This document shows positions 1 through 64,000 of a stretch of DNA of 64,000 nt, one piece after another (position 1 is the first letter of the stretch; each line of letters opens with the position of its first letter). The position numbers were made by a program, and so were the translations under genes. Location of the stretch: positions 626-64,625 of the forward strand of contig DATBJJ010000115.1 in NCBI GenBank assembly GCA_036556425.1, given 5' to 3'. The notes under the pieces are model-generated. The model did no database searches. It was not told the origin of the DNA and saw only the letters and a list, made by a program, of their open reading frames with translations. Origin of the DNA: Vicinamibacterales bacterium. Lineage in GTDB: Bacteria > Acidobacteriota > Vicinamibacteria > Vicinamibacterales > 2-12-FULL-66-21.

Positions 1-26
1 GTGGGCGGCCCTTGTTGTTTGATCCG

Positions 27-63
27 ATCCGCGTGATCCGCGTCGATCCGCGGAATCCGCGTC
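27..63. repeat. Short tandem repeat, ~9-mer ATCCGCG(T/G)x x4 (nonamer family)
   Basis: atccgcgtg atccgcgtcg atccgcgga atccgcgtc read directly, just past the exbD stop. Confidence 0.8.
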
Positions 64-69
64 TATCGT

Positions 70-519
70 CTATTCGCCGCGGCGCATGCCTTCCGTGACG
101 ATGCCGACCTTCTCGACGCCTGCGCCCTTCGCGGCGTCGATCACTTGAATGATGTCGCCGTACTTCAGCGTCGGATCGCCGACGATGAACAGCTGCTTCT
201 CGCGCCGCGTCTCGAAGATGTCGCGGAGCTTTTCCTGCAGCGACGCCAACTGCACCGGCTGCTTGTTCACGGCAACCGAACGATCGGCGTTGTACTCGAC
301 GACGATCTGCTCGGTGTTCGTCTGCTGCGCCGGCTTGTTCACTTCGAGCGGCAGGTTCACGTCGACGCCCTTCTGATTGAGCGGAAGGACGGACATGAAG
401 ATGATCAGCAGCACGAGGAGCACGTCGATGAGCGGCGTGACGTTCATGTCCGAGCTGGCATGCGGGATCTCTCCACGCACGACCCGCTCGGCGCCGAAAT
501 GCTTGTGAGCGTGCGCCAT
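70..519 (-). CDS. exbD: Biopolymer transporter ExbD/TolR family protein
   Basis: MNVTPLIDVLLVLLIIFM transmembrane motif; C-terminal KYGDIIQVIDAAKGAGVEKVGIVT. Confidence 0.93.
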   Translation of the reverse strand: MAHAHKHFGAERVVRGEIPHASSDMNVTPLIDVLLVLLIIFMSVLPLNQKGVDVNLPLEVNKPAQQTNTEQIVVEYNADRSVAVNKQPVQLASLQEKLRDIFETRREKQLFIVGDPTLKYGDIIQVIDAAKGAGVEKVGIVTEGMRRGE

Positions 520-520
520 G

Positions 521-964
521 TTACTTGCCTCCCGCCGGCTGGTCCGCGGACTCGACCTTCGGGTCGGTGATGAGGCCGATGTCCTCGATCCCCGCCTTCC
601 GCAGGTCGTCCATCGCGGCCATGATCGCGCGATAGCTGGCGTCCGTGTCCCCCTTGATCAACACGATGCGCTCGGTCTTCTCCTCGAGCGCGAGCTTCAC
701 GCGATCGGCCATTTCCGCGCGGCTGACCGGTATCGCGTTCACGTAGAACTTGTCCTGCGCGTCGACCGAGAGCACCGTCTGCTGCTCGTTCTCCGGCTTG
801 GACTGCGTGTTGGTCGCGAGCGGCAGCTTCACCGGCACGCCCTGCTGCAACATCGGGGCGACCAGCATCATGATGATCAGCAGCACGAGCATCACGTCGA
901 CGAGCGGCGTGACGTTGATGTCCGACTTTGGACCGCCGCCAGAGCCGCCAATATCCATTGCCAT
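521..964 (-). CDS. exbD: Biopolymer transporter ExbD/TolR family protein (second paralog)
   Basis: DINVTPLVDVMLVLLIIMM motif; KGD..ASY..MDDLRKAGIEDIGLIT. Confidence 0.93.
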   Translation of the reverse strand: MAMDIGGSGGGPKSDINVTPLVDVMLVLLIIMMLVAPMLQQGVPVKLPLATNTQSKPENEQQTVLSVDAQDKFYVNAIPVSRAEMADRVKLALEEKTERIVLIKGDTDASYRAIMAAMDDLRKAGIEDIGLITDPKVESADQPAGGK

Positions 965-1022
965 GGGAAAAACTCCGTCCTAACCGTCGTTGATCGAAGT
1001 CCGCTATCGCTGCAGCCCGCGC

Positions 1023-1694
1023 CTACGCGGTCTGCTTGATGAAATAGTCCACGAGCTCCGACGAGGAGTTGTCCATTTCGACGTTGAAGTACTCGATGCG
1101 GCCGGTCAGGTAGTTGTAGAACCAGACCGCCGGGATGGCCACGACCAGGCCCAACGCCGTCTCGACGAGCGCTTCAGAGATGCCGGCCGAGACCGCGGCC
1201 AGACCGGCCGAGCCCTGCGACGAGATGCCCTGGAACGCCGTGATGATGCCGACGACCGTGCCGAGCAGTCCCACGAATGGCGCCGTCGATCCGATCGTGG
1301 CGAGCGCGGAGATGCCCTTCTTCAGATCGTTGGCCGTGAGCGCCGAGGCGCGCTGGATCGCGCGGCGCACCGTGTCGACCATGTCCTCGCGTCCGAGGTT
1401 GCTGCCGGTGTCTTTCTGGAACTGATACTCCTGCAGGCCGGCGAGGACGACCTTCGCCAGATGGCTGTAGCGGTAGCTCTTCGACGAGGAGATCGCGATG
1501 GCGTCCTTGAGGCGGCCTTCCTTGAGGTGCTTGGCCACCTGCGGCGCGTAGAGCTTCGACTGCTTGCGCGCCTGCGAGAACGTGTAGATGCGCTCGATGG
1601 CGACGCCGAACGAAATCATCGACATGATGACGAGGATCACGCCGATGCCCTGCGCGACCCAGCCCATATCTCCCCACATCTTGATCAGATCCAT
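1023..1694 (-). CDS. exbB: MotA/TolQ/ExbB proton channel protein
   Basis: LATIGSTAPFVGLLGTVVGI and GISEALVETALGLVVAIPA motifs; SD GGAGGA upstream. Confidence 0.93.
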   Translation of the reverse strand: MDLIKMWGDMGWVAQGIGVILVIMSMISFGVAIERIYTFSQARKQSKLYAPQVAKHLKEGRLKDAIAISSSKSYRYSHLAKVVLAGLQEYQFQKDTGSNLGREDMVDTVRRAIQRASALTANDLKKGISALATIGSTAPFVGLLGTVVGIITAFQGISSQGSAGLAAVSAGISEALVETALGLVVAIPAVWFYNYLTGRIEYFNVEMDNSSSELVDYFIKQTA

Positions 1695-1765
1695 GCGCCC
1701 ATCCTCCGGTGCTTCATCAGCACGTCACAAAAATGAAAACCGTCGACCCGTTCCCCAGACGAACT

Positions 1766-2485
1766 CTACTGCAGTGTGAAGTTGACCGTAACCGTCATGA
1801 TGACCGGAACGGGCACGTTGTTGAGCAGCGTCGGCGTGAAGACCCACTGCTTCACGGCGTCGAGCGCGGCCTGATCGAGCAGCGGCTGGCCGCGAAGCAC
1901 TTTCGCTTCCTTTACGCGGCCGTCCGCGCCGATCGTCGCCTCGATGATGACCACGCCCTGGACGCGCGCGGACTGCGCGATCGGCGGGTAAATCGGCTTG
2001 ACGTCGCGCGTCTTCGTGGGCGGCTTGATGTTGCCGCCGACGCGGACCGGCGCCGTGGGCGGCGGTGGTGGCGGAGGCGGCGCGTCCGGCAAGCCGCCGA
2101 CAACGCCGCCCATCACGCCACCGGGGACGCCGCCTTCGACGCCGCCGGGGACGCCCGTGACGCCCGCCGTCGTGGGCGGCGCTTCGGGAACGATCTCTTT
2201 GGGAGCCTCGATGGGAGCAGCGTTGGGATTGACGACTTCGACTGGCTTCGGCGCCGCGGCCGGTGCCGGCGGCGGCGGTGGCGGCGGTGGTGGCGGCGGC
2301 GGCGCACCGACGAACGCCATCATCGTCGGAGGCGTCGGCAGCACGTCGGCGGCCATCAAGGGAATGATGACGACCGCGCCAAAAAGGACGACGTGGGCTG
2401 CGATCGAGAGCGGTACGGTGTACCACTTCTGAGAACCCACTCTGATCGTCGGGTTCGTAACGTCGCCGAACATGTCACGCGGCAC
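1766..2485 (-). CDS. tonB: Energy transducer TonB
   Basis: N-terminal TM with SxxxH, Pro-rich linker, TonB C-domain (YPPIAQSARVQGVV...LDQAALDAVKQWVFTP). Confidence 0.92.
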   Translation of the reverse strand: MPRDMFGDVTNPTIRVGSQKWYTVPLSIAAHVVLFGAVVIIPLMAADVLPTPPTMMAFVGAPPPPPPPPPPPPAPAAAPKPVEVVNPNAAPIEAPKEIVPEAPPTTAGVTGVPGGVEGGVPGGVMGGVVGGLPDAPPPPPPPPTAPVRVGGNIKPPTKTRDVKPIYPPIAQSARVQGVVIIEATIGADGRVKEAKVLRGQPLLDQAALDAVKQWVFTPTLLNNVPVPVIMTVTVNFTLQ

Positions 2486-2527
2486 GGCTCAGCCCTCCTG
2501 GCCAGGCACCAGCGGTGCGAGGCGCGA

Positions 2528-2557
2528 ATTATAGTCAGACCCAAAAAGCAGTGTCAA
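2528..2557 (-). promoter_or_regulatory. Sigma70-type promoter of the tonB-exbB-exbD-exbD operon
   Basis: Minus strand TTGACA (2557-2552), 18 nt spacer, TATAAT (2533-2528): both hexamers are exact consensus. Confidence 0.8.
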
Positions 2558-2628
2558 CGAAGCACTCCCGGCTAGTTAGACACCGCAAAATCGAGTTCGG
2601 TCCGCCCGAACGCGATGACCGAGGGGCC

Positions 2629-5130
2629 TCACGCGCGGCTCGTCCCAATGCGCATGCCATAGAACGATCGCCACACGAACACCGCAGATCCAAGCAGAAA
2701 TGCTGCCGCCAAAATGTGGCTCAGCGTGGACCCGTATTGCGCCGCGAGCTGGACGCCCAGCTCGACGGCCAAAAGGCCGAAGAGCGTCGTGAACTTGATT
2801 ACCGGATTGAGCGCCACCGACGAGGTGTCCTTGAATGGATCGCCCACGGTGTCGCCGACCACCGTCGCGGCGTGAAGCGGGCTGCCCTTTTCCTTCAGCT
2901 CGACCTCGACAATCTTCTTCGCGTTGTCCCAGGCGCCCCCGGCATTCGCCATGAAGATCGCCTGGAAGAGCCCGAACAGCGCGATCGACACGAGATAGCC
3001 GATGAAGAAGTACGGCTCGATGAACGCAAACCCGAGCGTGCCGAAGAACACGGCCAGGAAGATGTTGAACATGCCGCGCTGCGCGTACTGGGTGCAGATC
3101 TCGACGACTTTCTTGCTGTCTGCCACCGATGCCGGACCGGCACGGTCGAGGCGAATGTTCGCCTTGATGAACTCGACCGCACGATACGCGCCCGTCGTCA
3201 CCGCCTGGGTGGAGGCGCCGGTGAACCAGTAGATCATGCAGCCGCCCGTGATGAGCCCGAGCAGGAACGGCGGATGGAGGATCGAGAGAAACTGGAGCAG
3301 CTCCGGCCTGAGCCGTTCGGTCAGCACCACGACGATCGAGAAGATCATCGTCGTGGCGCCGACGACCGCCGTGCCGATGAGCACCGGCTTCGCGGTTGCC
3401 TTGAACGTGTTGCCCGCGCCGTCGTTTTCCTCGAGCAGGTGCTTCGCGCGCTCGAAGTTCACGTCGAAGCCGAAGTTCTTCTTGAGCTCCTGCTTGATGT
3501 TCGGGATCGATTCGATCGTCGAGAGCTCGAACACCGACTGCGCGTTGTCGGTCACGGGCCCGTAGGAATCCACCGCGATCGTCACGGGGCCCATGCCGAG
3601 GAAGCCGAACGCGACGAGGCCGAACGCGAACACCGCGGGGGCAATCATCAGGTTGCTCTGCTGAAGCCCCTGCGTGCTGACGCCGTACGCGATCGCCATC
3701 AGCGACACGATGCTGATCCCGAGCCAGTACGCGCTGAAATTGCCCGCGACGAATCCGGACAGGATGTTGAGCGACGCTCCGCCTTCCCTCGAAGACGTCA
3801 CCACTTCCCTCACGTGGCTCGACTCGGTCGACGTGAAGATCTTCACGAGCTCGGGAATGATCGCGCCCGCGAGCGTGCCGCAGGTGATGACGGTCGACAA
3901 CTGCCACCACAAATCGGGATTGCCGCCGAGATCCGGGATCAGCCACGAGGAGGCCGTGTAGGTCAGGATCACCGAGACGATCGAGGTGAGCCACACGAGA
4001 CGCGTGAGCGGCGTCTCGAAGTTCATCACGTCGGCGTTCGCGAAGCTCGCGCGCGCCCACGCGTCGTTGATCAAGTACGACGCGCCGCTGGCGACGATCA
4101 TCACGACGCGCATCGTGAAGATCCACACGAGGAGCTGCACCTGCACCGTGGGATTCGCGACGGCCACGATGATGAACGAGATCAGCGCGACGCCGGTGAC
4201 GCCGTAGGTCTCGAAGCCGTCCGCGCTCGGCCCGACCGAATCGCCCGCGTTGTCCCCCGTGCAGTCCGCGATGACGCCCGGGTTCCGCACGTCGTCTTCC
4301 TTGATGTTGAAGACGATCTTCATCAGATCGGAGCCGATGTCGGCGATCTTCGTGAAGATGCCGCCGGCGATTCGGAGCGCCGCGGCGCCGAGCGACTCGC
4401 CGATCGCGAACCCGATGAAGCACGGGCCGGCGTAGTCGCCGGGAATGAACAGCAGGATGCACAGCATCAGCAGGAGCTCGACGCTGATGAGGAGCATTCC
4501 GATGCTCATGCCCGCCCGCAGTGGAATCGCGTAGATCGGGAACGGCTTGCCTTTCAGGCCGGCGAACGCGGCGCGCGAGTTCGCGAAGGTGTTCACGCGG
4601 ATGCCGAACCACGCGACGCCGTAGCTGCCGCCGATGCCGATCAAGCTGAAGAGCAGGATGATCAGGACCTTCAGCGCGTCCATGTGCTGGAACACGCCGA
4701 AGTAGAAGATCATGATCACGCCGATGAAGATTTCGAGGATGAGGATGAACTTGCCTTGCGTGATCAGGTACGTCTTGCACGTCTCGTAGATCAGCTCCGA
4801 GATGTCTCGCATGGACTTGTGTACCGGCAGGTTCTTCAACTGGGTGAAGATGACCATGCCGAACGCGAGGCCGAAGACGCAGACCACGAGGCCGCCCATC
4901 AAGAGCGTGCGACTGTTGATCCCGTGAAAATCGACAACCGAGAGATCGGGGAGCACGAGGTTCGCTTCCCCACCCGCATGCCGCGGCGCCGTCTGCCCGG
5001 CGGCCTGGGTGCTCTCGGACGGCGGCGCCGCCTGCGCCGCCACGCGCGATCCCGCGGCGAGTAGCCCGAGCATCAGCACGCACACCAGCGCAACCGACCT
5101 CGCGGGTCGTGACCACAACGTATCGAACAT
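2629..5130 (-). CDS. hppA: Membrane-bound ion-translocating pyrophosphatase, K+-independent signature, long (833 aa)
   Basis: GGIFTKIADIGSDL, DCTGDNAGD, GGAWDNAKK, GDTVGDPFKDTS motifs; GNTFKA has Lys at the K+-dependence position. Confidence 0.95.
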   Translation of the reverse strand: MFDTLWSRPARSVALVCVLMLGLLAAGSRVAAQAAPPSESTQAAGQTAPRHAGGEANLVLPDLSVVDFHGINSRTLLMGGLVVCVFGLAFGMVIFTQLKNLPVHKSMRDISELIYETCKTYLITQGKFILILEIFIGVIMIFYFGVFQHMDALKVLIILLFSLIGIGGSYGVAWFGIRVNTFANSRAAFAGLKGKPFPIYAIPLRAGMSIGMLLISVELLLMLCILLFIPGDYAGPCFIGFAIGESLGAAALRIAGGIFTKIADIGSDLMKIVFNIKEDDVRNPGVIADCTGDNAGDSVGPSADGFETYGVTGVALISFIIVAVANPTVQVQLLVWIFTMRVVMIVASGASYLINDAWARASFANADVMNFETPLTRLVWLTSIVSVILTYTASSWLIPDLGGNPDLWWQLSTVITCGTLAGAIIPELVKIFTSTESSHVREVVTSSREGGASLNILSGFVAGNFSAYWLGISIVSLMAIAYGVSTQGLQQSNLMIAPAVFAFGLVAFGFLGMGPVTIAVDSYGPVTDNAQSVFELSTIESIPNIKQELKKNFGFDVNFERAKHLLEENDGAGNTFKATAKPVLIGTAVVGATTMIFSIVVVLTERLRPELLQFLSILHPPFLLGLITGGCMIYWFTGASTQAVTTGAYRAVEFIKANIRLDRAGPASVADSKKVVEICTQYAQRGMFNIFLAVFFGTLGFAFIEPYFFIGYLVSIALFGLFQAIFMANAGGAWDNAKKIVEVELKEKGSPLHAATVVGDTVGDPFKDTSSVALNPVIKFTTLFGLLAVELGVQLAAQYGSTLSHILAAAFLLGSAVFVWRSFYGMRIGTSRA

Positions 5131-5146
5131 CTCTCTCCTCTCTTAA

Positions 5147-5270
5147 CCGGGGGACTTCGTCCCCCGGACCCCCATTACGCCGTCGCTCGCGGGGCCCCTC
5201 GGCCCCGCTCCGCTCCAGCGGCTCGCTTCGCTCGCTCGCGTACTCTCGATGGACGAGCGTAGCCCCGCCC
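5147..5270. repeat. GC-rich multi-hairpin element in the hppA 5' leader
   Basis: Perfect stem CCGGGGGAC-ttc-GTCCCCCGG (5147-5167), plus GCGGGGCC..GGCCCCGC and tcgc repeats. Confidence 0.5.
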
Positions 5271-5348
5271 AAAAAGCACGCATCGTACCACAGACCACCA
5301 CGACAAAATTAGCGAGATCCGCCCTGTTGTCTTGCTGGCGGCAGACTT

Positions 5349-5422
5349 ATGACGCGGATGACGCGGATCACGCGGATGACCCGGATCCGCGAGATCCGCG
5401 TGTATCCGTGACATCCGCGTCT
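5349..5422. repeat. Inverted array of nonamer repeats (ACGCGGAT x4 / ATCCGCG x4) overlapping the DUF502 3' end
   Basis: gacgcggatgacgcggatcacgcggatgacccggat then ccgcgagatccgcgtgtatccgtgacatccgcgtc. Confidence 0.8.
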
Positions 5423-6012
5423 CTCCGTGTCCGCATGCGCCCAGGCAGCGCCATGCCCCCGGTCAAGAAGATCCGGATGCCCTGCTCGACGGTGATCTCT
5501 GGAAACACCACCCTGTCCGGCGAACAGATGATCACGTCCCCGAGATACAGATGATTCGTCGGCACGTAAACGGCGAACAGCGTCTCCTGCCCGCGCCCGC
5601 GATCGACCGTGAACTCCTTCGTCAGGAATCCGAGGACGCTGCCGCGCCCGGCGTCCTCGACGAGCGCCACGCGTTTGAAGCCGTACTCGTTGTCGGGCGA
5701 GAACGCGACGACGAGCTGCTTCACCGGCGCGTAGATCGTGCGGAACACCGGCACGCGCGTCAGGTAGCTCTCGGCGCGCTGGAGGATGCGCTTGCCGATG
5801 ACGTTGGTGGCAATGGTCCCGACGAGGAGCACCACGAGCGCGGTCGTCAGAAGACCGAGGCCGGCAATCGGCCGGCCGATCCATGAATCGAACAGCGGGC
5901 GCACCAACCCGTCGATGAACCGGAAAATCCACACCAGCGCCGCGACGCTGATCACCAGCGGCACGGTCACGAAGAAGCCGGCGATGAAATTCCGGCGAAT
6001 CCAGTTCAACAT
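5368..6012 (-). CDS. DUF502 domain membrane protein
   Basis: RRNFIAGFFVTVPL, RVPVFRTIYAPVKQL, VYVPTNHLYLG pattern typical of DUF502. Confidence 0.8.
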   Translation of the reverse strand: MLNWIRRNFIAGFFVTVPLVISVAALVWIFRFIDGLVRPLFDSWIGRPIAGLGLLTTALVVLLVGTIATNVIGKRILQRAESYLTRVPVFRTIYAPVKQLVVAFSPDNEYGFKRVALVEDAGRGSVLGFLTKEFTVDRGRGQETLFAVYVPTNHLYLGDVIICSPDRVVFPEITVEQGIRIFLTGGMALPGRMRTRRDADVTDTRGSRGSGSSA

Positions 6013-6015
6013 CTG

Positions 6016-6828
6016 TCAGCGTGAGACGAGCCACGCGAACGTGATCGCGGACAGAACCCAACGATAGTATGCGAAGACGTCGAGCCGGTGACCGGCGAGG
6101 AATCGCAGGAAGTACTTGATCGTCAAGTAGCCGACGATCGCGGAGACGAGCAGGCCGATCGCCATCATCTCCATGCTGAACGCGGAGAGCTGCATCCCGC
6201 TCACCTCGACGGCTTCCTTCGAGGCCGCCGCGACCGTGGCCGGAATCGCCAGCAGAAACGTGAAGCGCGCCGCGGCGTCGCGCCGCAGGCCCAAGAACAT
6301 CCCGAGCGCAATCGTCGCGCCCGATCGCGACACGCCGGGAATCAGCGCGCTCGCCTGCGCGCAGCCGATCGCGATTGCCTCGAGCCAGCCGACGCTGTCT
6401 TCGGCGCGGCTCCGATTCCCCACGCGCTCGGCCGCGAACATGACCGCCGCGCCGATCGCGAGCGCCCATGCCGCTACCGCCGGCGTTCGAAGCGTGTTTT
6501 CGATGTAGTCGTTGAACAACAGCGCGACGACGACGACCGGGACCGTGCCGGCCACGATCCGCTGCGTGAGCCGCGCGGTGGGATCCGGACGGAGGCTCGC
6601 GGCCGCGGGCAGCGTCCGCATCATCCCGGCGATCTCGCGATGGAAGTACGCGACGATCGCGGCCAGCGTGCCGACGTGCAGCGCCACGTCGAACGCGAGG
6701 CCGAAGTCAGCCGGCACGTCCCAGCCGAAGAACGCGCGCGCGAGGATCAGGTGCGCGGAGCTCGAGACCGGCAGGAACTCGGTCAGCCCTTGCAGGATTC
6801 CAAGAATGACGGCAGCGGCAACGCTCAC
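6016..6828 (-). CDS. uppP: Undecaprenyl-diphosphate phosphatase
   Basis: GILQGLTEFLPVSSSAHL and ALIPGVSRSGATI motifs (BacA family). Confidence 0.95.
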   Translation of the reverse strand: MSVAAAVILGILQGLTEFLPVSSSAHLILARAFFGWDVPADFGLAFDVALHVGTLAAIVAYFHREIAGMMRTLPAAASLRPDPTARLTQRIVAGTVPVVVVALLFNDYIENTLRTPAVAAWALAIGAAVMFAAERVGNRSRAEDSVGWLEAIAIGCAQASALIPGVSRSGATIALGMFLGLRRDAAARFTFLLAIPATVAAASKEAVEVSGMQLSAFSMEMMAIGLLVSAIVGYLTIKYFLRFLAGHRLDVFAYYRWVLSAITFAWLVSR

Positions 6829-6834
6829 GCGGGC

Positions 6835-7815
6835 TCAGGACGCCCGGCGACGGCCAGGCTTGCGGTCCTCCGGTTTGGCGGCGACCACCTGACCTTTGAT
6901 CGGCTTGCGCCCCTGCCACATGATCGCGATCGCGGCGGCGATGAACACCGTCGAGTACGTGCCGCTGATGATGCCGACGAGCATCGTGAACGCGAACCCT
7001 TCGAGCACCTCGCCGCCGAACAAGTACAGCGCGATGACGCTCAAGAGCGTCGCGCCGGCCGTAATCACCGTGCGGCCGAGCGTCTGGTTCACGGCGACGT
7101 TGACGATGTGCGCGAGGTTGTCGCGCCGCATCATGCGCATGTTCTCGCGCACGCGGTCGAAGATGACGATCGTGTCGTTGACCGAATAGCCCGTGATCGT
7201 CAGGAGCCCCGCGATCACGTTCAACGTCATGTCGTAGTGGAAGAACGCGAGGAACGCGAGCGTGACGAAGAGATCGTGCAGCGTCGCGGCGACGGCGCCG
7301 ACCGCGAAGCTGATCTGGAATCGCAGCGCGATGTAGACGAGGATTCCCGTCAGCGCGAACACCGTCGCGAGCAGCCCCTGCTTCTTCAACTGCTCGCCGA
7401 CGACCGGCCCGACGATCTCGGTGCTGATGTCCCGATCGCTGAAGCTGCTCAAGTTGGCTTTCTTGAGCACCGCGACCACGGCGTCCGCGGTCTCGCTCAG
7501 GTTGCCGGATTTCTCCTCGCCCGTTTTGGCCACGCGGATCATGACCTGGTTCTGCGAGGCGTCGCCGTACTCCTGCACGACGGCGTCGTTCCCGACGCCG
7601 CCCGGCATCGCCGCGACCGCCGTGCGCACCCGCTCGACCGGCACGTGCTGATCGAACTTGACGATGACGATCGTGCCGCCGGCGAAGTCGACGCCGAGCG
7701 GCAGGCCGCCGCGCCACATCGTGATCGTCCCGGCGGCAATCACCACCAGCGAGAGGGCGATCGCATGCCACCGCCACTTGACGAAATCGTAGTTCGGGTT
7801 GTCGAAAATCTTCAT
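6835..7815 (-). CDS. secF: Protein translocase subunit SecF
   Basis: GVDFAGG, GYSVNDTIVIFDRVREN, GTYST motifs. Confidence 0.96.
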   Translation of the reverse strand: MKIFDNPNYDFVKWRWHAIALSLVVIAAGTITMWRGGLPLGVDFAGGTIVIVKFDQHVPVERVRTAVAAMPGGVGNDAVVQEYGDASQNQVMIRVAKTGEEKSGNLSETADAVVAVLKKANLSSFSDRDISTEIVGPVVGEQLKKQGLLATVFALTGILVYIALRFQISFAVGAVAATLHDLFVTLAFLAFFHYDMTLNVIAGLLTITGYSVNDTIVIFDRVRENMRMMRRDNLAHIVNVAVNQTLGRTVITAGATLLSVIALYLFGGEVLEGFAFTMLVGIISGTYSTVFIAAAIAIMWQGRKPIKGQVVAAKPEDRKPGRRRAS

Positions 7816-7825
7816 GATGGTCGTC

Positions 7826-9430
7826 TCAGATGCTGAGCGCCGGGGCGTTCACCGGCCGGCGCGAGAGCCCGAGCTCGAAGAGCGTCCTCGAAACAAAGAT
7901 GGATGTGAACAGATTCGTCAGCAAGCCGATCACGAGCGTCGTGGCGAATCCGCGAATCGGACCGGTGCCGAACTGGAACAGGAACGCCGCCGCGATGAGC
8001 GACGTCACGTGCGTGTCGAGGAGCGTGAGGAACACGCGCTCGAAGCTCGCGGAGACCGCCGCACGCGCGGTCTTGCCGGCGCGGAGCTCTTCCTTGATGC
8101 GCTCGAAGATCAGGACGTTCGAGTCGACCCCCATGCCCATCGTGAGGATGAAGCCCGCGATGCCCGGCAGCGTCATCGTCGCGCCGGCATACGCCATGAA
8201 ACCGAGCAGGATGATGAGGTTCGCGATCATCGCGACGATTGCGTTGATGCCCGAAAGCTTGTAATACGAGAGCATGAAGAGAATCACGAGGATCAAGCCC
8301 GCGAGCGATGCCGTCACGCCGGATCGAATCGAATCCTTCCCCAGCGTCGGCCCGACGACGCGCTCCTCGAGATAGCTCATCGATGCGGGAAGGGCGCCCG
8401 ATCGCAGCTTCAGCGCGAGGTCGGCCGCTTCCTGCTGGTTGAAGCCGCCCGCGATCTGGCCGTTGTCGGTGATGCGTCCGTTGATCCTCGGGTACGACTG
8501 GATCCGGTTGTCGAGGACGATGGCGAGCGATCGCCCGATGTTGGCGCCGGTCAACTGGCCGAATTTGCGCGCGCCATCCGGCTTCAGCGAGAACATGACG
8601 GCCGGCCGGCTGTTCTCGTCGAGCCCGACGCTCGCGCTGCGGAGATCGTTGCCGGTCACGGCGGCGACCTTTCGCACGAGGAAGAAGCTCGTGCCCGCGG
8701 TGCCCTCCGCCGCGCCCGTGACAACTTCCATGTCGCCCGGCACGAGGCCGTTGTACTGCTGCAGCAGCACCTCGCGCGTGGGCGCCGGCCCCGCCTCGAC
8801 GAGCTTCAGCTCGAGGATCGCCGTCTCGCGGATGATGTCCTTCGCGCGCGCGATCTCGGTGACGCCCGGCAGCTGCACGAGGATCTGATCGTCGTTGGCG
8901 CCGTGGCGCGCGATGTTCGGTTCGGCCACGCCGAGCTCGTTGACGCGCCGATCGATCGTATCGATCGCCTGCACCATCGTCTGCTCGTACATGTCCTTGA
9001 TGATGTTCGGCTTCATCGTGAAGCGGTGCGTGCCGCCGCCGACCGCGTCGCGCTGATAGTTCGTGGAGGTGTGCTCGTCGGCGATCCGCCGGAACTCGGC
9101 ATCCTTGTCGGACGGAACGCCCTCGATCTGGAAGACCGTCGGCGACGTGAGGTTGACCGCCGTGACGGTGACGCCGGCGGTCCGGAGCGCTTCCCGGAGC
9201 TGCTCGCTCACGGCTTCGGTCGAGATGCGCAGCGCCTCGTCGCGGTCGACGCGCAGCACGAGATGCACGCCGCCTTTGAGGTCGAGGCCGAGCTTCAGCT
9301 GCTTCGCCATCAGCCACTGCGGCGCCGGCAGGCTGTAGCGCTGGGCGAGGATTGGGTAGACGCCGACGGCCGAGAAGAGCGCGAAGACCGCCAGAATCGT
9401 GATGACCTTCCAGCGAAGATTCTTGTTCAT
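7826..9430 (-). CDS. secD: Protein translocase subunit SecD
   Basis: KLGLDLKGG, RVNELGVAEP, LRSGALPA, GMGVDSNVLIFERIKEE motifs. Confidence 0.96.
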   Translation of the reverse strand: MNKNLRWKVITILAVFALFSAVGVYPILAQRYSLPAPQWLMAKQLKLGLDLKGGVHLVLRVDRDEALRISTEAVSEQLREALRTAGVTVTAVNLTSPTVFQIEGVPSDKDAEFRRIADEHTSTNYQRDAVGGGTHRFTMKPNIIKDMYEQTMVQAIDTIDRRVNELGVAEPNIARHGANDDQILVQLPGVTEIARAKDIIRETAILELKLVEAGPAPTREVLLQQYNGLVPGDMEVVTGAAEGTAGTSFFLVRKVAAVTGNDLRSASVGLDENSRPAVMFSLKPDGARKFGQLTGANIGRSLAIVLDNRIQSYPRINGRITDNGQIAGGFNQQEAADLALKLRSGALPASMSYLEERVVGPTLGKDSIRSGVTASLAGLILVILFMLSYYKLSGINAIVAMIANLIILLGFMAYAGATMTLPGIAGFILTMGMGVDSNVLIFERIKEELRAGKTARAAVSASFERVFLTLLDTHVTSLIAAAFLFQFGTGPIRGFATTLVIGLLTNLFTSIFVSRTLFELGLSRRPVNAPALSI

Positions 9431-9434
9431 ATGC

Positions 9435-9791
9435 TTAAGACGCGCCCTGATCGCTCACAACGGGCTCCTGCCCCTGGTAGCCGGCGATCGCGGCCCGCGC
9501 GATCTCGATGCGGACTTTGTCCGCGATCTGGAGCTGGACCGAATTGTCGTTCACGCGAGTGATGAGACCATAGATTCCGCCGGTCGTCACCACCTTGTCG
9601 CCCACCTTCAGCGACGTCTGAAAATCCTGGACCTTCCTGCGCTGCTTCTTCATGGGCATCAGGATCATGAAGTACAGGATGGCCAGCACCATCGCGAAGG
9701 GGACGAAATTCATCCACAGGGGCTGCTGGCCGGGGCTGCCCATCGCGAACACCGAGACTTTGACGGGGACCTTACCTAATTCGTCGAGCAT
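9435..9791 (-). CDS. yajC: Preprotein translocase subunit YajC (true start may be a few codons downstream)
   Basis: YFMILMPMKKQ, LKVGDKVVTTGGIYG; position between tgt and secD. Confidence 0.9.
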   Translation of the reverse strand: MLDELGKVPVKVSVFAMGSPGQQPLWMNFVPFAMVLAILYFMILMPMKKQRRKVQDFQTSLKVGDKVVTTGGIYGLITRVNDNSVQLQIADKVRIEIARAAIAGYQGQEPVVSDQGAS

Positions 9792-10961
9792 TCAAAATTG
9801 TGGTCGGCGGGAGAAGGTTCGATGGAACTCCGAGCGGAGTTTTTCAAACGTGCCTAACATTATAGCCTCCCCAATCGCCTTCATGGTGTCAAGGTAAAAG
9901 TAGAGGTTGTGAATGCTGTTGAGGGTGGCGGCGGTCATCTCGCCGGCCACATAGAGATGGCGCAAATACGCGCGTGAGAAATGGGTGCAGGTGTAGCACC
10001 CGCAGGCCGGATCGGGCGGCGCGGGATCCTCGGCGTAGCGCGCGTTCTTGATCGCGATGGGGCCGCTGCGCGTGAGAAGCTGCCCGTTGCGCGCGTTGCG
10101 CGTCGGCAGCACGCAGTCGAAGAGATCGATCCCGCGCGCGACGCATTCGAAGATGTCGTCGGGCATGCCGCTCCCCATCAAGTACCGCGGCCGATCGTGC
10201 GGAAGCTGCGGCGCCGTGTGCGCGACGATCTCGTAGGTCACGTCCGGCGGCTCGCCGACGCTCAGCCCGCCGATCGCGTACGCCTCGAAGCCAATCGCCG
10301 TCGTCGCCTCCACGCTCTCGGTGCGGAGAGACGGATGGATCCCGCCCTGCACGATCCCGAACTGCGCCTGGCCGGAATTCGTCACGTTGACTTCCGGCGC
10401 TGACGCCGGGTCCTCGATGACGCGCCGCCACCGATCTCGCGCGCGCGCCGCCCACCGCACCGATCGCTCCATTGCCGCGCGCGCGTCCGCTTCGCCGGAA
10501 GGCGTCGCGATGCACTCGTCGAGCACCATCGCGATGTCCGACCCGAGTTGAAGCTGGATATCCGCCGCGCGCTCCGGCGTCAGCAGATGGAGCGATCCGT
10601 CGAGATGCGATCGGAACTCGGCGCCTTCATCCGTGATGCGGCGCCGACCGGCGAGGCTGAAGATCTGATAGCCGCCGCTGTCGGTGAGAATCGGCCGGTC
10701 CCATCCGATGAAGCGATGGAGGCCTCCCGCGCGCGCGATGAGCGCGTCCCCCGGCCTCAAGAAGAGATGGTAGGTGTTCCCGAGGATGATTTGCGCGCCG
10801 AGCGCGTCGAGATCGCGGTGCGTGATGGCTTTGACGGCGCCTTGCGTGCCGACCGGCATGAAGGCGGGCGTCTGCACGACGCCGTGCGGCGTGCGCATCT
10901 CGCCGCGGCGGGCGGCGCCATCGGTGGCGAGCACGGCGAACTGAAACGGCGGAGGTGTCAC
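9792..10961 (-). CDS. tgt: tRNA-guanine(34) transglycosylase
   Basis: TPAFMPVGT, LGNTYHL, TDSGGYQ, DCVLPTRNARNG, CxCxxC zinc site. Confidence 0.97.
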   Translation of the reverse strand: MTPPPFQFAVLATDGAARRGEMRTPHGVVQTPAFMPVGTQGAVKAITHRDLDALGAQIILGNTYHLFLRPGDALIARAGGLHRFIGWDRPILTDSGGYQIFSLAGRRRITDEGAEFRSHLDGSLHLLTPERAADIQLQLGSDIAMVLDECIATPSGEADARAAMERSVRWAARARDRWRRVIEDPASAPEVNVTNSGQAQFGIVQGGIHPSLRTESVEATTAIGFEAYAIGGLSVGEPPDVTYEIVAHTAPQLPHDRPRYLMGSGMPDDIFECVARGIDLFDCVLPTRNARNGQLLTRSGPIAIKNARYAEDPAPPDPACGCYTCTHFSRAYLRHLYVAGEMTAATLNSIHNLYFYLDTMKAIGEAIMLGTFEKLRSEFHRTFSRRPQF

Positions 10962-11001
10962 GCATCAACAGAATAGCGTCAACTCCTGTATCCTTTTCTG
11001 C

Positions 11002-12159
11002 GTGAAGCGTCTGCGCATCGGCGTGCTCTACGGCGGCCGGTCCGGCGAGCACGAGGTCTCGCTGGCGTCCGCCGCCGCGGTCTTCGCGAATCTGGATCGC
11101 AATCGGTACGAGGCCGTGGCGATCCGCATCGAAAAAGATGGACGATGGTCGCTGGCGGATCGTCCCCCGCTCGCGGCGTCGGCCGCCGAAGTGATCGACC
11201 AGGCGCGCTTGGAGGCGGCCCGTCAGGTCCGCTCGGGCCGTGAAGTGCATCTCGTCGCGCGGCCGAGCGAAGAGACGATCCTTTCCATCAAGCGCACGCA
11301 GGAAGGCGCGGAGCCGGCCGAGGCGCTCGTCACCGGCCTGCATGTCGACGTGATCTTCCCGGTTCTGCACGGTCCATACGGCGAGGACGGCACGATTCAG
11401 GGCCTCCTCGAGCTCGCGAACGTCCCTTACGTCGGCGCGGGAGTCGCGGCGTCGGCGCTCGGCATGGACAAGGCGCTGATGAAGACGATCTTCTTCGCGC
11501 ACGGACTTCCGAGCTGCGACTGGCGCGTGGTCGTTCGCCACGAGTGGGAGCGGCGAAGCGAGGAGATCCTCGCGAACCTCGAGCGCACCCTGGGGTTTCC
11601 CATGTTCGTCAAGCCGGCGAACCTCGGCTCGAGCGTGGGAATCTCGAAAGCCAAGGATGCCGGCGGCCTTCGCGAAGCGATCGATCTCGCGGGATCCTTC
11701 GATCGCAAGGTCGTCGTCGAAGCGGCCGTGCCCGAGGCGCGCGAGATCGAGTGCGCGGTGCTCGGCAACGACGCACCGCAGGCGTCCGTGCCTGGCGAGA
11801 TCGTTCCGTCGCGCGAGTTCTACGACTACGAAGCGAAGTACCTCGACGAGGGATCCAAATCGATCATCCCCGCCGATCTGCCGGCTTCGACGGTCGCCGA
11901 GGTGCAGCGGCTGTCGATTGCGGCGTTTCAAGCGATCGATTGCGCGGGCATGGCGCGCGTTGACTTCCTCCTGTCGCGCCGCACGGACGAGCTGTTCATC
12001 AACGAGATCAACACGATTCCCGGCTTCACGACGATCAGCATGTACTCGAAGCTGTGGGAAGCGTCGGGCGTGCCGTATCAGGCGCTCGTCGATCGTCTGA
12101 TCGAGCTCGCGTTCGAGCGCCACGCCGTCAAGCAGCAGCTCCGCACCAGCGTCACATGA
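11002..12159 (+). CDS. ddl: D-alanine--D-alanine ligase
   Basis: GGRSGEHEVS, LHGPYGEDG, KPANLGSSVG, NEINTIPGFT motifs. Confidence 0.97.
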   Translation: MKRLRIGVLYGGRSGEHEVSLASAAAVFANLDRNRYEAVAIRIEKDGRWSLADRPPLAASAAEVIDQARLEAARQVRSGREVHLVARPSEETILSIKRTQEGAEPAEALVTGLHVDVIFPVLHGPYGEDGTIQGLLELANVPYVGAGVAASALGMDKALMKTIFFAHGLPSCDWRVVVRHEWERRSEEILANLERTLGFPMFVKPANLGSSVGISKAKDAGGLREAIDLAGSFDRKVVVEAAVPEAREIECAVLGNDAPQASVPGEIVPSREFYDYEAKYLDEGSKSIIPADLPASTVAEVQRLSIAAFQAIDCAGMARVDFLLSRRTDELFINEINTIPGFTTISMYSKLWEASGVPYQALVDRLIELAFERHAVKQQLRTSVT

Positions 12160-13733
12160 TCGCCGCACGCGCGGCCGCGATCGCGGTGCTGGCGACCGCC
12201 GTGCTGTGCGCGTCGCCGGAAGATCAGCGGCGCGGCGCCGGATCGCCGAAGCCGGTTGGTCCCGAGCTCCCGTCCAGCGGGTTCAAGGGGGGCGACGCGC
12301 TGTCGCGCGTCTACGATCTGATTCTCGACGCGCGCTTTCAGCACGTGGAGGCCGAGCTCCGGCGCGCGTGCGGGCCGGCGCCGCTCGAGGCCTGCCACGT
12401 GCTCCAGGCCACCGCGCTTTGGTGGCGCATTCAGCTCGATCCCGACAGCCGCGCGCTGGACGACGCGTTCTTGGAAGCGGTCGAGCGCGCGATCGCGTCG
12501 GCCGAAGCGTGGACCGAGCGCGAGCCGGACAACGCCGAAGCCTGGTTCTACGTCGGCGGCGCTTACGCGGCGCGCGTACAGTGGCGCGTGCTGCGCGACG
12601 AGAAGCTCTCCGCCGCGCGCGACGGGAAGCGCATCAAGGACGCGCTCGAGCGCGCCCTTGCGCTCGATCCGGATCTCGACGACGCGTATTTCGGGATAGG
12701 CATGTATCGCTACTACGCCGACGTCGCCCCCACGGCGGCGCGGGTCCTCCGCTTCCTGCTGCTCCTTCCCGGCGGCAATCGCAAGGAAGGGCTCGCCCAG
12801 ATGCTCCGCGCGCGCGCCGAAGGCCGCCTGCTGCAGGGCGAGGCGGACTATCAGCTCCACATCATCTACCTCTGGTACGAACGGCAGACGGGCCGCGCGC
12901 TCGAGCTCCTGCGCGATCTGCATCAGCACTATCCGGGCAATCCGCTGTTCCTCGCGCAGATCGCGGAAATCGAGGACGTCTACGAGCACGACGTCACGGC
13001 GAGCCTCGAGACGTGGCGCACGCTCTTGACGCGGGCGCGCACCGACCGCGTGAACCTCACGGAGTTGGCCGAAGTGCGGGCGCGGCTGGCCATCGCTCGT
13101 CATCTCGACGCGCTCGCGGAAACCGATCAGGCGATCGACCACCTCGAGCGCATCGTCGCGCTCAAGCCGGAGGCGCCGTATGCATCGCTGGCGCAGGCGT
13201 ATCTCCGGCTCGGCGAGGCGCACGATCGCATGAACGAGCGCGACGAAGCGATGGAGGCGTACCGCCAGGCGGCGTCCAGCGTGCCGGCGCGTGACCCCTA
13301 CAATGTCCGCCGCGACGCGGCGGAGCGGCTGCGCAAGGTGCCCAACGCGAAGCACGCGGAAGCGTTCCGACTCTCCCTCGACGGCTGGAGAAAGCTGGAA
13401 CAGAAGAACGTCGCGGCGGCGGCGGCTTCGCTCGAGCGCGCGATCGCGCTCAACCCGCGCGATCCGGTCGCGCGCTATCGCTACGGGCGCGTGCTGATCG
13501 CGCGCCGCGAGCCTGAAGCCGCGCTCGTCGAGCTCGAGCTCGCGATCCGCGATGCGCGTCAGTGCCCTGCGCCGATTCTCGGGCTCGCGTACCTCGAGGC
13601 GGCGCAGCTTCACGAGCGCGCGGGGCGCAAACCGCAGGCGCTCGCCGCCTATCACGCCGCGTCGACGCTCTTCGGCGCCTCCGACGACACGCATCGCCTC
13701 GCCGCGCGCGCGATCGCGCGGCTGCAGAAGTGA
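12156..13733 (+). CDS. Secreted tetratricopeptide-repeat protein
   Basis: ATG overlaps ddl stop (ATGA); signal-peptide-like N-terminus; repeated TPR helices (EPDNAEAWFY, ALALDPDLDDAY, NPRDPVARY). Confidence 0.8.
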   Translation: MIAARAAAIAVLATAVLCASPEDQRRGAGSPKPVGPELPSSGFKGGDALSRVYDLILDARFQHVEAELRRACGPAPLEACHVLQATALWWRIQLDPDSRALDDAFLEAVERAIASAEAWTEREPDNAEAWFYVGGAYAARVQWRVLRDEKLSAARDGKRIKDALERALALDPDLDDAYFGIGMYRYYADVAPTAARVLRFLLLLPGGNRKEGLAQMLRARAEGRLLQGEADYQLHIIYLWYERQTGRALELLRDLHQHYPGNPLFLAQIAEIEDVYEHDVTASLETWRTLLTRARTDRVNLTELAEVRARLAIARHLDALAETDQAIDHLERIVALKPEAPYASLAQAYLRLGEAHDRMNERDEAMEAYRQAASSVPARDPYNVRRDAAERLRKVPNAKHAEAFRLSLDGWRKLEQKNVAAAAASLERAIALNPRDPVARYRYGRVLIARREPEAALVELELAIRDARQCPAPILGLAYLEAAQLHERAGRKPQALAAYHAASTLFGASDDTHRLAARAIARLQK

Positions 13734-13888
13734 GACGCGGATCGCGCGGATCACGCGGAGTGTGAGACGCGGATCACACGGATCACGCGGATTCACACGG
13801 ACGCCGATCGCGTTGGTGATCGGCATCGGACTCGATCGAAATCTCGATCTCGATCCGCGCGATCGATGTCATCCGCGTGATCCGCGTT
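13734..13888. repeat. Inverted nonamer repeat array (ACGCGGATC units / ATCCGCG units) with an internal duplication
   Basis: gtgagacgcggatc..cggatcacgcgga occurs twice, followed by atccgcgc..atccgcgtgatccgcgt. Confidence 0.8.
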
Positions 13889-13927
13889 TATTGCGTGCAG
13901 GTTTTTGACTTTTCGTGCACTTTATGC

Positions 13928-13955
13928 TTGACAGTAAATTTTTCTCATCCATAAT
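13928..13955 (+). promoter_or_regulatory. Sigma70-type promoter of the Lys-rich micropeptide unit
   Basis: TTGACA (13928-33), 16 nt spacer, CATAAT (13950-55) in a locally AT-rich island. Confidence 0.7.
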
Positions 13956-13999
13956 CTACATCTTGTATGAGGGTGGATCGCTCAGCCCACCTGTGGTAA
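13953..13999. promoter_or_regulatory. Putative tandem NrdR-like boxes
   Basis: aatCtAcATcTtGtat (13953-68) and agcCcAccTgTgGtaa (13984-99), starts 31 bp apart, compared with consensus acaCwAtATaTwGtgt. Confidence 0.35.
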
Positions 14000-14049
14000 G
14001 CACCGTGACCTGGTAACGACGCTGAGCTGCCAAGTTCCAAGGAGGAATA

Positions 14050-14103
14050 ATGGCGAAGAAGGCTGCGAAGGGCGGCAAGAAAAAGGGCGGAAAGAAGCGC
14101 TAG
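14050..14103 (+). CDS. 17-aa Lys/Gly-rich micropeptide MAKKAAKGGKKKGGKKR
   Basis: AAGGAGG SD before ATG, promoter upstream, terminator downstream, paralog differing only synonymously. Confidence 0.8.
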   Translation: MAKKAAKGGKKKGGKKR

Positions 14104-14123
14104 ACCCAGCCGCCTACCGGTCC

Positions 14124-14154
14124 GGGGGTGTCATGTATGACACCCCCTTTTTTT
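14124..14154 (+). terminator. Intrinsic terminator after micropeptide 1
   Basis: GGGGGTGTCAT-gt-ATGACACCCCC followed by T7. Confidence 0.88.
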
Positions 14155-14317
14155 AGCTGCATGCGCTTCCGCGATCGCTGTTCTCTTCACGCGGAAGTTT
14201 TCTGCAACGAAGCGACGGGGTGCTGACAGACGCGGGCCGGCGGCGGAGGCCGCGGCGCTGCAATGCAGCAAGAGCTCCTCGCGTTCGATCCCACGAATGA
14301 AGGGGGGGATAAGCGCA

Positions 14318-14368
14318 ATGGCGAAGAAGGCCAAGGGCGGGAAGAAGAAGGGCGGCAAGAAGCGGTAA
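14318..14368 (+). CDS. 16-aa Lys/Gly-rich micropeptide MAKKAKGGKKKGGKKR
   Basis: AAGGGGGGGA SD-like run upstream; paralog of 14050-14103; hairpin downstream. Confidence 0.75.
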   Translation: MAKKAKGGKKKGGKKR

Positions 14369-14388
14369 GCCACCTCACCCGCTAGACA

Positions 14389-14420
14389 ACGGTGCACCGT
14401 GCCTACGCACGGTGCACCGT
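14389..14420. terminator. Perfect 14-bp hairpin between convergent genes
   Basis: ACGGTGCACCGTGC-ctac-GCACGGTGCACCGT; each arm contains the palindrome ACGGTGCACCGT; no U-tract. Confidence 0.5.
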
Positions 14421-14429
14421 GAAATCCCG

Positions 14430-16586
14430 CTACTTCGGAATCCACCCCGTTCCATCCCACACGCGAATCCGCAGAATCACATCGCCCGGCTTCAAGCGAT
14501 CCAGGATCTCGATGCCGTTGACGACGTGGCCGAAGACCGTGTACTTCGCGTCGAGGTGCGGCTGCGGCGAATGCGTGATGAAGAACTGACTGCCGCCCGT
14601 ATCGCGGCCCGCGAGCGCCATGCCGACGGTGCCTCGGAGATACGGGCGATCGTTGAGCTCGTCGCGAATCGAGTATCCGGGACCGCCCTCGCCGTCGCCG
14701 CGCGGATCGCCATCCTGCACGACGAAGTTCGCGATCACGCGGTGCAGCTCCACGCCGTTGAAGAAGTTCCGCCGCACGAGGTCGACGAAATTGCGCGACG
14801 TCAGAGGCGCGTCGAGCACGGCGAGCTCGAATTCGATCGTGCCGTACGACGTTTCGATGAACACGTGCGGTGAGGTCGTTGGGCCGACGAGCTGCGGGTC
14901 GTCGTACTGCAGCGACGGGTTGGTCGGCGCGGGCGCAATCGCAGGGGACGCGCCGTCGTTCGGCGCCGCCTTCGCGAGCAGGTCTTCGGCGCGGAGCCGG
15001 ACAGCCCAATCCTTGTCCGTGAGCGCGTCGCGAAGCGTCGATTCCGCCTCGGCGCGTCCGTACGCGGCGAGCGCCGTGAGCGCGGCCGTGCGTGCGTCGA
15101 AATCCTGATCCTTCAGGCCGTTCTTGTACGCAGCGCGCAGCGCCTCGGCGCCTCCCTCGGGCTTGAGCGTGCCGAGCTCGCGCGCGGCGGTCGCCCGAAC
15201 CGCGAAGTCCGAATCGTTGAGGCGCTCGAGCAGCAGCGCGCGAAGATCGGGCACCTTCAGCTTGGCCATCGCGGAGAGGACCGCTGGAATCACGCGCTTG
15301 TCCTCGTCCTGGAGCATGGAGCGCACCCGATCGATGACGAGATCCGCGGGCAGATTGCCCAGCACCTCGGCGGCAGCGGCGCGCACCCGCCAATGGCGAT
15401 CCGGCGGCAGCCCCGCGAACACCGCGACGAAGCTGTCGGGATCGACGGCCGCGGCGGCGCGCATCGCGGCCGCGCGCATCGTCGGCCAGTCGTCGTGCAT
15501 CAGATCCTGCAAGTACGGCAGCCCCTCGGGCGCGCGAATCTCGCCCAATGCCGTCACCGCTTCCAGCCGTACGTTCGCGTGGGTGTTTGGATCGGCGATC
15601 AACTCGGTCAAAGGACCGACCGCATCGGTCGCGCCGAGCTGCGCGAGCGCCCTGATCGCGCCGACGGTAACCTCGAGGCCGGACTTCGCGGACGACGGCA
15701 GCAGCGCGACGAGCGGCTTGATCGCGCTCGGATCCTTGGCGCGTCCCAGCCCGCGCGCCGCGAACGCGCGCGTGTAGCGCGTGTTCGTGTTCAGCAGCGT
15801 CAGGAGCGCCGGCACCGCACGCGTGTCGTCGACGCGCTGCAGCGCATAGGCGATCGGCCACCACGTGCTCACCGGTTGGCTTCCGTTCAACACTGCCGCC
15901 GCGAGCGGTTCGTACGCGCTCAGGCGAACGAGCGCGAACAACCCAAGCCGGAACGCTTCCGCTTCCGGCGCGATCGGCAGCGTTTCATCGTCAGGCGCCA
16001 TCGACGCGACGGCCGAGTGCTTCGCGTACTCCGCGACCATACGGCCGATCGCCGCGGCCGATCCTTTCGCGCCGACGAGCCCGAGCGCTTCGGCCGCCCG
16101 GCCGCGCACGAGCGGCACAGTATCGGTCAAGAGCGCCGTGAGCGACGCCTCTGCCGACGGATCGCCGATCAACCCGAGCGCAAACGCGGCCATCGCTCGC
16201 ACGTCCGGATCCGTGTCGGCCAACACTGGAACCAGCAGCGCCACGCCCGCGCGATCCTTCACGCGGCCGATCGCCAGCGCCGCCCGCCGTCTGAGCCGCG
16301 GGTCCGCGTCTCGCACCAGCACGGCGAGATCGGGCGACGACGACGGCTTCGGCGGAGGCGGGAGCGCGACCGGCTTCTTCCCTTTGACGGGCGGAGGCGG
16401 CGGTGGCGGCGCCGGCAGGTCGAACTTGAGGAGGCGCTGATCCTCGAGCTGAAGGATCCACGCCATCTTCTGACGTTCGGGAATCAGATCGACGGCCGGC
16501 AGCTTCGGCGGCGGCGTCGACATGCACCCGAGCGGCGCAACGCTCGCCGCGAACGCGAGACCGAATGCCAAAACGCGTCTGTTCAC
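14430..16586 (-). CDS. Lipoprotein with HEAT-repeat solenoid and C-terminal cyclophilin-type PPIase domain
   Basis: Lipobox-like PLGC; many DxDxxVRxxAAxALG repeats; HRVIANFVVQDGDP..GMALAGRDTGGSQFFIT..HLDAKYTVFG. Confidence 0.88.
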   Translation of the reverse strand: MNRRVLAFGLAFAASVAPLGCMSTPPPKLPAVDLIPERQKMAWILQLEDQRLLKFDLPAPPPPPPPVKGKKPVALPPPPKPSSSPDLAVLVRDADPRLRRRAALAIGRVKDRAGVALLVPVLADTDPDVRAMAAFALGLIGDPSAEASLTALLTDTVPLVRGRAAEALGLVGAKGSAAAIGRMVAEYAKHSAVASMAPDDETLPIAPEAEAFRLGLFALVRLSAYEPLAAAVLNGSQPVSTWWPIAYALQRVDDTRAVPALLTLLNTNTRYTRAFAARGLGRAKDPSAIKPLVALLPSSAKSGLEVTVGAIRALAQLGATDAVGPLTELIADPNTHANVRLEAVTALGEIRAPEGLPYLQDLMHDDWPTMRAAAMRAAAAVDPDSFVAVFAGLPPDRHWRVRAAAAEVLGNLPADLVIDRVRSMLQDEDKRVIPAVLSAMAKLKVPDLRALLLERLNDSDFAVRATAARELGTLKPEGGAEALRAAYKNGLKDQDFDARTAALTALAAYGRAEAESTLRDALTDKDWAVRLRAEDLLAKAAPNDGASPAIAPAPTNPSLQYDDPQLVGPTTSPHVFIETSYGTIEFELAVLDAPLTSRNFVDLVRRNFFNGVELHRVIANFVVQDGDPRGDGEGGPGYSIRDELNDRPYLRGTVGMALAGRDTGGSQFFITHSPQPHLDAKYTVFGHVVNGIEILDRLKPGDVILRIRVWDGTGWIPK

Positions 16587-17692
16587 GCCGTGAGCTCCAT
16601 GTGTTCTTTGGTTGCCGCCTTCACCCGATCCGCGACGACCTGAACGCCGATACCCGGCCCGTCGGGCACCGCGATCGTGCCGTCGGCGCGAACCACGATT
16701 TCAGGATCGATCAAGTCCGGCGCGTAATAGCGCCGGCTCGCGGCCACGTCCCCGGGCAGCGAGAAGTTCGGCAAGGTGGAGAGATGAATGTTGTGCGCGC
16801 GGCCGATGCCGCTCTCGAGCATGCCGCCGTGCCATACGGGAATCCCTCGCGACGCCGCGAGATCGTGAAGCGCGATCGACGCCGCGTGGCCGCCGACGCG
16901 GCCCGGCTTGATGTTGATGATGCGGCACGCCCCCATCTCGATCGCGTCGCCGCCGGCGCGCACGGTGTGAATCGATTCGTCGAGGCAGATATCCGTCTCG
17001 AGCGCTCGCTGCAAGCGCGCGTGATCGCGGAGGTCGTCGTAGTCGAGCGGCTGCTCGATCATCATCAGATCGAATCGATCGAGCGCGGCCAGGTGCGCTT
17101 CGTCGTCGATCGTGTAGGCGGCGTTCGCGTCGACCATCAGCGGGATCCCGCCGAATCGCGCGCGGATCCGCTCGACGGCCTCGATGTCCCATCCCGGCTT
17201 GATCTTGATCTTCACGCGCCGGTAGCCGGCGGCGAGCTCGATCGCCACGCGCTCGAGCAGCTCGTCGAGTGAATCCTGAATGCCGATCGACACGCCCGAT
17301 TCAATCGCCGATCGCGTGCCGCCGAGAACCGTCGAGAGGCTGGCGTTCTGCTGCCGCGCGAACAGATCCCACGCCGCCATTTCGACCGCCGCCTTCGCCA
17401 TGTTGTGGCCGCGAATGACGGCGAGCGCGCCGACGATCTCGCGCGGATGCGCGAACGCGCGGCCGAGCACGATCGGCGCGATGAACTCCGCGATCACGTG
17501 CCACGCCGTCCGCGTCGTCTCGGAGCTGTAGTACGGATTGGCGTCCGCGACGCACTCCGCTATCCCGCTCGCGCCGTTGTCGTCGACGGTGACGAGCAGG
17601 AACGAGCGCTCGGACACCCGGCCGAAGCTCGTCTCGAAAAAGCGAACGAGCGGCAGGTGAATCAGCCGCATCTCGAGGCGATCGATCCGCAC
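16583..17692 (-). CDS. menC: o-Succinylbenzoate synthase / N-acylamino acid racemase (enolase superfamily)
   Basis: KIKIKPG, VDAN, EQP, LDES, NIKPGRVGG, WHGGMLESG motifs. Confidence 0.85.
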   Translation of the reverse strand: MRIDRLEMRLIHLPLVRFFETSFGRVSERSFLLVTVDDNGASGIAECVADANPYYSSETTRTAWHVIAEFIAPIVLGRAFAHPREIVGALAVIRGHNMAKAAVEMAAWDLFARQQNASLSTVLGGTRSAIESGVSIGIQDSLDELLERVAIELAAGYRRVKIKIKPGWDIEAVERIRARFGGIPLMVDANAAYTIDDEAHLAALDRFDLMMIEQPLDYDDLRDHARLQRALETDICLDESIHTVRAGGDAIEMGACRIINIKPGRVGGHAASIALHDLAASRGIPVWHGGMLESGIGRAHNIHLSTLPNFSLPGDVAASRRYYAPDLIDPEIVVRADGTIAVPDGPGIGVQVVADRVKAATKEHMELTA

Positions 17693-17750
17693 CCGACAAT
17701 GCTACCGTATGCGGCTAGCGCGTCGGCCCTACTGCTATACTCCCTGCACC

Positions 17751-18386
17751 TTGGACTCCCGGTACATCGCCATCGAAGGGCCGCTGGGCGTGGGCAAGTC
17801 CGCGCTCGCCGACCGCCTCGGCGCGCGATTCGATGCGACGGTGGTCCTCGACGAAACCGAGAATCCGTTCCTCACCGACTTCTACGCGGATCGTCCCGGA
17901 TCGGGCTTTCAGGCGCAGCTCTTCTACACGCTCGCGCGGCACCGGCAGCAGACGTCGCTGCGGCAGTCGGATCTCTTCGCGCAGCTCACGATCTGCGACT
18001 ATCTCTTCGAACGCGACAAGATCTACGCGTACCTGAATCTCGACGACAACGAGCTGTTCATCTATCAGCGGCTGTACGATCTGCTCGCTGCGGACGTGCC
18101 GACGCCGGATCTCGTTGTCTACCTCCAGGCGACGACCGACGTGCTGCGGCGCCGCCTGCGCGAGCGCGCGCGCGCCGACGGCGACGTGCCGCTCCCCGAC
18201 GACTCGTACGTGCGCGAGCTGAACGAGGCGTACAATCATTTTTTCTTTCACTACAATTCGTCTCCGCTCCTGGTGGTAGAGACGTCGCAGCTGGATCACT
18301 CGTGGGGCGACGACACGGTCGCCGATCTCGAGCGCCAGATCCGAACGATGGGCAAAGGGACGCGGTACTACGTCCCCCGGACGTGA
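17751..18386 (+). CDS. Deoxynucleoside kinase (probable TTG start)
   Basis: YIAIEGPLGVGKS P-loop, NPFLTDFY, FQAQLF, PDLVVYLQA. Confidence 0.88.
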   Translation: MDSRYIAIEGPLGVGKSALADRLGARFDATVVLDETENPFLTDFYADRPGSGFQAQLFYTLARHRQQTSLRQSDLFAQLTICDYLFERDKIYAYLNLDDNELFIYQRLYDLLAADVPTPDLVVYLQATTDVLRRRLRERARADGDVPLPDDSYVRELNEAYNHFFFHYNSSPLLVVETSQLDHSWGDDTVADLERQIRTMGKGTRYYVPRT

Positions 18387-18396
18387 ATCGCGCGAC

Positions 18397-19326
18397 ATGA
18401 ATCCCGCGCTGACTTTCGTGATCCCGCTCTACAACAGCGCGGCCACGATCGCGTCGCTCGTGCACGACATCGAAGCGCTCGACGTCGAGGGCGGCCACGA
18501 GATCGTCCTCGTCAACGACGGCAGCTCCGATGAGACGCGCGAGACCTGCCGCGCGCTCGTCGGCGCCTCGCCGATCCCCATCACCTACGTCGAGCACGCG
18601 CGCAACTTCGGCGAGCACAACGCCGTCCTGACCGGCTGGCGCCACGCGCGCGGCACGCACGTCGTCAACCTCGACGACGACGGGCAGAATCCGCCGGGGG
18701 AAGCGGTGCGCATGTGGCAGCACGCGAAGGCGCACGGCCTCGACGTCGTGTTCGGCCATTACGAAGTGAAGCAGCATTCGTTCTGGCGCAACGCGGGGAG
18801 CTGGTTCACGAATCGAATGACCGACTGGGCGCTCGACAAGCCGGCGGGGTTCTATCTTTCCAGCTTCCGCTGCGTCAGCGGATTCGTGACGCGGCAGATC
18901 GTCGGCTACACCGGTCCGTATCCGTATCTCGATGGTCTGCTGCTGCAAGTGACGCAGCGGATCGGATCGATCCTCGTGCGGCACGACGTCCGCCGCGCGG
19001 GCACGAGCGGGTACACGCTGCGCCGGCTGCTGCGGCTGTGGCTGAGCGCGTGGCTGAACTTCTCGCTCGTGCCGCTGCGCGCCGCGACGTTCCTCGGACT
19101 CCTCACCGCCGCGAGCGGCCTCGCGGCCTTCGTCGTCGTCGTGTGGCTGTGGGCGATCGAGCGCGGTCCGGCCTACGGCTGGGGCTGGGTGATGGCGACG
19201 GTGCTCGTCTTCTCCGGGACGCAGCTCGTGATGCTGGGACTGATTGGCGAGTACATCGGCCGGATGTTCCTGACCGTCAACCAGCGCCCGCAGGCCATCG
19301 TGCGCGATGTCGTGAAAAATCGGTAA
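18397..19326 (+). CDS. GT2 polyprenyl-phosphate glycosyltransferase (ArnC/DPM1-like)
   Basis: VIPLYN, VNDGSSD, RNFGEHNA, LDDDGQNPP; two C-terminal TMs and LGLIGEYIGR. Confidence 0.88.
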   Translation: MNPALTFVIPLYNSAATIASLVHDIEALDVEGGHEIVLVNDGSSDETRETCRALVGASPIPITYVEHARNFGEHNAVLTGWRHARGTHVVNLDDDGQNPPGEAVRMWQHAKAHGLDVVFGHYEVKQHSFWRNAGSWFTNRMTDWALDKPAGFYLSSFRCVSGFVTRQIVGYTGPYPYLDGLLLQVTQRIGSILVRHDVRRAGTSGYTLRRLLRLWLSAWLNFSLVPLRAATFLGLLTAASGLAAFVVVVWLWAIERGPAYGWGWVMATVLVFSGTQLVMLGLIGEYIGRMFLTVNQRPQAIVRDVVKNR

Positions 19327-19327
19327 G

Positions 19328-19432
19328 CGCTGTCCGCTGGCCGCTGGCCGCCGTTCGCGGTCCGCGGTCCGCGGTCCGCGGTTCGCGGTCGGCGGTCGGC
19401 ACCCCGACGGCGAGCAGCGGATAGCGGCCAGT
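19328..19432. repeat. Heptamer array (CGCGGTC/CGCTGTC, ~10 units) with a short inverted arm
   Basis: cgctgtc cgctggc cgctggc cgccgtt cgcggtc x3 ... cagcgga tagcggc. Confidence 0.8.
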
Positions 19433-19458
19433 GATGGTGATACTCTAGCCTCTTACCA

Positions 19459-20346
19459 ATGGCGTGGTTCAAGAAGCAGCGCAAGCCCATTGAGCCGCCG
19501 GACAAACAGAGCCGGGTACCCGAAGGGCTCTGGGTCAAGTGTCCTTCCTGCTCGCAAATCATCTATAACAAGGATCTCGCCGCCAGCTTGAGCGTCTGCA
19601 CGAAGTGCGCGCATCATTTCCGCCTGAACGCGGCGGACCGCCTGCGATCGCTCTTCGATGGCGGATGGAAGGAGCACGATCGCGGGCTGACGTCGACCGA
19701 TCCACTCAAGTTCACCGACACGAAGCCGTATCACAAACGGCTGGATGCGAGCATCGCGTCGACGGGGCTGAAGGACGCCGTGATCACGGCCACGGGCCGG
19801 ATCCACGGCTTCGAGACCGTCGTCGCGGCGATGGAGTACTCGTTCATCGGCGGCAGCATGGGCGTCGTCGTGGGCGAGAAGATCACGCGCGCGATCGAGC
19901 GCGCGATTGCCGGGCGGATGCCGCTCGTGATCGTGGCGTGCTCCGGCGGCGCGCGGATGATGGAAGGCGCGCTGTCGCTGATGCAGATGGCGAAGATCAG
20001 CGGCGCGCTCGCGAGGCTCGACCGCGCGAAGCTGCCGTACATCTCGGTGCTGACGGATCCGACGACCGGCGGCGTGACCGCGAGCTTCGCGATGCTGGGA
20101 GACGTGAACATCGCCGAACCGAAGGCGCTCATCGGCTTCGCGGGCCCGCGCGTGATCGAGCAGACGATCCGTCAAACGCTGCCGGAAGGCTTTCAGACGA
20201 GCGAGTTCCTCCTCGAGCACGGCATGCTCGACGCGATCGTCGATCGCCGCGAGATGAAGGACGCGATCGGCCGCATCCTGACGTTCGGCCGCCGCGACGC
20301 GTCCTCGAGGCCGCAGGCGTCGCTCGACCCAGCGCTCGCGGAGTGA
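19459..20346 (+). CDS. accD: Acetyl-CoA carboxylase carboxyltransferase beta subunit
   Basis: PEGLWVKCPSC zinc finger, FIGGSMG, SGGARMMEG, PTTGGVTASF. Confidence 0.97.
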   Translation: MAWFKKQRKPIEPPDKQSRVPEGLWVKCPSCSQIIYNKDLAASLSVCTKCAHHFRLNAADRLRSLFDGGWKEHDRGLTSTDPLKFTDTKPYHKRLDASIASTGLKDAVITATGRIHGFETVVAAMEYSFIGGSMGVVVGEKITRAIERAIAGRMPLVIVACSGGARMMEGALSLMQMAKISGALARLDRAKLPYISVLTDPTTGGVTASFAMLGDVNIAEPKALIGFAGPRVIEQTIRQTLPEGFQTSEFLLEHGMLDAIVDRREMKDAIGRILTFGRRDASSRPQASLDPALAE

Positions 20347-21647
20347 CCCCTCTCGACTTTCTCTTCTCCCTCGAGCGTCTCGGGATGAAGTTCGGTCTCG
20401 AGAGCATGCAGACGATCTGCGCCGCGCTCGGGCATCCGGAACGCAGCTTTCGATCGGTGATCGTGGCCGGCACGAACGGCAAGGGGTCGGTGACGGCCAT
20501 GACGTCCGCCGGCCTTCACGCGGCGGGCTTCACGAGCGCCAGATACACGTCGCCACATCTCGAGCGGCTCGAAGAACGGTTCACGATCGGCGAGCGTGAC
20601 GTCGACAGCGCCGCGCTCGAGGCGGCCGCGGCCACGGTGCAGGAAGCCGTCGAGCGCCTCGTCCGCGACGGTGCGCTGGAAGGCCTGCCGACGTTCTTCG
20701 AATGCTCGACCGCCATCGCCTTCGAGCTGTTCCGGCGGGCCTCGGTCGAGATCGCCGCGATCGAGGTCGGCCTGGGCGGCCGGCTCGACGCAACCAACGT
20801 CATAACCCCTATGGCCGCCGCCATCACGTCGATCGACTTCGATCACCAGGAGCTCCTCGGGGGGACGCTTCGCGAAATTGCACGCGAGAAGGCGGGAATC
20901 ATCAAGCCTGGCATCCCGGTCGTGGCCGGACCGATGGCCGCCGAAGCGGATGCAGTCATTCAACAGGTATGCGCCGAGCGCGGCGCGACGTACGTGCGCG
21001 CGCTCGATCGCGTGCGCGTCTCGAACGCGGAGGTTGGCGGCCGAACGCGCGTCAGCCTGCGCTCGGACTCGACACATCTCGAGGACGTCACGCTCGCCCT
21101 CCCAGGACGTCATCAGATCCACAACGCCGCCGTCGCCGTCTGCTTGATGGAAGAGCTGGGCGTCCCCGCAGCGGCGATCGAAGTTGGATTGACCGACGCG
21201 CGGTGGCCCGCGAGGCTCGAGCGCGTCGATTGGTGCGGCGCCGAGCTGCTGCTCGACGCGGCGCACAATCCGGCCGGCGCGCGCGCGCTCGCCGACTATC
21301 TGCGCGAGCGCGGGTGGACGCGCGTCACGCTCGTGTTCGGCGCGATGCGCGACAAGGACATCGCGGGAATCCTCGAGCCGCTCGCGCCGTTCGTGTCGAC
21401 GATCGTCTGCACGACGCCGCCGAATCCGCGCGCGCTTCCGGCGGAGTCGCTGGCGGCGCTCGCGGCCGCGCTGCCATCGATGACCGCGCGCGTCACCGCC
21501 GTTCCCGATCCGCGCGACGCGCTCCGCGACGCCTGTCGAGCCGGCGGATGCGTCGTCGTCGCCGGCTCGATCTTTCTCATCGGTTCGCTGCGTGGTATTC
21601 TTCAACGCGGATCACGCGGATCGGACGGATCGCGCAGATCAAAATGA
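20343..21647 (+). CDS. folC: Folylpolyglutamate synthase/dihydrofolate synthase (GTG start overlapping accD stop)
   Basis: VAGTNGKGS, YTSPHL, EVGLGGRLDATN, LDAAHNPAG; C-terminus runs into a repeat array. Confidence 0.93.
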   Translation: MTPLDFLFSLERLGMKFGLESMQTICAALGHPERSFRSVIVAGTNGKGSVTAMTSAGLHAAGFTSARYTSPHLERLEERFTIGERDVDSAALEAAAATVQEAVERLVRDGALEGLPTFFECSTAIAFELFRRASVEIAAIEVGLGGRLDATNVITPMAAAITSIDFDHQELLGGTLREIAREKAGIIKPGIPVVAGPMAAEADAVIQQVCAERGATYVRALDRVRVSNAEVGGRTRVSLRSDSTHLEDVTLALPGRHQIHNAAVAVCLMEELGVPAAAIEVGLTDARWPARLERVDWCGAELLLDAAHNPAGARALADYLRERGWTRVTLVFGAMRDKDIAGILEPLAPFVSTIVCTTPPNPRALPAESLAALAAALPSMTARVTAVPDPRDALRDACRAGGCVVVAGSIFLIGSLRGILQRGSRGSDGSRRSK

Positions 21648-21700
21648 TGAGCGTCATCCGCGCAATCCGCGCAGTCCGTGCAATCCGCGCAATCCGCGTC
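21604..21700. repeat. Inverted nonamer repeat array at the folC-lptD junction
   Basis: acgcggatcacgcggatcggacggatcgcgcagat ... atccgcgcaatccgcgcagtccgtgcaatccgcgcaatccgcgt. Confidence 0.8.
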
Positions 21701-21715
21701 TCCCGTGTCTCCCGC

Positions 21716-24022
21716 ATGCCGCGTCTGATCCACGCGATCGCCATCGCCTCCGTCGCTGCCGTCCATCTCGTCTGTGCGCCGCGCGCCGCCGCGCAGGCGG
21801 AGATCAGCGGATGCAAAACGTCCCTCATGCAGGGTGCGACGCAGGAGATGCTCCAGAAGGAATATCAAGGCAAGACCGAGCGCGTGCTCGTGCTCACCGG
21901 CGGGGACGCCATTCCAGTTCGCGTCGACTGCGATCAGGCGCAGTTCCAGGCCGAGTACATCGAGATTTATCAGGATCGGCATCTCGTCATCGCCACGCGC
22001 AACGTACTGTTCGTGTCGGCGACGAACCGGATCTCCGCCGACCGCATGGAGTTCGACACGCAGCAGAAGACGGGCGTCTTCTACAACGCGTTCGGCACGG
22101 CATCGCTCGGCGAGCGCGTGGACCGGAGCTTCTTCGGCACGCAGGAGCCGGACGCGATGTTCCGCGGACGCGAGATCCACAAGATCGGCCCGAGAAAATA
22201 CACGATCGTTGACGGCGCGTTCACGTCGTGCGTGCAGCCCACGCCGCGCTGGGAGATGGTGACGACGTCGGCGACGTTCGTCCTCGACGACTACGCGCTG
22301 CTCAAGAACTCGGTGCTCCGCGTCAAGGGGGTGCCGTTGATGTACATGCCGATCTTCTACTACCCGATCCAGGAGGACGATCGCTCGACCGGGTTCCTCA
22401 TGCCGACCTACGGCACGTCGACGATACGAGGGCAATCGCTGTCGAACTATTTCTTCTGGGCGATCAACCGGAGTCAGGACGCGACGTTCGAGCACGATTG
22501 GTTCTCGAAATCCGGCCAGGGCGTCGCGGGCGAGTACCGCTACGTCCTCGGGCCCGGGTCGCAGGGCCGGACGAACGTCTCGTTTCTCGACGAGAAAGAT
22601 GTCGTGAACGAGGCGGGCACGGTCACGCAACCCGGCGAGCGGAGCTACCGGATCGACGGCTCGCTCGTGCAGCGGCTCGGCGGCAGCTGGCGCGCGCAGG
22701 CCAATGCGAACTACTTCTCGAGCCTCGCCGCACAGCAGCTCTATCAGCAGGACTTCTTTCGCGCGACGCAGTCGACGCGCTCGTTCGGCGGCAACATCGG
22801 CGCGAACTTCCGCGAGTACGTGCTCACCGGCGTCGTCGATCGCACGGACTTCATCAGCGGCGCGACGGGCAACAACGTCACCACCTACGGCGGCCTGCCA
22901 CGCGTCACATTCACGCGCGGCGAGCGCCCCATCGGCAAGTCCCGCGTGTACTTCGGCGTCACGACCGAGTACTTCTCGATCCTCCGGAGCACGACCGTGG
23001 ACGACGTGGAGCTCTCGAACCAGGGGCTGACGCGCGTCGACGTGAATCCCGCGATCCGGTTCCCGTTCACCAAATGGCCGTTCCTCACGGTGAACACCGC
23101 GGTCGGATGGCGCGGCACGTATTGGTCCGAGAGCCTCAGTCCGATCAACAGGGCGCAGGTCCCCGAATCGGTGCGCCGTCAATACTTCGACTTCAACACG
23201 CGCATCACGGGTCCGGTGTTCACGCGCATCTTCAATCGTCCGGAGCGGAAGTTCAAGCACGTCATCGAGCCGTCGTTCACGATCCGCCGTGTGACAGGCT
23301 TCGACGTGTTCGATCGGATCGTGCAATTGGATTGGACCGACAATCAGGTTCCGGATCTCTTCCAGGTGACTTACGCGCTCACGAACCGGATCTACGCGAA
23401 GAAGGACATCTCGCGCGAGGTTCTCAGCGTCAACGTCTATCAGTCGCGGTACAGCGACGCGAGGGCCGCGCAACTCGATCCGCTCTACGCCACCAGCTAC
23501 AGCCTGCAGAAGGCGAACAGCAAGTATTCCGACGTGAACCTCACGGTCCGCGGCGCTCCGACGGATCGAATCCAGGTCAACTTCACGACGCTCTGGGATC
23601 CGGTCGCCGGCGCGTTCCTGACCTACAACGCGAACGGCGGCGTGAACGCGAAGTACCTGCAGGCGTACGGCGGCTGGAGCCAGGTGAAGTTCATCAACGA
23701 CCGTCCGACCACCGGCCCTGTTCCCGAGACGAGCTCCCACTACTTGACCGCGTCGACCACGTGGCGCACGGCGCAGAATCATCTCGGCGTCACGTATTCC
23801 TTCCACTACGACATGCTCCGCAAGGACTTCCTGCAGCAGCGCTACTTTGTTTACTACAATGCGCAGTGCTGCGGAGTGCTGGCGGAATACCAGACGTTCA
23901 ATCTGGCCGGCGTCCGCACCCGCGTGCCGCAGGACAAGAGGTTCAACCTCTCGTTCACGCTCGCCGGGATCGGCACGTTCTCCAACTTCCTGGGCGCGTT
24001 TGGAGGACAGACCGGCAGGTAA
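21716..24022 (+). CDS. lptD: LPS-assembly outer-membrane protein LptD-like
   Basis: Signal peptide, FTSCVQPTPRW, RSTGFLMPTYG, beta-barrel pattern, YNAQCCG, FSFTLAGIG-like end. Confidence 0.8.
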   Translation: MPRLIHAIAIASVAAVHLVCAPRAAAQAEISGCKTSLMQGATQEMLQKEYQGKTERVLVLTGGDAIPVRVDCDQAQFQAEYIEIYQDRHLVIATRNVLFVSATNRISADRMEFDTQQKTGVFYNAFGTASLGERVDRSFFGTQEPDAMFRGREIHKIGPRKYTIVDGAFTSCVQPTPRWEMVTTSATFVLDDYALLKNSVLRVKGVPLMYMPIFYYPIQEDDRSTGFLMPTYGTSTIRGQSLSNYFFWAINRSQDATFEHDWFSKSGQGVAGEYRYVLGPGSQGRTNVSFLDEKDVVNEAGTVTQPGERSYRIDGSLVQRLGGSWRAQANANYFSSLAAQQLYQQDFFRATQSTRSFGGNIGANFREYVLTGVVDRTDFISGATGNNVTTYGGLPRVTFTRGERPIGKSRVYFGVTTEYFSILRSTTVDDVELSNQGLTRVDVNPAIRFPFTKWPFLTVNTAVGWRGTYWSESLSPINRAQVPESVRRQYFDFNTRITGPVFTRIFNRPERKFKHVIEPSFTIRRVTGFDVFDRIVQLDWTDNQVPDLFQVTYALTNRIYAKKDISREVLSVNVYQSRYSDARAAQLDPLYATSYSLQKANSKYSDVNLTVRGAPTDRIQVNFTTLWDPVAGAFLTYNANGGVNAKYLQAYGGWSQVKFINDRPTTGPVPETSSHYLTASTTWRTAQNHLGVTYSFHYDMLRKDFLQQRYFVYYNAQCCGVLAEYQTFNLAGVRTRVPQDKRFNLSFTLAGIGTFSNFLGAFGGQTGR

Positions 24023-24068
24023 TCGGACTCGACCCCGTACGACAACGCCCTGACGGAAACGAGCAGCG

Positions 24069-25085
24069 ATGCCAAAGGTATTGGTGACCGGCGGAGCCGG
24101 TTTCATCGGTTCGAACTTCGTGCGTCACGCCCTCGCCACGCATCCGGATTGGCAGGTGACGACGTACGACAAGCTGACATATGCCGGCCGGATGGAGAAC
24201 TTGAGAGGCGTGCTCGATCATCCGCGGCACGATTTCGTCAAAGGCGACGTCGCCGATCCGGCCGTCGCCGGCCCTCTCGTCGCTGCCTCCGACATCGTCG
24301 TGCACTTCGCCGCCGAGACACACGTCGATCGCTCGATCCTGAACGCGGGCGAGTTCATCACGACGGACGTGTTCGGCACGTTCGTCCTGCTCGAAGCGGC
24401 GCGCGAGGCGACGCATCTGCAGAAGTTCGTCCAGATCTCGACCGACGAAGTCTACGGAAGCGTCGCCGAAGGATCGAGCCGCGAGACCGACGAGCTCCGC
24501 CCGCGAAACCCGTACTCCGCCAGCAAGGCGGGCGCGGATCGCCTGGCGTACAGCTTCTGGGCGACCTACGGCGTGCCCGTCGTGATCACGCGCGCGTCGA
24601 ACAACTACGGGCCGAATCAGTTCCCCGAAAAGGTCATCCCGCTCTTCATCACGAACGCGCTCGACAATCTGCAGGTGCCGCTCTACGGCGACGGCATGAA
24701 CGAACGCGATTGGCTGCACGTGTCGGACAATTGCCGCGCGCTCGACACGATCATCGCGGCGGGAACGCCCGGAGAGGTCTACAACATCGGCGGCGGGAAC
24801 CACGTCAAGAACGCGGACCTGACGCGCAGGATCCTGCAGCTCCTCGGAAAGCCGGAGTCGCTGATTCGCCACGTGCCCGATCGTCCGGGCCACGATCGCC
24901 GCTACTCGCTCGACACGACGAAGCTGCAGTCGCTCGGCTGGTCGCCGCGGATCGGCTTCGAGCAGGGGCTCGCCGAAACGGTCGCGTGGTACCGGCAGAA
25001 CGAGTGGTGGTGGCGGCCGATCAAGGAAAACGATCCCGCGTTCGCGGAGTACTACCGGACTCAGTACGGCAACCGGCAGGGCTGA
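24069..25085 (+). CDS. rfbB: dTDP-glucose 4,6-dehydratase
   Basis: TGGAGFIGSNF, HFAAETHVDRSI, STDEVYG, YSASK, NNYGP..FPEK, DRPGHDRRY. Confidence 0.95.
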   Translation: MPKVLVTGGAGFIGSNFVRHALATHPDWQVTTYDKLTYAGRMENLRGVLDHPRHDFVKGDVADPAVAGPLVAASDIVVHFAAETHVDRSILNAGEFITTDVFGTFVLLEAAREATHLQKFVQISTDEVYGSVAEGSSRETDELRPRNPYSASKAGADRLAYSFWATYGVPVVITRASNNYGPNQFPEKVIPLFITNALDNLQVPLYGDGMNERDWLHVSDNCRALDTIIAAGTPGEVYNIGGGNHVKNADLTRRILQLLGKPESLIRHVPDRPGHDRRYSLDTTKLQSLGWSPRIGFEQGLAETVAWYRQNEWWWRPIKENDPAFAEYYRTQYGNRQG

Positions 25086-25094
25086 TTCGGTCCT

Positions 25095-26042
25095 GTGGCT
25101 GGGCTCCCACTCGTCACCGGCGGCACGGGCTTCGCGGGGAGCCACCTCGTCGAGCATTTGCTCGAGACCGTACCGGCCGTCGCCGCCTGGTCCAATCCTC
25201 ACGGATCGCCGATCGGCGATCGCGACGCGCGCGTGCAGTGGGCAGCCGTCGATCTGCTCGATCGCGGCGCGGTACGCCGCGCGATCGAGCACGTGCGTCC
25301 GTCGGTCGTCTACCACTGCGCCGGCGCCGCCGGCGTCGGCGGCTCGTGGGCCGATCCGGTCAAGCCGCTTCGCGTCAACGCGCTCGCGACGCATCATCTG
25401 CTCGACGCGATCGAGCGCGCCGGGCTCGCGTGTCCCGTCGTCGTCACTGGATCCGCGCTCGTCTATCGTCCGTCGCTGGACGCCATGGACGAGAACGCGC
25501 CGATCGGACCGGCCAATCCGTACGGCGTCAGCAAGCTCGCGCAGGAGATGATCGCGGCCGCGGTGACCGCGTTTCCGATCTTTCTCGCGCGGCCGTTCAA
25601 TCACGCGGGGCCGCGTCAGTCCGCCGAGTACGTGACGTCGAGCTTCGCGCGGCAGATTGCCGAGATCGAAGCGGGAGTGAACGCGCCCGTATTGAACGTC
25701 GGCAACCTCGACGCGCAGCGCGACATCACCGACGTCCGCGACACGGTGCGCGCGTACCGGATGCTGCCCGAGGCCGGCCGCCCTGGCCGGCCGTATAACA
25801 TCTGTTCGGGACGTGCGCATCGCATCGGCGACTTGCTGGAGGCGCTGCTGCGACTGTCGCGCACGCGGATCAAGATCGCCGTCGATCCCGCGCGCCTGCG
25901 GCCATCCGACAATCCGGTGGTCCTCGGCAATCCGACGCGCATCCGCGAGGAAGTCGGATGGCGCGCCGAGATCCCGATCGAGCGGACGCTCGAGGATCTG
26001 CTCGACTACTGGCGGCTGCGCATCGCCGTCCCGCGCGCGTGA
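25095..26042 (+). CDS. NDP-sugar epimerase/reductase (GDP-4-keto-6-deoxymannose reductase-like extended SDR)
   Basis: TGGTGFAGSHL, PYGVSK, RPFNHAGPRQ, VGNLDAQRDITDVRD, RLRPSD. Confidence 0.82.
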   Translation: MAGLPLVTGGTGFAGSHLVEHLLETVPAVAAWSNPHGSPIGDRDARVQWAAVDLLDRGAVRRAIEHVRPSVVYHCAGAAGVGGSWADPVKPLRVNALATHHLLDAIERAGLACPVVVTGSALVYRPSLDAMDENAPIGPANPYGVSKLAQEMIAAAVTAFPIFLARPFNHAGPRQSAEYVTSSFARQIAEIEAGVNAPVLNVGNLDAQRDITDVRDTVRAYRMLPEAGRPGRPYNICSGRAHRIGDLLEALLRLSRTRIKIAVDPARLRPSDNPVVLGNPTRIREEVGWRAEIPIERTLEDLLDYWRLRIAVPRA

Positions 26043-27388
26043 TGGACGGGCGTCCTCCCTCCGAAGACGCCCGCAAGATCGTTCACATCGGCTTCGGCGT
26101 CTGCGCGCTCCTGCTCCGCTACATCACGTGGTGGGAAGCGGCGCTGGTGGCTGGGACGGCGGTCGCGTTCAACCTGCTCGTGATGCCGCGCGTCGGGCGT
26201 CGTATCTATCGGCCCGCCGATCAGGCTCGCCGCTTCACCTCGGGCGTCGTCCTGTATCCCGTCGCGGTGCTCCTTCTCGTCGTCGTCTTCTCGAATCGCT
26301 TGGACATCGCCGCCGCGGCCTGGGGCATCCTCGCGGTCGGCGACGGGATGTCGTGCATCATCGGCAAGCGCTTCGGGCGCCGGCGGATTCCGTGGAATCG
26401 CGAGAAGTCGGTTGCGGGATCGATGGCGCTCTTCCTGCTCGGCGGGGCGGCCGGCGCGGCGCTGGCATGGTGGTGCCGTCCGCATGTGATGCCGCCGGCG
26501 TACCTGTGGTTCTCTCTGGGCGCGCCGTTCATCGCGGCGCTCGTTGCCGCGTTCGTCGAAACGATTCCCGTGCGCCTCGACGACAACCTGTCCGTGCCGG
26601 GATCCGCGGGCGCGGTCCTCTGGGCGCTCTCGATCGTCAGCGAAGATCAGATCCGAGCGTTCGCCGCGGCAAGCGCGGTGTGGATTCTGCCGACGGCCGC
26701 GCTGAACGCGGCGGTTGCATGGCTCGGCTACAAGGCGGGAACCGTGACGAAGGCCGGCGCGATCGCCGGCGCGGCGATTGGGGTCACGATCATGTTGTCC
26801 GCCGCCGTCTCAGGCTGGTTGTTGTTGGGCGCGACGTTCCTCTCCGCGGCGATCAGCTCGCGCCTCGGCGTGCGGCGCAAGACGCTGCTTGGCATCGCCG
26901 AAGAGCGTGGGGGACGGCGCGGCGCGGGCAATGCGGTCGCGAACACGGGATTCGCGAGCGCCGCCGCGTTGATCTCGAGCCTGTCGTACGCGCAGGATCA
27001 CGCGCTCGTCGCGTTCGCCGCGGCGCTGACCGCCGCCGGCAGCGACACGATCGCGAGCGAGATCGGGAAAGCCTGGGGAGAGCGAACGTATCTCGTAACC
27101 ACGTTCAGCGCCGTGAAGCCGGGAACGTCGGGCGCGATCTCGCTGGAAGGGACCGCCGCCGGGATCGGCGGCGCCGCGATACTGGGCGGCCTCGCGGTCG
27201 TGCTTGGAATCGTTCCAGCCGTCGCGCTCGTACCGATCGTGATCGGCGCGACGATCGGATCGTTTGCGGAGAGCGTCCTCGCCGCCACGCTCGAAGGACC
27301 GGGCATCCTGAACAACGATCTGCTGAACTTCATCAACACGGCGGTTGCCGCGTACGCGGCGATCCTTCTCTATCGAGCCGTCACGTGA
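26042..27388 (+). CDS. Fusion of a phytol/dolichol-kinase-like (cytidylyltransferase family) membrane domain and DUF92
   Basis: N-half: RKIVH, LAVGDG, KSVAGS, DDNLSVP; C-half: RGAGNAVAN, SDTIASEIG, PGTSGAISLEGT, ESVLAAT..NNDLLNF. Confidence 0.82.
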   Translation: MDGRPPSEDARKIVHIGFGVCALLLRYITWWEAALVAGTAVAFNLLVMPRVGRRIYRPADQARRFTSGVVLYPVAVLLLVVVFSNRLDIAAAAWGILAVGDGMSCIIGKRFGRRRIPWNREKSVAGSMALFLLGGAAGAALAWWCRPHVMPPAYLWFSLGAPFIAALVAAFVETIPVRLDDNLSVPGSAGAVLWALSIVSEDQIRAFAAASAVWILPTAALNAAVAWLGYKAGTVTKAGAIAGAAIGVTIMLSAAVSGWLLLGATFLSAAISSRLGVRRKTLLGIAEERGGRRGAGNAVANTGFASAAALISSLSYAQDHALVAFAAALTAAGSDTIASEIGKAWGERTYLVTTFSAVKPGTSGAISLEGTAAGIGGAAILGGLAVVLGIVPAVALVPIVIGATIGSFAESVLAATLEGPGILNNDLLNFINTAVAAYAAILLYRAVT

Positions 27389-28299
27389 GCGCGTCGAGAG
27401 CGTCGCTGTGGTTCGAGTTCTCGCGCCCGTTCACGCTGGTCGCGCCGGCGCTCGGCTTCGTATCGGGATCCGTGACGGCTGCGGGCGCGGCGCCTCGAGA
27501 GTCCTGGAGCTCGGCGCTCGTCCTCTATCCACTGATCGGAATGACGATGGCGGCCGTTCTCAACGCCGCGTCGAACGCGCTCAATCAGATTTACGACCTC
27601 GAGATCGATCGCGTCAACAAGCCGAGGCGTCCGTTGCCATCGGGACGATTGAGCCTCGGCGGCGCGTGGATCTTCACGCTCACGACGTATGCGGTTGCGC
27701 TCGTGCTCGCATGGCTCGTCGCGCCCGGCGGCCGCCACGAGTGCTTCTGGATCGTCATCGTCGCGACGGTCATCACGGTCCTCTACTCGGCGCCGCCGTT
27801 CCGCACGAAGCGCCTCGGCATCTGGGCGAACGTCACGATTGCGATTCCGCGCGGCGTGCTGTTGAAGGTCGCCGGCTGGTCCGCCGTGAAAACGGTCATC
27901 GCGATCGAGCCATGGTTCATCGGCGGCATCTTCGGCCTGTTCCTGCTCGGCGCGTCGACGACGAAGGACTTCGCGGATATGGAGGGGGACGCCAAAGGCG
28001 GATGCCGGACGCTGCCGATCATCTACGGCGTTCGCCGCGCCGCATGGATGATCTCGCCGTCATTCGTGGTTCCGTTCGTGATGATCGCGGTCGGCGCGTT
28101 GACCGGCATCCTCACCGGCAACAGGACACTCTTGCTCCTGCTCTCCGTCTTCATGACGGCGTATGGCATCTACGTCTGCTATTTGATGCTGCGCCGCCCA
28201 GAGGATCTTGCCGTCGAAGAGAACCACGTCTCCTGGGCGCACATGTATCGAATGATGTTCGTCGCGCAGATTGGCTTCGCGCTGGCGTACTTGTTTTGA
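27385..28299 (+). CDS. UbiA-family prenyltransferase (chlorophyll synthase/DGGGP synthase-like)
   Basis: GTG overlaps upstream TGA; RPFTL, NQIYDLEIDRVNKPRRPLPSG, YSAPPFRTKR, KDFADMEGD..RTLP. Confidence 0.88.
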   Translation: MSASRASLWFEFSRPFTLVAPALGFVSGSVTAAGAAPRESWSSALVLYPLIGMTMAAVLNAASNALNQIYDLEIDRVNKPRRPLPSGRLSLGGAWIFTLTTYAVALVLAWLVAPGGRHECFWIVIVATVITVLYSAPPFRTKRLGIWANVTIAIPRGVLLKVAGWSAVKTVIAIEPWFIGGIFGLFLLGASTTKDFADMEGDAKGGCRTLPIIYGVRRAAWMISPSFVVPFVMIAVGALTGILTGNRTLLLLLSVFMTAYGIYVCYLMLRRPEDLAVEENHVSWAHMYRMMFVAQIGFALAYLF

Positions 28300-28304
28300 G
28301 ATGA

Positions 28305-28328
28305 CTTCCGGCTGAAGCCGGAAGCCAC
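28305..28328 (-). repeat. GTRG-type REP-like palindrome
   Basis: Minus strand GTGG-CTTCCGGC-ttca-GCCGGAAG directly after the UbiA stop. Confidence 0.6.
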
Positions 28329-28640
28329 GCGTAACCATCGCGATCGCACCCCGGTCAGCGATTTGCTTTGGTGAACAGCGTCCGCTTGAACGGCGGCGTT
28401 CACTGAAAAAAGCGTCATCGCGGAGCACGCGAAGGGCAAGAGATGCGCAGAGGCGATCTCAATCGACGCGTGTTGAGCGAGCGGCCGCGCCGCCGGCGCG
28501 GGCCTACGGCCAGGCTGCCGCTCGTTTGAACGTAGCGACGAAGGTCTGCCTCGGCGAATCTCATGCCCTCGGCTATCTCCGCGATGACCGTCGTGACCGT
28601 GGACATCCTACAACCTACTACCGAGGCCTCAGGCGGAAGT

Positions 28641-31181
28641 TCATTCGTTTCGCAGCGCGCTGATTGGATCGAGCGACGCGGCCCGCCGCGCCGGGATCAG
28701 CGCCGCGGCGACGCCGCACAGCGCGAGAACGATCACGCCGCCACTCAAGACGACCACATCGCGTCCGCTGACCTCGTAGAGCTGCGATTGGAGGAGCCGT
28801 CCAGCGCCAATCGCCGCGGGAACGCCGATCGCGAGACCGACGCCCAGTTGCCACAGGGCGCCTCGCAGCACCGTACCGAGCACGCGTCCGCGCGTCGCGC
28901 CGATCGCGACGCGAATCCCGATCTCACGTGTTCGCCGAGCCACCCAGTACGCCGTCACACCGTACAGTCCCAAGCACGCGAGCAGCAGCGCGATCGCGCC
29001 GAACACGACGGTCAGCCTGGCGATGACGCGGTCCATGTTGAAGTTGCGCGCAACCTGCTCGTCCATCGTCATCATCATGCGAACCGTGACGCGGCGATCG
29101 ACCTCGCCGAGGGCGGCACGGACGTCGCGATCGAGGGTCGCGGCAGACGTGCGCGCGTGAATCACGAGATTGCGCGGGTAGTGCGAGCGATCCGGAAGCA
29201 CCGGAGACTGATCGCCTGGCTTGGGCGGCGCCTGCTGGAGGAACGGCAGGAAGAACATCGGGTTCACCGCGCGCCGCGCGTTCTGATACTTCACGTCGCG
29301 AACGATGCCGACGACCTCGTACGCGAGCCGTCCACCCGTGAACGAGAAACGCTTCCCAATCGGATCAGCGTCGGGGAAGTACGTCTTCACGAAGGTCTCG
29401 TTGACGACGGCGACCGCGAGGGTTCCCGGGCGATCGCGCTCGTCGATCGCTCGTCCCCGCAGAAGGTCCGTGCCCGTGGCCTCGAAATAGCCGGGGGTGA
29501 TTCGCGACCACGATGGATTCCGCGATTCGGCGGCCGAGCGCCCCTCGATGATGATCGGGCTCGACCAGTTGTCGTTGGACATCGGGCTGTAAAGCGCCAA
29601 CGCCGACTGCTCCACGCCCGGAATTCGAGCGAGGCGCTCGCGCAGGCGGCCGTAGACGGACGCGAGCTCCTCGGATGTCGCGCCGCCGAGAGCGTTCGCG
29701 AGATATGCCACGTAGCGTCGATCGGTGCTGAAGCCGAAGTTCTGTTGCTGAAGATTGATGAGCGAGCGGCCGAGCAGGCCGGCGCACGCGACGAGCACGA
29801 GCGAGACGGCGATCTGGATCGCAATCAGCGCTTGCCTGAGGCGTGTGGCGCGCTCGGCGGTCGTCCGTGCCGAGCCGCGCAGCGCATCGATCGGATCCGA
29901 TCGAGAGCCGAGGATTGCCGGCGCCGCGCCGAAGGCTGCCGCGGTCACCAGCGAGATCACGAACGCGAACGCGAGGACGAGGAGCGACGGAGTGGGATCG
30001 ATCGGCACGTCCGGCGCTCCGCGGAACGTCATCAGCACGATCGCGCGGGCGCCCGCATAAGCAATCAGAAGACCCACGACGCCTCCCACGCAGGCGAGTA
30101 CGGCGCTCTCGATCAATTGCTGCCGGATCAGACGGCCGCGTGGAGCGCCGAGCGCGACGCGAACCGCCGTCTCCGTGCGGCGCGCGGCGCCTCGTCCGAG
30201 CAGGAGGTTCGCGAGGTTCGCGCACGCGATCAGGAGCACGGCCGCGGCGATCGACTGAAGGATTCTCAGCGACGGCGCGACGCCGTTGCGCATGTTGTTG
30301 ACGCCTCGCGCCGCCGACGCGAGCCGGATCGTCTGCTGCGGGATGCGCTCGCGCTCCTCGGCGGGCACATTGAGCGCGGCGCGTATCCAATTCTGAAGAT
30401 GCGCCGTGAGCTGCGCGTCGAGCGCGCCGACGTCCGTCCCTCGCGGTAGCCGGCCGATGATGTACAACCAATGCGAAGCCTTCGCGTCGACCAGCCGCGC
30501 CTGCGGCTGGAGGAGCGGCTCGTTCGAGATGGGAATCCAGAAGTCCGGCGGAAGCGGACGGATCATCTCGCCATAGAACTTTTCGGGCGCGACGCCGACG
30601 ATGACGCCCGGCACGCCGTTGAGCAGAACCTGAGTCCCCGCGATGTTCGGCGTCGAGCGGTAGCGATCCCGCCAAAGGCGATGACTGATCACCGCAACGG
30701 TGGTGGCGCCAGGCTGATCATCGGAAGTCTGCAGCAGGCGTCCAACAGCCGGCTGCAGACCGAACATCTGAAAGTAGTTGCCGGACACGAACGTCGACGA
30801 GAAAGCGGCCGGAGGCGATTGTCCGTCAGGCGGTCCGACCGCGACCTGGCCGCCCGAGCTCGCGGCGAACGCGGCCAGCTCCGTGAACTGCGGCGCGTTG
30901 TCCTTCAGATGGCGATACAGATCGTACGAGAAGAGCGAGAACTGTCCGGGGAGTCCGCTGTTCACGCAACACGTGTTGTTGTCGCCGAGCCGATAGAGCT
31001 CCGAGGGACGGTGCACCGGCAACTGCTCGAGCATCACCCGATCGATCAGCGTGAATACCGCCGTATTTCCGCCAATGCCGATCGCGAGCGTCGCGACGCA
31101 GACGAGCGTGAACGCCGGCTCGTGAAGCAGCCGGCGGAGTGAAAGCTCCAGGTCCGATTTCAAGCCTCGCAGGACGCTCAT
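28641..31181 (-). CDS. ADOP-type duplicated MacB/FtsX ABC permease
   Basis: [61 protein letters not shown]. Confidence 0.9.
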   Translation of the reverse strand: MSVLRGLKSDLELSLRRLLHEPAFTLVCVATLAIGIGGNTAVFTLIDRVMLEQLPVHRPSELYRLGDNNTCCVNSGLPGQFSLFSYDLYRHLKDNAPQFTELAAFAASSGGQVAVGPPDGQSPPAAFSSTFVSGNYFQMFGLQPAVGRLLQTSDDQPGATTVAVISHRLWRDRYRSTPNIAGTQVLLNGVPGVIVGVAPEKFYGEMIRPLPPDFWIPISNEPLLQPQARLVDAKASHWLYIIGRLPRGTDVGALDAQLTAHLQNWIRAALNVPAEERERIPQQTIRLASAARGVNNMRNGVAPSLRILQSIAAAVLLIACANLANLLLGRGAARRTETAVRVALGAPRGRLIRQQLIESAVLACVGGVVGLLIAYAGARAIVLMTFRGAPDVPIDPTPSLLVLAFAFVISLVTAAAFGAAPAILGSRSDPIDALRGSARTTAERATRLRQALIAIQIAVSLVLVACAGLLGRSLINLQQQNFGFSTDRRYVAYLANALGGATSEELASVYGRLRERLARIPGVEQSALALYSPMSNDNWSSPIIIEGRSAAESRNPSWSRITPGYFEATGTDLLRGRAIDERDRPGTLAVAVVNETFVKTYFPDADPIGKRFSFTGGRLAYEVVGIVRDVKYQNARRAVNPMFFLPFLQQAPPKPGDQSPVLPDRSHYPRNLVIHARTSAATLDRDVRAALGEVDRRVTVRMMMTMDEQVARNFNMDRVIARLTVVFGAIALLLACLGLYGVTAYWVARRTREIGIRVAIGATRGRVLGTVLRGALWQLGVGLAIGVPAAIGAGRLLQSQLYEVSGRDVVVLSGGVIVLALCGVAAALIPARRAASLDPISALRNE

Positions 31182-31251
31182 TAGTGGGACCCCTCTCGGT
31201 CGAATGAAATCTTCATGGCTTAGACGGAAGACCCGCGCAAAACGTGGCCGC

Positions 31252-31300
31252 TTGACATCGCTCGTCCACCCGCGCGATGCTTGGCGAACAAAAGGCGAAT
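31252..31300 (+). promoter_or_regulatory. Promoter with GAAC-N7-GAAY LexA-like box upstream of the radical SAM gene
   Basis: TTGACA 31252-57, GATGCT 31276-81, GAAC-aaaaggc-GAAT 31286-31300, ATG 31302. Confidence 0.55.
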
Positions 31301-31301
31301 C

Positions 31302-32267
31302 ATGCCGAAAGACGGGCTGTTATTCGATCTCGGACCCAAACCGCCGACCACGCGCGTCATTGCCCTGACCGTCAAGGAAGGAGGCGCGGCGGCGCTCGAT
31401 CAAGCCCAGCGGCGCGCGGACGATGCGCGGTATCAAGAGGTGACGTGCCGATCCGCGCTCAATCCGGTGAAAGGCATGCCGTTCAACTGGACGCTGAATC
31501 CGTATCGCGGCTGCACGCACGGCTGCCACTACTGCTTCGCGCGGCGGTATCAAACACAGTTCGAGCTCGGTCCGGGCGACGAGTTCTCGTCGCTGATCTT
31601 CGTGAAGACGAACCTCGTCGACGTGCTGCGGCGCGAGATCGACAAGCCGTCGTGGACGCGCGAGCTCGTCGCGATCGGCACCGCCACCGATCCCTATCAG
31701 CCGATCGAGGGCCACTACAAGCTGACGCGACGATCGCTCGAGGTGTTGCTGCTCGGCCGGACGCCTGTGGCGCTCGTGACGAAAGGCCCGATGGTCGTAC
31801 GCGACGCGGATCTTCTCGCGGACATCGGCCGCAGCACGGAGTGCAGCGTCTGCGTCAGCGTGCCCACCGTGGACGATGACGCGTGGGCGGCGCTGGAGCC
31901 GGGGACGGCGCACCCGCTTCAGCGGCTGCGCGCGGTGCGCACGCTGCGGAAGGCGGGCGTAAATGCTGGCGTGCTGATGTCGCCGATGGTTCCGGGCTTC
32001 ACGACGGATCGCAAGCGCCTGGAAGCCACGATCCGCGCGATTGCCGAGCACGACGCGGCGTTCCTCGGCGCGAACGTGATGTTTCTCAAAGGAGGGACGC
32101 GCGATCACTTCATGGGATTTCTTCGGCGTGAGTTCCCGCATCTCGTCGACGGCTACGAACGGCTGTACACCGGCGCGTATGCGTCGAAGGATTACGCGAA
32201 GGCCGTGCGATCGCTCGTCGAAACGCTGCAGGAGCGCTACGATCTCGGCCGGCGGAGAATGCGCTGA
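31302..32267 (+). CDS. Radical SAM protein, SplB/Rv2578c-like (putative DNA repair)
   Basis: NPYRGCTHGCHYCFAR (CxxxCxxC), GTATDPYQPIE, TK, LEPGT motifs. Confidence 0.88.
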   Translation: MPKDGLLFDLGPKPPTTRVIALTVKEGGAAALDQAQRRADDARYQEVTCRSALNPVKGMPFNWTLNPYRGCTHGCHYCFARRYQTQFELGPGDEFSSLIFVKTNLVDVLRREIDKPSWTRELVAIGTATDPYQPIEGHYKLTRRSLEVLLLGRTPVALVTKGPMVVRDADLLADIGRSTECSVCVSVPTVDDDAWAALEPGTAHPLQRLRAVRTLRKAGVNAGVLMSPMVPGFTTDRKRLEATIRAIAEHDAAFLGANVMFLKGGTRDHFMGFLRREFPHLVDGYERLYTGAYASKDYAKAVRSLVETLQERYDLGRRRMR

Positions 32268-32269
32268 CC

Positions 32270-34555
32270 TCAGGCGCTTGCCGCCAGGGATGGCGGGTCG
32301 ACCGAAATCTCGATGTGTCGCTCGTCGTCCACGGTCGCCACGAAGTGGGTGCCTTCGTTCCACCGCTGGCTGATCGGCAGCTTGAGCCGCGAATCGATGG
32401 TGCGCTTCAGAAAGCGCGCGCCGAAGGCGAGGCTGTAGCCTTCCTCGACGAGGCGCTCGAGCGCGGGGGTGGTCACGGTGAGCGTCCGGCGGCTCCGCGC
32501 GAGCGAGCGCTTGATCTTGTCGATCTGCTGCACGGCGATCGCGCGGACTTCCTCTTTCGACAGCGGCTGGAAGATGACGACCTCGTCGATGCGGTTCCTG
32601 AACTCCGGCGTGAATCGCCGCTCCACCTCGCGCAGGATGTCCGTTTGAATCTGCTCGACGCCGACCTGCTGCGATAGGAATCCCAGCGGGTTGGTCAGCC
32701 TCCGGAAGCACTCGGAGCCGATGTTGGACGTCATGATGACGATCGAGTCGCTCAGATAGACGCGCTTGCCGCGCCCGTCGGTGATCCACCCTTCGTCGAA
32801 CGCCTGCAGGAACAAGTGCAGCATCGCCGGGCTCGCCTTCTCGACCTCGTCGAGGAGGACGACCGAGTACGGGTTGTCGCGCAGTTGATTCGTCAGCACG
32901 CCGCCGCGCTCGGACCCGACGATCCCGCGCGGCATGCCGATCAGTTTGTCGACGGCGATCGAGCCGTCCTGATACTCGGACATGTCGACGCGAATCATCT
33001 TCTTCTCGTCGCCGAACAGGAACTCGGCGACCGATTTCGCGAGCTCCGTCTTCCCGACGCCGGTCGGGCCGAGGAACATCAGCACGCCGTCGGGACGATC
33101 GAAGCCGTCCTTCAGCGGACCTTTGTTCAGCACGAGCCGTCTCGCGACCGCGCCGATCGCCGCCTTCTGCCCGACGACGCGCGTGCCGAGCCGATTCTCG
33201 ACGTCGCGGAACCGATCGGTGACGTCGCGGAACACCATGTCCTCGGGGATGCGCGACACCTTCGAGATGACGCCGACGATGTCCGCGCCGCTGACTTCCC
33301 ACTGGCGGGAGATCTCCGCCTTGACCGACGCCGTATCGATCCAGCCGATGACCTTGTCCGGCAGCTGCAGGTGCCGCATGTAGCGCGGCGCCATCTCCAA
33401 CGCGGTCTCGATCGCCTCGTCCATGATACGGACCGAGTAGTTGCGCTCGAGCCGCGGACGGAGGCTGTAGAGAATGCGGCGCGTCTCGTCGATCGAAGGC
33501 TCGTCCACCTGCACGGTGCGGAAGCGCCGCGCGAGCGCCTCGTCCTCTTGCATGAACTCCTTGTATTCGCTCAGCGTGGTCGCGCCGATGATGCGGACCT
33601 CGCCGCGCGCGAGCACGGACTTGAACACGTTGGCCGCATCCGATGGCGCGCCGAGCGCCGAGCCCGCGCCGATCATCGTGTGCACTTCGTCGATGAAGAG
33701 CACGAGATTCGGACGCTCCTTGATCTCGCGAATGACGTTCTGAATGCGATCCTCGAACATGCCGCGCAGCATCGTGCCGGCGACCATCGTGTTCATCTGC
33801 AGGTTCACGACCTGACAGTCGCGGAGGCGCACCGGCACTTTGTCCGGCTCGAACTCGAGGCGCCGCGCCAATCCCTCGGCGATCGCCGTCTTGCCGACGC
33901 CGGGCTCGCCCAGCAGGAGCACCGAATTCGCGCGCTCGCGATGGCAGAGGATCTCGAGCACCTGCTGCATCTCGTGATCGCGCCCGTAGACCGGCGGAAT
34001 CTTGTCTTGCCGGGCGAGTTGATTCAGGTTCGTGGCGAAGTGCTTGAGGAACGGCGGCAGCTCGAAGCGCTTCTTCAGACGCTCCTCGCGCATCTCGTTG
34101 TCGCGCATGCGCGTGGCGAGCCGGGACACGAGCGTCGCGGGCTCGATGCCGTGCTTGCGGATGATGGAGACGGGGATGCCCTGCGTTTCCTCGAAAATCG
34201 CGGAGAAGAGATCGGCCGACTCGACCGCGTGCCGCCCCGATCGACTCGAATGCAGCATCGCGAGCTTGAAGAGGAGCTTGGTCGACTGCGCGACTTTGAG
34301 GTCGCGGCCATCCGCGAGCGGCAGCGCGCGCATGTGCTCCTCGAGCGCGTGCAGGATCTCGTGCGGGTTGAGCTGCAGGTCCTGCATGAGCTGGCCGAAC
34401 ATGTCCCACTCGACCTGCGCGAACGCGACGCAGACGTGCTCGTTGGTCAGGTAGGCATGCTCGCGGCGCCGCGCATCTTCGAGCGCGCGTTCCAGTACCC
34501 GCTCGGCGGACTCAGCCAGTCGGTTCTGAGGAATCTCGAGGTCTGTCTCAATCAC
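32270..34555 (-). CDS. Class I Clp/Hsp100 ATPase (ClpA/ClpC-like) with ClpP-docking LGF motif
   Basis: GEPGVGKT and GPTGVGKT Walker A, FIDEVH, LPDK, RVDMSEY, LDEVEKA, NPLGF, PEFRNRID. Confidence 0.92.
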   Translation of the reverse strand: MIETDLEIPQNRLAESAERVLERALEDARRREHAYLTNEHVCVAFAQVEWDMFGQLMQDLQLNPHEILHALEEHMRALPLADGRDLKVAQSTKLLFKLAMLHSSRSGRHAVESADLFSAIFEETQGIPVSIIRKHGIEPATLVSRLATRMRDNEMREERLKKRFELPPFLKHFATNLNQLARQDKIPPVYGRDHEMQQVLEILCHRERANSVLLLGEPGVGKTAIAEGLARRLEFEPDKVPVRLRDCQVVNLQMNTMVAGTMLRGMFEDRIQNVIREIKERPNLVLFIDEVHTMIGAGSALGAPSDAANVFKSVLARGEVRIIGATTLSEYKEFMQEDEALARRFRTVQVDEPSIDETRRILYSLRPRLERNYSVRIMDEAIETALEMAPRYMRHLQLPDKVIGWIDTASVKAEISRQWEVSGADIVGVISKVSRIPEDMVFRDVTDRFRDVENRLGTRVVGQKAAIGAVARRLVLNKGPLKDGFDRPDGVLMFLGPTGVGKTELAKSVAEFLFGDEKKMIRVDMSEYQDGSIAVDKLIGMPRGIVGSERGGVLTNQLRDNPYSVVLLDEVEKASPAMLHLFLQAFDEGWITDGRGKRVYLSDSIVIMTSNIGSECFRRLTNPLGFLSQQVGVEQIQTDILREVERRFTPEFRNRIDEVVIFQPLSKEEVRAIAVQQIDKIKRSLARSRRTLTVTTPALERLVEEGYSLAFGARFLKRTIDSRLKLPISQRWNEGTHFVATVDDERHIEISVDPPSLAASA

Positions 34556-34672
34556 GGCCCGCCTCCCGCTTCGCCATCCGGATCAGCAAAAGTCGTGCTC
34601 AGCACGAACTGGCGCAACCGTGGAATGGCGAGCGGGAAAAGCGGTCGCTTACTGCCCTGTGATGGGAATGCG

Positions 34673-35512
34673 TTATCGAGCTGTGTGGAGCAGCGCCTGA
34701 ATCCGCGCCTCGGTCGAGGGATGCGTGCTGAAGAGCGACGTCAACCCGCCGCCGAGGAAGGGCTTGATGATGAAGAGATGCGCCGTCGCGGGATTCGCGT
34801 GGAGCGGCACGCGCCGCGCGACCGCGTCGATCTTACGCAGCGCGTCGGCAAGACCGTACGGCGTGCCCGCGATGCGCGCGCCTTCCGCGTCCGCGGCGAA
34901 CTCGCGCGTCCGCGAGATCCACATCTGGATGAGCACCGCCGCGAGCGGCGCGAGGATCATCATCGCGAGCATCGCGATCGGGTTCGTGCCGCCGTCACGA
35001 TCGTCGTGGCGTCCGCCGAACATGCCCGCGTACATCGCCATGCGGCCGATGCCGACGATGGCCGCGGCGAGCGTCGCCGCGATCGAGCTGGTCAGCGTGT
35101 CGCGATTCTTGACGTGCGCGAGCTCGTGGGCGATCACGCCTTCGAGCTCCGACTCCGACAGGACCCGCATGATCCCTTCGGTCGCCGCCACGGCGGCGTG
35201 CTGCGGATTGCGTCCGGTCGCGAACGCGTTCGGCGATTGATCGGCGATCACGTAGACCTTCGGCATCGGCAGGTTCGCCTGACGCGCGAGCCGTTCGGTG
35301 ATTCGGTAGAGCGGATGCTCAGGGCCGACCGGCTGCGCGCCGTACATCCGCAGGACGATCTTGTCCGAGAACCAGTACGATCCGAGGTTCATCACCGCGG
35401 CGAAGATGAGCGCGATTAGAATCCCGCTCGATCCGCCGAGCGCGTCGCCGAGGACGAGCAGCAGCGCGCTCAACGCGCCGAGCAGCAACGCCGTCTTCAA
35501 TCCATTCGCCAT
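34673..35512 (-). CDS. htpX: Zinc metalloprotease HtpX
   Basis: PNAFATGRNP, HELAH, SRTREFAAD, LFSTHP. Confidence 0.93.
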   Translation of the reverse strand: MANGLKTALLLGALSALLLVLGDALGGSSGILIALIFAAVMNLGSYWFSDKIVLRMYGAQPVGPEHPLYRITERLARQANLPMPKVYVIADQSPNAFATGRNPQHAAVAATEGIMRVLSESELEGVIAHELAHVKNRDTLTSSIAATLAAAIVGIGRMAMYAGMFGGRHDDRDGGTNPIAMLAMMILAPLAAVLIQMWISRTREFAADAEGARIAGTPYGLADALRKIDAVARRVPLHANPATAHLFIIKPFLGGGLTSLFSTHPSTEARIQALLHTAR

Positions 35513-35518
35513 ACGTGA

Positions 35519-36706
35519 CTATTGTACCTGTTCGAGAGTCGGCCGGCCGCCGAGTCGTCTGAGCAGCTCGGCGACGAACGCGGCCCGCCAGGGCAAATCA
35601 TCGATCTCGACGTGCTCGTGGGACGCGTGCGCGCCGTCGCCGCGAGGTCCGAGTCCGTCAAGAGTAGGAACACCGATGGCGCCCGTAAAATTCCCGTCGG
35701 ACCCGCCGCCCGCCGGGCCCTCGGCCAGATCCTGACCGAGATCGCGCGCCGCCGCGCGCGCAACGCGATAGAGCGCCTCGACCTGCGGCGTCCGCTCGAG
35801 CGGCGGACGGTCGACGCCTCCGCTGAGCTCGAGCCGCGTGCCGCGCAGGACCGGCTTCAGCGCTCGCAGTTTTTTCATCACGACTTCCGCATCCGCCATC
35901 GTCGTCACGCGAAGGTCGATGGACGCGTGCGCCGAATCCGCGACGACGTTCGTGCGCGTGCCGCCGGCGATGCGGCCGACGTTCACGGTCACGCCGCGAT
36001 CGAGGTTCTGCAGCGTTTCGATCGCGGCAATCTGGTGCGCGAGCTCGTGGATCGCGCTCGCGCCCTTGCCCGGATCGAGTCCGGCGTGCGCGGCGATGCC
36101 GTGCACGTTCAGCTCCACTTCGCCGACGCCCTTGCGGCTCGTCTTCGCGCCGCCCCCGGGCAGCGACGGCTCGAGCACGAGCACGGCCATGTGCTCCCGA
36201 GCGGCGGCTTCGATCGTCGCCCGCGAAGTACCGCTGCCAATCTCTTCGTCGGTCGTCCACAGCATCGTCACGTGCGGTCGACCGTCGACGTTCAGCGCGG
36301 CGAGCGCGCGCATCGCGAGCATCGCGACGCCGATTCCGGCCTTCATGTCGAACGTGCCGGGACCGTGGAGGCGGCGCGTGGCGGGATCCTCGCGAAGCGG
36401 CATTCGCTCGAGGCGGCCGATCTCCCAGACGGTATCGAAGTGGCCGAGAAGGAGAATGCGCGGCGCCGTATCCGACGGCGCGTCGAACGTCGCGAGCACG
36501 TGATTGCCGCGAGTCTCGACGGCGATGCGTGTGACGGCGGCGCCAATCGCGCCGAGGCGCGCGCTCAATTCGTCGCCGCAGCGATCGACCGCCGCCTTGT
36601 TCGTGCTCGGCGATTCGAGCCGCACGAGCGCCGCGATCGTCTCGAGCAGCCAGCGTCGCTCCGCGGTGCACCAGGAGAGCAGGCGGACGGCAAGGTCGTC
36701 GGTCAT
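35519..36706 (-). CDS. M20 family metallopeptidase (carboxypeptidase G2-like)
   Basis: GHFDTV, GPGTFDMKAG, DEEIGS, GGGSDGN, GAHASHE. Confidence 0.88.
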   Translation of the reverse strand: MTDDLAVRLLSWCTAERRWLLETIAALVRLESPSTNKAAVDRCGDELSARLGAIGAAVTRIAVETRGNHVLATFDAPSDTAPRILLLGHFDTVWEIGRLERMPLREDPATRRLHGPGTFDMKAGIGVAMLAMRALAALNVDGRPHVTMLWTTDEEIGSGTSRATIEAAAREHMAVLVLEPSLPGGGAKTSRKGVGEVELNVHGIAAHAGLDPGKGASAIHELAHQIAAIETLQNLDRGVTVNVGRIAGGTRTNVVADSAHASIDLRVTTMADAEVVMKKLRALKPVLRGTRLELSGGVDRPPLERTPQVEALYRVARAAARDLGQDLAEGPAGGGSDGNFTGAIGVPTLDGLGPRGDGAHASHEHVEIDDLPWRAAFVAELLRRLGGRPTLEQVQ

Positions 36707-36765
36707 TCGTCTCCGGGATCGTGCGCGGGCGCGGATTTTGGGTTCCCGAGTTTTATAATACGTGC

Positions 36766-39079
<2,314 letters not shown>

Positions 39080-39128
39080 TCATTCCCGTGGCCGGCGTGG
39101 CATGCGTCTCGCTATGCTGAGTCACGCC

Positions 39129-41567
39129 ATGGATGCGTTCCTCCAGGATCTGCGGTATGCCGTCCGGATGATCGTGAAGTCTCCCGGCATCACCGCGATC
39201 GCGCTGCTGACGATTGGCGTGGCGACGGGCGCGAACGCGACCGTCTTTGGCTTCGTCAGCGCGCTGCTGCTCCGCCCCGCGCCGGGCGTCGTCGATCCCG
39301 GATCGCTCGTCGCGATCTACACGAGCGACTTCAGCAGCGGACCGTACGGAGATTCGTCGTACCCCGATTATGAGTCGATGAAGGCCGAGTTGACGACGTT
39401 CACGGGAATCGCGGCGCAGCAGGCGAACCCCGCCGGCGTCGTGCAGATAGGCGACAACGTCGAGCGCGTCGGCGTCGCTGCGGTGACCGGGGAATACTTC
39501 GAGCTGCTCGGCGTGAAGCCCACTGCCGGCCGCGTGCTCAGGCCGCAGGACGTTCTCCCCTCCGCGCCGCCGGCGGTCGTGATCGGCCATGCGCTCTGGC
39601 GTCGCACGGGCGCCGACTCGTCGATCCTCGGTCAATCGCTCACGGCGAACGGCGTGATGTACACGATCGTCGGCGTTCTGCCGGAAAAGTTCAGCGGTCT
39701 CGATCTCGGCATCCCGACGCAAGTGTGGCTGCCGCTGATTCCGCCGCCCGCGACGCCGGATGCGCGGGCGGATCGCGGAATCTCGGTCGTCGCGCGGCTG
39801 CGCGCGGGAAAGACCGTCCGCGAAGCGCAGACGCAAGTCGAAGCGCTCGCGAAGCGGCTCGCCGCCGCGTTCCCCGAGACGAACCTCGGGACGCTGCAGG
39901 CGCGGACCGAACCGCGTCCGATGTTCGCGCTGAAACATTCACGGCTGCCGCCGGACTTCAGGCCGATGGTCCAAGCGGTCGGCACGATTCTGATGGGCGC
40001 GGTCGGGCTCGTGCTCGTGATTGCGTGCGCGAACGTCGCGGGTCTGCTCGTCTCGCGCGCGCTCACGCGCGATCGCGAGATGGCCGTGAGGCTCGCGCTC
40101 GGCGCGGGGCGGTCGCGGATCGTGCGGCAGCTCCTGACCGAGAGCCTCGTGCTCGGGCTCGGCGGCGGCTTCTGCGGTTTGCTGCTCGCGCTGTGGACCG
40201 CCGACGTCCTTCCGTCGTTCTTCCCTGCCGAGCAGGCGCAGATGCTCGACACATCCGTCGACGTCAGAACGATCGCCTTCATCGCCGCGATCTCGATCGC
40301 GAGCAGCCTGCTCTTCGGCATTGCGCCCGCGCTTCAGGCCTCGAGCGCGTCGACGGCGTTGTCGCATCGCGCGACGAGCGGCCGCACGTCGGATGGGCGC
40401 GGCGGCGCGCGTCTGCGCCGCGTGCTCGTCGCGGGCCAGGTCGCAGCCGCCGTCGTCCTCCTCGTCGCGTCGGGACTGCTCGTCAAGAGCCTCGCGAACG
40501 CGCTCGAAGCGGATCTCGGATTCGGCACGCGCGAGGGCGTCATCGCGACCGCCGAGCTCCCCTCCACCATGCCCGAAGCGCAGGGGCAGCAGTACTTCGC
40601 GAGCCTGCTCGAGCGCGTGCGCGGGATGTCCGGCGTTCGCGCCGCCGGCCTCGTCCGCGATCTGCCGCTGACGCGATCGTCGCGGCGCGTGTTTCGCATA
40701 GAAGGCTACACGCCGAAGCCGAACGAGGACATGGAGCTCGTGATCAACGTCGCGTCCGAAGGCTACTTCGAGACGATGCAGATTCCGCTGCGCGCCGGGC
40801 GGACGTTCGACGCCCGCGATCGCGGCAGCGCGCCGGCGGTCGTCATCGTCAACGATCAGCTCGCCAACCGTTTCTTCGGCGGCGACGCGCTCGGCAAGCG
40901 CCTGACCGAATTCTCGGGCCGCCCGCTGGAAATCGTCGGCGTCGTGCAGTCGCACAAATACTTGACCGTTCAGGAGCCGTCCGTCGCGACGGTCTACTAT
41001 CCGCTCGCACAAGAGCACCGTCTGCGGATGACGCTCGTCGCGCGCGTGGACGGCGCGCCGCTCAGCCGCGTCGATTCGATCCGGAGGATGATGGCATCGG
41101 TCGATCCGAAGATCCCGGTGGATCGCGCGATGCTCTTGTCGAAGCACTTCGACGAGTCGGTGGCCGCCGATCGGCTCACCGCGTCATTGGTCGCGCTCTG
41201 CGGCGGTATGGCGCTGCTGCTCGCGACGCTTGGCGTGTACGGAGTGATCGCCTACGCCGTCGTTCGGCGCTCGCGCGAGATCGGCATCCGGGTCGCACTG
41301 GGCGCACGCGCGCCGGATGTGTTTCGTCTGATTCTCGCCGAAGGCTTGGGCGTCACCAGCCTTGGCGTGTCACTCGGACTCGTGGCGGCCGCGCTCACCG
41401 CTCAAGGGATCGGATCGCTGACGCCGCTCTACCGCGTCGGCGCGACGGATCCGCTGACGTACGCGGTCGTGCCCGCGCTCCTCCTGAGCGTGGCGCTCCT
41501 CGCCGCGCTTCCTCCCGCGCGCCGTGCGCTGCGGCTCGATCCGATTTCGGTGTTGAGGCAGGAATAG
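39129..41567 (+). CDS. ADOP-type duplicated MacB/FtsX ABC permease
   Basis: MDAFLQDLRYAVR, GANATVF, IACANVAGLL, GVYGVIAY..RSREIGIRVALGA, PARRALRLDP. Confidence 0.9.
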   Translation: MDAFLQDLRYAVRMIVKSPGITAIALLTIGVATGANATVFGFVSALLLRPAPGVVDPGSLVAIYTSDFSSGPYGDSSYPDYESMKAELTTFTGIAAQQANPAGVVQIGDNVERVGVAAVTGEYFELLGVKPTAGRVLRPQDVLPSAPPAVVIGHALWRRTGADSSILGQSLTANGVMYTIVGVLPEKFSGLDLGIPTQVWLPLIPPPATPDARADRGISVVARLRAGKTVREAQTQVEALAKRLAAAFPETNLGTLQARTEPRPMFALKHSRLPPDFRPMVQAVGTILMGAVGLVLVIACANVAGLLVSRALTRDREMAVRLALGAGRSRIVRQLLTESLVLGLGGGFCGLLLALWTADVLPSFFPAEQAQMLDTSVDVRTIAFIAAISIASSLLFGIAPALQASSASTALSHRATSGRTSDGRGGARLRRVLVAGQVAAAVVLLVASGLLVKSLANALEADLGFGTREGVIATAELPSTMPEAQGQQYFASLLERVRGMSGVRAAGLVRDLPLTRSSRRVFRIEGYTPKPNEDMELVINVASEGYFETMQIPLRAGRTFDARDRGSAPAVVIVNDQLANRFFGGDALGKRLTEFSGRPLEIVGVVQSHKYLTVQEPSVATVYYPLAQEHRLRMTLVARVDGAPLSRVDSIRRMMASVDPKIPVDRAMLLSKHFDESVAADRLTASLVALCGGMALLLATLGVYGVIAYAVVRRSREIGIRVALGARAPDVFRLILAEGLGVTSLGVSLGLVAAALTAQGIGSLTPLYRVGATDPLTYAVVPALLLSVALLAALPPARRALRLDPISVLRQE

Positions 41568-41743
41568 CGCCGCGGTCCGCAGTCCGCTGCCCGCGGTCCA
41601 AAAACTCGGGGAACAGCGTCGCCGTCCGCAGTCCGCTGCCCGCGGTCCGAAAACCCGGGGAAGAGCGTCGCGGTCCGCAATCCGCTGCTCGCGGTCCGAA
41701 ACCCGGGGAAGAGCGTCGCGGTCCGCGGACAGCGGACAGCGGA
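41568..41743. repeat. Three ~49-bp tandem repeats built from GTCCGC heptamers, ending in GCGGACA units
   Basis: gcgtcgcggtccgcagtccgctgcccgcggtccgaaaacccggggaaga x3 with few mismatches. Confidence 0.85.
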
Positions 41744-41744
41744 A

Positions 41745-42905
41745 CTAGTTCAATTTCCTGAGCACAAAACACTTCAAGTAGTAAGTCTCCGGCACCGTCA
41801 TGAGAATCGGATGATCGCGCGCCTGCGTCCGCTTTTCGACGACGGCGACGTCGGCGTGTGCGTCGACGGCGGCGGAGGCGAGGACGTCGGCGAACATCGC
41901 TTCCGAGACGTTGTACGAACAGCTGCACGTAACGAGAAATCCTCCGGCGTTGAGCAGCTTCAGCGCGCGAAGATTGATCTCCTTGTAGCCGGACAGCGCC
42001 TTCGGCACGGCCGCTTTGTTCTTGGCGAACGCCGGCGGATCGAGCACGATCGTGTCGAACCGCTCGCCGCGGCGCTCGAGCTCGCGCAGCTCGTCGAACA
42101 CGTTCATGGAATGAGCCTCGACGTTCGACAGAGAGTTTCGCGCCGCGTTTGCCTTGATACGCGCGACCGCATCGTCCGAGATATCGACGGCGAGCACGCT
42201 GCTGCACACCGGCGCGAGCGCGAGCGCGAACCCGCCGTTGTAGCTGAACGCGTCGAGCGCGCGGCCGTGCGCGTACGTTGCCGCTGCGACGCGGTTCTCT
42301 CGCTGATCGAGAAACAATCCCGTCTTCTGTCCGCGATACGGATCGACCAGATACGACGCGCGCCCCTCGCGGACTTCAATCGTATCGGGCACGGTTCCGT
42401 GAACGACCTCGACGCGCTGCTCGAGCCCCTCGAGCAGACGCACACGCGGATCGTTTCTCGCGAGGATCCCCGCGGGCTTCCAGCGCTCGACGAGAAGCGG
42501 CACGAGATCGGGAAGCAGACGGTCCACGCCTTGGACGAGCGCCTGAACCACCAGATAGTCACCGTACTTGTCGACGACGAGCCCCGGGAGGCGATCGCCT
42601 TCGGCGTGCACGAGTCGATACGCGGTCGCGTCGATCCCAAGCATGTCGCGATAGGCGGCCGCCGCCGCCAACCGCTCGCGCCACGTGTCGATCGTCGGCG
42701 CGTCCCCGCTCCGGCTGAACATGCGCAGCGAGATCTCGGATCGATCGCTGTAGAGCGCATATCCCAGCGGCGCTTTCCGGCGGCCCGTCACGCGTACGAT
42801 CTGTCCGCGCTCGGCGCTCACCTCGACGACGTCGCTGCGATACACCCAGGGATGTCCGTTGCGAATACGCTCTTCGCCTTTTGGCGCGATGGAGACGGTG
42901 GCCAT
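41745..42905 (-). CDS. RlmI/RlmK-family SAM-dependent rRNA methyltransferase with PUA domain
   Basis: GHPWVY, EGDRLPGLVVD, GQKTGLFLDQR, LDPPAF, TCSCS, YLK. Confidence 0.9.
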   Translation of the reverse strand: MATVSIAPKGEERIRNGHPWVYRSDVVEVSAERGQIVRVTGRRKAPLGYALYSDRSEISLRMFSRSGDAPTIDTWRERLAAAAAYRDMLGIDATAYRLVHAEGDRLPGLVVDKYGDYLVVQALVQGVDRLLPDLVPLLVERWKPAGILARNDPRVRLLEGLEQRVEVVHGTVPDTIEVREGRASYLVDPYRGQKTGLFLDQRENRVAAATYAHGRALDAFSYNGGFALALAPVCSSVLAVDISDDAVARIKANAARNSLSNVEAHSMNVFDELRELERRGERFDTIVLDPPAFAKNKAAVPKALSGYKEINLRALKLLNAGGFLVTCSCSYNVSEAMFADVLASAAVDAHADVAVVEKRTQARDHPILMTVPETYYLKCFVLRKLN

Positions 42906-42912
42906 TGTTCTT

Positions 42913-43038
42913 AGCTTCCAGCTTCCAGCTTCCAGCTGCCAGCCAAAACCTTCCGATCTTAAATCCCTCGCGTTGATCGGAAAAGCCGGAAGCTACGAAC
43001 TGGAAGCCGGAAACTGGAAGCTGGGAACTGGAAGCTGG
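42913..43038. repeat. Inverted heptamer array (AGCTTCC x4 / GGAAGCT-like x7)
   Basis: Arms read directly; inner TTCCGATC..GATCGGAA also pair; ends at TATAAT of rpiB. Confidence 0.82.
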
Positions 43039-43053
43039 TTATAATCGTCTGCC

Positions 43054-43518
43054 ATGCGCATTGCGATCGGATCGGACCACGCGGGCTTTGCGCTCAAACA
43101 GCATCTGATCGCGACCCTCGCGCGCCTCGGTCACGAGATCGAGGATTGCGGGACGCACTCCGAGGATCCTCCCGTGGACTATCCGCCGATCTGCGCCGAG
43201 GTCGGACGCCGCGTCGCCGACGGCCGCGCCGATCGCGGCGTCGTGCTCGGCGGCAGCGGGCAAGGCGAGCAGATCGCCGCGAACAAGGTGCTGGGCGTCC
43301 GGGCTGCGCTCTGCAACGATCTCTTCACCGCGCGCCTGTCCCGTCAGCACAACGACGCCAACGTCCTCGCCATGGGCGGCCGCATCGTCGGCCCCGGTCT
43401 CGCCGACGAGATCCTCACGATCTGGTTGACGACCGCGTTCGAAGGCGGACGTCATCAGAGGCGCCTCGATCAGATTGCCGAGATCGAGGCGGGCAGAGTC
43501 CAAGCCTTCGAACGCTGA
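43054..43518 (+). CDS. rpiB: Ribose-5-phosphate isomerase B
   Basis: GSDHAG, DYP, GGSGQGE (non-Cys type), ANKV.GVRA, HNDANVL, FEGGRHQRR. Confidence 0.95.
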   Translation: MRIAIGSDHAGFALKQHLIATLARLGHEIEDCGTHSEDPPVDYPPICAEVGRRVADGRADRGVVLGGSGQGEQIAANKVLGVRAALCNDLFTARLSRQHNDANVLAMGGRIVGPGLADEILTIWLTTAFEGGRHQRRLDQIAEIEAGRVQAFER

Positions 43519-43553
43519 ACCCGTGAACCCGTGAACCCGTGAACCCTGAACCG
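43516..43553. repeat. Octamer tandem repeat TGAACCCG x5 filling the rpiB-glyA spacer
   Basis: First unit begins with the rpiB TGA stop. Confidence 0.85.
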
Positions 43554-43555
43554 TC

Positions 43556-44827
43556 ATGCCAATACAAGCCCCTTCGCGCTGGCGATCGCTGACCGATACC
43601 GATCCCGACATCGCGGCCGCAATCTCGCACGAGCTCCATCGTCAGAACAACGGGCTCGAGCTCATCGCGTCCGAGAACTTCGTGAGTCAGGCCGTCCTCG
43701 ACGCGGCCGGATCCGTGCTCACGAACAAATACGCCGAAGGTTACCCGGGAAAGCGGTACTACGGCGGCTGCGAGTTCGTCGACATCGCCGAAACGCTCGC
43801 CATCTCGCGCGCGAAGGAACTGTTCGGCGCGGAGCACGTCAACGTCCAGCCGCATTCCGGCGCGCAGGCCAACATGGCGGTCTACATGACGCTCCTGAAG
43901 CCGGGCGACACGGTGCTCGGCATGAACCTGGCGCACGGCGGCCACTTGACCCACGGCCATCCGCTGAACTTTTCAGGAAAGCTGTACACGATCGTTCCGT
44001 ACGGCGTCCGCAAAGACGACGAGCGGATCGACTATGACGAGTTCGAGCGGCTCGCGCACGAGCACAAGCCGAAGATGATCATGGTCGGCGCGAGCGCGTA
44101 TCCTCGCGTGTTCGACTTCGAGCGCATCGCAAGAGTCGGCCGCGACGTCGCCACGCCGATCGTTACGGACATGGCCCACTTCGCGGGACTCGTGGCGGCG
44201 AAGATTCATCCGAGCCCCGTCCCTCACTCGGATTTCGTGACGACCACGACGCACAAGACTCTCCGCGGACCGCGCGGCGGGATGGTGATGTGCCGGACGC
44301 AGCACGCCAAGGACGTCGACCGATCGGTGTTCCCCGGCGTGCAAGGCGGACCGCTGATGCACATCATCGCGGCGAAAGCCGTCTGCTTCAAGGAAGCGTT
44401 GGAGCCGGGCTTCGTCGACTATCAGAAGCAGATCGTCTCGAACGCGCGGCGGCTTGCCGAGGCGTTGACGGCCGGCGGTTTCCGCCTCGTCAGCGGCGGC
44501 ACCGACAATCACCTGATGCTCGTCGACGTGTTCTCGAAAGGGCTGACCGGCAAGGTCGCCGAAGCGGCGCTCGGAAAAGCCGCGATCACCGTCAACAAGA
44601 ACGCGATTCCGTTCGATCAGAATCCGCCGATGGTCGCGAGCGGCATCCGCGTCGGAACGCCTGCCGTCACCTCGCGCGGGATGCGCGAGCCGGAGATGGA
44701 TCTGATCGCCGAGTACATCGGGCGCGTGCTTGCCGCTCCCGACGATGATCGCGTGGCCGAGGCCGTCCGCGAAAAGGTTGAAGCGTTGTGCCGGAAGTTC
44801 CCTCTGTATCCCGAGTCGCAGAGCTGA
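43556..44827 (+). CDS. glyA: Serine hydroxymethyltransferase
   Basis: [42 protein letters not shown]. Confidence 0.98.
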
Positions 44828-46788
44828 GCGACGCGTCGAGCGCCGCGTTCGCGTCCGACGGTCCTCTCGCGCGCGTGCTCGAGGGCTACGAGCCGCGCCC
44901 CGCGCAGCTCGAGATGGCGGCCGCCGTCGCGTCGGTGCTGTCGAGCCGCGGCGTGCTCCTCGTCGAAGCCGGAACCGGCACGGGCAAGACGCTCGCCTAC
45001 CTCGTTCCCGCGATTCTGAGCCGGCAGCGCGTGCTCGTCTCGACGGGCACGAAGAACCTGCAGGAGCAGATCTTCTTCAAGGATCTTCCGGTCCTTCGCG
45101 AAGCGCTCGGTGTCCCCTTCACCGCAACGTGCATGAAGGGGCGTGGAAATTACCTCTGCCTCCATCGCTTCGAAGCGTTCCGCGAGTCGCCCGCCATCCG
45201 ATCGTTCGACGAGACGACACAACTGCGAATCCTGGAACACTGGGTACAGGATACCGAGACCGGCGATCGCGCCGAGGTGGACGACCTGCCCGAGGATCTG
45301 CCGTTCTGGAACGACATCGCCGCGACGACCGAGAACTGCATCGGCGCCGAGTGCCCGCGCTACGCCGACTGCTTCGTCGTTCGCATGCGCCAGCGCGCCG
45401 CGGAATCGGACGTGGTGATCGTCAACCATCACTTGCTGTGCGCGGATGCCGCCGTGCGCCAGAGCACGTTCGGCGAGGTGATCCCGCGGTGCGGCACCGC
45501 GATCGTCGACGAAGCGCATCAGCTCGAGGACGTCGCGACGCAGTATTTCGGCCTGTCCGTGAGCAACTATCGTCTCGACGAGCTCGCGCGCGACGTCGAC
45601 CGCGCGACGAGCGCGGGCCTCGTCGCCGACGCCGAGCGCCGCCTCGAGATGGTCCAGGACGCTCAGCGAATCCGTCAGGACGCGCGGCTCCTGTTCTCGG
45701 CCGTCCACATGATCAGGTTCGACGTGCCGAACGCGAGAGGCGCGGAATCGCGCGTACGCGTGAAGCCGTCGGATCTCGCACGGGTCGCCGAGGAAGGCGC
45801 CGCCGTCGTCTCGGCGCTCGAAGCGCTCGAAGCGGACGTCGCGCTCGCGAAGGACGTTCCGGAAGACGTGATCGCGCTCGGCCGGCGCGCGTCGGAGATC
45901 AGGGACGATCTGAAGTTTCTCCTGCGCGCGAACGATCCCGGATACGTCTTCTTTCTCGAGACTCGAGGGCGCGGCACGTTCCTGCGCGCCTCGCCCATCG
46001 ACGTCTCTTCGACGATCAGAGATCTGTTGATCGATCGGATGGACGCGACCGTGCTGACGTCCGCCACGCTCACGGTGGACGACTCGTTCGACTACGTGCG
46101 GGGACGGCTGGGCGTCACGCGCGCCACCGAGCTGAAGCTCGATTCGGAGTTCGATTACCGCAGGCAATCGATTCTGTATTTGCCGAGGCGCATTCCCGAT
46201 CCGCGCCAGCCGGATTTCGTTGCGGCGGCCGCGCGCGAGATCGTCAGCATCCTGCAGCGGACGTCGGGTCGCGCGTTCGTGCTGTTCACGAGCTACGCGA
46301 ACCTGCGCGAGGTGCACCGGCTCGCGTCGACCGAGCTCGAGTTTCCGATTCTCGTTCAAGGAACCGCGCCGCGATCGGCGCTGCTCCGCGACTTCAAGGC
46401 CACGCCGAACGCCGTGCTGCTCGCGACGTCCTCCTTCTGGCAAGGCGTCGACGTCGTCGGCGAAGCCTTGAGCTGCGTGATCATCGACAAGCTGCCGTTC
46501 GCGTCGCCCGGCGATCCGATCACCGCGGCGCGCGTGGAAGCCATCGGCGCGCGCGGCGGGTCCGCGTTCGGCGAGTACCAGATCCCGCTCGCGATCCTCG
46601 CGCTCAAACAAGGCCTCGGCCGCCTGCTGCGTCATCGTCAGGATCGCGGCGTCCTGGCGGTGCTCGATCCGCGCCTCAAGACGATGGGATACGGGCGGCG
46701 CTTTCTCGCGTCGCTGCCGCCGGCGCCGGTCACGCAGGACCTTGGGGACATCGCGCGGTTCTTCGACGCTGCAACCGATGACGCGTAA
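44788..46788 (+). CDS. ATP-dependent DNA helicase, DinG/YoaA family (start uncertain)
   Basis: [21 protein letters not shown], Fe-S cysteines, [23 protein letters not shown]. Confidence 0.92.
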
Positions 46789-47716
46789 GATCGCGACCGA
46801 CGCCGCCCGCGACGGAGTGAAGCCCATTCTCAAATGGGCGGGCGGCAAGCGGCAGCTCCTGCCGCGGCTGCGCCGCTACTATCCGCGCAGCTTCGATCGG
46901 TACGTCGAGCCGTTCCTTGGAAGCGGCGCGGTCTTTCTCGATTGCCACAATCACGGCCTGCTCGAGTCGCGCGAGGTTCGGCTCTCGGACATCAACGCCG
47001 ACGTGATCGGATGCTATCGGATGGTTCGCGACAGCGTGGACGAGGTGATCGACGCGCTGGAGGCCCTCGACGCGGGGCATCGCCAGGATGGACCGCGCCA
47101 CTTCTACTCGGTGCGCGACGATCAGTTCAACTCCCTGCGGCGCAGCGTGCACGCGGCGGAGAATCCGGCCGAACGCTACACGCCGGCGCTCGCGGCGATG
47201 CTCATTTATCTCAACCGCACGGGATACAACGGCCTCTTCCGCGTGAATTCGCGCGGCGCGTTCAACGTTCCGGCGGGTCGGTACTCGTCGGTGACGATCT
47301 GCGACGCGCCAAACCTGCGGCGCCTGGCGCGCGCGCTCCGGCGTCCGGGATTGACGCTCGACGTGCGCGGCTTCGAGCTCGCGCTCGCCGGCGCGGGCGC
47401 GGGAGATTTCGTCTATCTCGATCCGCCGTATGCGCCCGTGAGCCGCACGTCGCATTTCACCTCGTATACCGCAGGGCGCTTCGGCCCGGAGGAGCAAGCG
47501 CGGCTGCAGCGGGCGGTCGTGACGCTCGCGCAAAACGGGGCGGCCGTGCTGCTGAGCAATTCCGTCGCGCCGGACATCCGCCGGCTGTATGCCGAGGACA
47601 CCGCCGCGCGCTCGGCGGGCCTGCGGACGACGACGGTGCCGGCACGGCGAGCCATCAATTCGCGCGCGTCGCGCCGCGGCGCGGTACGCGAGTACCTCAT
47701 CACGAACATCGTGTAA
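46778..47716 (+). CDS. dam: Dam-family N6-adenine DNA methyltransferase (orphan)
   Basis: KWAGGK, EPFLGSGAV, NGLFRVNSRGAFNVPAG, YLDPPY. Confidence 0.88.
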   Translation: MTRKIATDAARDGVKPILKWAGGKRQLLPRLRRYYPRSFDRYVEPFLGSGAVFLDCHNHGLLESREVRLSDINADVIGCYRMVRDSVDEVIDALEALDAGHRQDGPRHFYSVRDDQFNSLRRSVHAAENPAERYTPALAAMLIYLNRTGYNGLFRVNSRGAFNVPAGRYSSVTICDAPNLRRLARALRRPGLTLDVRGFELALAGAGAGDFVYLDPPYAPVSRTSHFTSYTAGRFGPEEQARLQRAVVTLAQNGAAVLLSNSVAPDIRRLYAEDTAARSAGLRTTTVPARRAINSRASRRGAVREYLITNIV

Positions 47717-47791
47717 ACTGAACCAGCGTTTATCGAAGGAATTCGTACGTACGCTCAATTCAGCGATTCAGGACCAGGACGGAGGTTCGTC

Positions 47792-48784
47792 ATGAAAACC
47801 GCTCGCATCCGCAGAGCCTCGATCGCACTCCGGCTGGCGGTTGGCGCGTTCGTGCTCGTCGCCTGTGCGACCGTCGGCCACGCGCAGACCGGCCGCCTCA
47901 AGGGCAAGGTCGTGGACGCCAACAACAAACCGGTTGAAGGCGCCACGGTCGTGATGGAGAGCAAGGAGATGAACCGGAAGTTCACCACCAAGACCGACCG
48001 CCGTGGTGAGTACACCCACTTCCTGGCGCCCGGGCCCTATGTGGTGACCGTGACGAAGGACAGCCTCAGCCAGACGCAGGAGACCCGCGTCAGCATCGAC
48101 GAGAAGGAGTTGAACTTCACGCTTCGGCCGGGCGGCGGCGGGGGCGGCGCGGGTCCGTCGGACGCCGATCGCAAGAAGATGGAAGCCGAGATGGCCGCGG
48201 TGAAAACGGCGTTCGAGGCGGGCGTGGCCGCCGACCGCGCGGGCAACTACGACGAGGCGATTGCGAAGTTCAACGAGGTCGCCGTCAAGCTCCCGAAGTG
48301 CACCGAGTGCTACGCCAACATCGGCTCGATTCACATGCGGAAGAAGGAATACGAGCTCGCCGAAGCGGCTTACAAGAAAGCCATCGACGCGAATCCGAAT
48401 TCCGGCGAGGCGTACATGGGTCTGGCGAACGCGTACAACGCGCAGCGCAAGTTCGATCTCGCGACCGAGGCGGGCGCCACGGCCAACAAGCTGATGGGCA
48501 GCGGCACGGCAGGAGCGGCGGGCGGCGCGAGCGCGGGCGCGGTCTTCAATCAGGGCGTGATCGCATGGAACGCGGGGAAGATCCCCGACGCGCAGAAGCT
48601 CTTCGAGCAGGCCGTCACCCTGGATCCGAAGCTCGCCGACGCGCACTATTGGCTCGGCATGGCGAACGTGAACCAGGGCAAGCTCCCCGAGGCGGTGAAG
48701 TCGTTCGAGGAATACCTGAAGCTCGACGCCAAGGGGCAGTACGCGGAGCAGGCGAAGAGCATGCTCGCGGCCATCAAGAAATAG
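47792..48784 (+). CDS. Secreted carboxypeptidase-regulatory-like domain plus TPR protein
   Basis: Signal peptide, GRLKGKVVD..PVEGATV..TD..GEY..PGPYVVTV, then TPR repeats; SD GGAGG. Confidence 0.82.
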   Translation: MKTARIRRASIALRLAVGAFVLVACATVGHAQTGRLKGKVVDANNKPVEGATVVMESKEMNRKFTTKTDRRGEYTHFLAPGPYVVTVTKDSLSQTQETRVSIDEKELNFTLRPGGGGGGAGPSDADRKKMEAEMAAVKTAFEAGVAADRAGNYDEAIAKFNEVAVKLPKCTECYANIGSIHMRKKEYELAEAAYKKAIDANPNSGEAYMGLANAYNAQRKFDLATEAGATANKLMGSGTAGAAGGASAGAVFNQGVIAWNAGKIPDAQKLFEQAVTLDPKLADAHYWLGMANVNQGKLPEAVKSFEEYLKLDAKGQYAEQAKSMLAAIKK

Positions 48785-48794
48785 TTGTTGGTTC

Positions 48795-49517
48795 TTGTCT
48801 GCGATTGCCGACCGGCTTGCTGAGGTTCGATCGCGGATCGCGGGCGCGGCCCGGCGGTCGGGCCGGTCGCCGGCGGACGTGACGCTGGTCGCGGTATCGA
48901 AGACGTTCGAGGCCGATCGCGTCCGCGAGGCGTATGCGGCCGGTCAACGGGAATTCGGCGAGAACAAAGTGCAGGAGGGCCTGCAGAAAAGCGCTGCAAC
49001 GGCCGATATTCCGATCGCCTGGCATCTCATCGGCCACGTGCAGTCGAACAAGGCGAAGAAGGCGGCCGTCGCGTTCGCGTGGATTCAGTCGGTGGACTCG
49101 ATCGATCTGCTCGAGCGGTTGGACGCCGCGGCGGCCGAGCGTCCGGCGGCAAGCGGAACGCTCGAGGTGCTCGTCCAGATCGACCTTGCGGGTGAGGCCA
49201 CGAAGTTCGGCGCGCCGCCGGACGAGGCCGAGCGCATCGTGCGCGCGGCGCTCGAGGCGCGCCACGTGCGGTTGTCCGGATTGATGCTGCTGCCGCCCTG
49301 GAGCGCCGATCCGGAAGAGTCGCGGCCCTGGTTCGCGCGCGTGCGTCAGTTCCGCGATCGCCTCGTCGACGAAGGCGTGCCCGCCGCGTCGCTGCGGCAC
49401 TTGTCGATGGGCATGAGCCACGACTACGAGGCCGCCATCGAGGAAGGATCGACGATCGTTCGCGTCGGCACGGCCATCTTCGGCGCGCGGCCGCCGACGC
49501 ATCGCGCGCCCGAGTAG
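48795..49517 (+). CDS. yggS: PLP homeostasis protein YggS
   Basis: LVAVSK, FGENKVQE, WHLIGHVQSNK, LSMGMSHDY, VRVGTAIFG. Confidence 0.95.
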   Translation: MSAIADRLAEVRSRIAGAARRSGRSPADVTLVAVSKTFEADRVREAYAAGQREFGENKVQEGLQKSAATADIPIAWHLIGHVQSNKAKKAAVAFAWIQSVDSIDLLERLDAAAAERPAASGTLEVLVQIDLAGEATKFGAPPDEAERIVRAALEARHVRLSGLMLLPPWSADPEESRPWFARVRQFRDRLVDEGVPAASLRHLSMGMSHDYEAAIEEGSTIVRVGTAIFGARPPTHRAPE

Positions 49518-49548
49518 CGCCCAACGCTCAGACCGGAAGCGAGGACCC

Positions 49549-50184
49549 ATGTTCGACCGCACCAACACGCCGTCCAGCACCTCCGCTGCGAACGCCGGCT
49601 CGTCGCCGGCCGAGCGCGTGATGCGCATCGCGCCGCTCGATCTGAAGCAGCAGCGATTCCGCACCGCGCTGCGGGGCTTCGATCGCACCGAGGTCGTCGC
49701 CTTCCTCACCGAGGCGGCGGACGACTACGAGCACGCGCTGCGCGAAATCGATCGCCTGCGCCAGGATCTCCACCGACAGGAAGGGTTGCTCGCCGAGCAT
49801 CGCGATCGCGAGGCGAACCTCCGCAACACGCTCCTCACGGCGCAGCGCCTGGCCGACGAGATCAAGGAGTCGGCGCAGACGGAAGCGAAGCTGATCATCC
49901 GCGAGGCGCAGGGGCGCGCCGACCTCCTGCTGCAGAAAGCGCAGGGCCGCCTCGAGGAAGTCGAGCGCGACATCAACGAGCTGCGCCTGCGGCGCCGCGA
50001 CGTCGAGGGATCGCTCGAAGGATCGATCCAGGCGCTCTATCGCGCGCTCGAGTTCATCCGCGAACAGGATCGGTCGGACGACAAGGTCCTGCTCCATCGC
50101 CCCCGCCAGGCGGAACCGGCGCCGTCGGCGGCTCCCTCGCCCTGGCCGGCCGAGGCGTCGCGCGCGGCCGACGAGCGAGGGTAG
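49549..50184 (+). CDS. DivIVA domain-containing protein
   Basis: IAPLDLKQQRFRTALRGFDRTEVVAFL N-domain, coiled coil LRNTLLTAQRLADEIK. Confidence 0.88.
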   Translation: MFDRTNTPSSTSAANAGSSPAERVMRIAPLDLKQQRFRTALRGFDRTEVVAFLTEAADDYEHALREIDRLRQDLHRQEGLLAEHRDREANLRNTLLTAQRLADEIKESAQTEAKLIIREAQGRADLLLQKAQGRLEEVERDINELRLRRRDVEGSLEGSIQALYRALEFIREQDRSDDKVLLHRPRQAEPAPSAAPSPWPAEASRAADERG

Positions 50185-50187
50185 TCG

Positions 50188-51453
50188 CTGGATCTGATCT
50201 TCCGCAACTGCCGGCAGCTCGTCACGTGCGCCGGACCCGCGCCCCGCCGCGGCGCCGATCAAGGCCGGATCGAGATCGTCGCCGACGGCGCGCTCGCCAT
50301 TGCCGGAGGACGCGTCGCGTTCGCCGGCTCCACCGCCGAGCTCGATCGCAGCATCACACCCGGTCCATCGACCCGCGTCATCGACGCGCGCGACTGCTCC
50401 ATCGTCCCCGGCTTCGTCGATCCCCACACGCATGCGATCTTCGCCGGCGACCGCCGCGACGAGCTGCGCCGGCGTCTCGCGGGCGAGTCGTATGCGAGCA
50501 TCGCCGCGGCCGGCGGCGGGATCGTGTCGACCGTCGCCGCGACGCGCGACGCGAGCGAGGACGCGCTCGTCGAGATCGGACGCGCGCGCCTCGACGAAAT
50601 GCTCGCGTCCGGGACGACCACCTGCGAGATCAAGAGCGGCTACGGATTGGAGCTCGAGTCCGAGCTGAAGATCCTGCGCGCCATCCGGCGGCTGGACGCG
50701 GAGCACCCGATCGACATCGTGCCGACGTTCATGGGCGCGCACGAGGTTCCCCTCGACTATCGAACGCGGCGCGCGGACTACGTGAACCTCGTCGTCGACG
50801 AGATGATCCCCGCGGTGGCCGAGGCGCGGCTCGCCGCGTGGTGCGACGTATTCTGCGAGGGCGGCGTGTTCACGCCGGAAGAATCGCGCCGCATTCTCGA
50901 AGCGGGACGGCGTGCCGGCCTCGAAGCTCGCATCCATGCCGACGAGCTCGGTCCGAGCGGCGGATCGCGCGTCGCGGCGGATGTCGGCGCGCGATCGGCG
51001 GACCACTTGATCTTCGTGCCGCCCGACGGCATTCACGCGATGGCGCGCGCGAACGTCGCGGCAACGCTCCTCCCTGCGGCGGCCTTCTATCTGAAGCTCG
51101 GCCGGTTCGCGCCGGCCCGCGATCTGATTGCGGCGGGCGTCCCGGTGGCGCTCGCCAGCGACGTCAATCCGGGCGGAGGGTTCTCGCCGTCGATGCCGTT
51201 CGCGATCGCGCTGGGCTCGTTCGCGATGAACATGACGTTCGAGGAGGCGATCGCGGCCGCGACGATCAACGCGGCGTGGACGCTCGACAAGGCCGGCGAC
51301 GTCGGCAGCCTCGAGCCCGGCAAGCTCGCCGATGCGGTCATCGTCCGCGGCGAAGCGATCGATCTGATACGCGTCGGCGCACCGCCGATCGCCGCTGTCG
51401 TCAAACGAGGGAGAATCGTGGCTGGGGATCTCGACTCACATGCTCGCCACTAA
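50188..51453 (+). CDS. hutI: Imidazolonepropionase (probable CTG start)
   Basis: Frame open from 50185: LDLIFRNCRQLVT...PGFVDPHTH...GGGIVSTV, EIKSGYGL, GAHE, DVFCE, HADE, SADHL, ASDVNPG. Confidence 0.9.
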   Translation: MDLIFRNCRQLVTCAGPAPRRGADQGRIEIVADGALAIAGGRVAFAGSTAELDRSITPGPSTRVIDARDCSIVPGFVDPHTHAIFAGDRRDELRRRLAGESYASIAAAGGGIVSTVAATRDASEDALVEIGRARLDEMLASGTTTCEIKSGYGLELESELKILRAIRRLDAEHPIDIVPTFMGAHEVPLDYRTRRADYVNLVVDEMIPAVAEARLAAWCDVFCEGGVFTPEESRRILEAGRRAGLEARIHADELGPSGGSRVAADVGARSADHLIFVPPDGIHAMARANVAATLLPAAAFYLKLGRFAPARDLIAAGVPVALASDVNPGGGFSPSMPFAIALGSFAMNMTFEEAIAAATINAAWTLDKAGDVGSLEPGKLADAVIVRGEAIDLIRVGAPPIAAVVKRGRIVAGDLDSHARH

Positions 51454-52015
51454 GACGCTTTCCGCTCTGCTGGAAGACTTCCGCTCCTCCTCGCCGACAC
51501 CGGGCGGCGGATCCGCGGCGGCGCTGGCCGGCGCGCTCGGCGCGTCGCTCCTGACGATGGCCGCGAGCCTGCCGAACCCGCGCGCGATGACCGACGACGA
51601 GTTGCGGCATCTGCGCGACGCGGCGGCGGATTGCGCGGGCCTCGCGAAACAGCTCGAGGAGCTGATCGATCGCGACGCCGCGGCGTACGAAGCGGTCGTC
51701 GGTGCCTATCGATTGCCGAAGGGGACCGACGAGGAAAAGGCGCGGCGTTCGGCGCGGATTCAAGAAGCGATTCGAGGCGCGATCGGCGTGCCGCTCAACG
51801 TCATGGCGTCGGCCGCCGCGGCGCTGACCGTCGCGCGCGTGATCGCCCCCCTCGCGAACCCGAACGCGTCGAGCGATGTGAACGTGGGGATCGAGCTGCT
51901 GCGCGCGGCACGGCGCGGCGCGCAGCTCAACGTGGAGATCAACCTCGGAAGCGTGAAGGACAACGCGTATGCCGCCGAGGTCCGGCGGACGGTGGACGAT
52001 CTCCTCGCTCAGTGA
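51440..52015 (+). CDS. Formiminotetrahydrofolate cyclodeaminase / cyclohydrolase family (FTCD C-terminal)
   Basis: SSSPTPGGGSAAA, DRDAAAY..AYRLPK, NPNASSD, LNVEINL. Confidence 0.88.
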   Translation: MLATKTLSALLEDFRSSSPTPGGGSAAALAGALGASLLTMAASLPNPRAMTDDELRHLRDAAADCAGLAKQLEELIDRDAAAYEAVVGAYRLPKGTDEEKARRSARIQEAIRGAIGVPLNVMASAAAALTVARVIAPLANPNASSDVNVGIELLRAARRGAQLNVEINLGSVKDNAYAAEVRRTVDDLLAQ

Positions 52016-52650
52016 ATCTGGTGCAGCAGGCGATCCCAGCGCACGCGCGTGAAGATCGATCCGATCCCGTCGCCCTCGTAGGACCAATAGATCATCAGCG
52101 CCTTGCCCTTCACGTAGTGGCGAGGCAGATAGCCCCAGTAGCGGCTGTCCTGGGAGTTGTCGCGATTGTCGCCCATCATGAAGTACTGATCCGCGGGCAC
52201 CGTGATCGGGCCGTAGTGCTCGAGCACGTCCTTCGACGTGACTTCTGATGCCTCCGAGACGGCCGTGAGGAAGTGCACGTACGGCTCGGTGAGCGGCTCG
52301 CCGTTGATGTAGACCTTCTTCGCGCGCACTTCCAGCTTGTCGCCAGGCAGCCCGATCACACGCTTGATGAAATCGCGCTGCGGCTCCTCGGGATACTTGA
52401 AGACGACAATGTCGCCGCGGCGGATGTCGCGCACGGGCAGGATCGCGCGATCGATCGCGGACATCGTCGGGCCGTAGAGGAACTTGTTGACGAGCAGGTG
52501 ATCGCCGATGAGGAGGTTGTTTTCCATCGAGCCCGTCGGGATCTTGAAGGCCTGCACGACCCACGTCCGGACGAAGAGCGCGAGGATCACGGCGGTGACG
52601 ATCGCCTCGAAGTACTCGCGCACGGTCGACTTGCGAAATGTCTGGGCCAT
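52009..52650 (-). CDS. lepB: Signal peptidase I
   Basis: FKIPTGSMEN, FIKRVIGLPGD, MGDNRDNSQDSR. Confidence 0.96.
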   Translation of the reverse strand: MAQTFRKSTVREYFEAIVTAVILALFVRTWVVQAFKIPTGSMENNLLIGDHLLVNKFLYGPTMSAIDRAILPVRDIRRGDIVVFKYPEEPQRDFIKRVIGLPGDKLEVRAKKVYINGEPLTEPYVHFLTAVSEASEVTSKDVLEHYGPITVPADQYFMMGDNRDNSQDSRYWGYLPRHYVKGKALMIYWSYEGDGIGSIFTRVRWDRLLHQIH

Positions 52651-52659
52651 GGCTCCTCG

Positions 52660-54461
<1,802 letters not shown>

Positions 54462-54462
<1 letters not shown>

Positions 54463-55601
54463 TATCTCTGGTCCAGAGGCACGAACCGCTGCGGGTACTG
54501 CGGACCGATGTAGTCGGTCCGGGGGCGAATGAGCCGGTTGTTCGAGTACTGCTCGAGGCAGTGCGCCGTCCAGCCCGAGATCCGGCTGACCGCGAAGATC
54601 GGCGTGAACAGATCGATCGGAATGCCGAGCGTGTAGTACGTCGACGCGGAATAGAAGTCGACGTTCGGATACAGCTTCTTCTCGCCCGTGACGAGCTGCT
54701 CGATCCGGCGCGACATCTCGAACCAGCGCGTGTTGCCGGCGCGCTTGCCGAGCTCCTCGGACATGCGGCGCAGATGCGTCGCGCGCGGATCCTCGGTGCG
54801 ATACACGCGATGGCCGAACCCTGGAATCTTTTCCTTCCGCGCCAGCTTCGCGCGAATCGCGTCGTCGACCTTCTCCGGCGACGCGTCCTGCCCGATCTCG
54901 ATCAGCAGACGCATCACGTCGGCGTTCGCGCCGCCGTGGAGCGGCCCTTTCAGCGCGCCGATCGCGCCGACGATCGCGGAGTGCAAATCGGTCAGCGTCG
55001 CGGCGGCGACGCGCCCGGCGAACGTCGACGCGTTGAGCTCGTGATCCGCGTGGAGCACGAGCGCGATGTCGAACGCGCGCGTCGAGAGCGCATCCGGCCG
55101 CTTCCCCGTGAGCATGTACAGGAAATTCGCCGCGTGGCCGAGCGCCGGATCCGGTTGAATCGGTCCCCCGCCCGCCTGCACCCGGCCGTACGTCGCCACG
55201 AGGCTCGCGATCTGCCCGGTCAACCTGATCGCTTTGCGATAGTTCGCTTGCTGAGAATTGGCGGAGGCCTCGGGATCGTAGTGCCCGAGGATGGAGGTCA
55301 ACGTTCGCAGCGCATCCATCCCGTCGCCGGTTGGAAGCTGCTTCAGAAAGCGGAGCACCGGCTCGCCGAGCGGCCGCGCCGCCGCGAGCTCGGACTGCAG
55401 GTCGCCGAGCTCGGCGCGATTCGGCAGCCGCCCGTGCCACAGCAGGTAACAGACTTCTTCGAACGACGCGCCCTGCGCGAGGTCGTGGATGTCGTAGCCG
55501 TAGTACGCGAGGACACCGCGCGCGCCGTCGAGATAGCAAATGGCGGATGTCGCCGCAACGACGTCCTCCAGTCCTCCCTTGGGCTTCGCTTCGGTCGTCA
55601 T
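54462..55601 (-). CDS. gltA: Citrate synthase (type I/short form; could be methylcitrate synthase)
   Basis: [39 protein letters not shown]. Confidence 0.88.
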
Positions 55602-55623
55602 GTCTCGATCATATCAGGCCGCG

Positions 55624-56055
55624 TCACGCCTTCCGCAGCGCCGGCGACGTCGGCTTGTACAGCAGACCCACGATGCTCCCGTAGAGCGCGAATTCGACGA
55701 TGTTCTCGACCATCCACGAGATGAGCAGGGTCCCCGACACCGGCCAGACCATGTACTCCCAGATCTTGCCGAAGCAGCACAAGAGGATGCCGACGATCAC
55801 GCCGAACCGCAGTCCTTCCTGGAGACCGCTCCCGCCCTCGTACCCCTTCGCGTACGCGTACGCGAACGCGAAGAACCCCACCAGCGCGAACACGAACCCG
55901 ATCGGCAGAATCGCGTTCGCCTGATCTTCGGGCCGCATCACCGACCGGTGCGCCATGTAGACGTCCGCGAGGATGATCGTATGCACGACGAACGACACGC
56001 CCAGATACACCACCCAGGTCACGACCGCTGCAACCGCAACGCGCGCAAGATTCAT
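55624..56055 (-). CDS. Hypothetical four-TM membrane protein
   Basis: Four hydrophobic segments, GLQEGLRFG; SD AAGGAG upstream. Confidence 0.7.
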   Translation of the reverse strand: MNLARVAVAAVVTWVVYLGVSFVVHTIILADVYMAHRSVMRPEDQANAILPIGFVFALVGFFAFAYAYAKGYEGGSGLQEGLRFGVIVGILLCCFGKIWEYMVWPVSGTLLISWMVENIVEFALYGSIVGLLYKPTSPALRKA

Positions 56056-56088
56056 GGGCTGCTCCTTGCTCGATGGAGCGGAACTATA

Positions 56089-56154
56089 CCGCGATCCGCG
56101 GTCCGCCGCCCGCGGTCCGGACAGCGGAGAGCAAGCAGCGGACAGCGGATAGCG
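56089..56154. repeat. Inverted heptamer array (CCGCGGT / GCGGACA)
   Basis: ccgcgatccgcggtccgccgcccgcggtcc-ggacagcggagagc..gcagcggacagcggatagcg. Confidence 0.75.
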
Positions 56155-57648
56155 TTATTTCGCGACTTCTGGCGCCTGAATGATGTCTTCGTCCGTGAAC
56201 TGCTGGAGGATGGAGAGCAGCCCCGTGTAGAGGAAGCCCACCTGGAACAGCATCAGGAAGGGCAGCGTGCCGTAGATCTGGTTCGACAGCGCGTAGAACA
56301 CGGTCGCGGTGAAATACAAGCCGAGCGCGACCTCGACGATCGGCTGAATGCCGACGGACTGGTGGTACTTCTTCCCCGCCCATTCGTCGCCACTTCGCTC
56401 GATCCCGTACTTCGGCGTCCGCGCGAATTCGCTGTCCTTGCGGAACATCGCCTCGAGCACGGCGCGCGTGTTGTTCACGCAGAGGCCGATGCCAATCGAC
56501 ATCAGGAACGGCAAGTACTTCAAACGCTGACGCCAATCCGCGTACAGCTCGCGCTGCGAGACGATGTAGAAGTTGCCGACGGAAGCGGTCGCGGCGATGA
56601 AGAGCGGAACGTCGATCAGCATCATCTCCGACCACCCCATCGTGTAGCGCACGACCATCGCCGGGAACATCAGGAGCGACAGGAGCGACATCAACAGGTA
56701 GTTGAAATTCGCGGAGAGGTGAAAGAACGCTTCCGCCTTGACGCCGATCGGCTGCGACGATCGCAGGATCCGCGGCATCAGCTTGATGCACGTTTGAATC
56801 GAGCCCTTCGCCCAGCGATGCTGCTGCGACTTGAACGAATTCATCTCCACGGGGACTTCCGCCGGCGAGACGAGATCCGGCAGGAAGATGAACCGCCAGC
56901 CCTTCAGCTGCGCTCTGTAGCTGAGATCGAGATCCTCGGTGAGAGTGTCGTGCTGCCATCCGCCGGCGCTTGCAATGGCTTCACGGCGCCAGACGCCGGC
57001 TGTGCCGTTGAAGTTGAAGAAGCAGCCGGCACGATTGCGGCCGCCGTGCTCGAGCACGAAGTGCGCGTCGAGCAGGATCGATTGAATCCTCGTCAGCAGC
57101 GAGTAGTCGGGATTGAGGTGACCCCACCGCGCCTGGACCATGCCGACGCGCTCGTCCTGTTCGAAGTGGCCGAGCGTCCGCAGGAGAAAGTCCTTCGTGG
57201 GGACGAAGTCCGCGTCGAAGATCGCGATGAAGCGGCCCGACGCTTCCTTCAATCCGGCTTCGAGGGCGCCCGCCTTGAACCCGCGCCGATCGACGCGGTG
57301 CAGGTACTTGATATCGAATCCGCGCGCGGCATGACGCCGCACCGCGAGCTCGGCGATCTCCGTCGTCTCGTCCGTCGAGTCGTCCAGCACCTGGATCTCG
57401 AGCAGATCGCGCGGATAATCGAGCTCGCAGACCGCGTCGATCAAGCGGTCCGCGACGTACATCTCGTTGAAAATCGGGAGCTGGACGGTGACGGGCGGAA
57501 GCACGCGCGGCGGCGCCGCCGGACGCGGCACGTTGCCCTTGTGCTTCATGTAAAGATACACAAGGTAATACCTGTGCCACCCGTAAATGGCCAGGATGCT
57601 CAAGACGAAGAAGTACAGGACGAGAATCAGCGTCTCAGTTAGCGACAT
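56155..57648 (-). CDS. Processive GT2 glycosyltransferase (cellulose-synthase-like / CslA-like)
   Basis: VQLPIFNE, LDDSTD, KAGAL, FDADF, TEDLDLS, QQHRWAKG (D,D,D,QxxRW). Confidence 0.9.
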   Translation of the reverse strand: MSLTETLILVLYFFVLSILAIYGWHRYYLVYLYMKHKGNVPRPAAPPRVLPPVTVQLPIFNEMYVADRLIDAVCELDYPRDLLEIQVLDDSTDETTEIAELAVRRHAARGFDIKYLHRVDRRGFKAGALEAGLKEASGRFIAIFDADFVPTKDFLLRTLGHFEQDERVGMVQARWGHLNPDYSLLTRIQSILLDAHFVLEHGGRNRAGCFFNFNGTAGVWRREAIASAGGWQHDTLTEDLDLSYRAQLKGWRFIFLPDLVSPAEVPVEMNSFKSQQHRWAKGSIQTCIKLMPRILRSSQPIGVKAEAFFHLSANFNYLLMSLLSLLMFPAMVVRYTMGWSEMMLIDVPLFIAATASVGNFYIVSQRELYADWRQRLKYLPFLMSIGIGLCVNNTRAVLEAMFRKDSEFARTPKYGIERSGDEWAGKKYHQSVGIQPIVEVALGLYFTATVFYALSNQIYGTLPFLMLFQVGFLYTGLLSILQQFTDEDIIQAPEVAK

Positions 57649-57682
57649 AGAGTAAAGAGCCCGTCAACCTGCACAATCCTTC

Positions 57683-57712
57683 ATATTACTGTCGGGCTGA
57701 CCGCGAAGTCAA
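57683..57712 (-). promoter_or_regulatory. Possible sigma70 promoter of the GT2 gene
   Basis: Minus strand TTGACT, 18 nt spacer, TAATAT. Confidence 0.4.
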
Positions 57713-57745
57713 AGAACCCGGCGCGGACCAAGCACTTGGAGACGA

Positions 57746-58507
57746 ATGAAGCCCCACGTTCTTCGCTCGCTTCTGGCGGACGTTCACTCGGGCGCGACCA
57801 CGCCTGAGGCAGCGCACGACCGCATTCTTCAATATTTGCGCCAGGCACCGTTCGAGGACCTCGGGTACGCGCGCGTCGATCACCATCGCACCGCGCGCCA
57901 GGGATTTCCGGAAGTCGTTTTCGGGCCGGGAAAAACGCCAAATCAAATCGCCGGCATCGCGGAACGCATCGTCGCGGCGGGTAACAGCCTCCTCGTGACA
58001 CGCACCGATCGCGCCGCGTATGACGCCGTCGTCGCGCGTGTGGCTGAGGCAAAATTCCACGACCTGGCCAAAACCATTACGCTCCCGCTGGGAGACATGC
58101 CGGAGGGACGCGGGACGATTCTCGTCGCCGCCGCGGGGACCGCGGATTTGCCGGTTGCCGAAGAAGCGGCGATCTCCGCCGAGTTGATGGGCAACACCGT
58201 CGATCGTTTGTACGATGTCGGCGTCGCGGGGCTGCATCGCCTGCTCGCGGAGCACGCGCGATTGCTCGCCGCGCGGGTCATCGTCGTCGTTGCGGGCATG
58301 GAAGGCGCGCTCCCGAGCGTCGTGGGCGGACTCGTCGCGGTGCCCGTGATTGCGGTGCCGACGAGCGTCGGCTACGGCGCGAGCTTCGGCGGAATCACGG
58401 CGCTGCTCGCGATGCTCAATAGCTGCGCGAGCGGCGTATCGGTCGTGAACATCGACAATGGATTCGGCGCGGCGGCCGTCGCGAGCTCGATCAATCACCT
58501 GGACTGA
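57746..58507 (+). CDS. larB: Nickel pincer cofactor biosynthesis protein LarB
   Basis: ARVDHHR..GFPEVVFG.GK, AGTADLPVAEEA, DVGVAGLHRL, AGMEGALPS, PTSVGYG, VVNIDNGFGAA. Confidence 0.93.
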   Translation: MKPHVLRSLLADVHSGATTPEAAHDRILQYLRQAPFEDLGYARVDHHRTARQGFPEVVFGPGKTPNQIAGIAERIVAAGNSLLVTRTDRAAYDAVVARVAEAKFHDLAKTITLPLGDMPEGRGTILVAAAGTADLPVAEEAAISAELMGNTVDRLYDVGVAGLHRLLAEHARLLAARVIVVVAGMEGALPSVVGGLVAVPVIAVPTSVGYGASFGGITALLAMLNSCASGVSVVNIDNGFGAAAVASSINHLD

Positions 58508-58538
58508 GATCACCTGGACCGAGCACGAACCGTAAGCC

Positions 58539-58567
58539 TTGAGCAATGACCCGTTCGGAGATATAGT
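58539..58567 (+). promoter_or_regulatory. Probable sigma70 promoter of mutS2-dnaG-rpoD
   Basis: TTGAGC, 17 nt spacer, TATAGT. Confidence 0.5.
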
Positions 58568-58615
58568 TGAGGATCGGCCTGTCGCCCGTAGGCTCACCAC
58601 CCGCACAGAATCGAC

Positions 58616-61099
58616 ATGCAATCCGGCGCCCTGAGGGCTCTCGAATACGACCGCATCGTGGAAGCGGTTCGCCGACTCGCGCTGACGCCGCCGGGCGCGG
58701 CGCGGCTGTCGAAGCTCCAGCCCCTCGTCGACCCGCGCGACGTCGCCGCCGCGCTCGCGGCGACGTCCGAGACGGTGAGGTTCCTGCGGTCCGAGCACAT
58801 CGGATTGCAGGCGCCCGAGGAGCTCGACGCGATCCTGACGTCGCTCGCGGTGGAAGGACGCGTGCTCGAGCCCCAGGCGCTCGTCGCGCTCGCCGCGTTC
58901 CTCGGTTCCGTCGATCAGACGTCTCAGACGATTCGCCGCGCACGAAGCACGTACCCTCTGCTCGGCGCGATCGCCGAGACCGTCGCCAGCTTCGAGCAGG
59001 AGATCGCGGACATCCGCCGCAAGATCGGTCCCGCGTTCGAGGTCGTGGACGACGCGAGCCCGGAGCTTGCGAGCTTGCGCGATCGTTTGCGGAAGCAGCG
59101 CGCGCGGCTGCGCGGAACGCTCGAGTCGTACCTTCGCGGGCGCGACACCGCGAAGTACCTTCAGCAGCAGATCGTCACGGATCGCAACGGACGCTACGTC
59201 CTCGTCGTCCGCAGCGAGCACCGCACCGCGATTCCCGGCATCGTGCACGGCAGCTCGGGCAGCGGCGCGAGCCTCTTTCTCGAGCCGCTCAGCACCGTCG
59301 AGATCAACAACGACATCGTCGCGCTCGAGCAGCAGGAGGCGGAGGAAGTCCGCCGCATCCTGCTTGCGCTCGCTGACGCGATCCGGCGACGTCCGATCGA
59401 CGTGCAGCGAACCGTCGAGGCTTCGACCGAGCTCGACGGGCTGCAGGCGCGCGCGCGCTTCTCGATCCTCGTCGACGGGATGGCGCCGGCGATCGCCGCG
59501 GACGGCCGGCTGGAGCTCCGCGCAGCCAGGCATCCGCTCCTGATCGAAGCGGTGCGCCGTCATCTTGGAGATGAGAGCGAGGCGCCGGAATCCCAGACAA
59601 CGGACCGGCGGCCGCGGCCGGCAAGTCCAGTGCCCGTCGACGTCCTCTTGATCCCTCCGGTTCGCGTCCTCGTGATTACCGGACCGAACACCGGAGGCAA
59701 GACCGTCGCGCTCAAGACCGCGGGGCTGCTTCCGCTGATGGCGCAGTCGGGTCTGCTCATTCCAGTGGCGGATGGAACGCAAGTGCCCGTGTTCCAATCC
59801 GTCTTCGCCGACATCGGCGACGAGCAATCGATCGCGGAAAGCCTCAGCACGTTCTCCGGCCACATCTCGAACGTCGTCGCGATGGACCGCGGCCTCGCGC
59901 TGCCGGCGCTCGTGCTGCTCGACGAAGCCGGCGCCGGCACCGATCCCGTCGAGGGCGGCGCGCTCGCAATGGCGATGATCGACCACTTCCGATCCCGCGG
60001 CGCGATGGTCGTGGCGACGACGCACTACGATGCGTTGAAGACGTATGCGGCGACGACGGAGGGCGTGACGCCAGCGGGATTTGGATTCGATCCCGCGACG
60101 TTCGCGCCGACGTATCGGCTGAACTACGGCGCGCCGGGCAGCAGCCTCGCGCTGGAGATCGCCACGCGCCTGGGACTTCCGGGATCGATCATCGAGCAGG
60201 CGCGCCAGTATCGAAGCGTGCGTGAAGCGCAGCTCGCGGAGCACCTCGCGAAAGTGGAGCGCGATCTTCAGGCGCTCGAGCACGAGCGCCGGCTGGCCGC
60301 GCGCGAGCGCGCCGGCCTCGAAGAGACGTCGCTGCGCATGCAGGCGCGGGAACAGGATCTCAAGAATCGCGAAGAGACGTTCCGCCGCCGCCTCGACGAG
60401 CGGCTCGAGGATCGCCTTCGCGATGCGCGCCGCGAGATCGACGCCGTCGTCGGCGCGCTGCGGACGCGGACCGAAGCGATGGCGGCGGACGCCGAGCGGC
60501 GCGCCGCACGCTTGATTCCCACGGGCGAGACCGGTGCCGCGCGCGCCGAAGCCCGAGCCGCTGTCGATGCCATCGCCGACCGCGTGCGCAGCGGCGACGC
60601 CGAGGGCGCGAAGGCTGTCGAGCCGCCGGTCATCGCGGGCCGGGCGCCGGCGATCGGCGATCGCGTCCGCGTCGGCGCGCTGGGCCTGGAGGGCATCGTT
60701 CAGGCGCTGCACGATCGCGAGGCGGAGGTCGACGTGCGCGGCAAGCGCCTTCGCGCGAAGGTGGACGAGCTGCGCGTGCTCGCGGGCGCTCCCTCGACGC
60801 CTGCGCAGCCGCCGAAGGTCCGCGTCAACGTCGATCTGCAGCCGCGCGAAGGATCGCTCACCGAGCTGAACGTGATCGGCTGCCACGTGGACGAAGCCGT
60901 CTCGCGCGCGGAAAAGTTTCTCGACGAAGCGCTGCTGTCGGAGCTGAAGAGCGTCCGGCTGATTCACGGCTACGGCACCGGCCAGCTCCGGCGCGCGCTC
61001 GCGGAGTTCCTGCAGCGCCATCCATTCGTGACGAGCTTCGCCGCGGCGCCGCCTGAACACGGAGGCGGCGGCGTGACGGTGGTGGAGTTGAAAGAATAA
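58616..61099 (+). CDS. mutS2: Endonuclease MutS2 (with Smr domain)
   Basis: GIVHGSSGSGASLFLEP, ITGPNTGGKT, DIGDEQSI, LDEAGAGTDP, IHGYGTG..GGGGVT. Confidence 0.95.
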   Translation: MQSGALRALEYDRIVEAVRRLALTPPGAARLSKLQPLVDPRDVAAALAATSETVRFLRSEHIGLQAPEELDAILTSLAVEGRVLEPQALVALAAFLGSVDQTSQTIRRARSTYPLLGAIAETVASFEQEIADIRRKIGPAFEVVDDASPELASLRDRLRKQRARLRGTLESYLRGRDTAKYLQQQIVTDRNGRYVLVVRSEHRTAIPGIVHGSSGSGASLFLEPLSTVEINNDIVALEQQEAEEVRRILLALADAIRRRPIDVQRTVEASTELDGLQARARFSILVDGMAPAIAADGRLELRAARHPLLIEAVRRHLGDESEAPESQTTDRRPRPASPVPVDVLLIPPVRVLVITGPNTGGKTVALKTAGLLPLMAQSGLLIPVADGTQVPVFQSVFADIGDEQSIAESLSTFSGHISNVVAMDRGLALPALVLLDEAGAGTDPVEGGALAMAMIDHFRSRGAMVVATTHYDALKTYAATTEGVTPAGFGFDPATFAPTYRLNYGAPGSSLALEIATRLGLPGSIIEQARQYRSVREAQLAEHLAKVERDLQALEHERRLAARERAGLEETSLRMQAREQDLKNREETFRRRLDERLEDRLRDARREIDAVVGALRTRTEAMAADAERRAARLIPTGETGAARAEARAAVDAIADRVRSGDAEGAKAVEPPVIAGRAPAIGDRVRVGALGLEGIVQALHDREAEVDVRGKRLRAKVDELRVLAGAPSTPAQPPKVRVNVDLQPREGSLTELNVIGCHVDEAVSRAEKFLDEALLSELKSVRLIHGYGTGQLRRALAEFLQRHPFVTSFAAAPPEHGGGGVTVVELKE

Positions 61100-61104
61100 A
61101 GACC

Positions 61105-61202
61105 GCGGACAGCGGATCGCGGACTGCGGACTGCGGACTGCGGACAGCGGACAGCGGACTGCGGACAGCGGACAGCGGACTGCGGACAGCGGACAGCGGA
61201 AT
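61105..61202. repeat. Heptamer tandem array GCGGAC(A/T) x14
   Basis: 14 consecutive 7-bp units counted (two variants GCGGATC, GCGGAAT), filling the mutS2-dnaG spacer. Confidence 0.92.
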
Positions 61203-61204
61203 TA

Positions 61205-62968
61205 ATGCCCTTATTCCCAACGAGCTTCGTCGAGGACCTGAAGTCGCACGCCGACATCGTGCAGGTGGTCCAGGAGCGCGTGCCGCTCAAGCGAAGCGGC
61301 GCGTCATGGAAAGGCCTGTGTCCTTTCCACGGAGAGAAGACGCCGTCGTTCCACGTGTACGACAAAGGGTTTTTCCACTGCTTCGGCTGTCACGTCGGCG
61401 GCGACGTGATCAAGTTCGTGCAGTTGTACGACAAGGTCCCGTTTCCCGATGCGGTGCGGCAGCTCGCCGATCGATTCGGCCTTCCCGTGCCGGAGCTCGA
61501 GGAGAGCCGCGAGGATCGCGAGGGCCAGCGCGATCGCGAAGCGATCCTGAAAGCGCACGAGATCGCCGCCGTCTGGTTTCGCGAGCAGCTCGCGACCGCG
61601 GCGGGCGCGCCGGCGCGGCGTCTCCTCGCGCGGCGCGGCATCGCCAACGACACGGTCGAGCAGCTCGGCATCGGATACGCGCCCGCGTCTCAGGATGGAT
61701 TGAAGGCGCGGCTCGTTCGCGAGGGGTTTACGGCGGACTGGATCGTGCGCACCGGTCTCGTGCTCCAGCGCGAAGGCGGCGCGATCGTCGATCGATTCCG
61801 CGGACGGCTGATGATTCCCATCGCGCGCGACACCGGCACCATCATCGCGTTCGGCGGGCGCGCGATGGAGGAAGGCCAGGTCCCGAAATACCTGAATTCA
61901 CCCGAGACCGCGATTTATGTCAAAGGCCGCACGCTGTACGGCCTCCATTTGAGCAAGGCCGCCATCGCAAAAGCGCGCCATGCCGTGATGGTCGAGGGGT
62001 ACTTCGATGTGGCGCAGGCCCTGCAGGGCGGAATTCCGAACGTCGTCGCCTCCTCCGGCACGGCGCTGACCCCGGCGCAGGCCAAGCTGTTGAAACGTTT
62101 CGCGTCGAAAGTCGTTCTCAGTTTTGATCCGGACGCGGCGGGCAAAGGCGCGGCGGTCCGCTCGTCCGAGCTCCTCGTCGCCGAAGGCTTCAATGTGAAC
62201 GTGGCGATGATGCCGGCGGGCGACGATCCGGATACCTTCATCCGCCGCGAGGGGGGCGCGGCGTACCTGGAACGGCTCCGCACGTCGCGTCCGTATCTCG
62301 AATATCTGCTGGATCAGGCGGCTGCCGGGCAGGACCTGACCCGCGACGAGGACCGGCGCGAGTTTGTGGGCCGGATGCTCGAAGTGGCGGCCCGGATTCC
62401 CGACGCGACAGCCCGTGACCAGTTTGCGGACAGGCTGGCGCACAAGGCGCGTATAACGGAAGAGGTGGTGCGCGCGGAAATCCGAAAAGCGGCGGCGCGG
62501 AAGGAGACCGCCGTGCCTGCCATCGAGCGCGCCCGGGTGGGGGTCGATCAGGTCAAAACCGCTGAAAAAGGCCTGATTTGGGCAATCGTCCGTGACCCGG
62601 CGGCGGCGATCGCCGCCTTGGCGCACGCCGATGCCGAGGATCTGGAAGGGCTCGCCACCAGAGCGATTCTCGATCAGGCTCGATCCCTGCAGGATTTGCC
62701 CGCAGGGTCCTTACCACAAACGCTGATCGAGCGTCTAAGTGAAGTGGAGGCCCAGTTGGTCGACAATATCGGCCGGCAGCCCCACCCGCCCGGCGACCCC
62801 CTCGATTGCGTTAAGGCCCTGAAGCGGCTTCGGTATACGCGCGAGCGTGCCGCCGTTCAACGCGAGATCGACCGGCTGCAGGAAGCGGGCGCCGCCGACC
62901 ACGAAACCGAGATCGTCGCGCTCTGGGACAAGAAAAAGGCGTTACTACAGTTGATCGCGGATTCATAA
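61205..62968 (+). CDS. dnaG: DNA primase
   Basis: CPFHGEKTPSF..CFGC zinc finger, DRFRGRLMIPI, KYLNSPET, VEGYFD, FDPDAAG. Confidence 0.97.
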   Translation: MPLFPTSFVEDLKSHADIVQVVQERVPLKRSGASWKGLCPFHGEKTPSFHVYDKGFFHCFGCHVGGDVIKFVQLYDKVPFPDAVRQLADRFGLPVPELEESREDREGQRDREAILKAHEIAAVWFREQLATAAGAPARRLLARRGIANDTVEQLGIGYAPASQDGLKARLVREGFTADWIVRTGLVLQREGGAIVDRFRGRLMIPIARDTGTIIAFGGRAMEEGQVPKYLNSPETAIYVKGRTLYGLHLSKAAIAKARHAVMVEGYFDVAQALQGGIPNVVASSGTALTPAQAKLLKRFASKVVLSFDPDAAGKGAAVRSSELLVAEGFNVNVAMMPAGDDPDTFIRREGGAAYLERLRTSRPYLEYLLDQAAAGQDLTRDEDRREFVGRMLEVAARIPDATARDQFADRLAHKARITEEVVRAEIRKAAARKETAVPAIERARVGVDQVKTAEKGLIWAIVRDPAAAIAALAHADAEDLEGLATRAILDQARSLQDLPAGSLPQTLIERLSEVEAQLVDNIGRQPHPPGDPLDCVKALKRLRYTRERAAVQREIDRLQEAGAADHETEIVALWDKKKALLQLIADS

Positions 62969-63019
62969 CCGGACATATTTTGCCAAGCGTGGGGCCAGGA
63001 CGTTCAGGAGGACACGCCG

Positions 63020-64000
63020 TTGTCGATCGAAGAAAAATACGATGAAGTGAGGCAGCTCATCTCCATCGGCAAAGAAAAGGGATATCTGCTGTACGACGAG
63101 GTCAACGAGCTCCTCCCCGCCGACATCACGTCGTCGGACGAGCTCGACGATCTCTTCAGTACGTTCGGCAGCGCCGGCATCGAGGTCGTCGATTCCGAAC
63201 AGAAATACCGCGAAGACAAGCTGCTCGACCGCACCGGCGAAGGCGCGGAGGAGCTCGAGCTCGATCTCACGCCGGGCGCCCTCGACAAGACGAACGATCC
63301 GGTCCGGATGTATCTCCGCGAGATGGGCACCGTTCCGCTCCTCACGCGCGAAGGGGAAGTCGAGATCGCCAAGCGCATCGAGCGCGGCAAGCTCGCCGTG
63401 ATCAAGTCGATCTCGCGCACGCCGACCGTCGCGCGCGCGATCATGACGATGGGCGATCAGTTGAAGAACGACGAGCGGAGCATCCGCGAGCTCGTGACGT
63501 TCGTCGACGAAGAGCTCACCGACGACAAGATCGAGGATCGCAAGCGGCAGGTGCTCCGCCAGATCGACGCGGTGCGGAAGGCGTGGCAGGGTCTCGAGAA
63601 GTGCAAGGAGAAGCTCGAGAAGACGCCGCGCGGCACCACGACGCGCGACAAGCGGAAGTACCGCCGCGTGCGCTGGGAAGCGCTGCGCGCGCGCGTCGAG
63701 CTGTCGCAGCTCATTCGCCGGATCGAGTTCACCGAGGCCGTCAAGCGGCGGCTGATCGATCAGATCAAGGAATCGGTCGAAGCCGTGATGCGCGTCCGCC
63801 GCGAGATCGATCAGATCGAGCGGCAGCTCAATCCGAAGACGACGAAGAAGGCGAAGCTCAAAGAAGATGACAAGAAGAACCTCGTCAAGCGCCAGAAGGA
63901 GCAGAAGCTCCAAGTCAAGACGATGGCCGACGAGCTCGAGGAGACGCCGGACCAGTTGATGCGCACGCTCGAGACGATCTCGCGCGGCGAGATTCAAGCG
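63020..64000 (+). CDS. rpoD: RNA polymerase sigma factor RpoD, 5' part (TTG start, runs off the window)
   Basis: SD AGGAGG; MSIEEKYDEVRQLISIGKEKGYLLYDEVNELLP (region 1.1), TNDPVRMYLREMGTVPLLTREGEVEIAKRIERG (1.2). Confidence 0.95.
   Translation, partial: MSIEEKYDEVRQLISIGKEKGYLLYDEVNELLPADITSSDELDDLFSTFGSAGIEVVDSEQKYREDKLLDRTGEGAEELELDLTPGALDKTNDPVRMYLREMGTVPLLTREGEVEIAKRIERGKLAVIKSISRTPTVARAIMTMGDQLKNDERSIRELVTFVDEELTDDKIEDRKRQVLRQIDAVRKAWQGLEKCKEKLEKTPRGTTTRDKRKYRRVRWEALRARVELSQLIRRIEFTEAVKRRLIDQIKESVEAVMRVRREIDQIERQLNPKTTKKAKLKEDDKKNLVKRQKEQKLQVKTMADELEETPDQLMRTLETISRGEIQA

Follow-up and report, generated by a model that had tools for sequence, protein, structure and literature searches.

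The ribosomal proteins bS22, bTHX and eL41 are Arg-rich and of near-fixed length. The H1-like proteins of bacteria include Hc2 of Chlamydia (PF07382) and BpH1 of Bordetella, the latter expressed during growth, variable in size and dispensable according to the available part of its description (PMC2848022). The repressor NrdR acts when dATP rises as DNA synthesis falls (accessible text of PMC9110341). In E. coli and P. aeruginosa paired NrdR boxes are reported only at RNR operons, as far as the available part of that study extends (bioRxiv 10.1101/2025.03.28.645925).

The locus described here is, on balance, probably an NrdR-repressed micro-operon whose 16-17-aa Lys-rich peptides would act on DNA as minimal histone-H1-tail-like polycations.

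A two-gene locus in an intergenic gap

The window (the whole stretch of DNA that was analysed, 64,000 nucleotides) contains an intergenic gap flanked by a TPR gene on the + strand, which ends at 13733, and a convergent HEAT/cyclophilin gene on the - strand (14430-16586). The features of the gap are as follows.

13928-13957, +, predicted sigma-70 promoter, from a consensus scan and conserved in orthologues
13928-13933, +, -35 element TTGACA, from a consensus scan
13950-13955 or 13952-13957, +, candidate -10 elements CATAAT or TAATCT, respectively, giving a predicted start only
13956-13965, +, NrdR-type box 1 (core CTACATCTTG), 14.7 bits, overlapping the -10 end and the predicted start
13980-14053, +, leader 1, a conserved stem (13980-13986/14021-14027) and, covering the start codon and the AAGGAGG ribosome-binding site, a predicted hairpin
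13987-13996, +, NrdR-type box 2 (core CCACCTGTGG), weak at 5.6 bits, 31 bp after box 1
14039-14045, +, AAGGAGG ribosome-binding site 1, inside the predicted leader-1 hairpin
14050-14103, +, peptide gene 1, translated as 17 aa with 8 Lys, 1 Arg and 0 acidic residues
14124-14154, +, intrinsic-terminator-like hairpin and T-run between the genes, the 10-bp stem with T-run at 14124-14147
14212-14282, +, leader 2, a long irregular RNA hairpin with a conserved apical motif, predicted from covariation, single copy in the genome
14302-14310, +, ribosome-binding site 2 (GGGGGGGAT), conserved in alignments
14318-14368, +, peptide gene 2, translated as 16 aa with 8 Lys, 1 Arg and 0 acidic residues
14389-14420, +, perfect 14-bp hairpin, z -7.5, facing the convergent HEAT/cyclophilin gene

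Translation bears out the original prediction of two micro-ORFs in this gap, each encoding a peptide rich in lysine and free of acidic residues. The two differ exactly as claimed, by one Ala codon indel and six third-position changes. Among the small ORFs of the 6.8-Mb source genome (G000; other G and L numbers denote relative genomes and loci) they are the top two in Lys richness. An in-frame ATG upstream of ORF2 shows no conservation in relatives. A type I toxin reading was tried and dropped, the peptides having no hydrophobic segment. Judged from its sequence, the locus is a micro-operon of two genes, conserved in relatives.

The stretch 13735-13895, which follows the TPR gene, is filled with short CACGCGGAT/GATCACGCG-type repeats, and smc (G000:C42) is preceded by a similar run. 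They look like REP-type intergenic repeats. Elsewhere in the genome (G000:C87:7889, - strand) a 101-aa Lys-rich protein has an N-terminal tail that resembles the micropeptides, followed by what is taken, by eye, to be a SWIB-type domain.

The peptide promoter carries paired NrdR-type boxes

A TTGACA-N16-CATAAT promoter had been predicted ahead of the first gene and is present at 13928-13955, matching the consensus at 11/12 positions where shuffles expect 0.2. CATAAT does not stand as the sole -10 element because TAATCT (13952-13957) is equally good; the latter is the hexamer that aligns across distant orthologues. The original prediction overlooked both the box pair and the structures conserved in the leaders. 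Comparison with the NrdR-box consensus marked the 10-mer at the predicted start as presumably box-like.

A box matrix was built from 42 sites, taken only from RNR promoters of other genomes and none from the source genome. Among the RNR loci, 29 given and 27 parsed, 21 have a pair of cores upstream of the RNR gene, at a distance of 31-32 bp from each other. When the paired sites of the source genome are ranked by the matrix, nrdJ comes first at 40.4 bits, the peptide promoter second at 20.3 bits and the next site at 15.4 bits. The source genome encodes nrdR (TIGR00244, 188 bits, over the cut-off) and also a class II RNR.

The peptide loci number 155. A -35/-10 anchor is found in 112, of which 68 are distinct and 62 carry a box-1 core; orthologous promoters in these box counts are not independent. 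Box 2, C.A....T.G, follows at +31 in 60/62 and at +32 in 2/62, with none at offsets 15-30 or 33-40. It keeps only C1, A3, T8 and G10; positions 4-7 vary freely and the 21-nt spacer diverges. The conserved C/G positions of box 2 correspond to positions 9/18 and 40/49, where GC pairs are conserved in the NrdR-DNA structure (accessible text of PMC9110341).

These data bear on a rival explanation in which the peptides are real and the boxes are not NrdR sites, being conserved as promoter sequence or RNA stems or as binding sites of another regulator. It is consistent with the position of box 1, which overlaps the -10/+1 region and is near-invariant, and with that of box 2, within the leader. Conservation of just four NrdR core positions at a fixed distance, with spacer and box middle diverging, argues against it, as does the fact that nrdJ, smc and the G114 gene, which is not syntenic, show the same geometry. 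Most predictions of single NrdR boxes are false, according to the available part of the E. coli and P. aeruginosa study (bioRxiv 10.1101/2025.03.28.645925), and four loci have degenerate or lost boxes despite nrdR matches; these two points speak for the rival, which is unlikely overall.

A search of 41 genomes with the pair pattern gave 67 distinct sites, namely 40 peptide promoters (in 39 genomes), 23 nrdJ-type sites and 4 others; the reversed control gave 27 scattered hits. RNR was confirmed by Pfam or position at 14 of the 23 nrdJ-type sites. Apart from one located at the end of a contig, all boxed promoters that were fetched are followed by a Lys-rich ORF. L233, at the end of G014:C76, is a second boxed-promoter copy, perhaps an assembly duplicate. 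G114 is a distant member of the phylum in which the peptide gene has other neighbours; the sole pair of that genome lies on this gene, against 6 control hits. A loose scan of a single genome is expected to give ~1.5 chance pairs at 31/32 bp.

The box-1 core is missing in six distinct anchored promoters (L053, L067, L080, L094, L107 and L139). At L107 both boxes and ORF1 are lost and the nrdJ boxes retained. In that genome, G371 (L107, L270), the RBS and terminator are also retained, and the matches to nrdR and RNR contain frameshifts, probably from assembly errors. Co-loss of boxes and nrdR is not supported, since four genomes with degenerate boxes keep nrdR and the nrdJ boxes. No pair was found in the stretch of up to 300 bp covered upstream of look-alike ORFs in records labelled Acidobacteriaceae (0/13) or Nitrospira (0/6) or of gammaproteobacterial type (0/8). 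The peptide promoter is likely to be repressed by NrdR.

Paired boxes at smc and other genes

The peptide gene shares the 31-bp arrangement with nrdJ and, in weaker form, with smc. Of 30 smc loci of the order, 17 have core pairs at 31/32 bp within 600 bp upstream, versus 8 hits over 15 other spacings. The source genome has promoter-overlapping pairs at 31/32 bp only at the peptide gene and smc, and 3 hits at other spacings; the scan used a sigma-70-like pattern that the nrdJ promoter did not fit. No cell-division gene appeared in it. The source smc site (L276:304-347; G000:C42, about 2806-2846) has weak cores 31 bp apart around the -35 element and scores 0.1 bits.

Further sites come from one genome each, in a set of three (L245:1501, L249:1501 and L252:1501) that covers G367-G369. 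Pairs lie upstream of smc in G368 and precede scpA and nrdJ in G369, both genomes belonging to other groups. A pair adjoins lexA in G367. In the source genome no paired boxes were found upstream of scpA or lexA.

Distribution of the locus

A pattern search in Acidobacteriota relatives, proposed along with the original prediction, found conserved homologues with synonymous-biased change. The strict codon pattern matches in 33/61 genomes, G000 included, and the reversed control gave 0. With a looser pattern 8/301 genomes of the phylum match, 7 of these in the source order. A scan of 11/64 parts of a species collection yielded 120 stretches, most with record titles of Vicinamibacterales or Acidobacteria; ~740 are estimated for the whole collection. 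The promoter motif is present in 49/69 other genomes of the order and in 0/81 from other orders of the class. One family within the order has the motif in 2/20 genomes only, and in three genomes of that family ddl directly adjoins the cyclophilin gene, the locus being cleanly absent.

Of 155 loci examined, 80 have the cyclophilin gene downstream in convergent orientation and 72 have the TPR gene upstream; many of the 155 have short flanks or come from other phyla. The orthologues occupy one syntenic site across most Vicinamibacterales-type genomes. Loss of either copy occurs among relatives. Several records carry a Vicinamibacterales-type promoter or neighbours that contradict their titles (L072, L086, L155, L158 and L165; Woeseiaceae, Planctomycetales, Solibacteraceae and Bifidobacteriaceae) and are probably mislabelled.

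Look-alike ORFs in other phyla stand alone, without the leader-2 hairpin, and an Acidobacteriaceae-type pattern matches in 7/41 genomes of Acidobacteriaceae. From such simple sequence, homologous and convergent look-alikes appear indistinguishable. Eight loci (L048, L054, L056, L060, L062, L067, L074 and L110) have stand-alone Lys/Ala-rich ORFs of 15-22 aa, most with a visible promoter, RBS and terminator; their labels are Acidobacteriaceae, Nitrospira, Proteobacteria, Bradyrhizobiaceae, Opitutaceae, Dadabacteria, Chitinophagales and Phycisphaeraceae. Three tandem Lys-rich micro-ORF copies occur at L059 and L109 (one Methylomirabilota-labelled record and one Acidobacteria record). L134 lacks a peptide ORF, and the one at L065 probably forms the end of a longer frame. 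Viral contigs and phage records gave no match to the peptide locus.

Selection on the peptides

Among the 17-aa orthologues the third codon position is variable in 13/18 columns of copy 1 and 14/18 columns of copy 2, the first position in 2 columns of each. Amino-acid replacements stay within Gly/Ala/Thr/Ser or within Lys/Arg. Together with the codon-pattern matches and their null reversed control, this predominance of third-position change lends good support to the original claim of purifying selection on a translated, polycationic peptide.

Orthologues are 13-30 aa long and consist almost only of K, A, G, T, P, S and R. Length changes by gain or loss of whole modules at the one syntenic site, and Gly and Ala are exchanged. 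The composition of 82 distinct peptides, a set chosen for at least 30% K, is K 51%, A 27% and G 8%, and Lys outnumbers Arg ~11:1 in the orthologues.

These properties weigh against an accessory ribosomal role or general RNA binding for the peptides, after the pattern of bS22, bTHX or eL41; a tiny ribosomal protein was one of the options in the original prediction. That option suits peptides that are tiny and very basic, have strong RBSs and are near-invariant in sequence within families. The source genome has no bS22/COX24_C match, so such a slot could be open, and Hc2 itself binds RNA (available part of PMC2848022). The option loses ground on the 13-30 aa range with its whole-module changes and Gly/Ala swaps, on the preference for Lys over Arg and on the clean absence from three complete genomes of one family. 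Moreover, the neighbours are ddl/TPR and HEAT-cyclophilin genes, not a ribosomal operon, and the NrdR-type boxes point towards DNA metabolism. A ribosomal or RNA-binding role is improbable.

The two copies can also be compared with each other. At distinct two-copy loci the peptides are identical in 39/83, always with 3-8 silent differences, where shuffled pairing gives a mean of 6 identical pairs in a control that ignores phylogeny. At L024 both copies have Ser5, encoded from different codon families; the pair is therefore not explained by gene conversion. Such tracking in amino acids would suit peptides that bind the acidic surface of one protein partner in the co-regulated machinery (NrdJ, a replication factor or the SMC complex) or else a different polyanion, for example polyphosphate, and the paired boxes common to nrdJ and smc would fit as well. 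However, old duplications or conversions give the same identity pattern, across families only the charge pattern is preserved, and smc and RNR persist in genomes free of the locus. Binding to a specific partner is, on this evidence, quite unlikely.

Leader RNAs and terminators

The original prediction called the flanks of the two ORFs unrelated. They do differ between the paralogues, yet each flank is conserved between genomes and is structured. Leader 1 shows strong sequence conservation, and a consensus fold was drawn from 20 loci. None of its pairs has two-sided change, and in the window's own sequence the z-score is +0.4; the fold is a prediction only. Leader 2 has two-sided changes in 9/25 pairs and 0/500 shuffles score as high, in a test whose structure was drawn from the same sequences. 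Its model, R1, has only this one genomic match with E<0.5. Visual inspection of the alignment led to rejection of a sigma-54 interpretation of the leader-2 motif, which is not followed by a -12 element. An Rfam scan of the locus gave nothing over gathering score.

The second ribosome-binding site is likely a wobble variant of an extended Shine-Dalgarno sequence, which would pair with the 16S end; the 16S 3' end was not found in the source assembly. The terminator predicted after ORF1 is there, a 10-bp hairpin followed by a T-run. A terminator follows copy 1 in 62/69 distinct two-copy flanks and copy 2 in 42/70. Since no second promoter is seen in the alignment ahead of copy 2, this copy likely depends on read-through. 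The perfect hairpin predicted after ORF2 was likewise found. It has no U-tail here, whereas in most relatives a GC hairpin and T-run form a conventional terminator at the same place; the hairpin here is likely a terminator or 3' protector. The C-rich bases after the stop codons are predicted to pair with the coding part rather than the RBS (about 8-11/22 bases with the coding part).

The conserved leader 1, the covarying leader-2 hairpin, the intervening terminator and the predicted pairing of the C-rich 3' flanks would allow a structured RNA as the working product, with the ORFs translated only as stabilisers or lysine-sensing leaders through which read-through at the middle terminator is set, but this is very unlikely: no same-strand gene lies downstream to be controlled, the HEAT-cyclophilin gene being convergent, the peptide is kept where the hairpin is lost (L036, L157), similar ORFs stand alone without the hairpin in other phyla, and the identity of Gly, Ala and Arg, preserved through silent changes, would be needless for a pure Lys sensor.

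A model for an H1-tail-like polycation supplied with replication

The preferred reading, an NrdR-repressed operon for H1-tail-like peptides, suggests the following mechanism. NrdR would bind the promoter as dATP builds up and release it when DNA synthesis drains dATP, so that peptide output would keep in step with replication. Once translated, the unstructured +9 peptide would lie on the DNA backbone with no sequence specificity. New DNA would be neutralised and loosely compacted, not locked in the manner of protamine, and the peptide would work beside HU/IHF and SMC. The second copy would add dosage via read-through of the middle terminator, tuned by the leader-2 hairpin.

In their composition, in the modular way their length changes and in being dispensable, the peptides resemble Hc2/BpH1-like proteins, in support of the H1-tail reading. 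This option had been raised in the original prediction as a DNA binder and gains indirect support, including that from the boxes common to nrdJ and smc, although common regulation does not prove a common substrate. DNA complexes of eight-lysine peptides are less stable than those of 16-mers (available part of PMC4991294); hence tight protamine-like condensation is unlikely. The four HU/IHF genes of the source genome were counted against the need for an H1-like peptide. Further points against the preferred reading are the weakness of box 2 in the source genome, the loss of both boxes and ORF1 at L107, the loss of the locus in one family and the boxless look-alikes elsewhere.

Comparison with known systems

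For the 20-30-aa orthologues no Pfam or NCBIfam family reaches its cut-off, the best being HC2 (PF07382). A 29-aa orthologue matches it with E 0.0085 and 16.6 bits, against a cut-off of 40 bits; eight other 20-30-aa peptides gave no HC2 hit, and the window's own peptides are below the 20-aa minimum of the scan. Profiles are insensitive on such sequences: the peptide family's own HMM missed its own genome. A 30-aa orthologue has no sequence match in PDB. In G114 (L238:1210-1557) a 115-aa frame of Lys/Ala/Val repeats scores 39.8 bits with Pfam HC2, just below the cut-off. Searches of the open-access literature found no description of these peptides and no report of NrdR box pairs at smc or at a gene of this kind; the 2005 NrdR-box survey and supplements could list such sites.

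With bS22, bTHX and eL41 the peptides share tiny size, strong basicity and a tendency to be overlooked by gene callers, and they differ in being Lys/Gly/Ala-rich, in their 13-30-aa range and in the lack of a Pfam or NCBIfam match of that kind for the 20-30-aa orthologues. Amino-acid attenuator leaders have a same-strand biosynthetic or transport gene downstream, whereas here the downstream gene is the convergent HEAT-cyclophilin gene.

The likeness to Hc2 and BpH1 is closer. Those proteins are also Lys/Ala-rich, almost acid-free, modular, variable in size and without a globular domain, but at 165-237 aa they are ~10x longer than the 16-17-aa peptides (available part of PMC2848022). Gly-Gly linkers, the tandem two-gene layout and the NrdR-type boxes set the present locus further apart. 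The peptide likely works like an H1 tail yet falls outside PF07382. If so, it adds a class of nucleoid components whose shortness hides them from gene callers and standard tryptic proteomics; the host lineage is abundant and mostly uncultured, and several other phyla apparently have them too.

As in a known NrdR regulon, two C-x8-G boxes lie 31 bp apart over the promoter, an arrangement shared with the nrdJ boxes of the lineage; box 1 adjoins or overlaps the predicted -10 element, and nrdR is encoded in the genome. The difference is that the target is not an RNR and that binding here is predicted. If the prediction is true, the paired-box NrdR regulon extends beyond ribonucleotide reductase to chromosome packaging, through the peptide and smc, a reach not seen in the available part of the E. 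coli and P. aeruginosa study (bioRxiv 10.1101/2025.03.28.645925). A wider and more tentative proposal, which may well prove too broad, is that Vicinamibacterales couple a 16-17-residue chromatin peptide to replication via NrdR, alongside ribonucleotide reductase and SMC. This would parallel, in bacteria, the supply of histones during S phase, and among the H1-tail-like genes for 13-30 aa, an unannotated class that would span several phyla, the locus would be the one with the best regulation.
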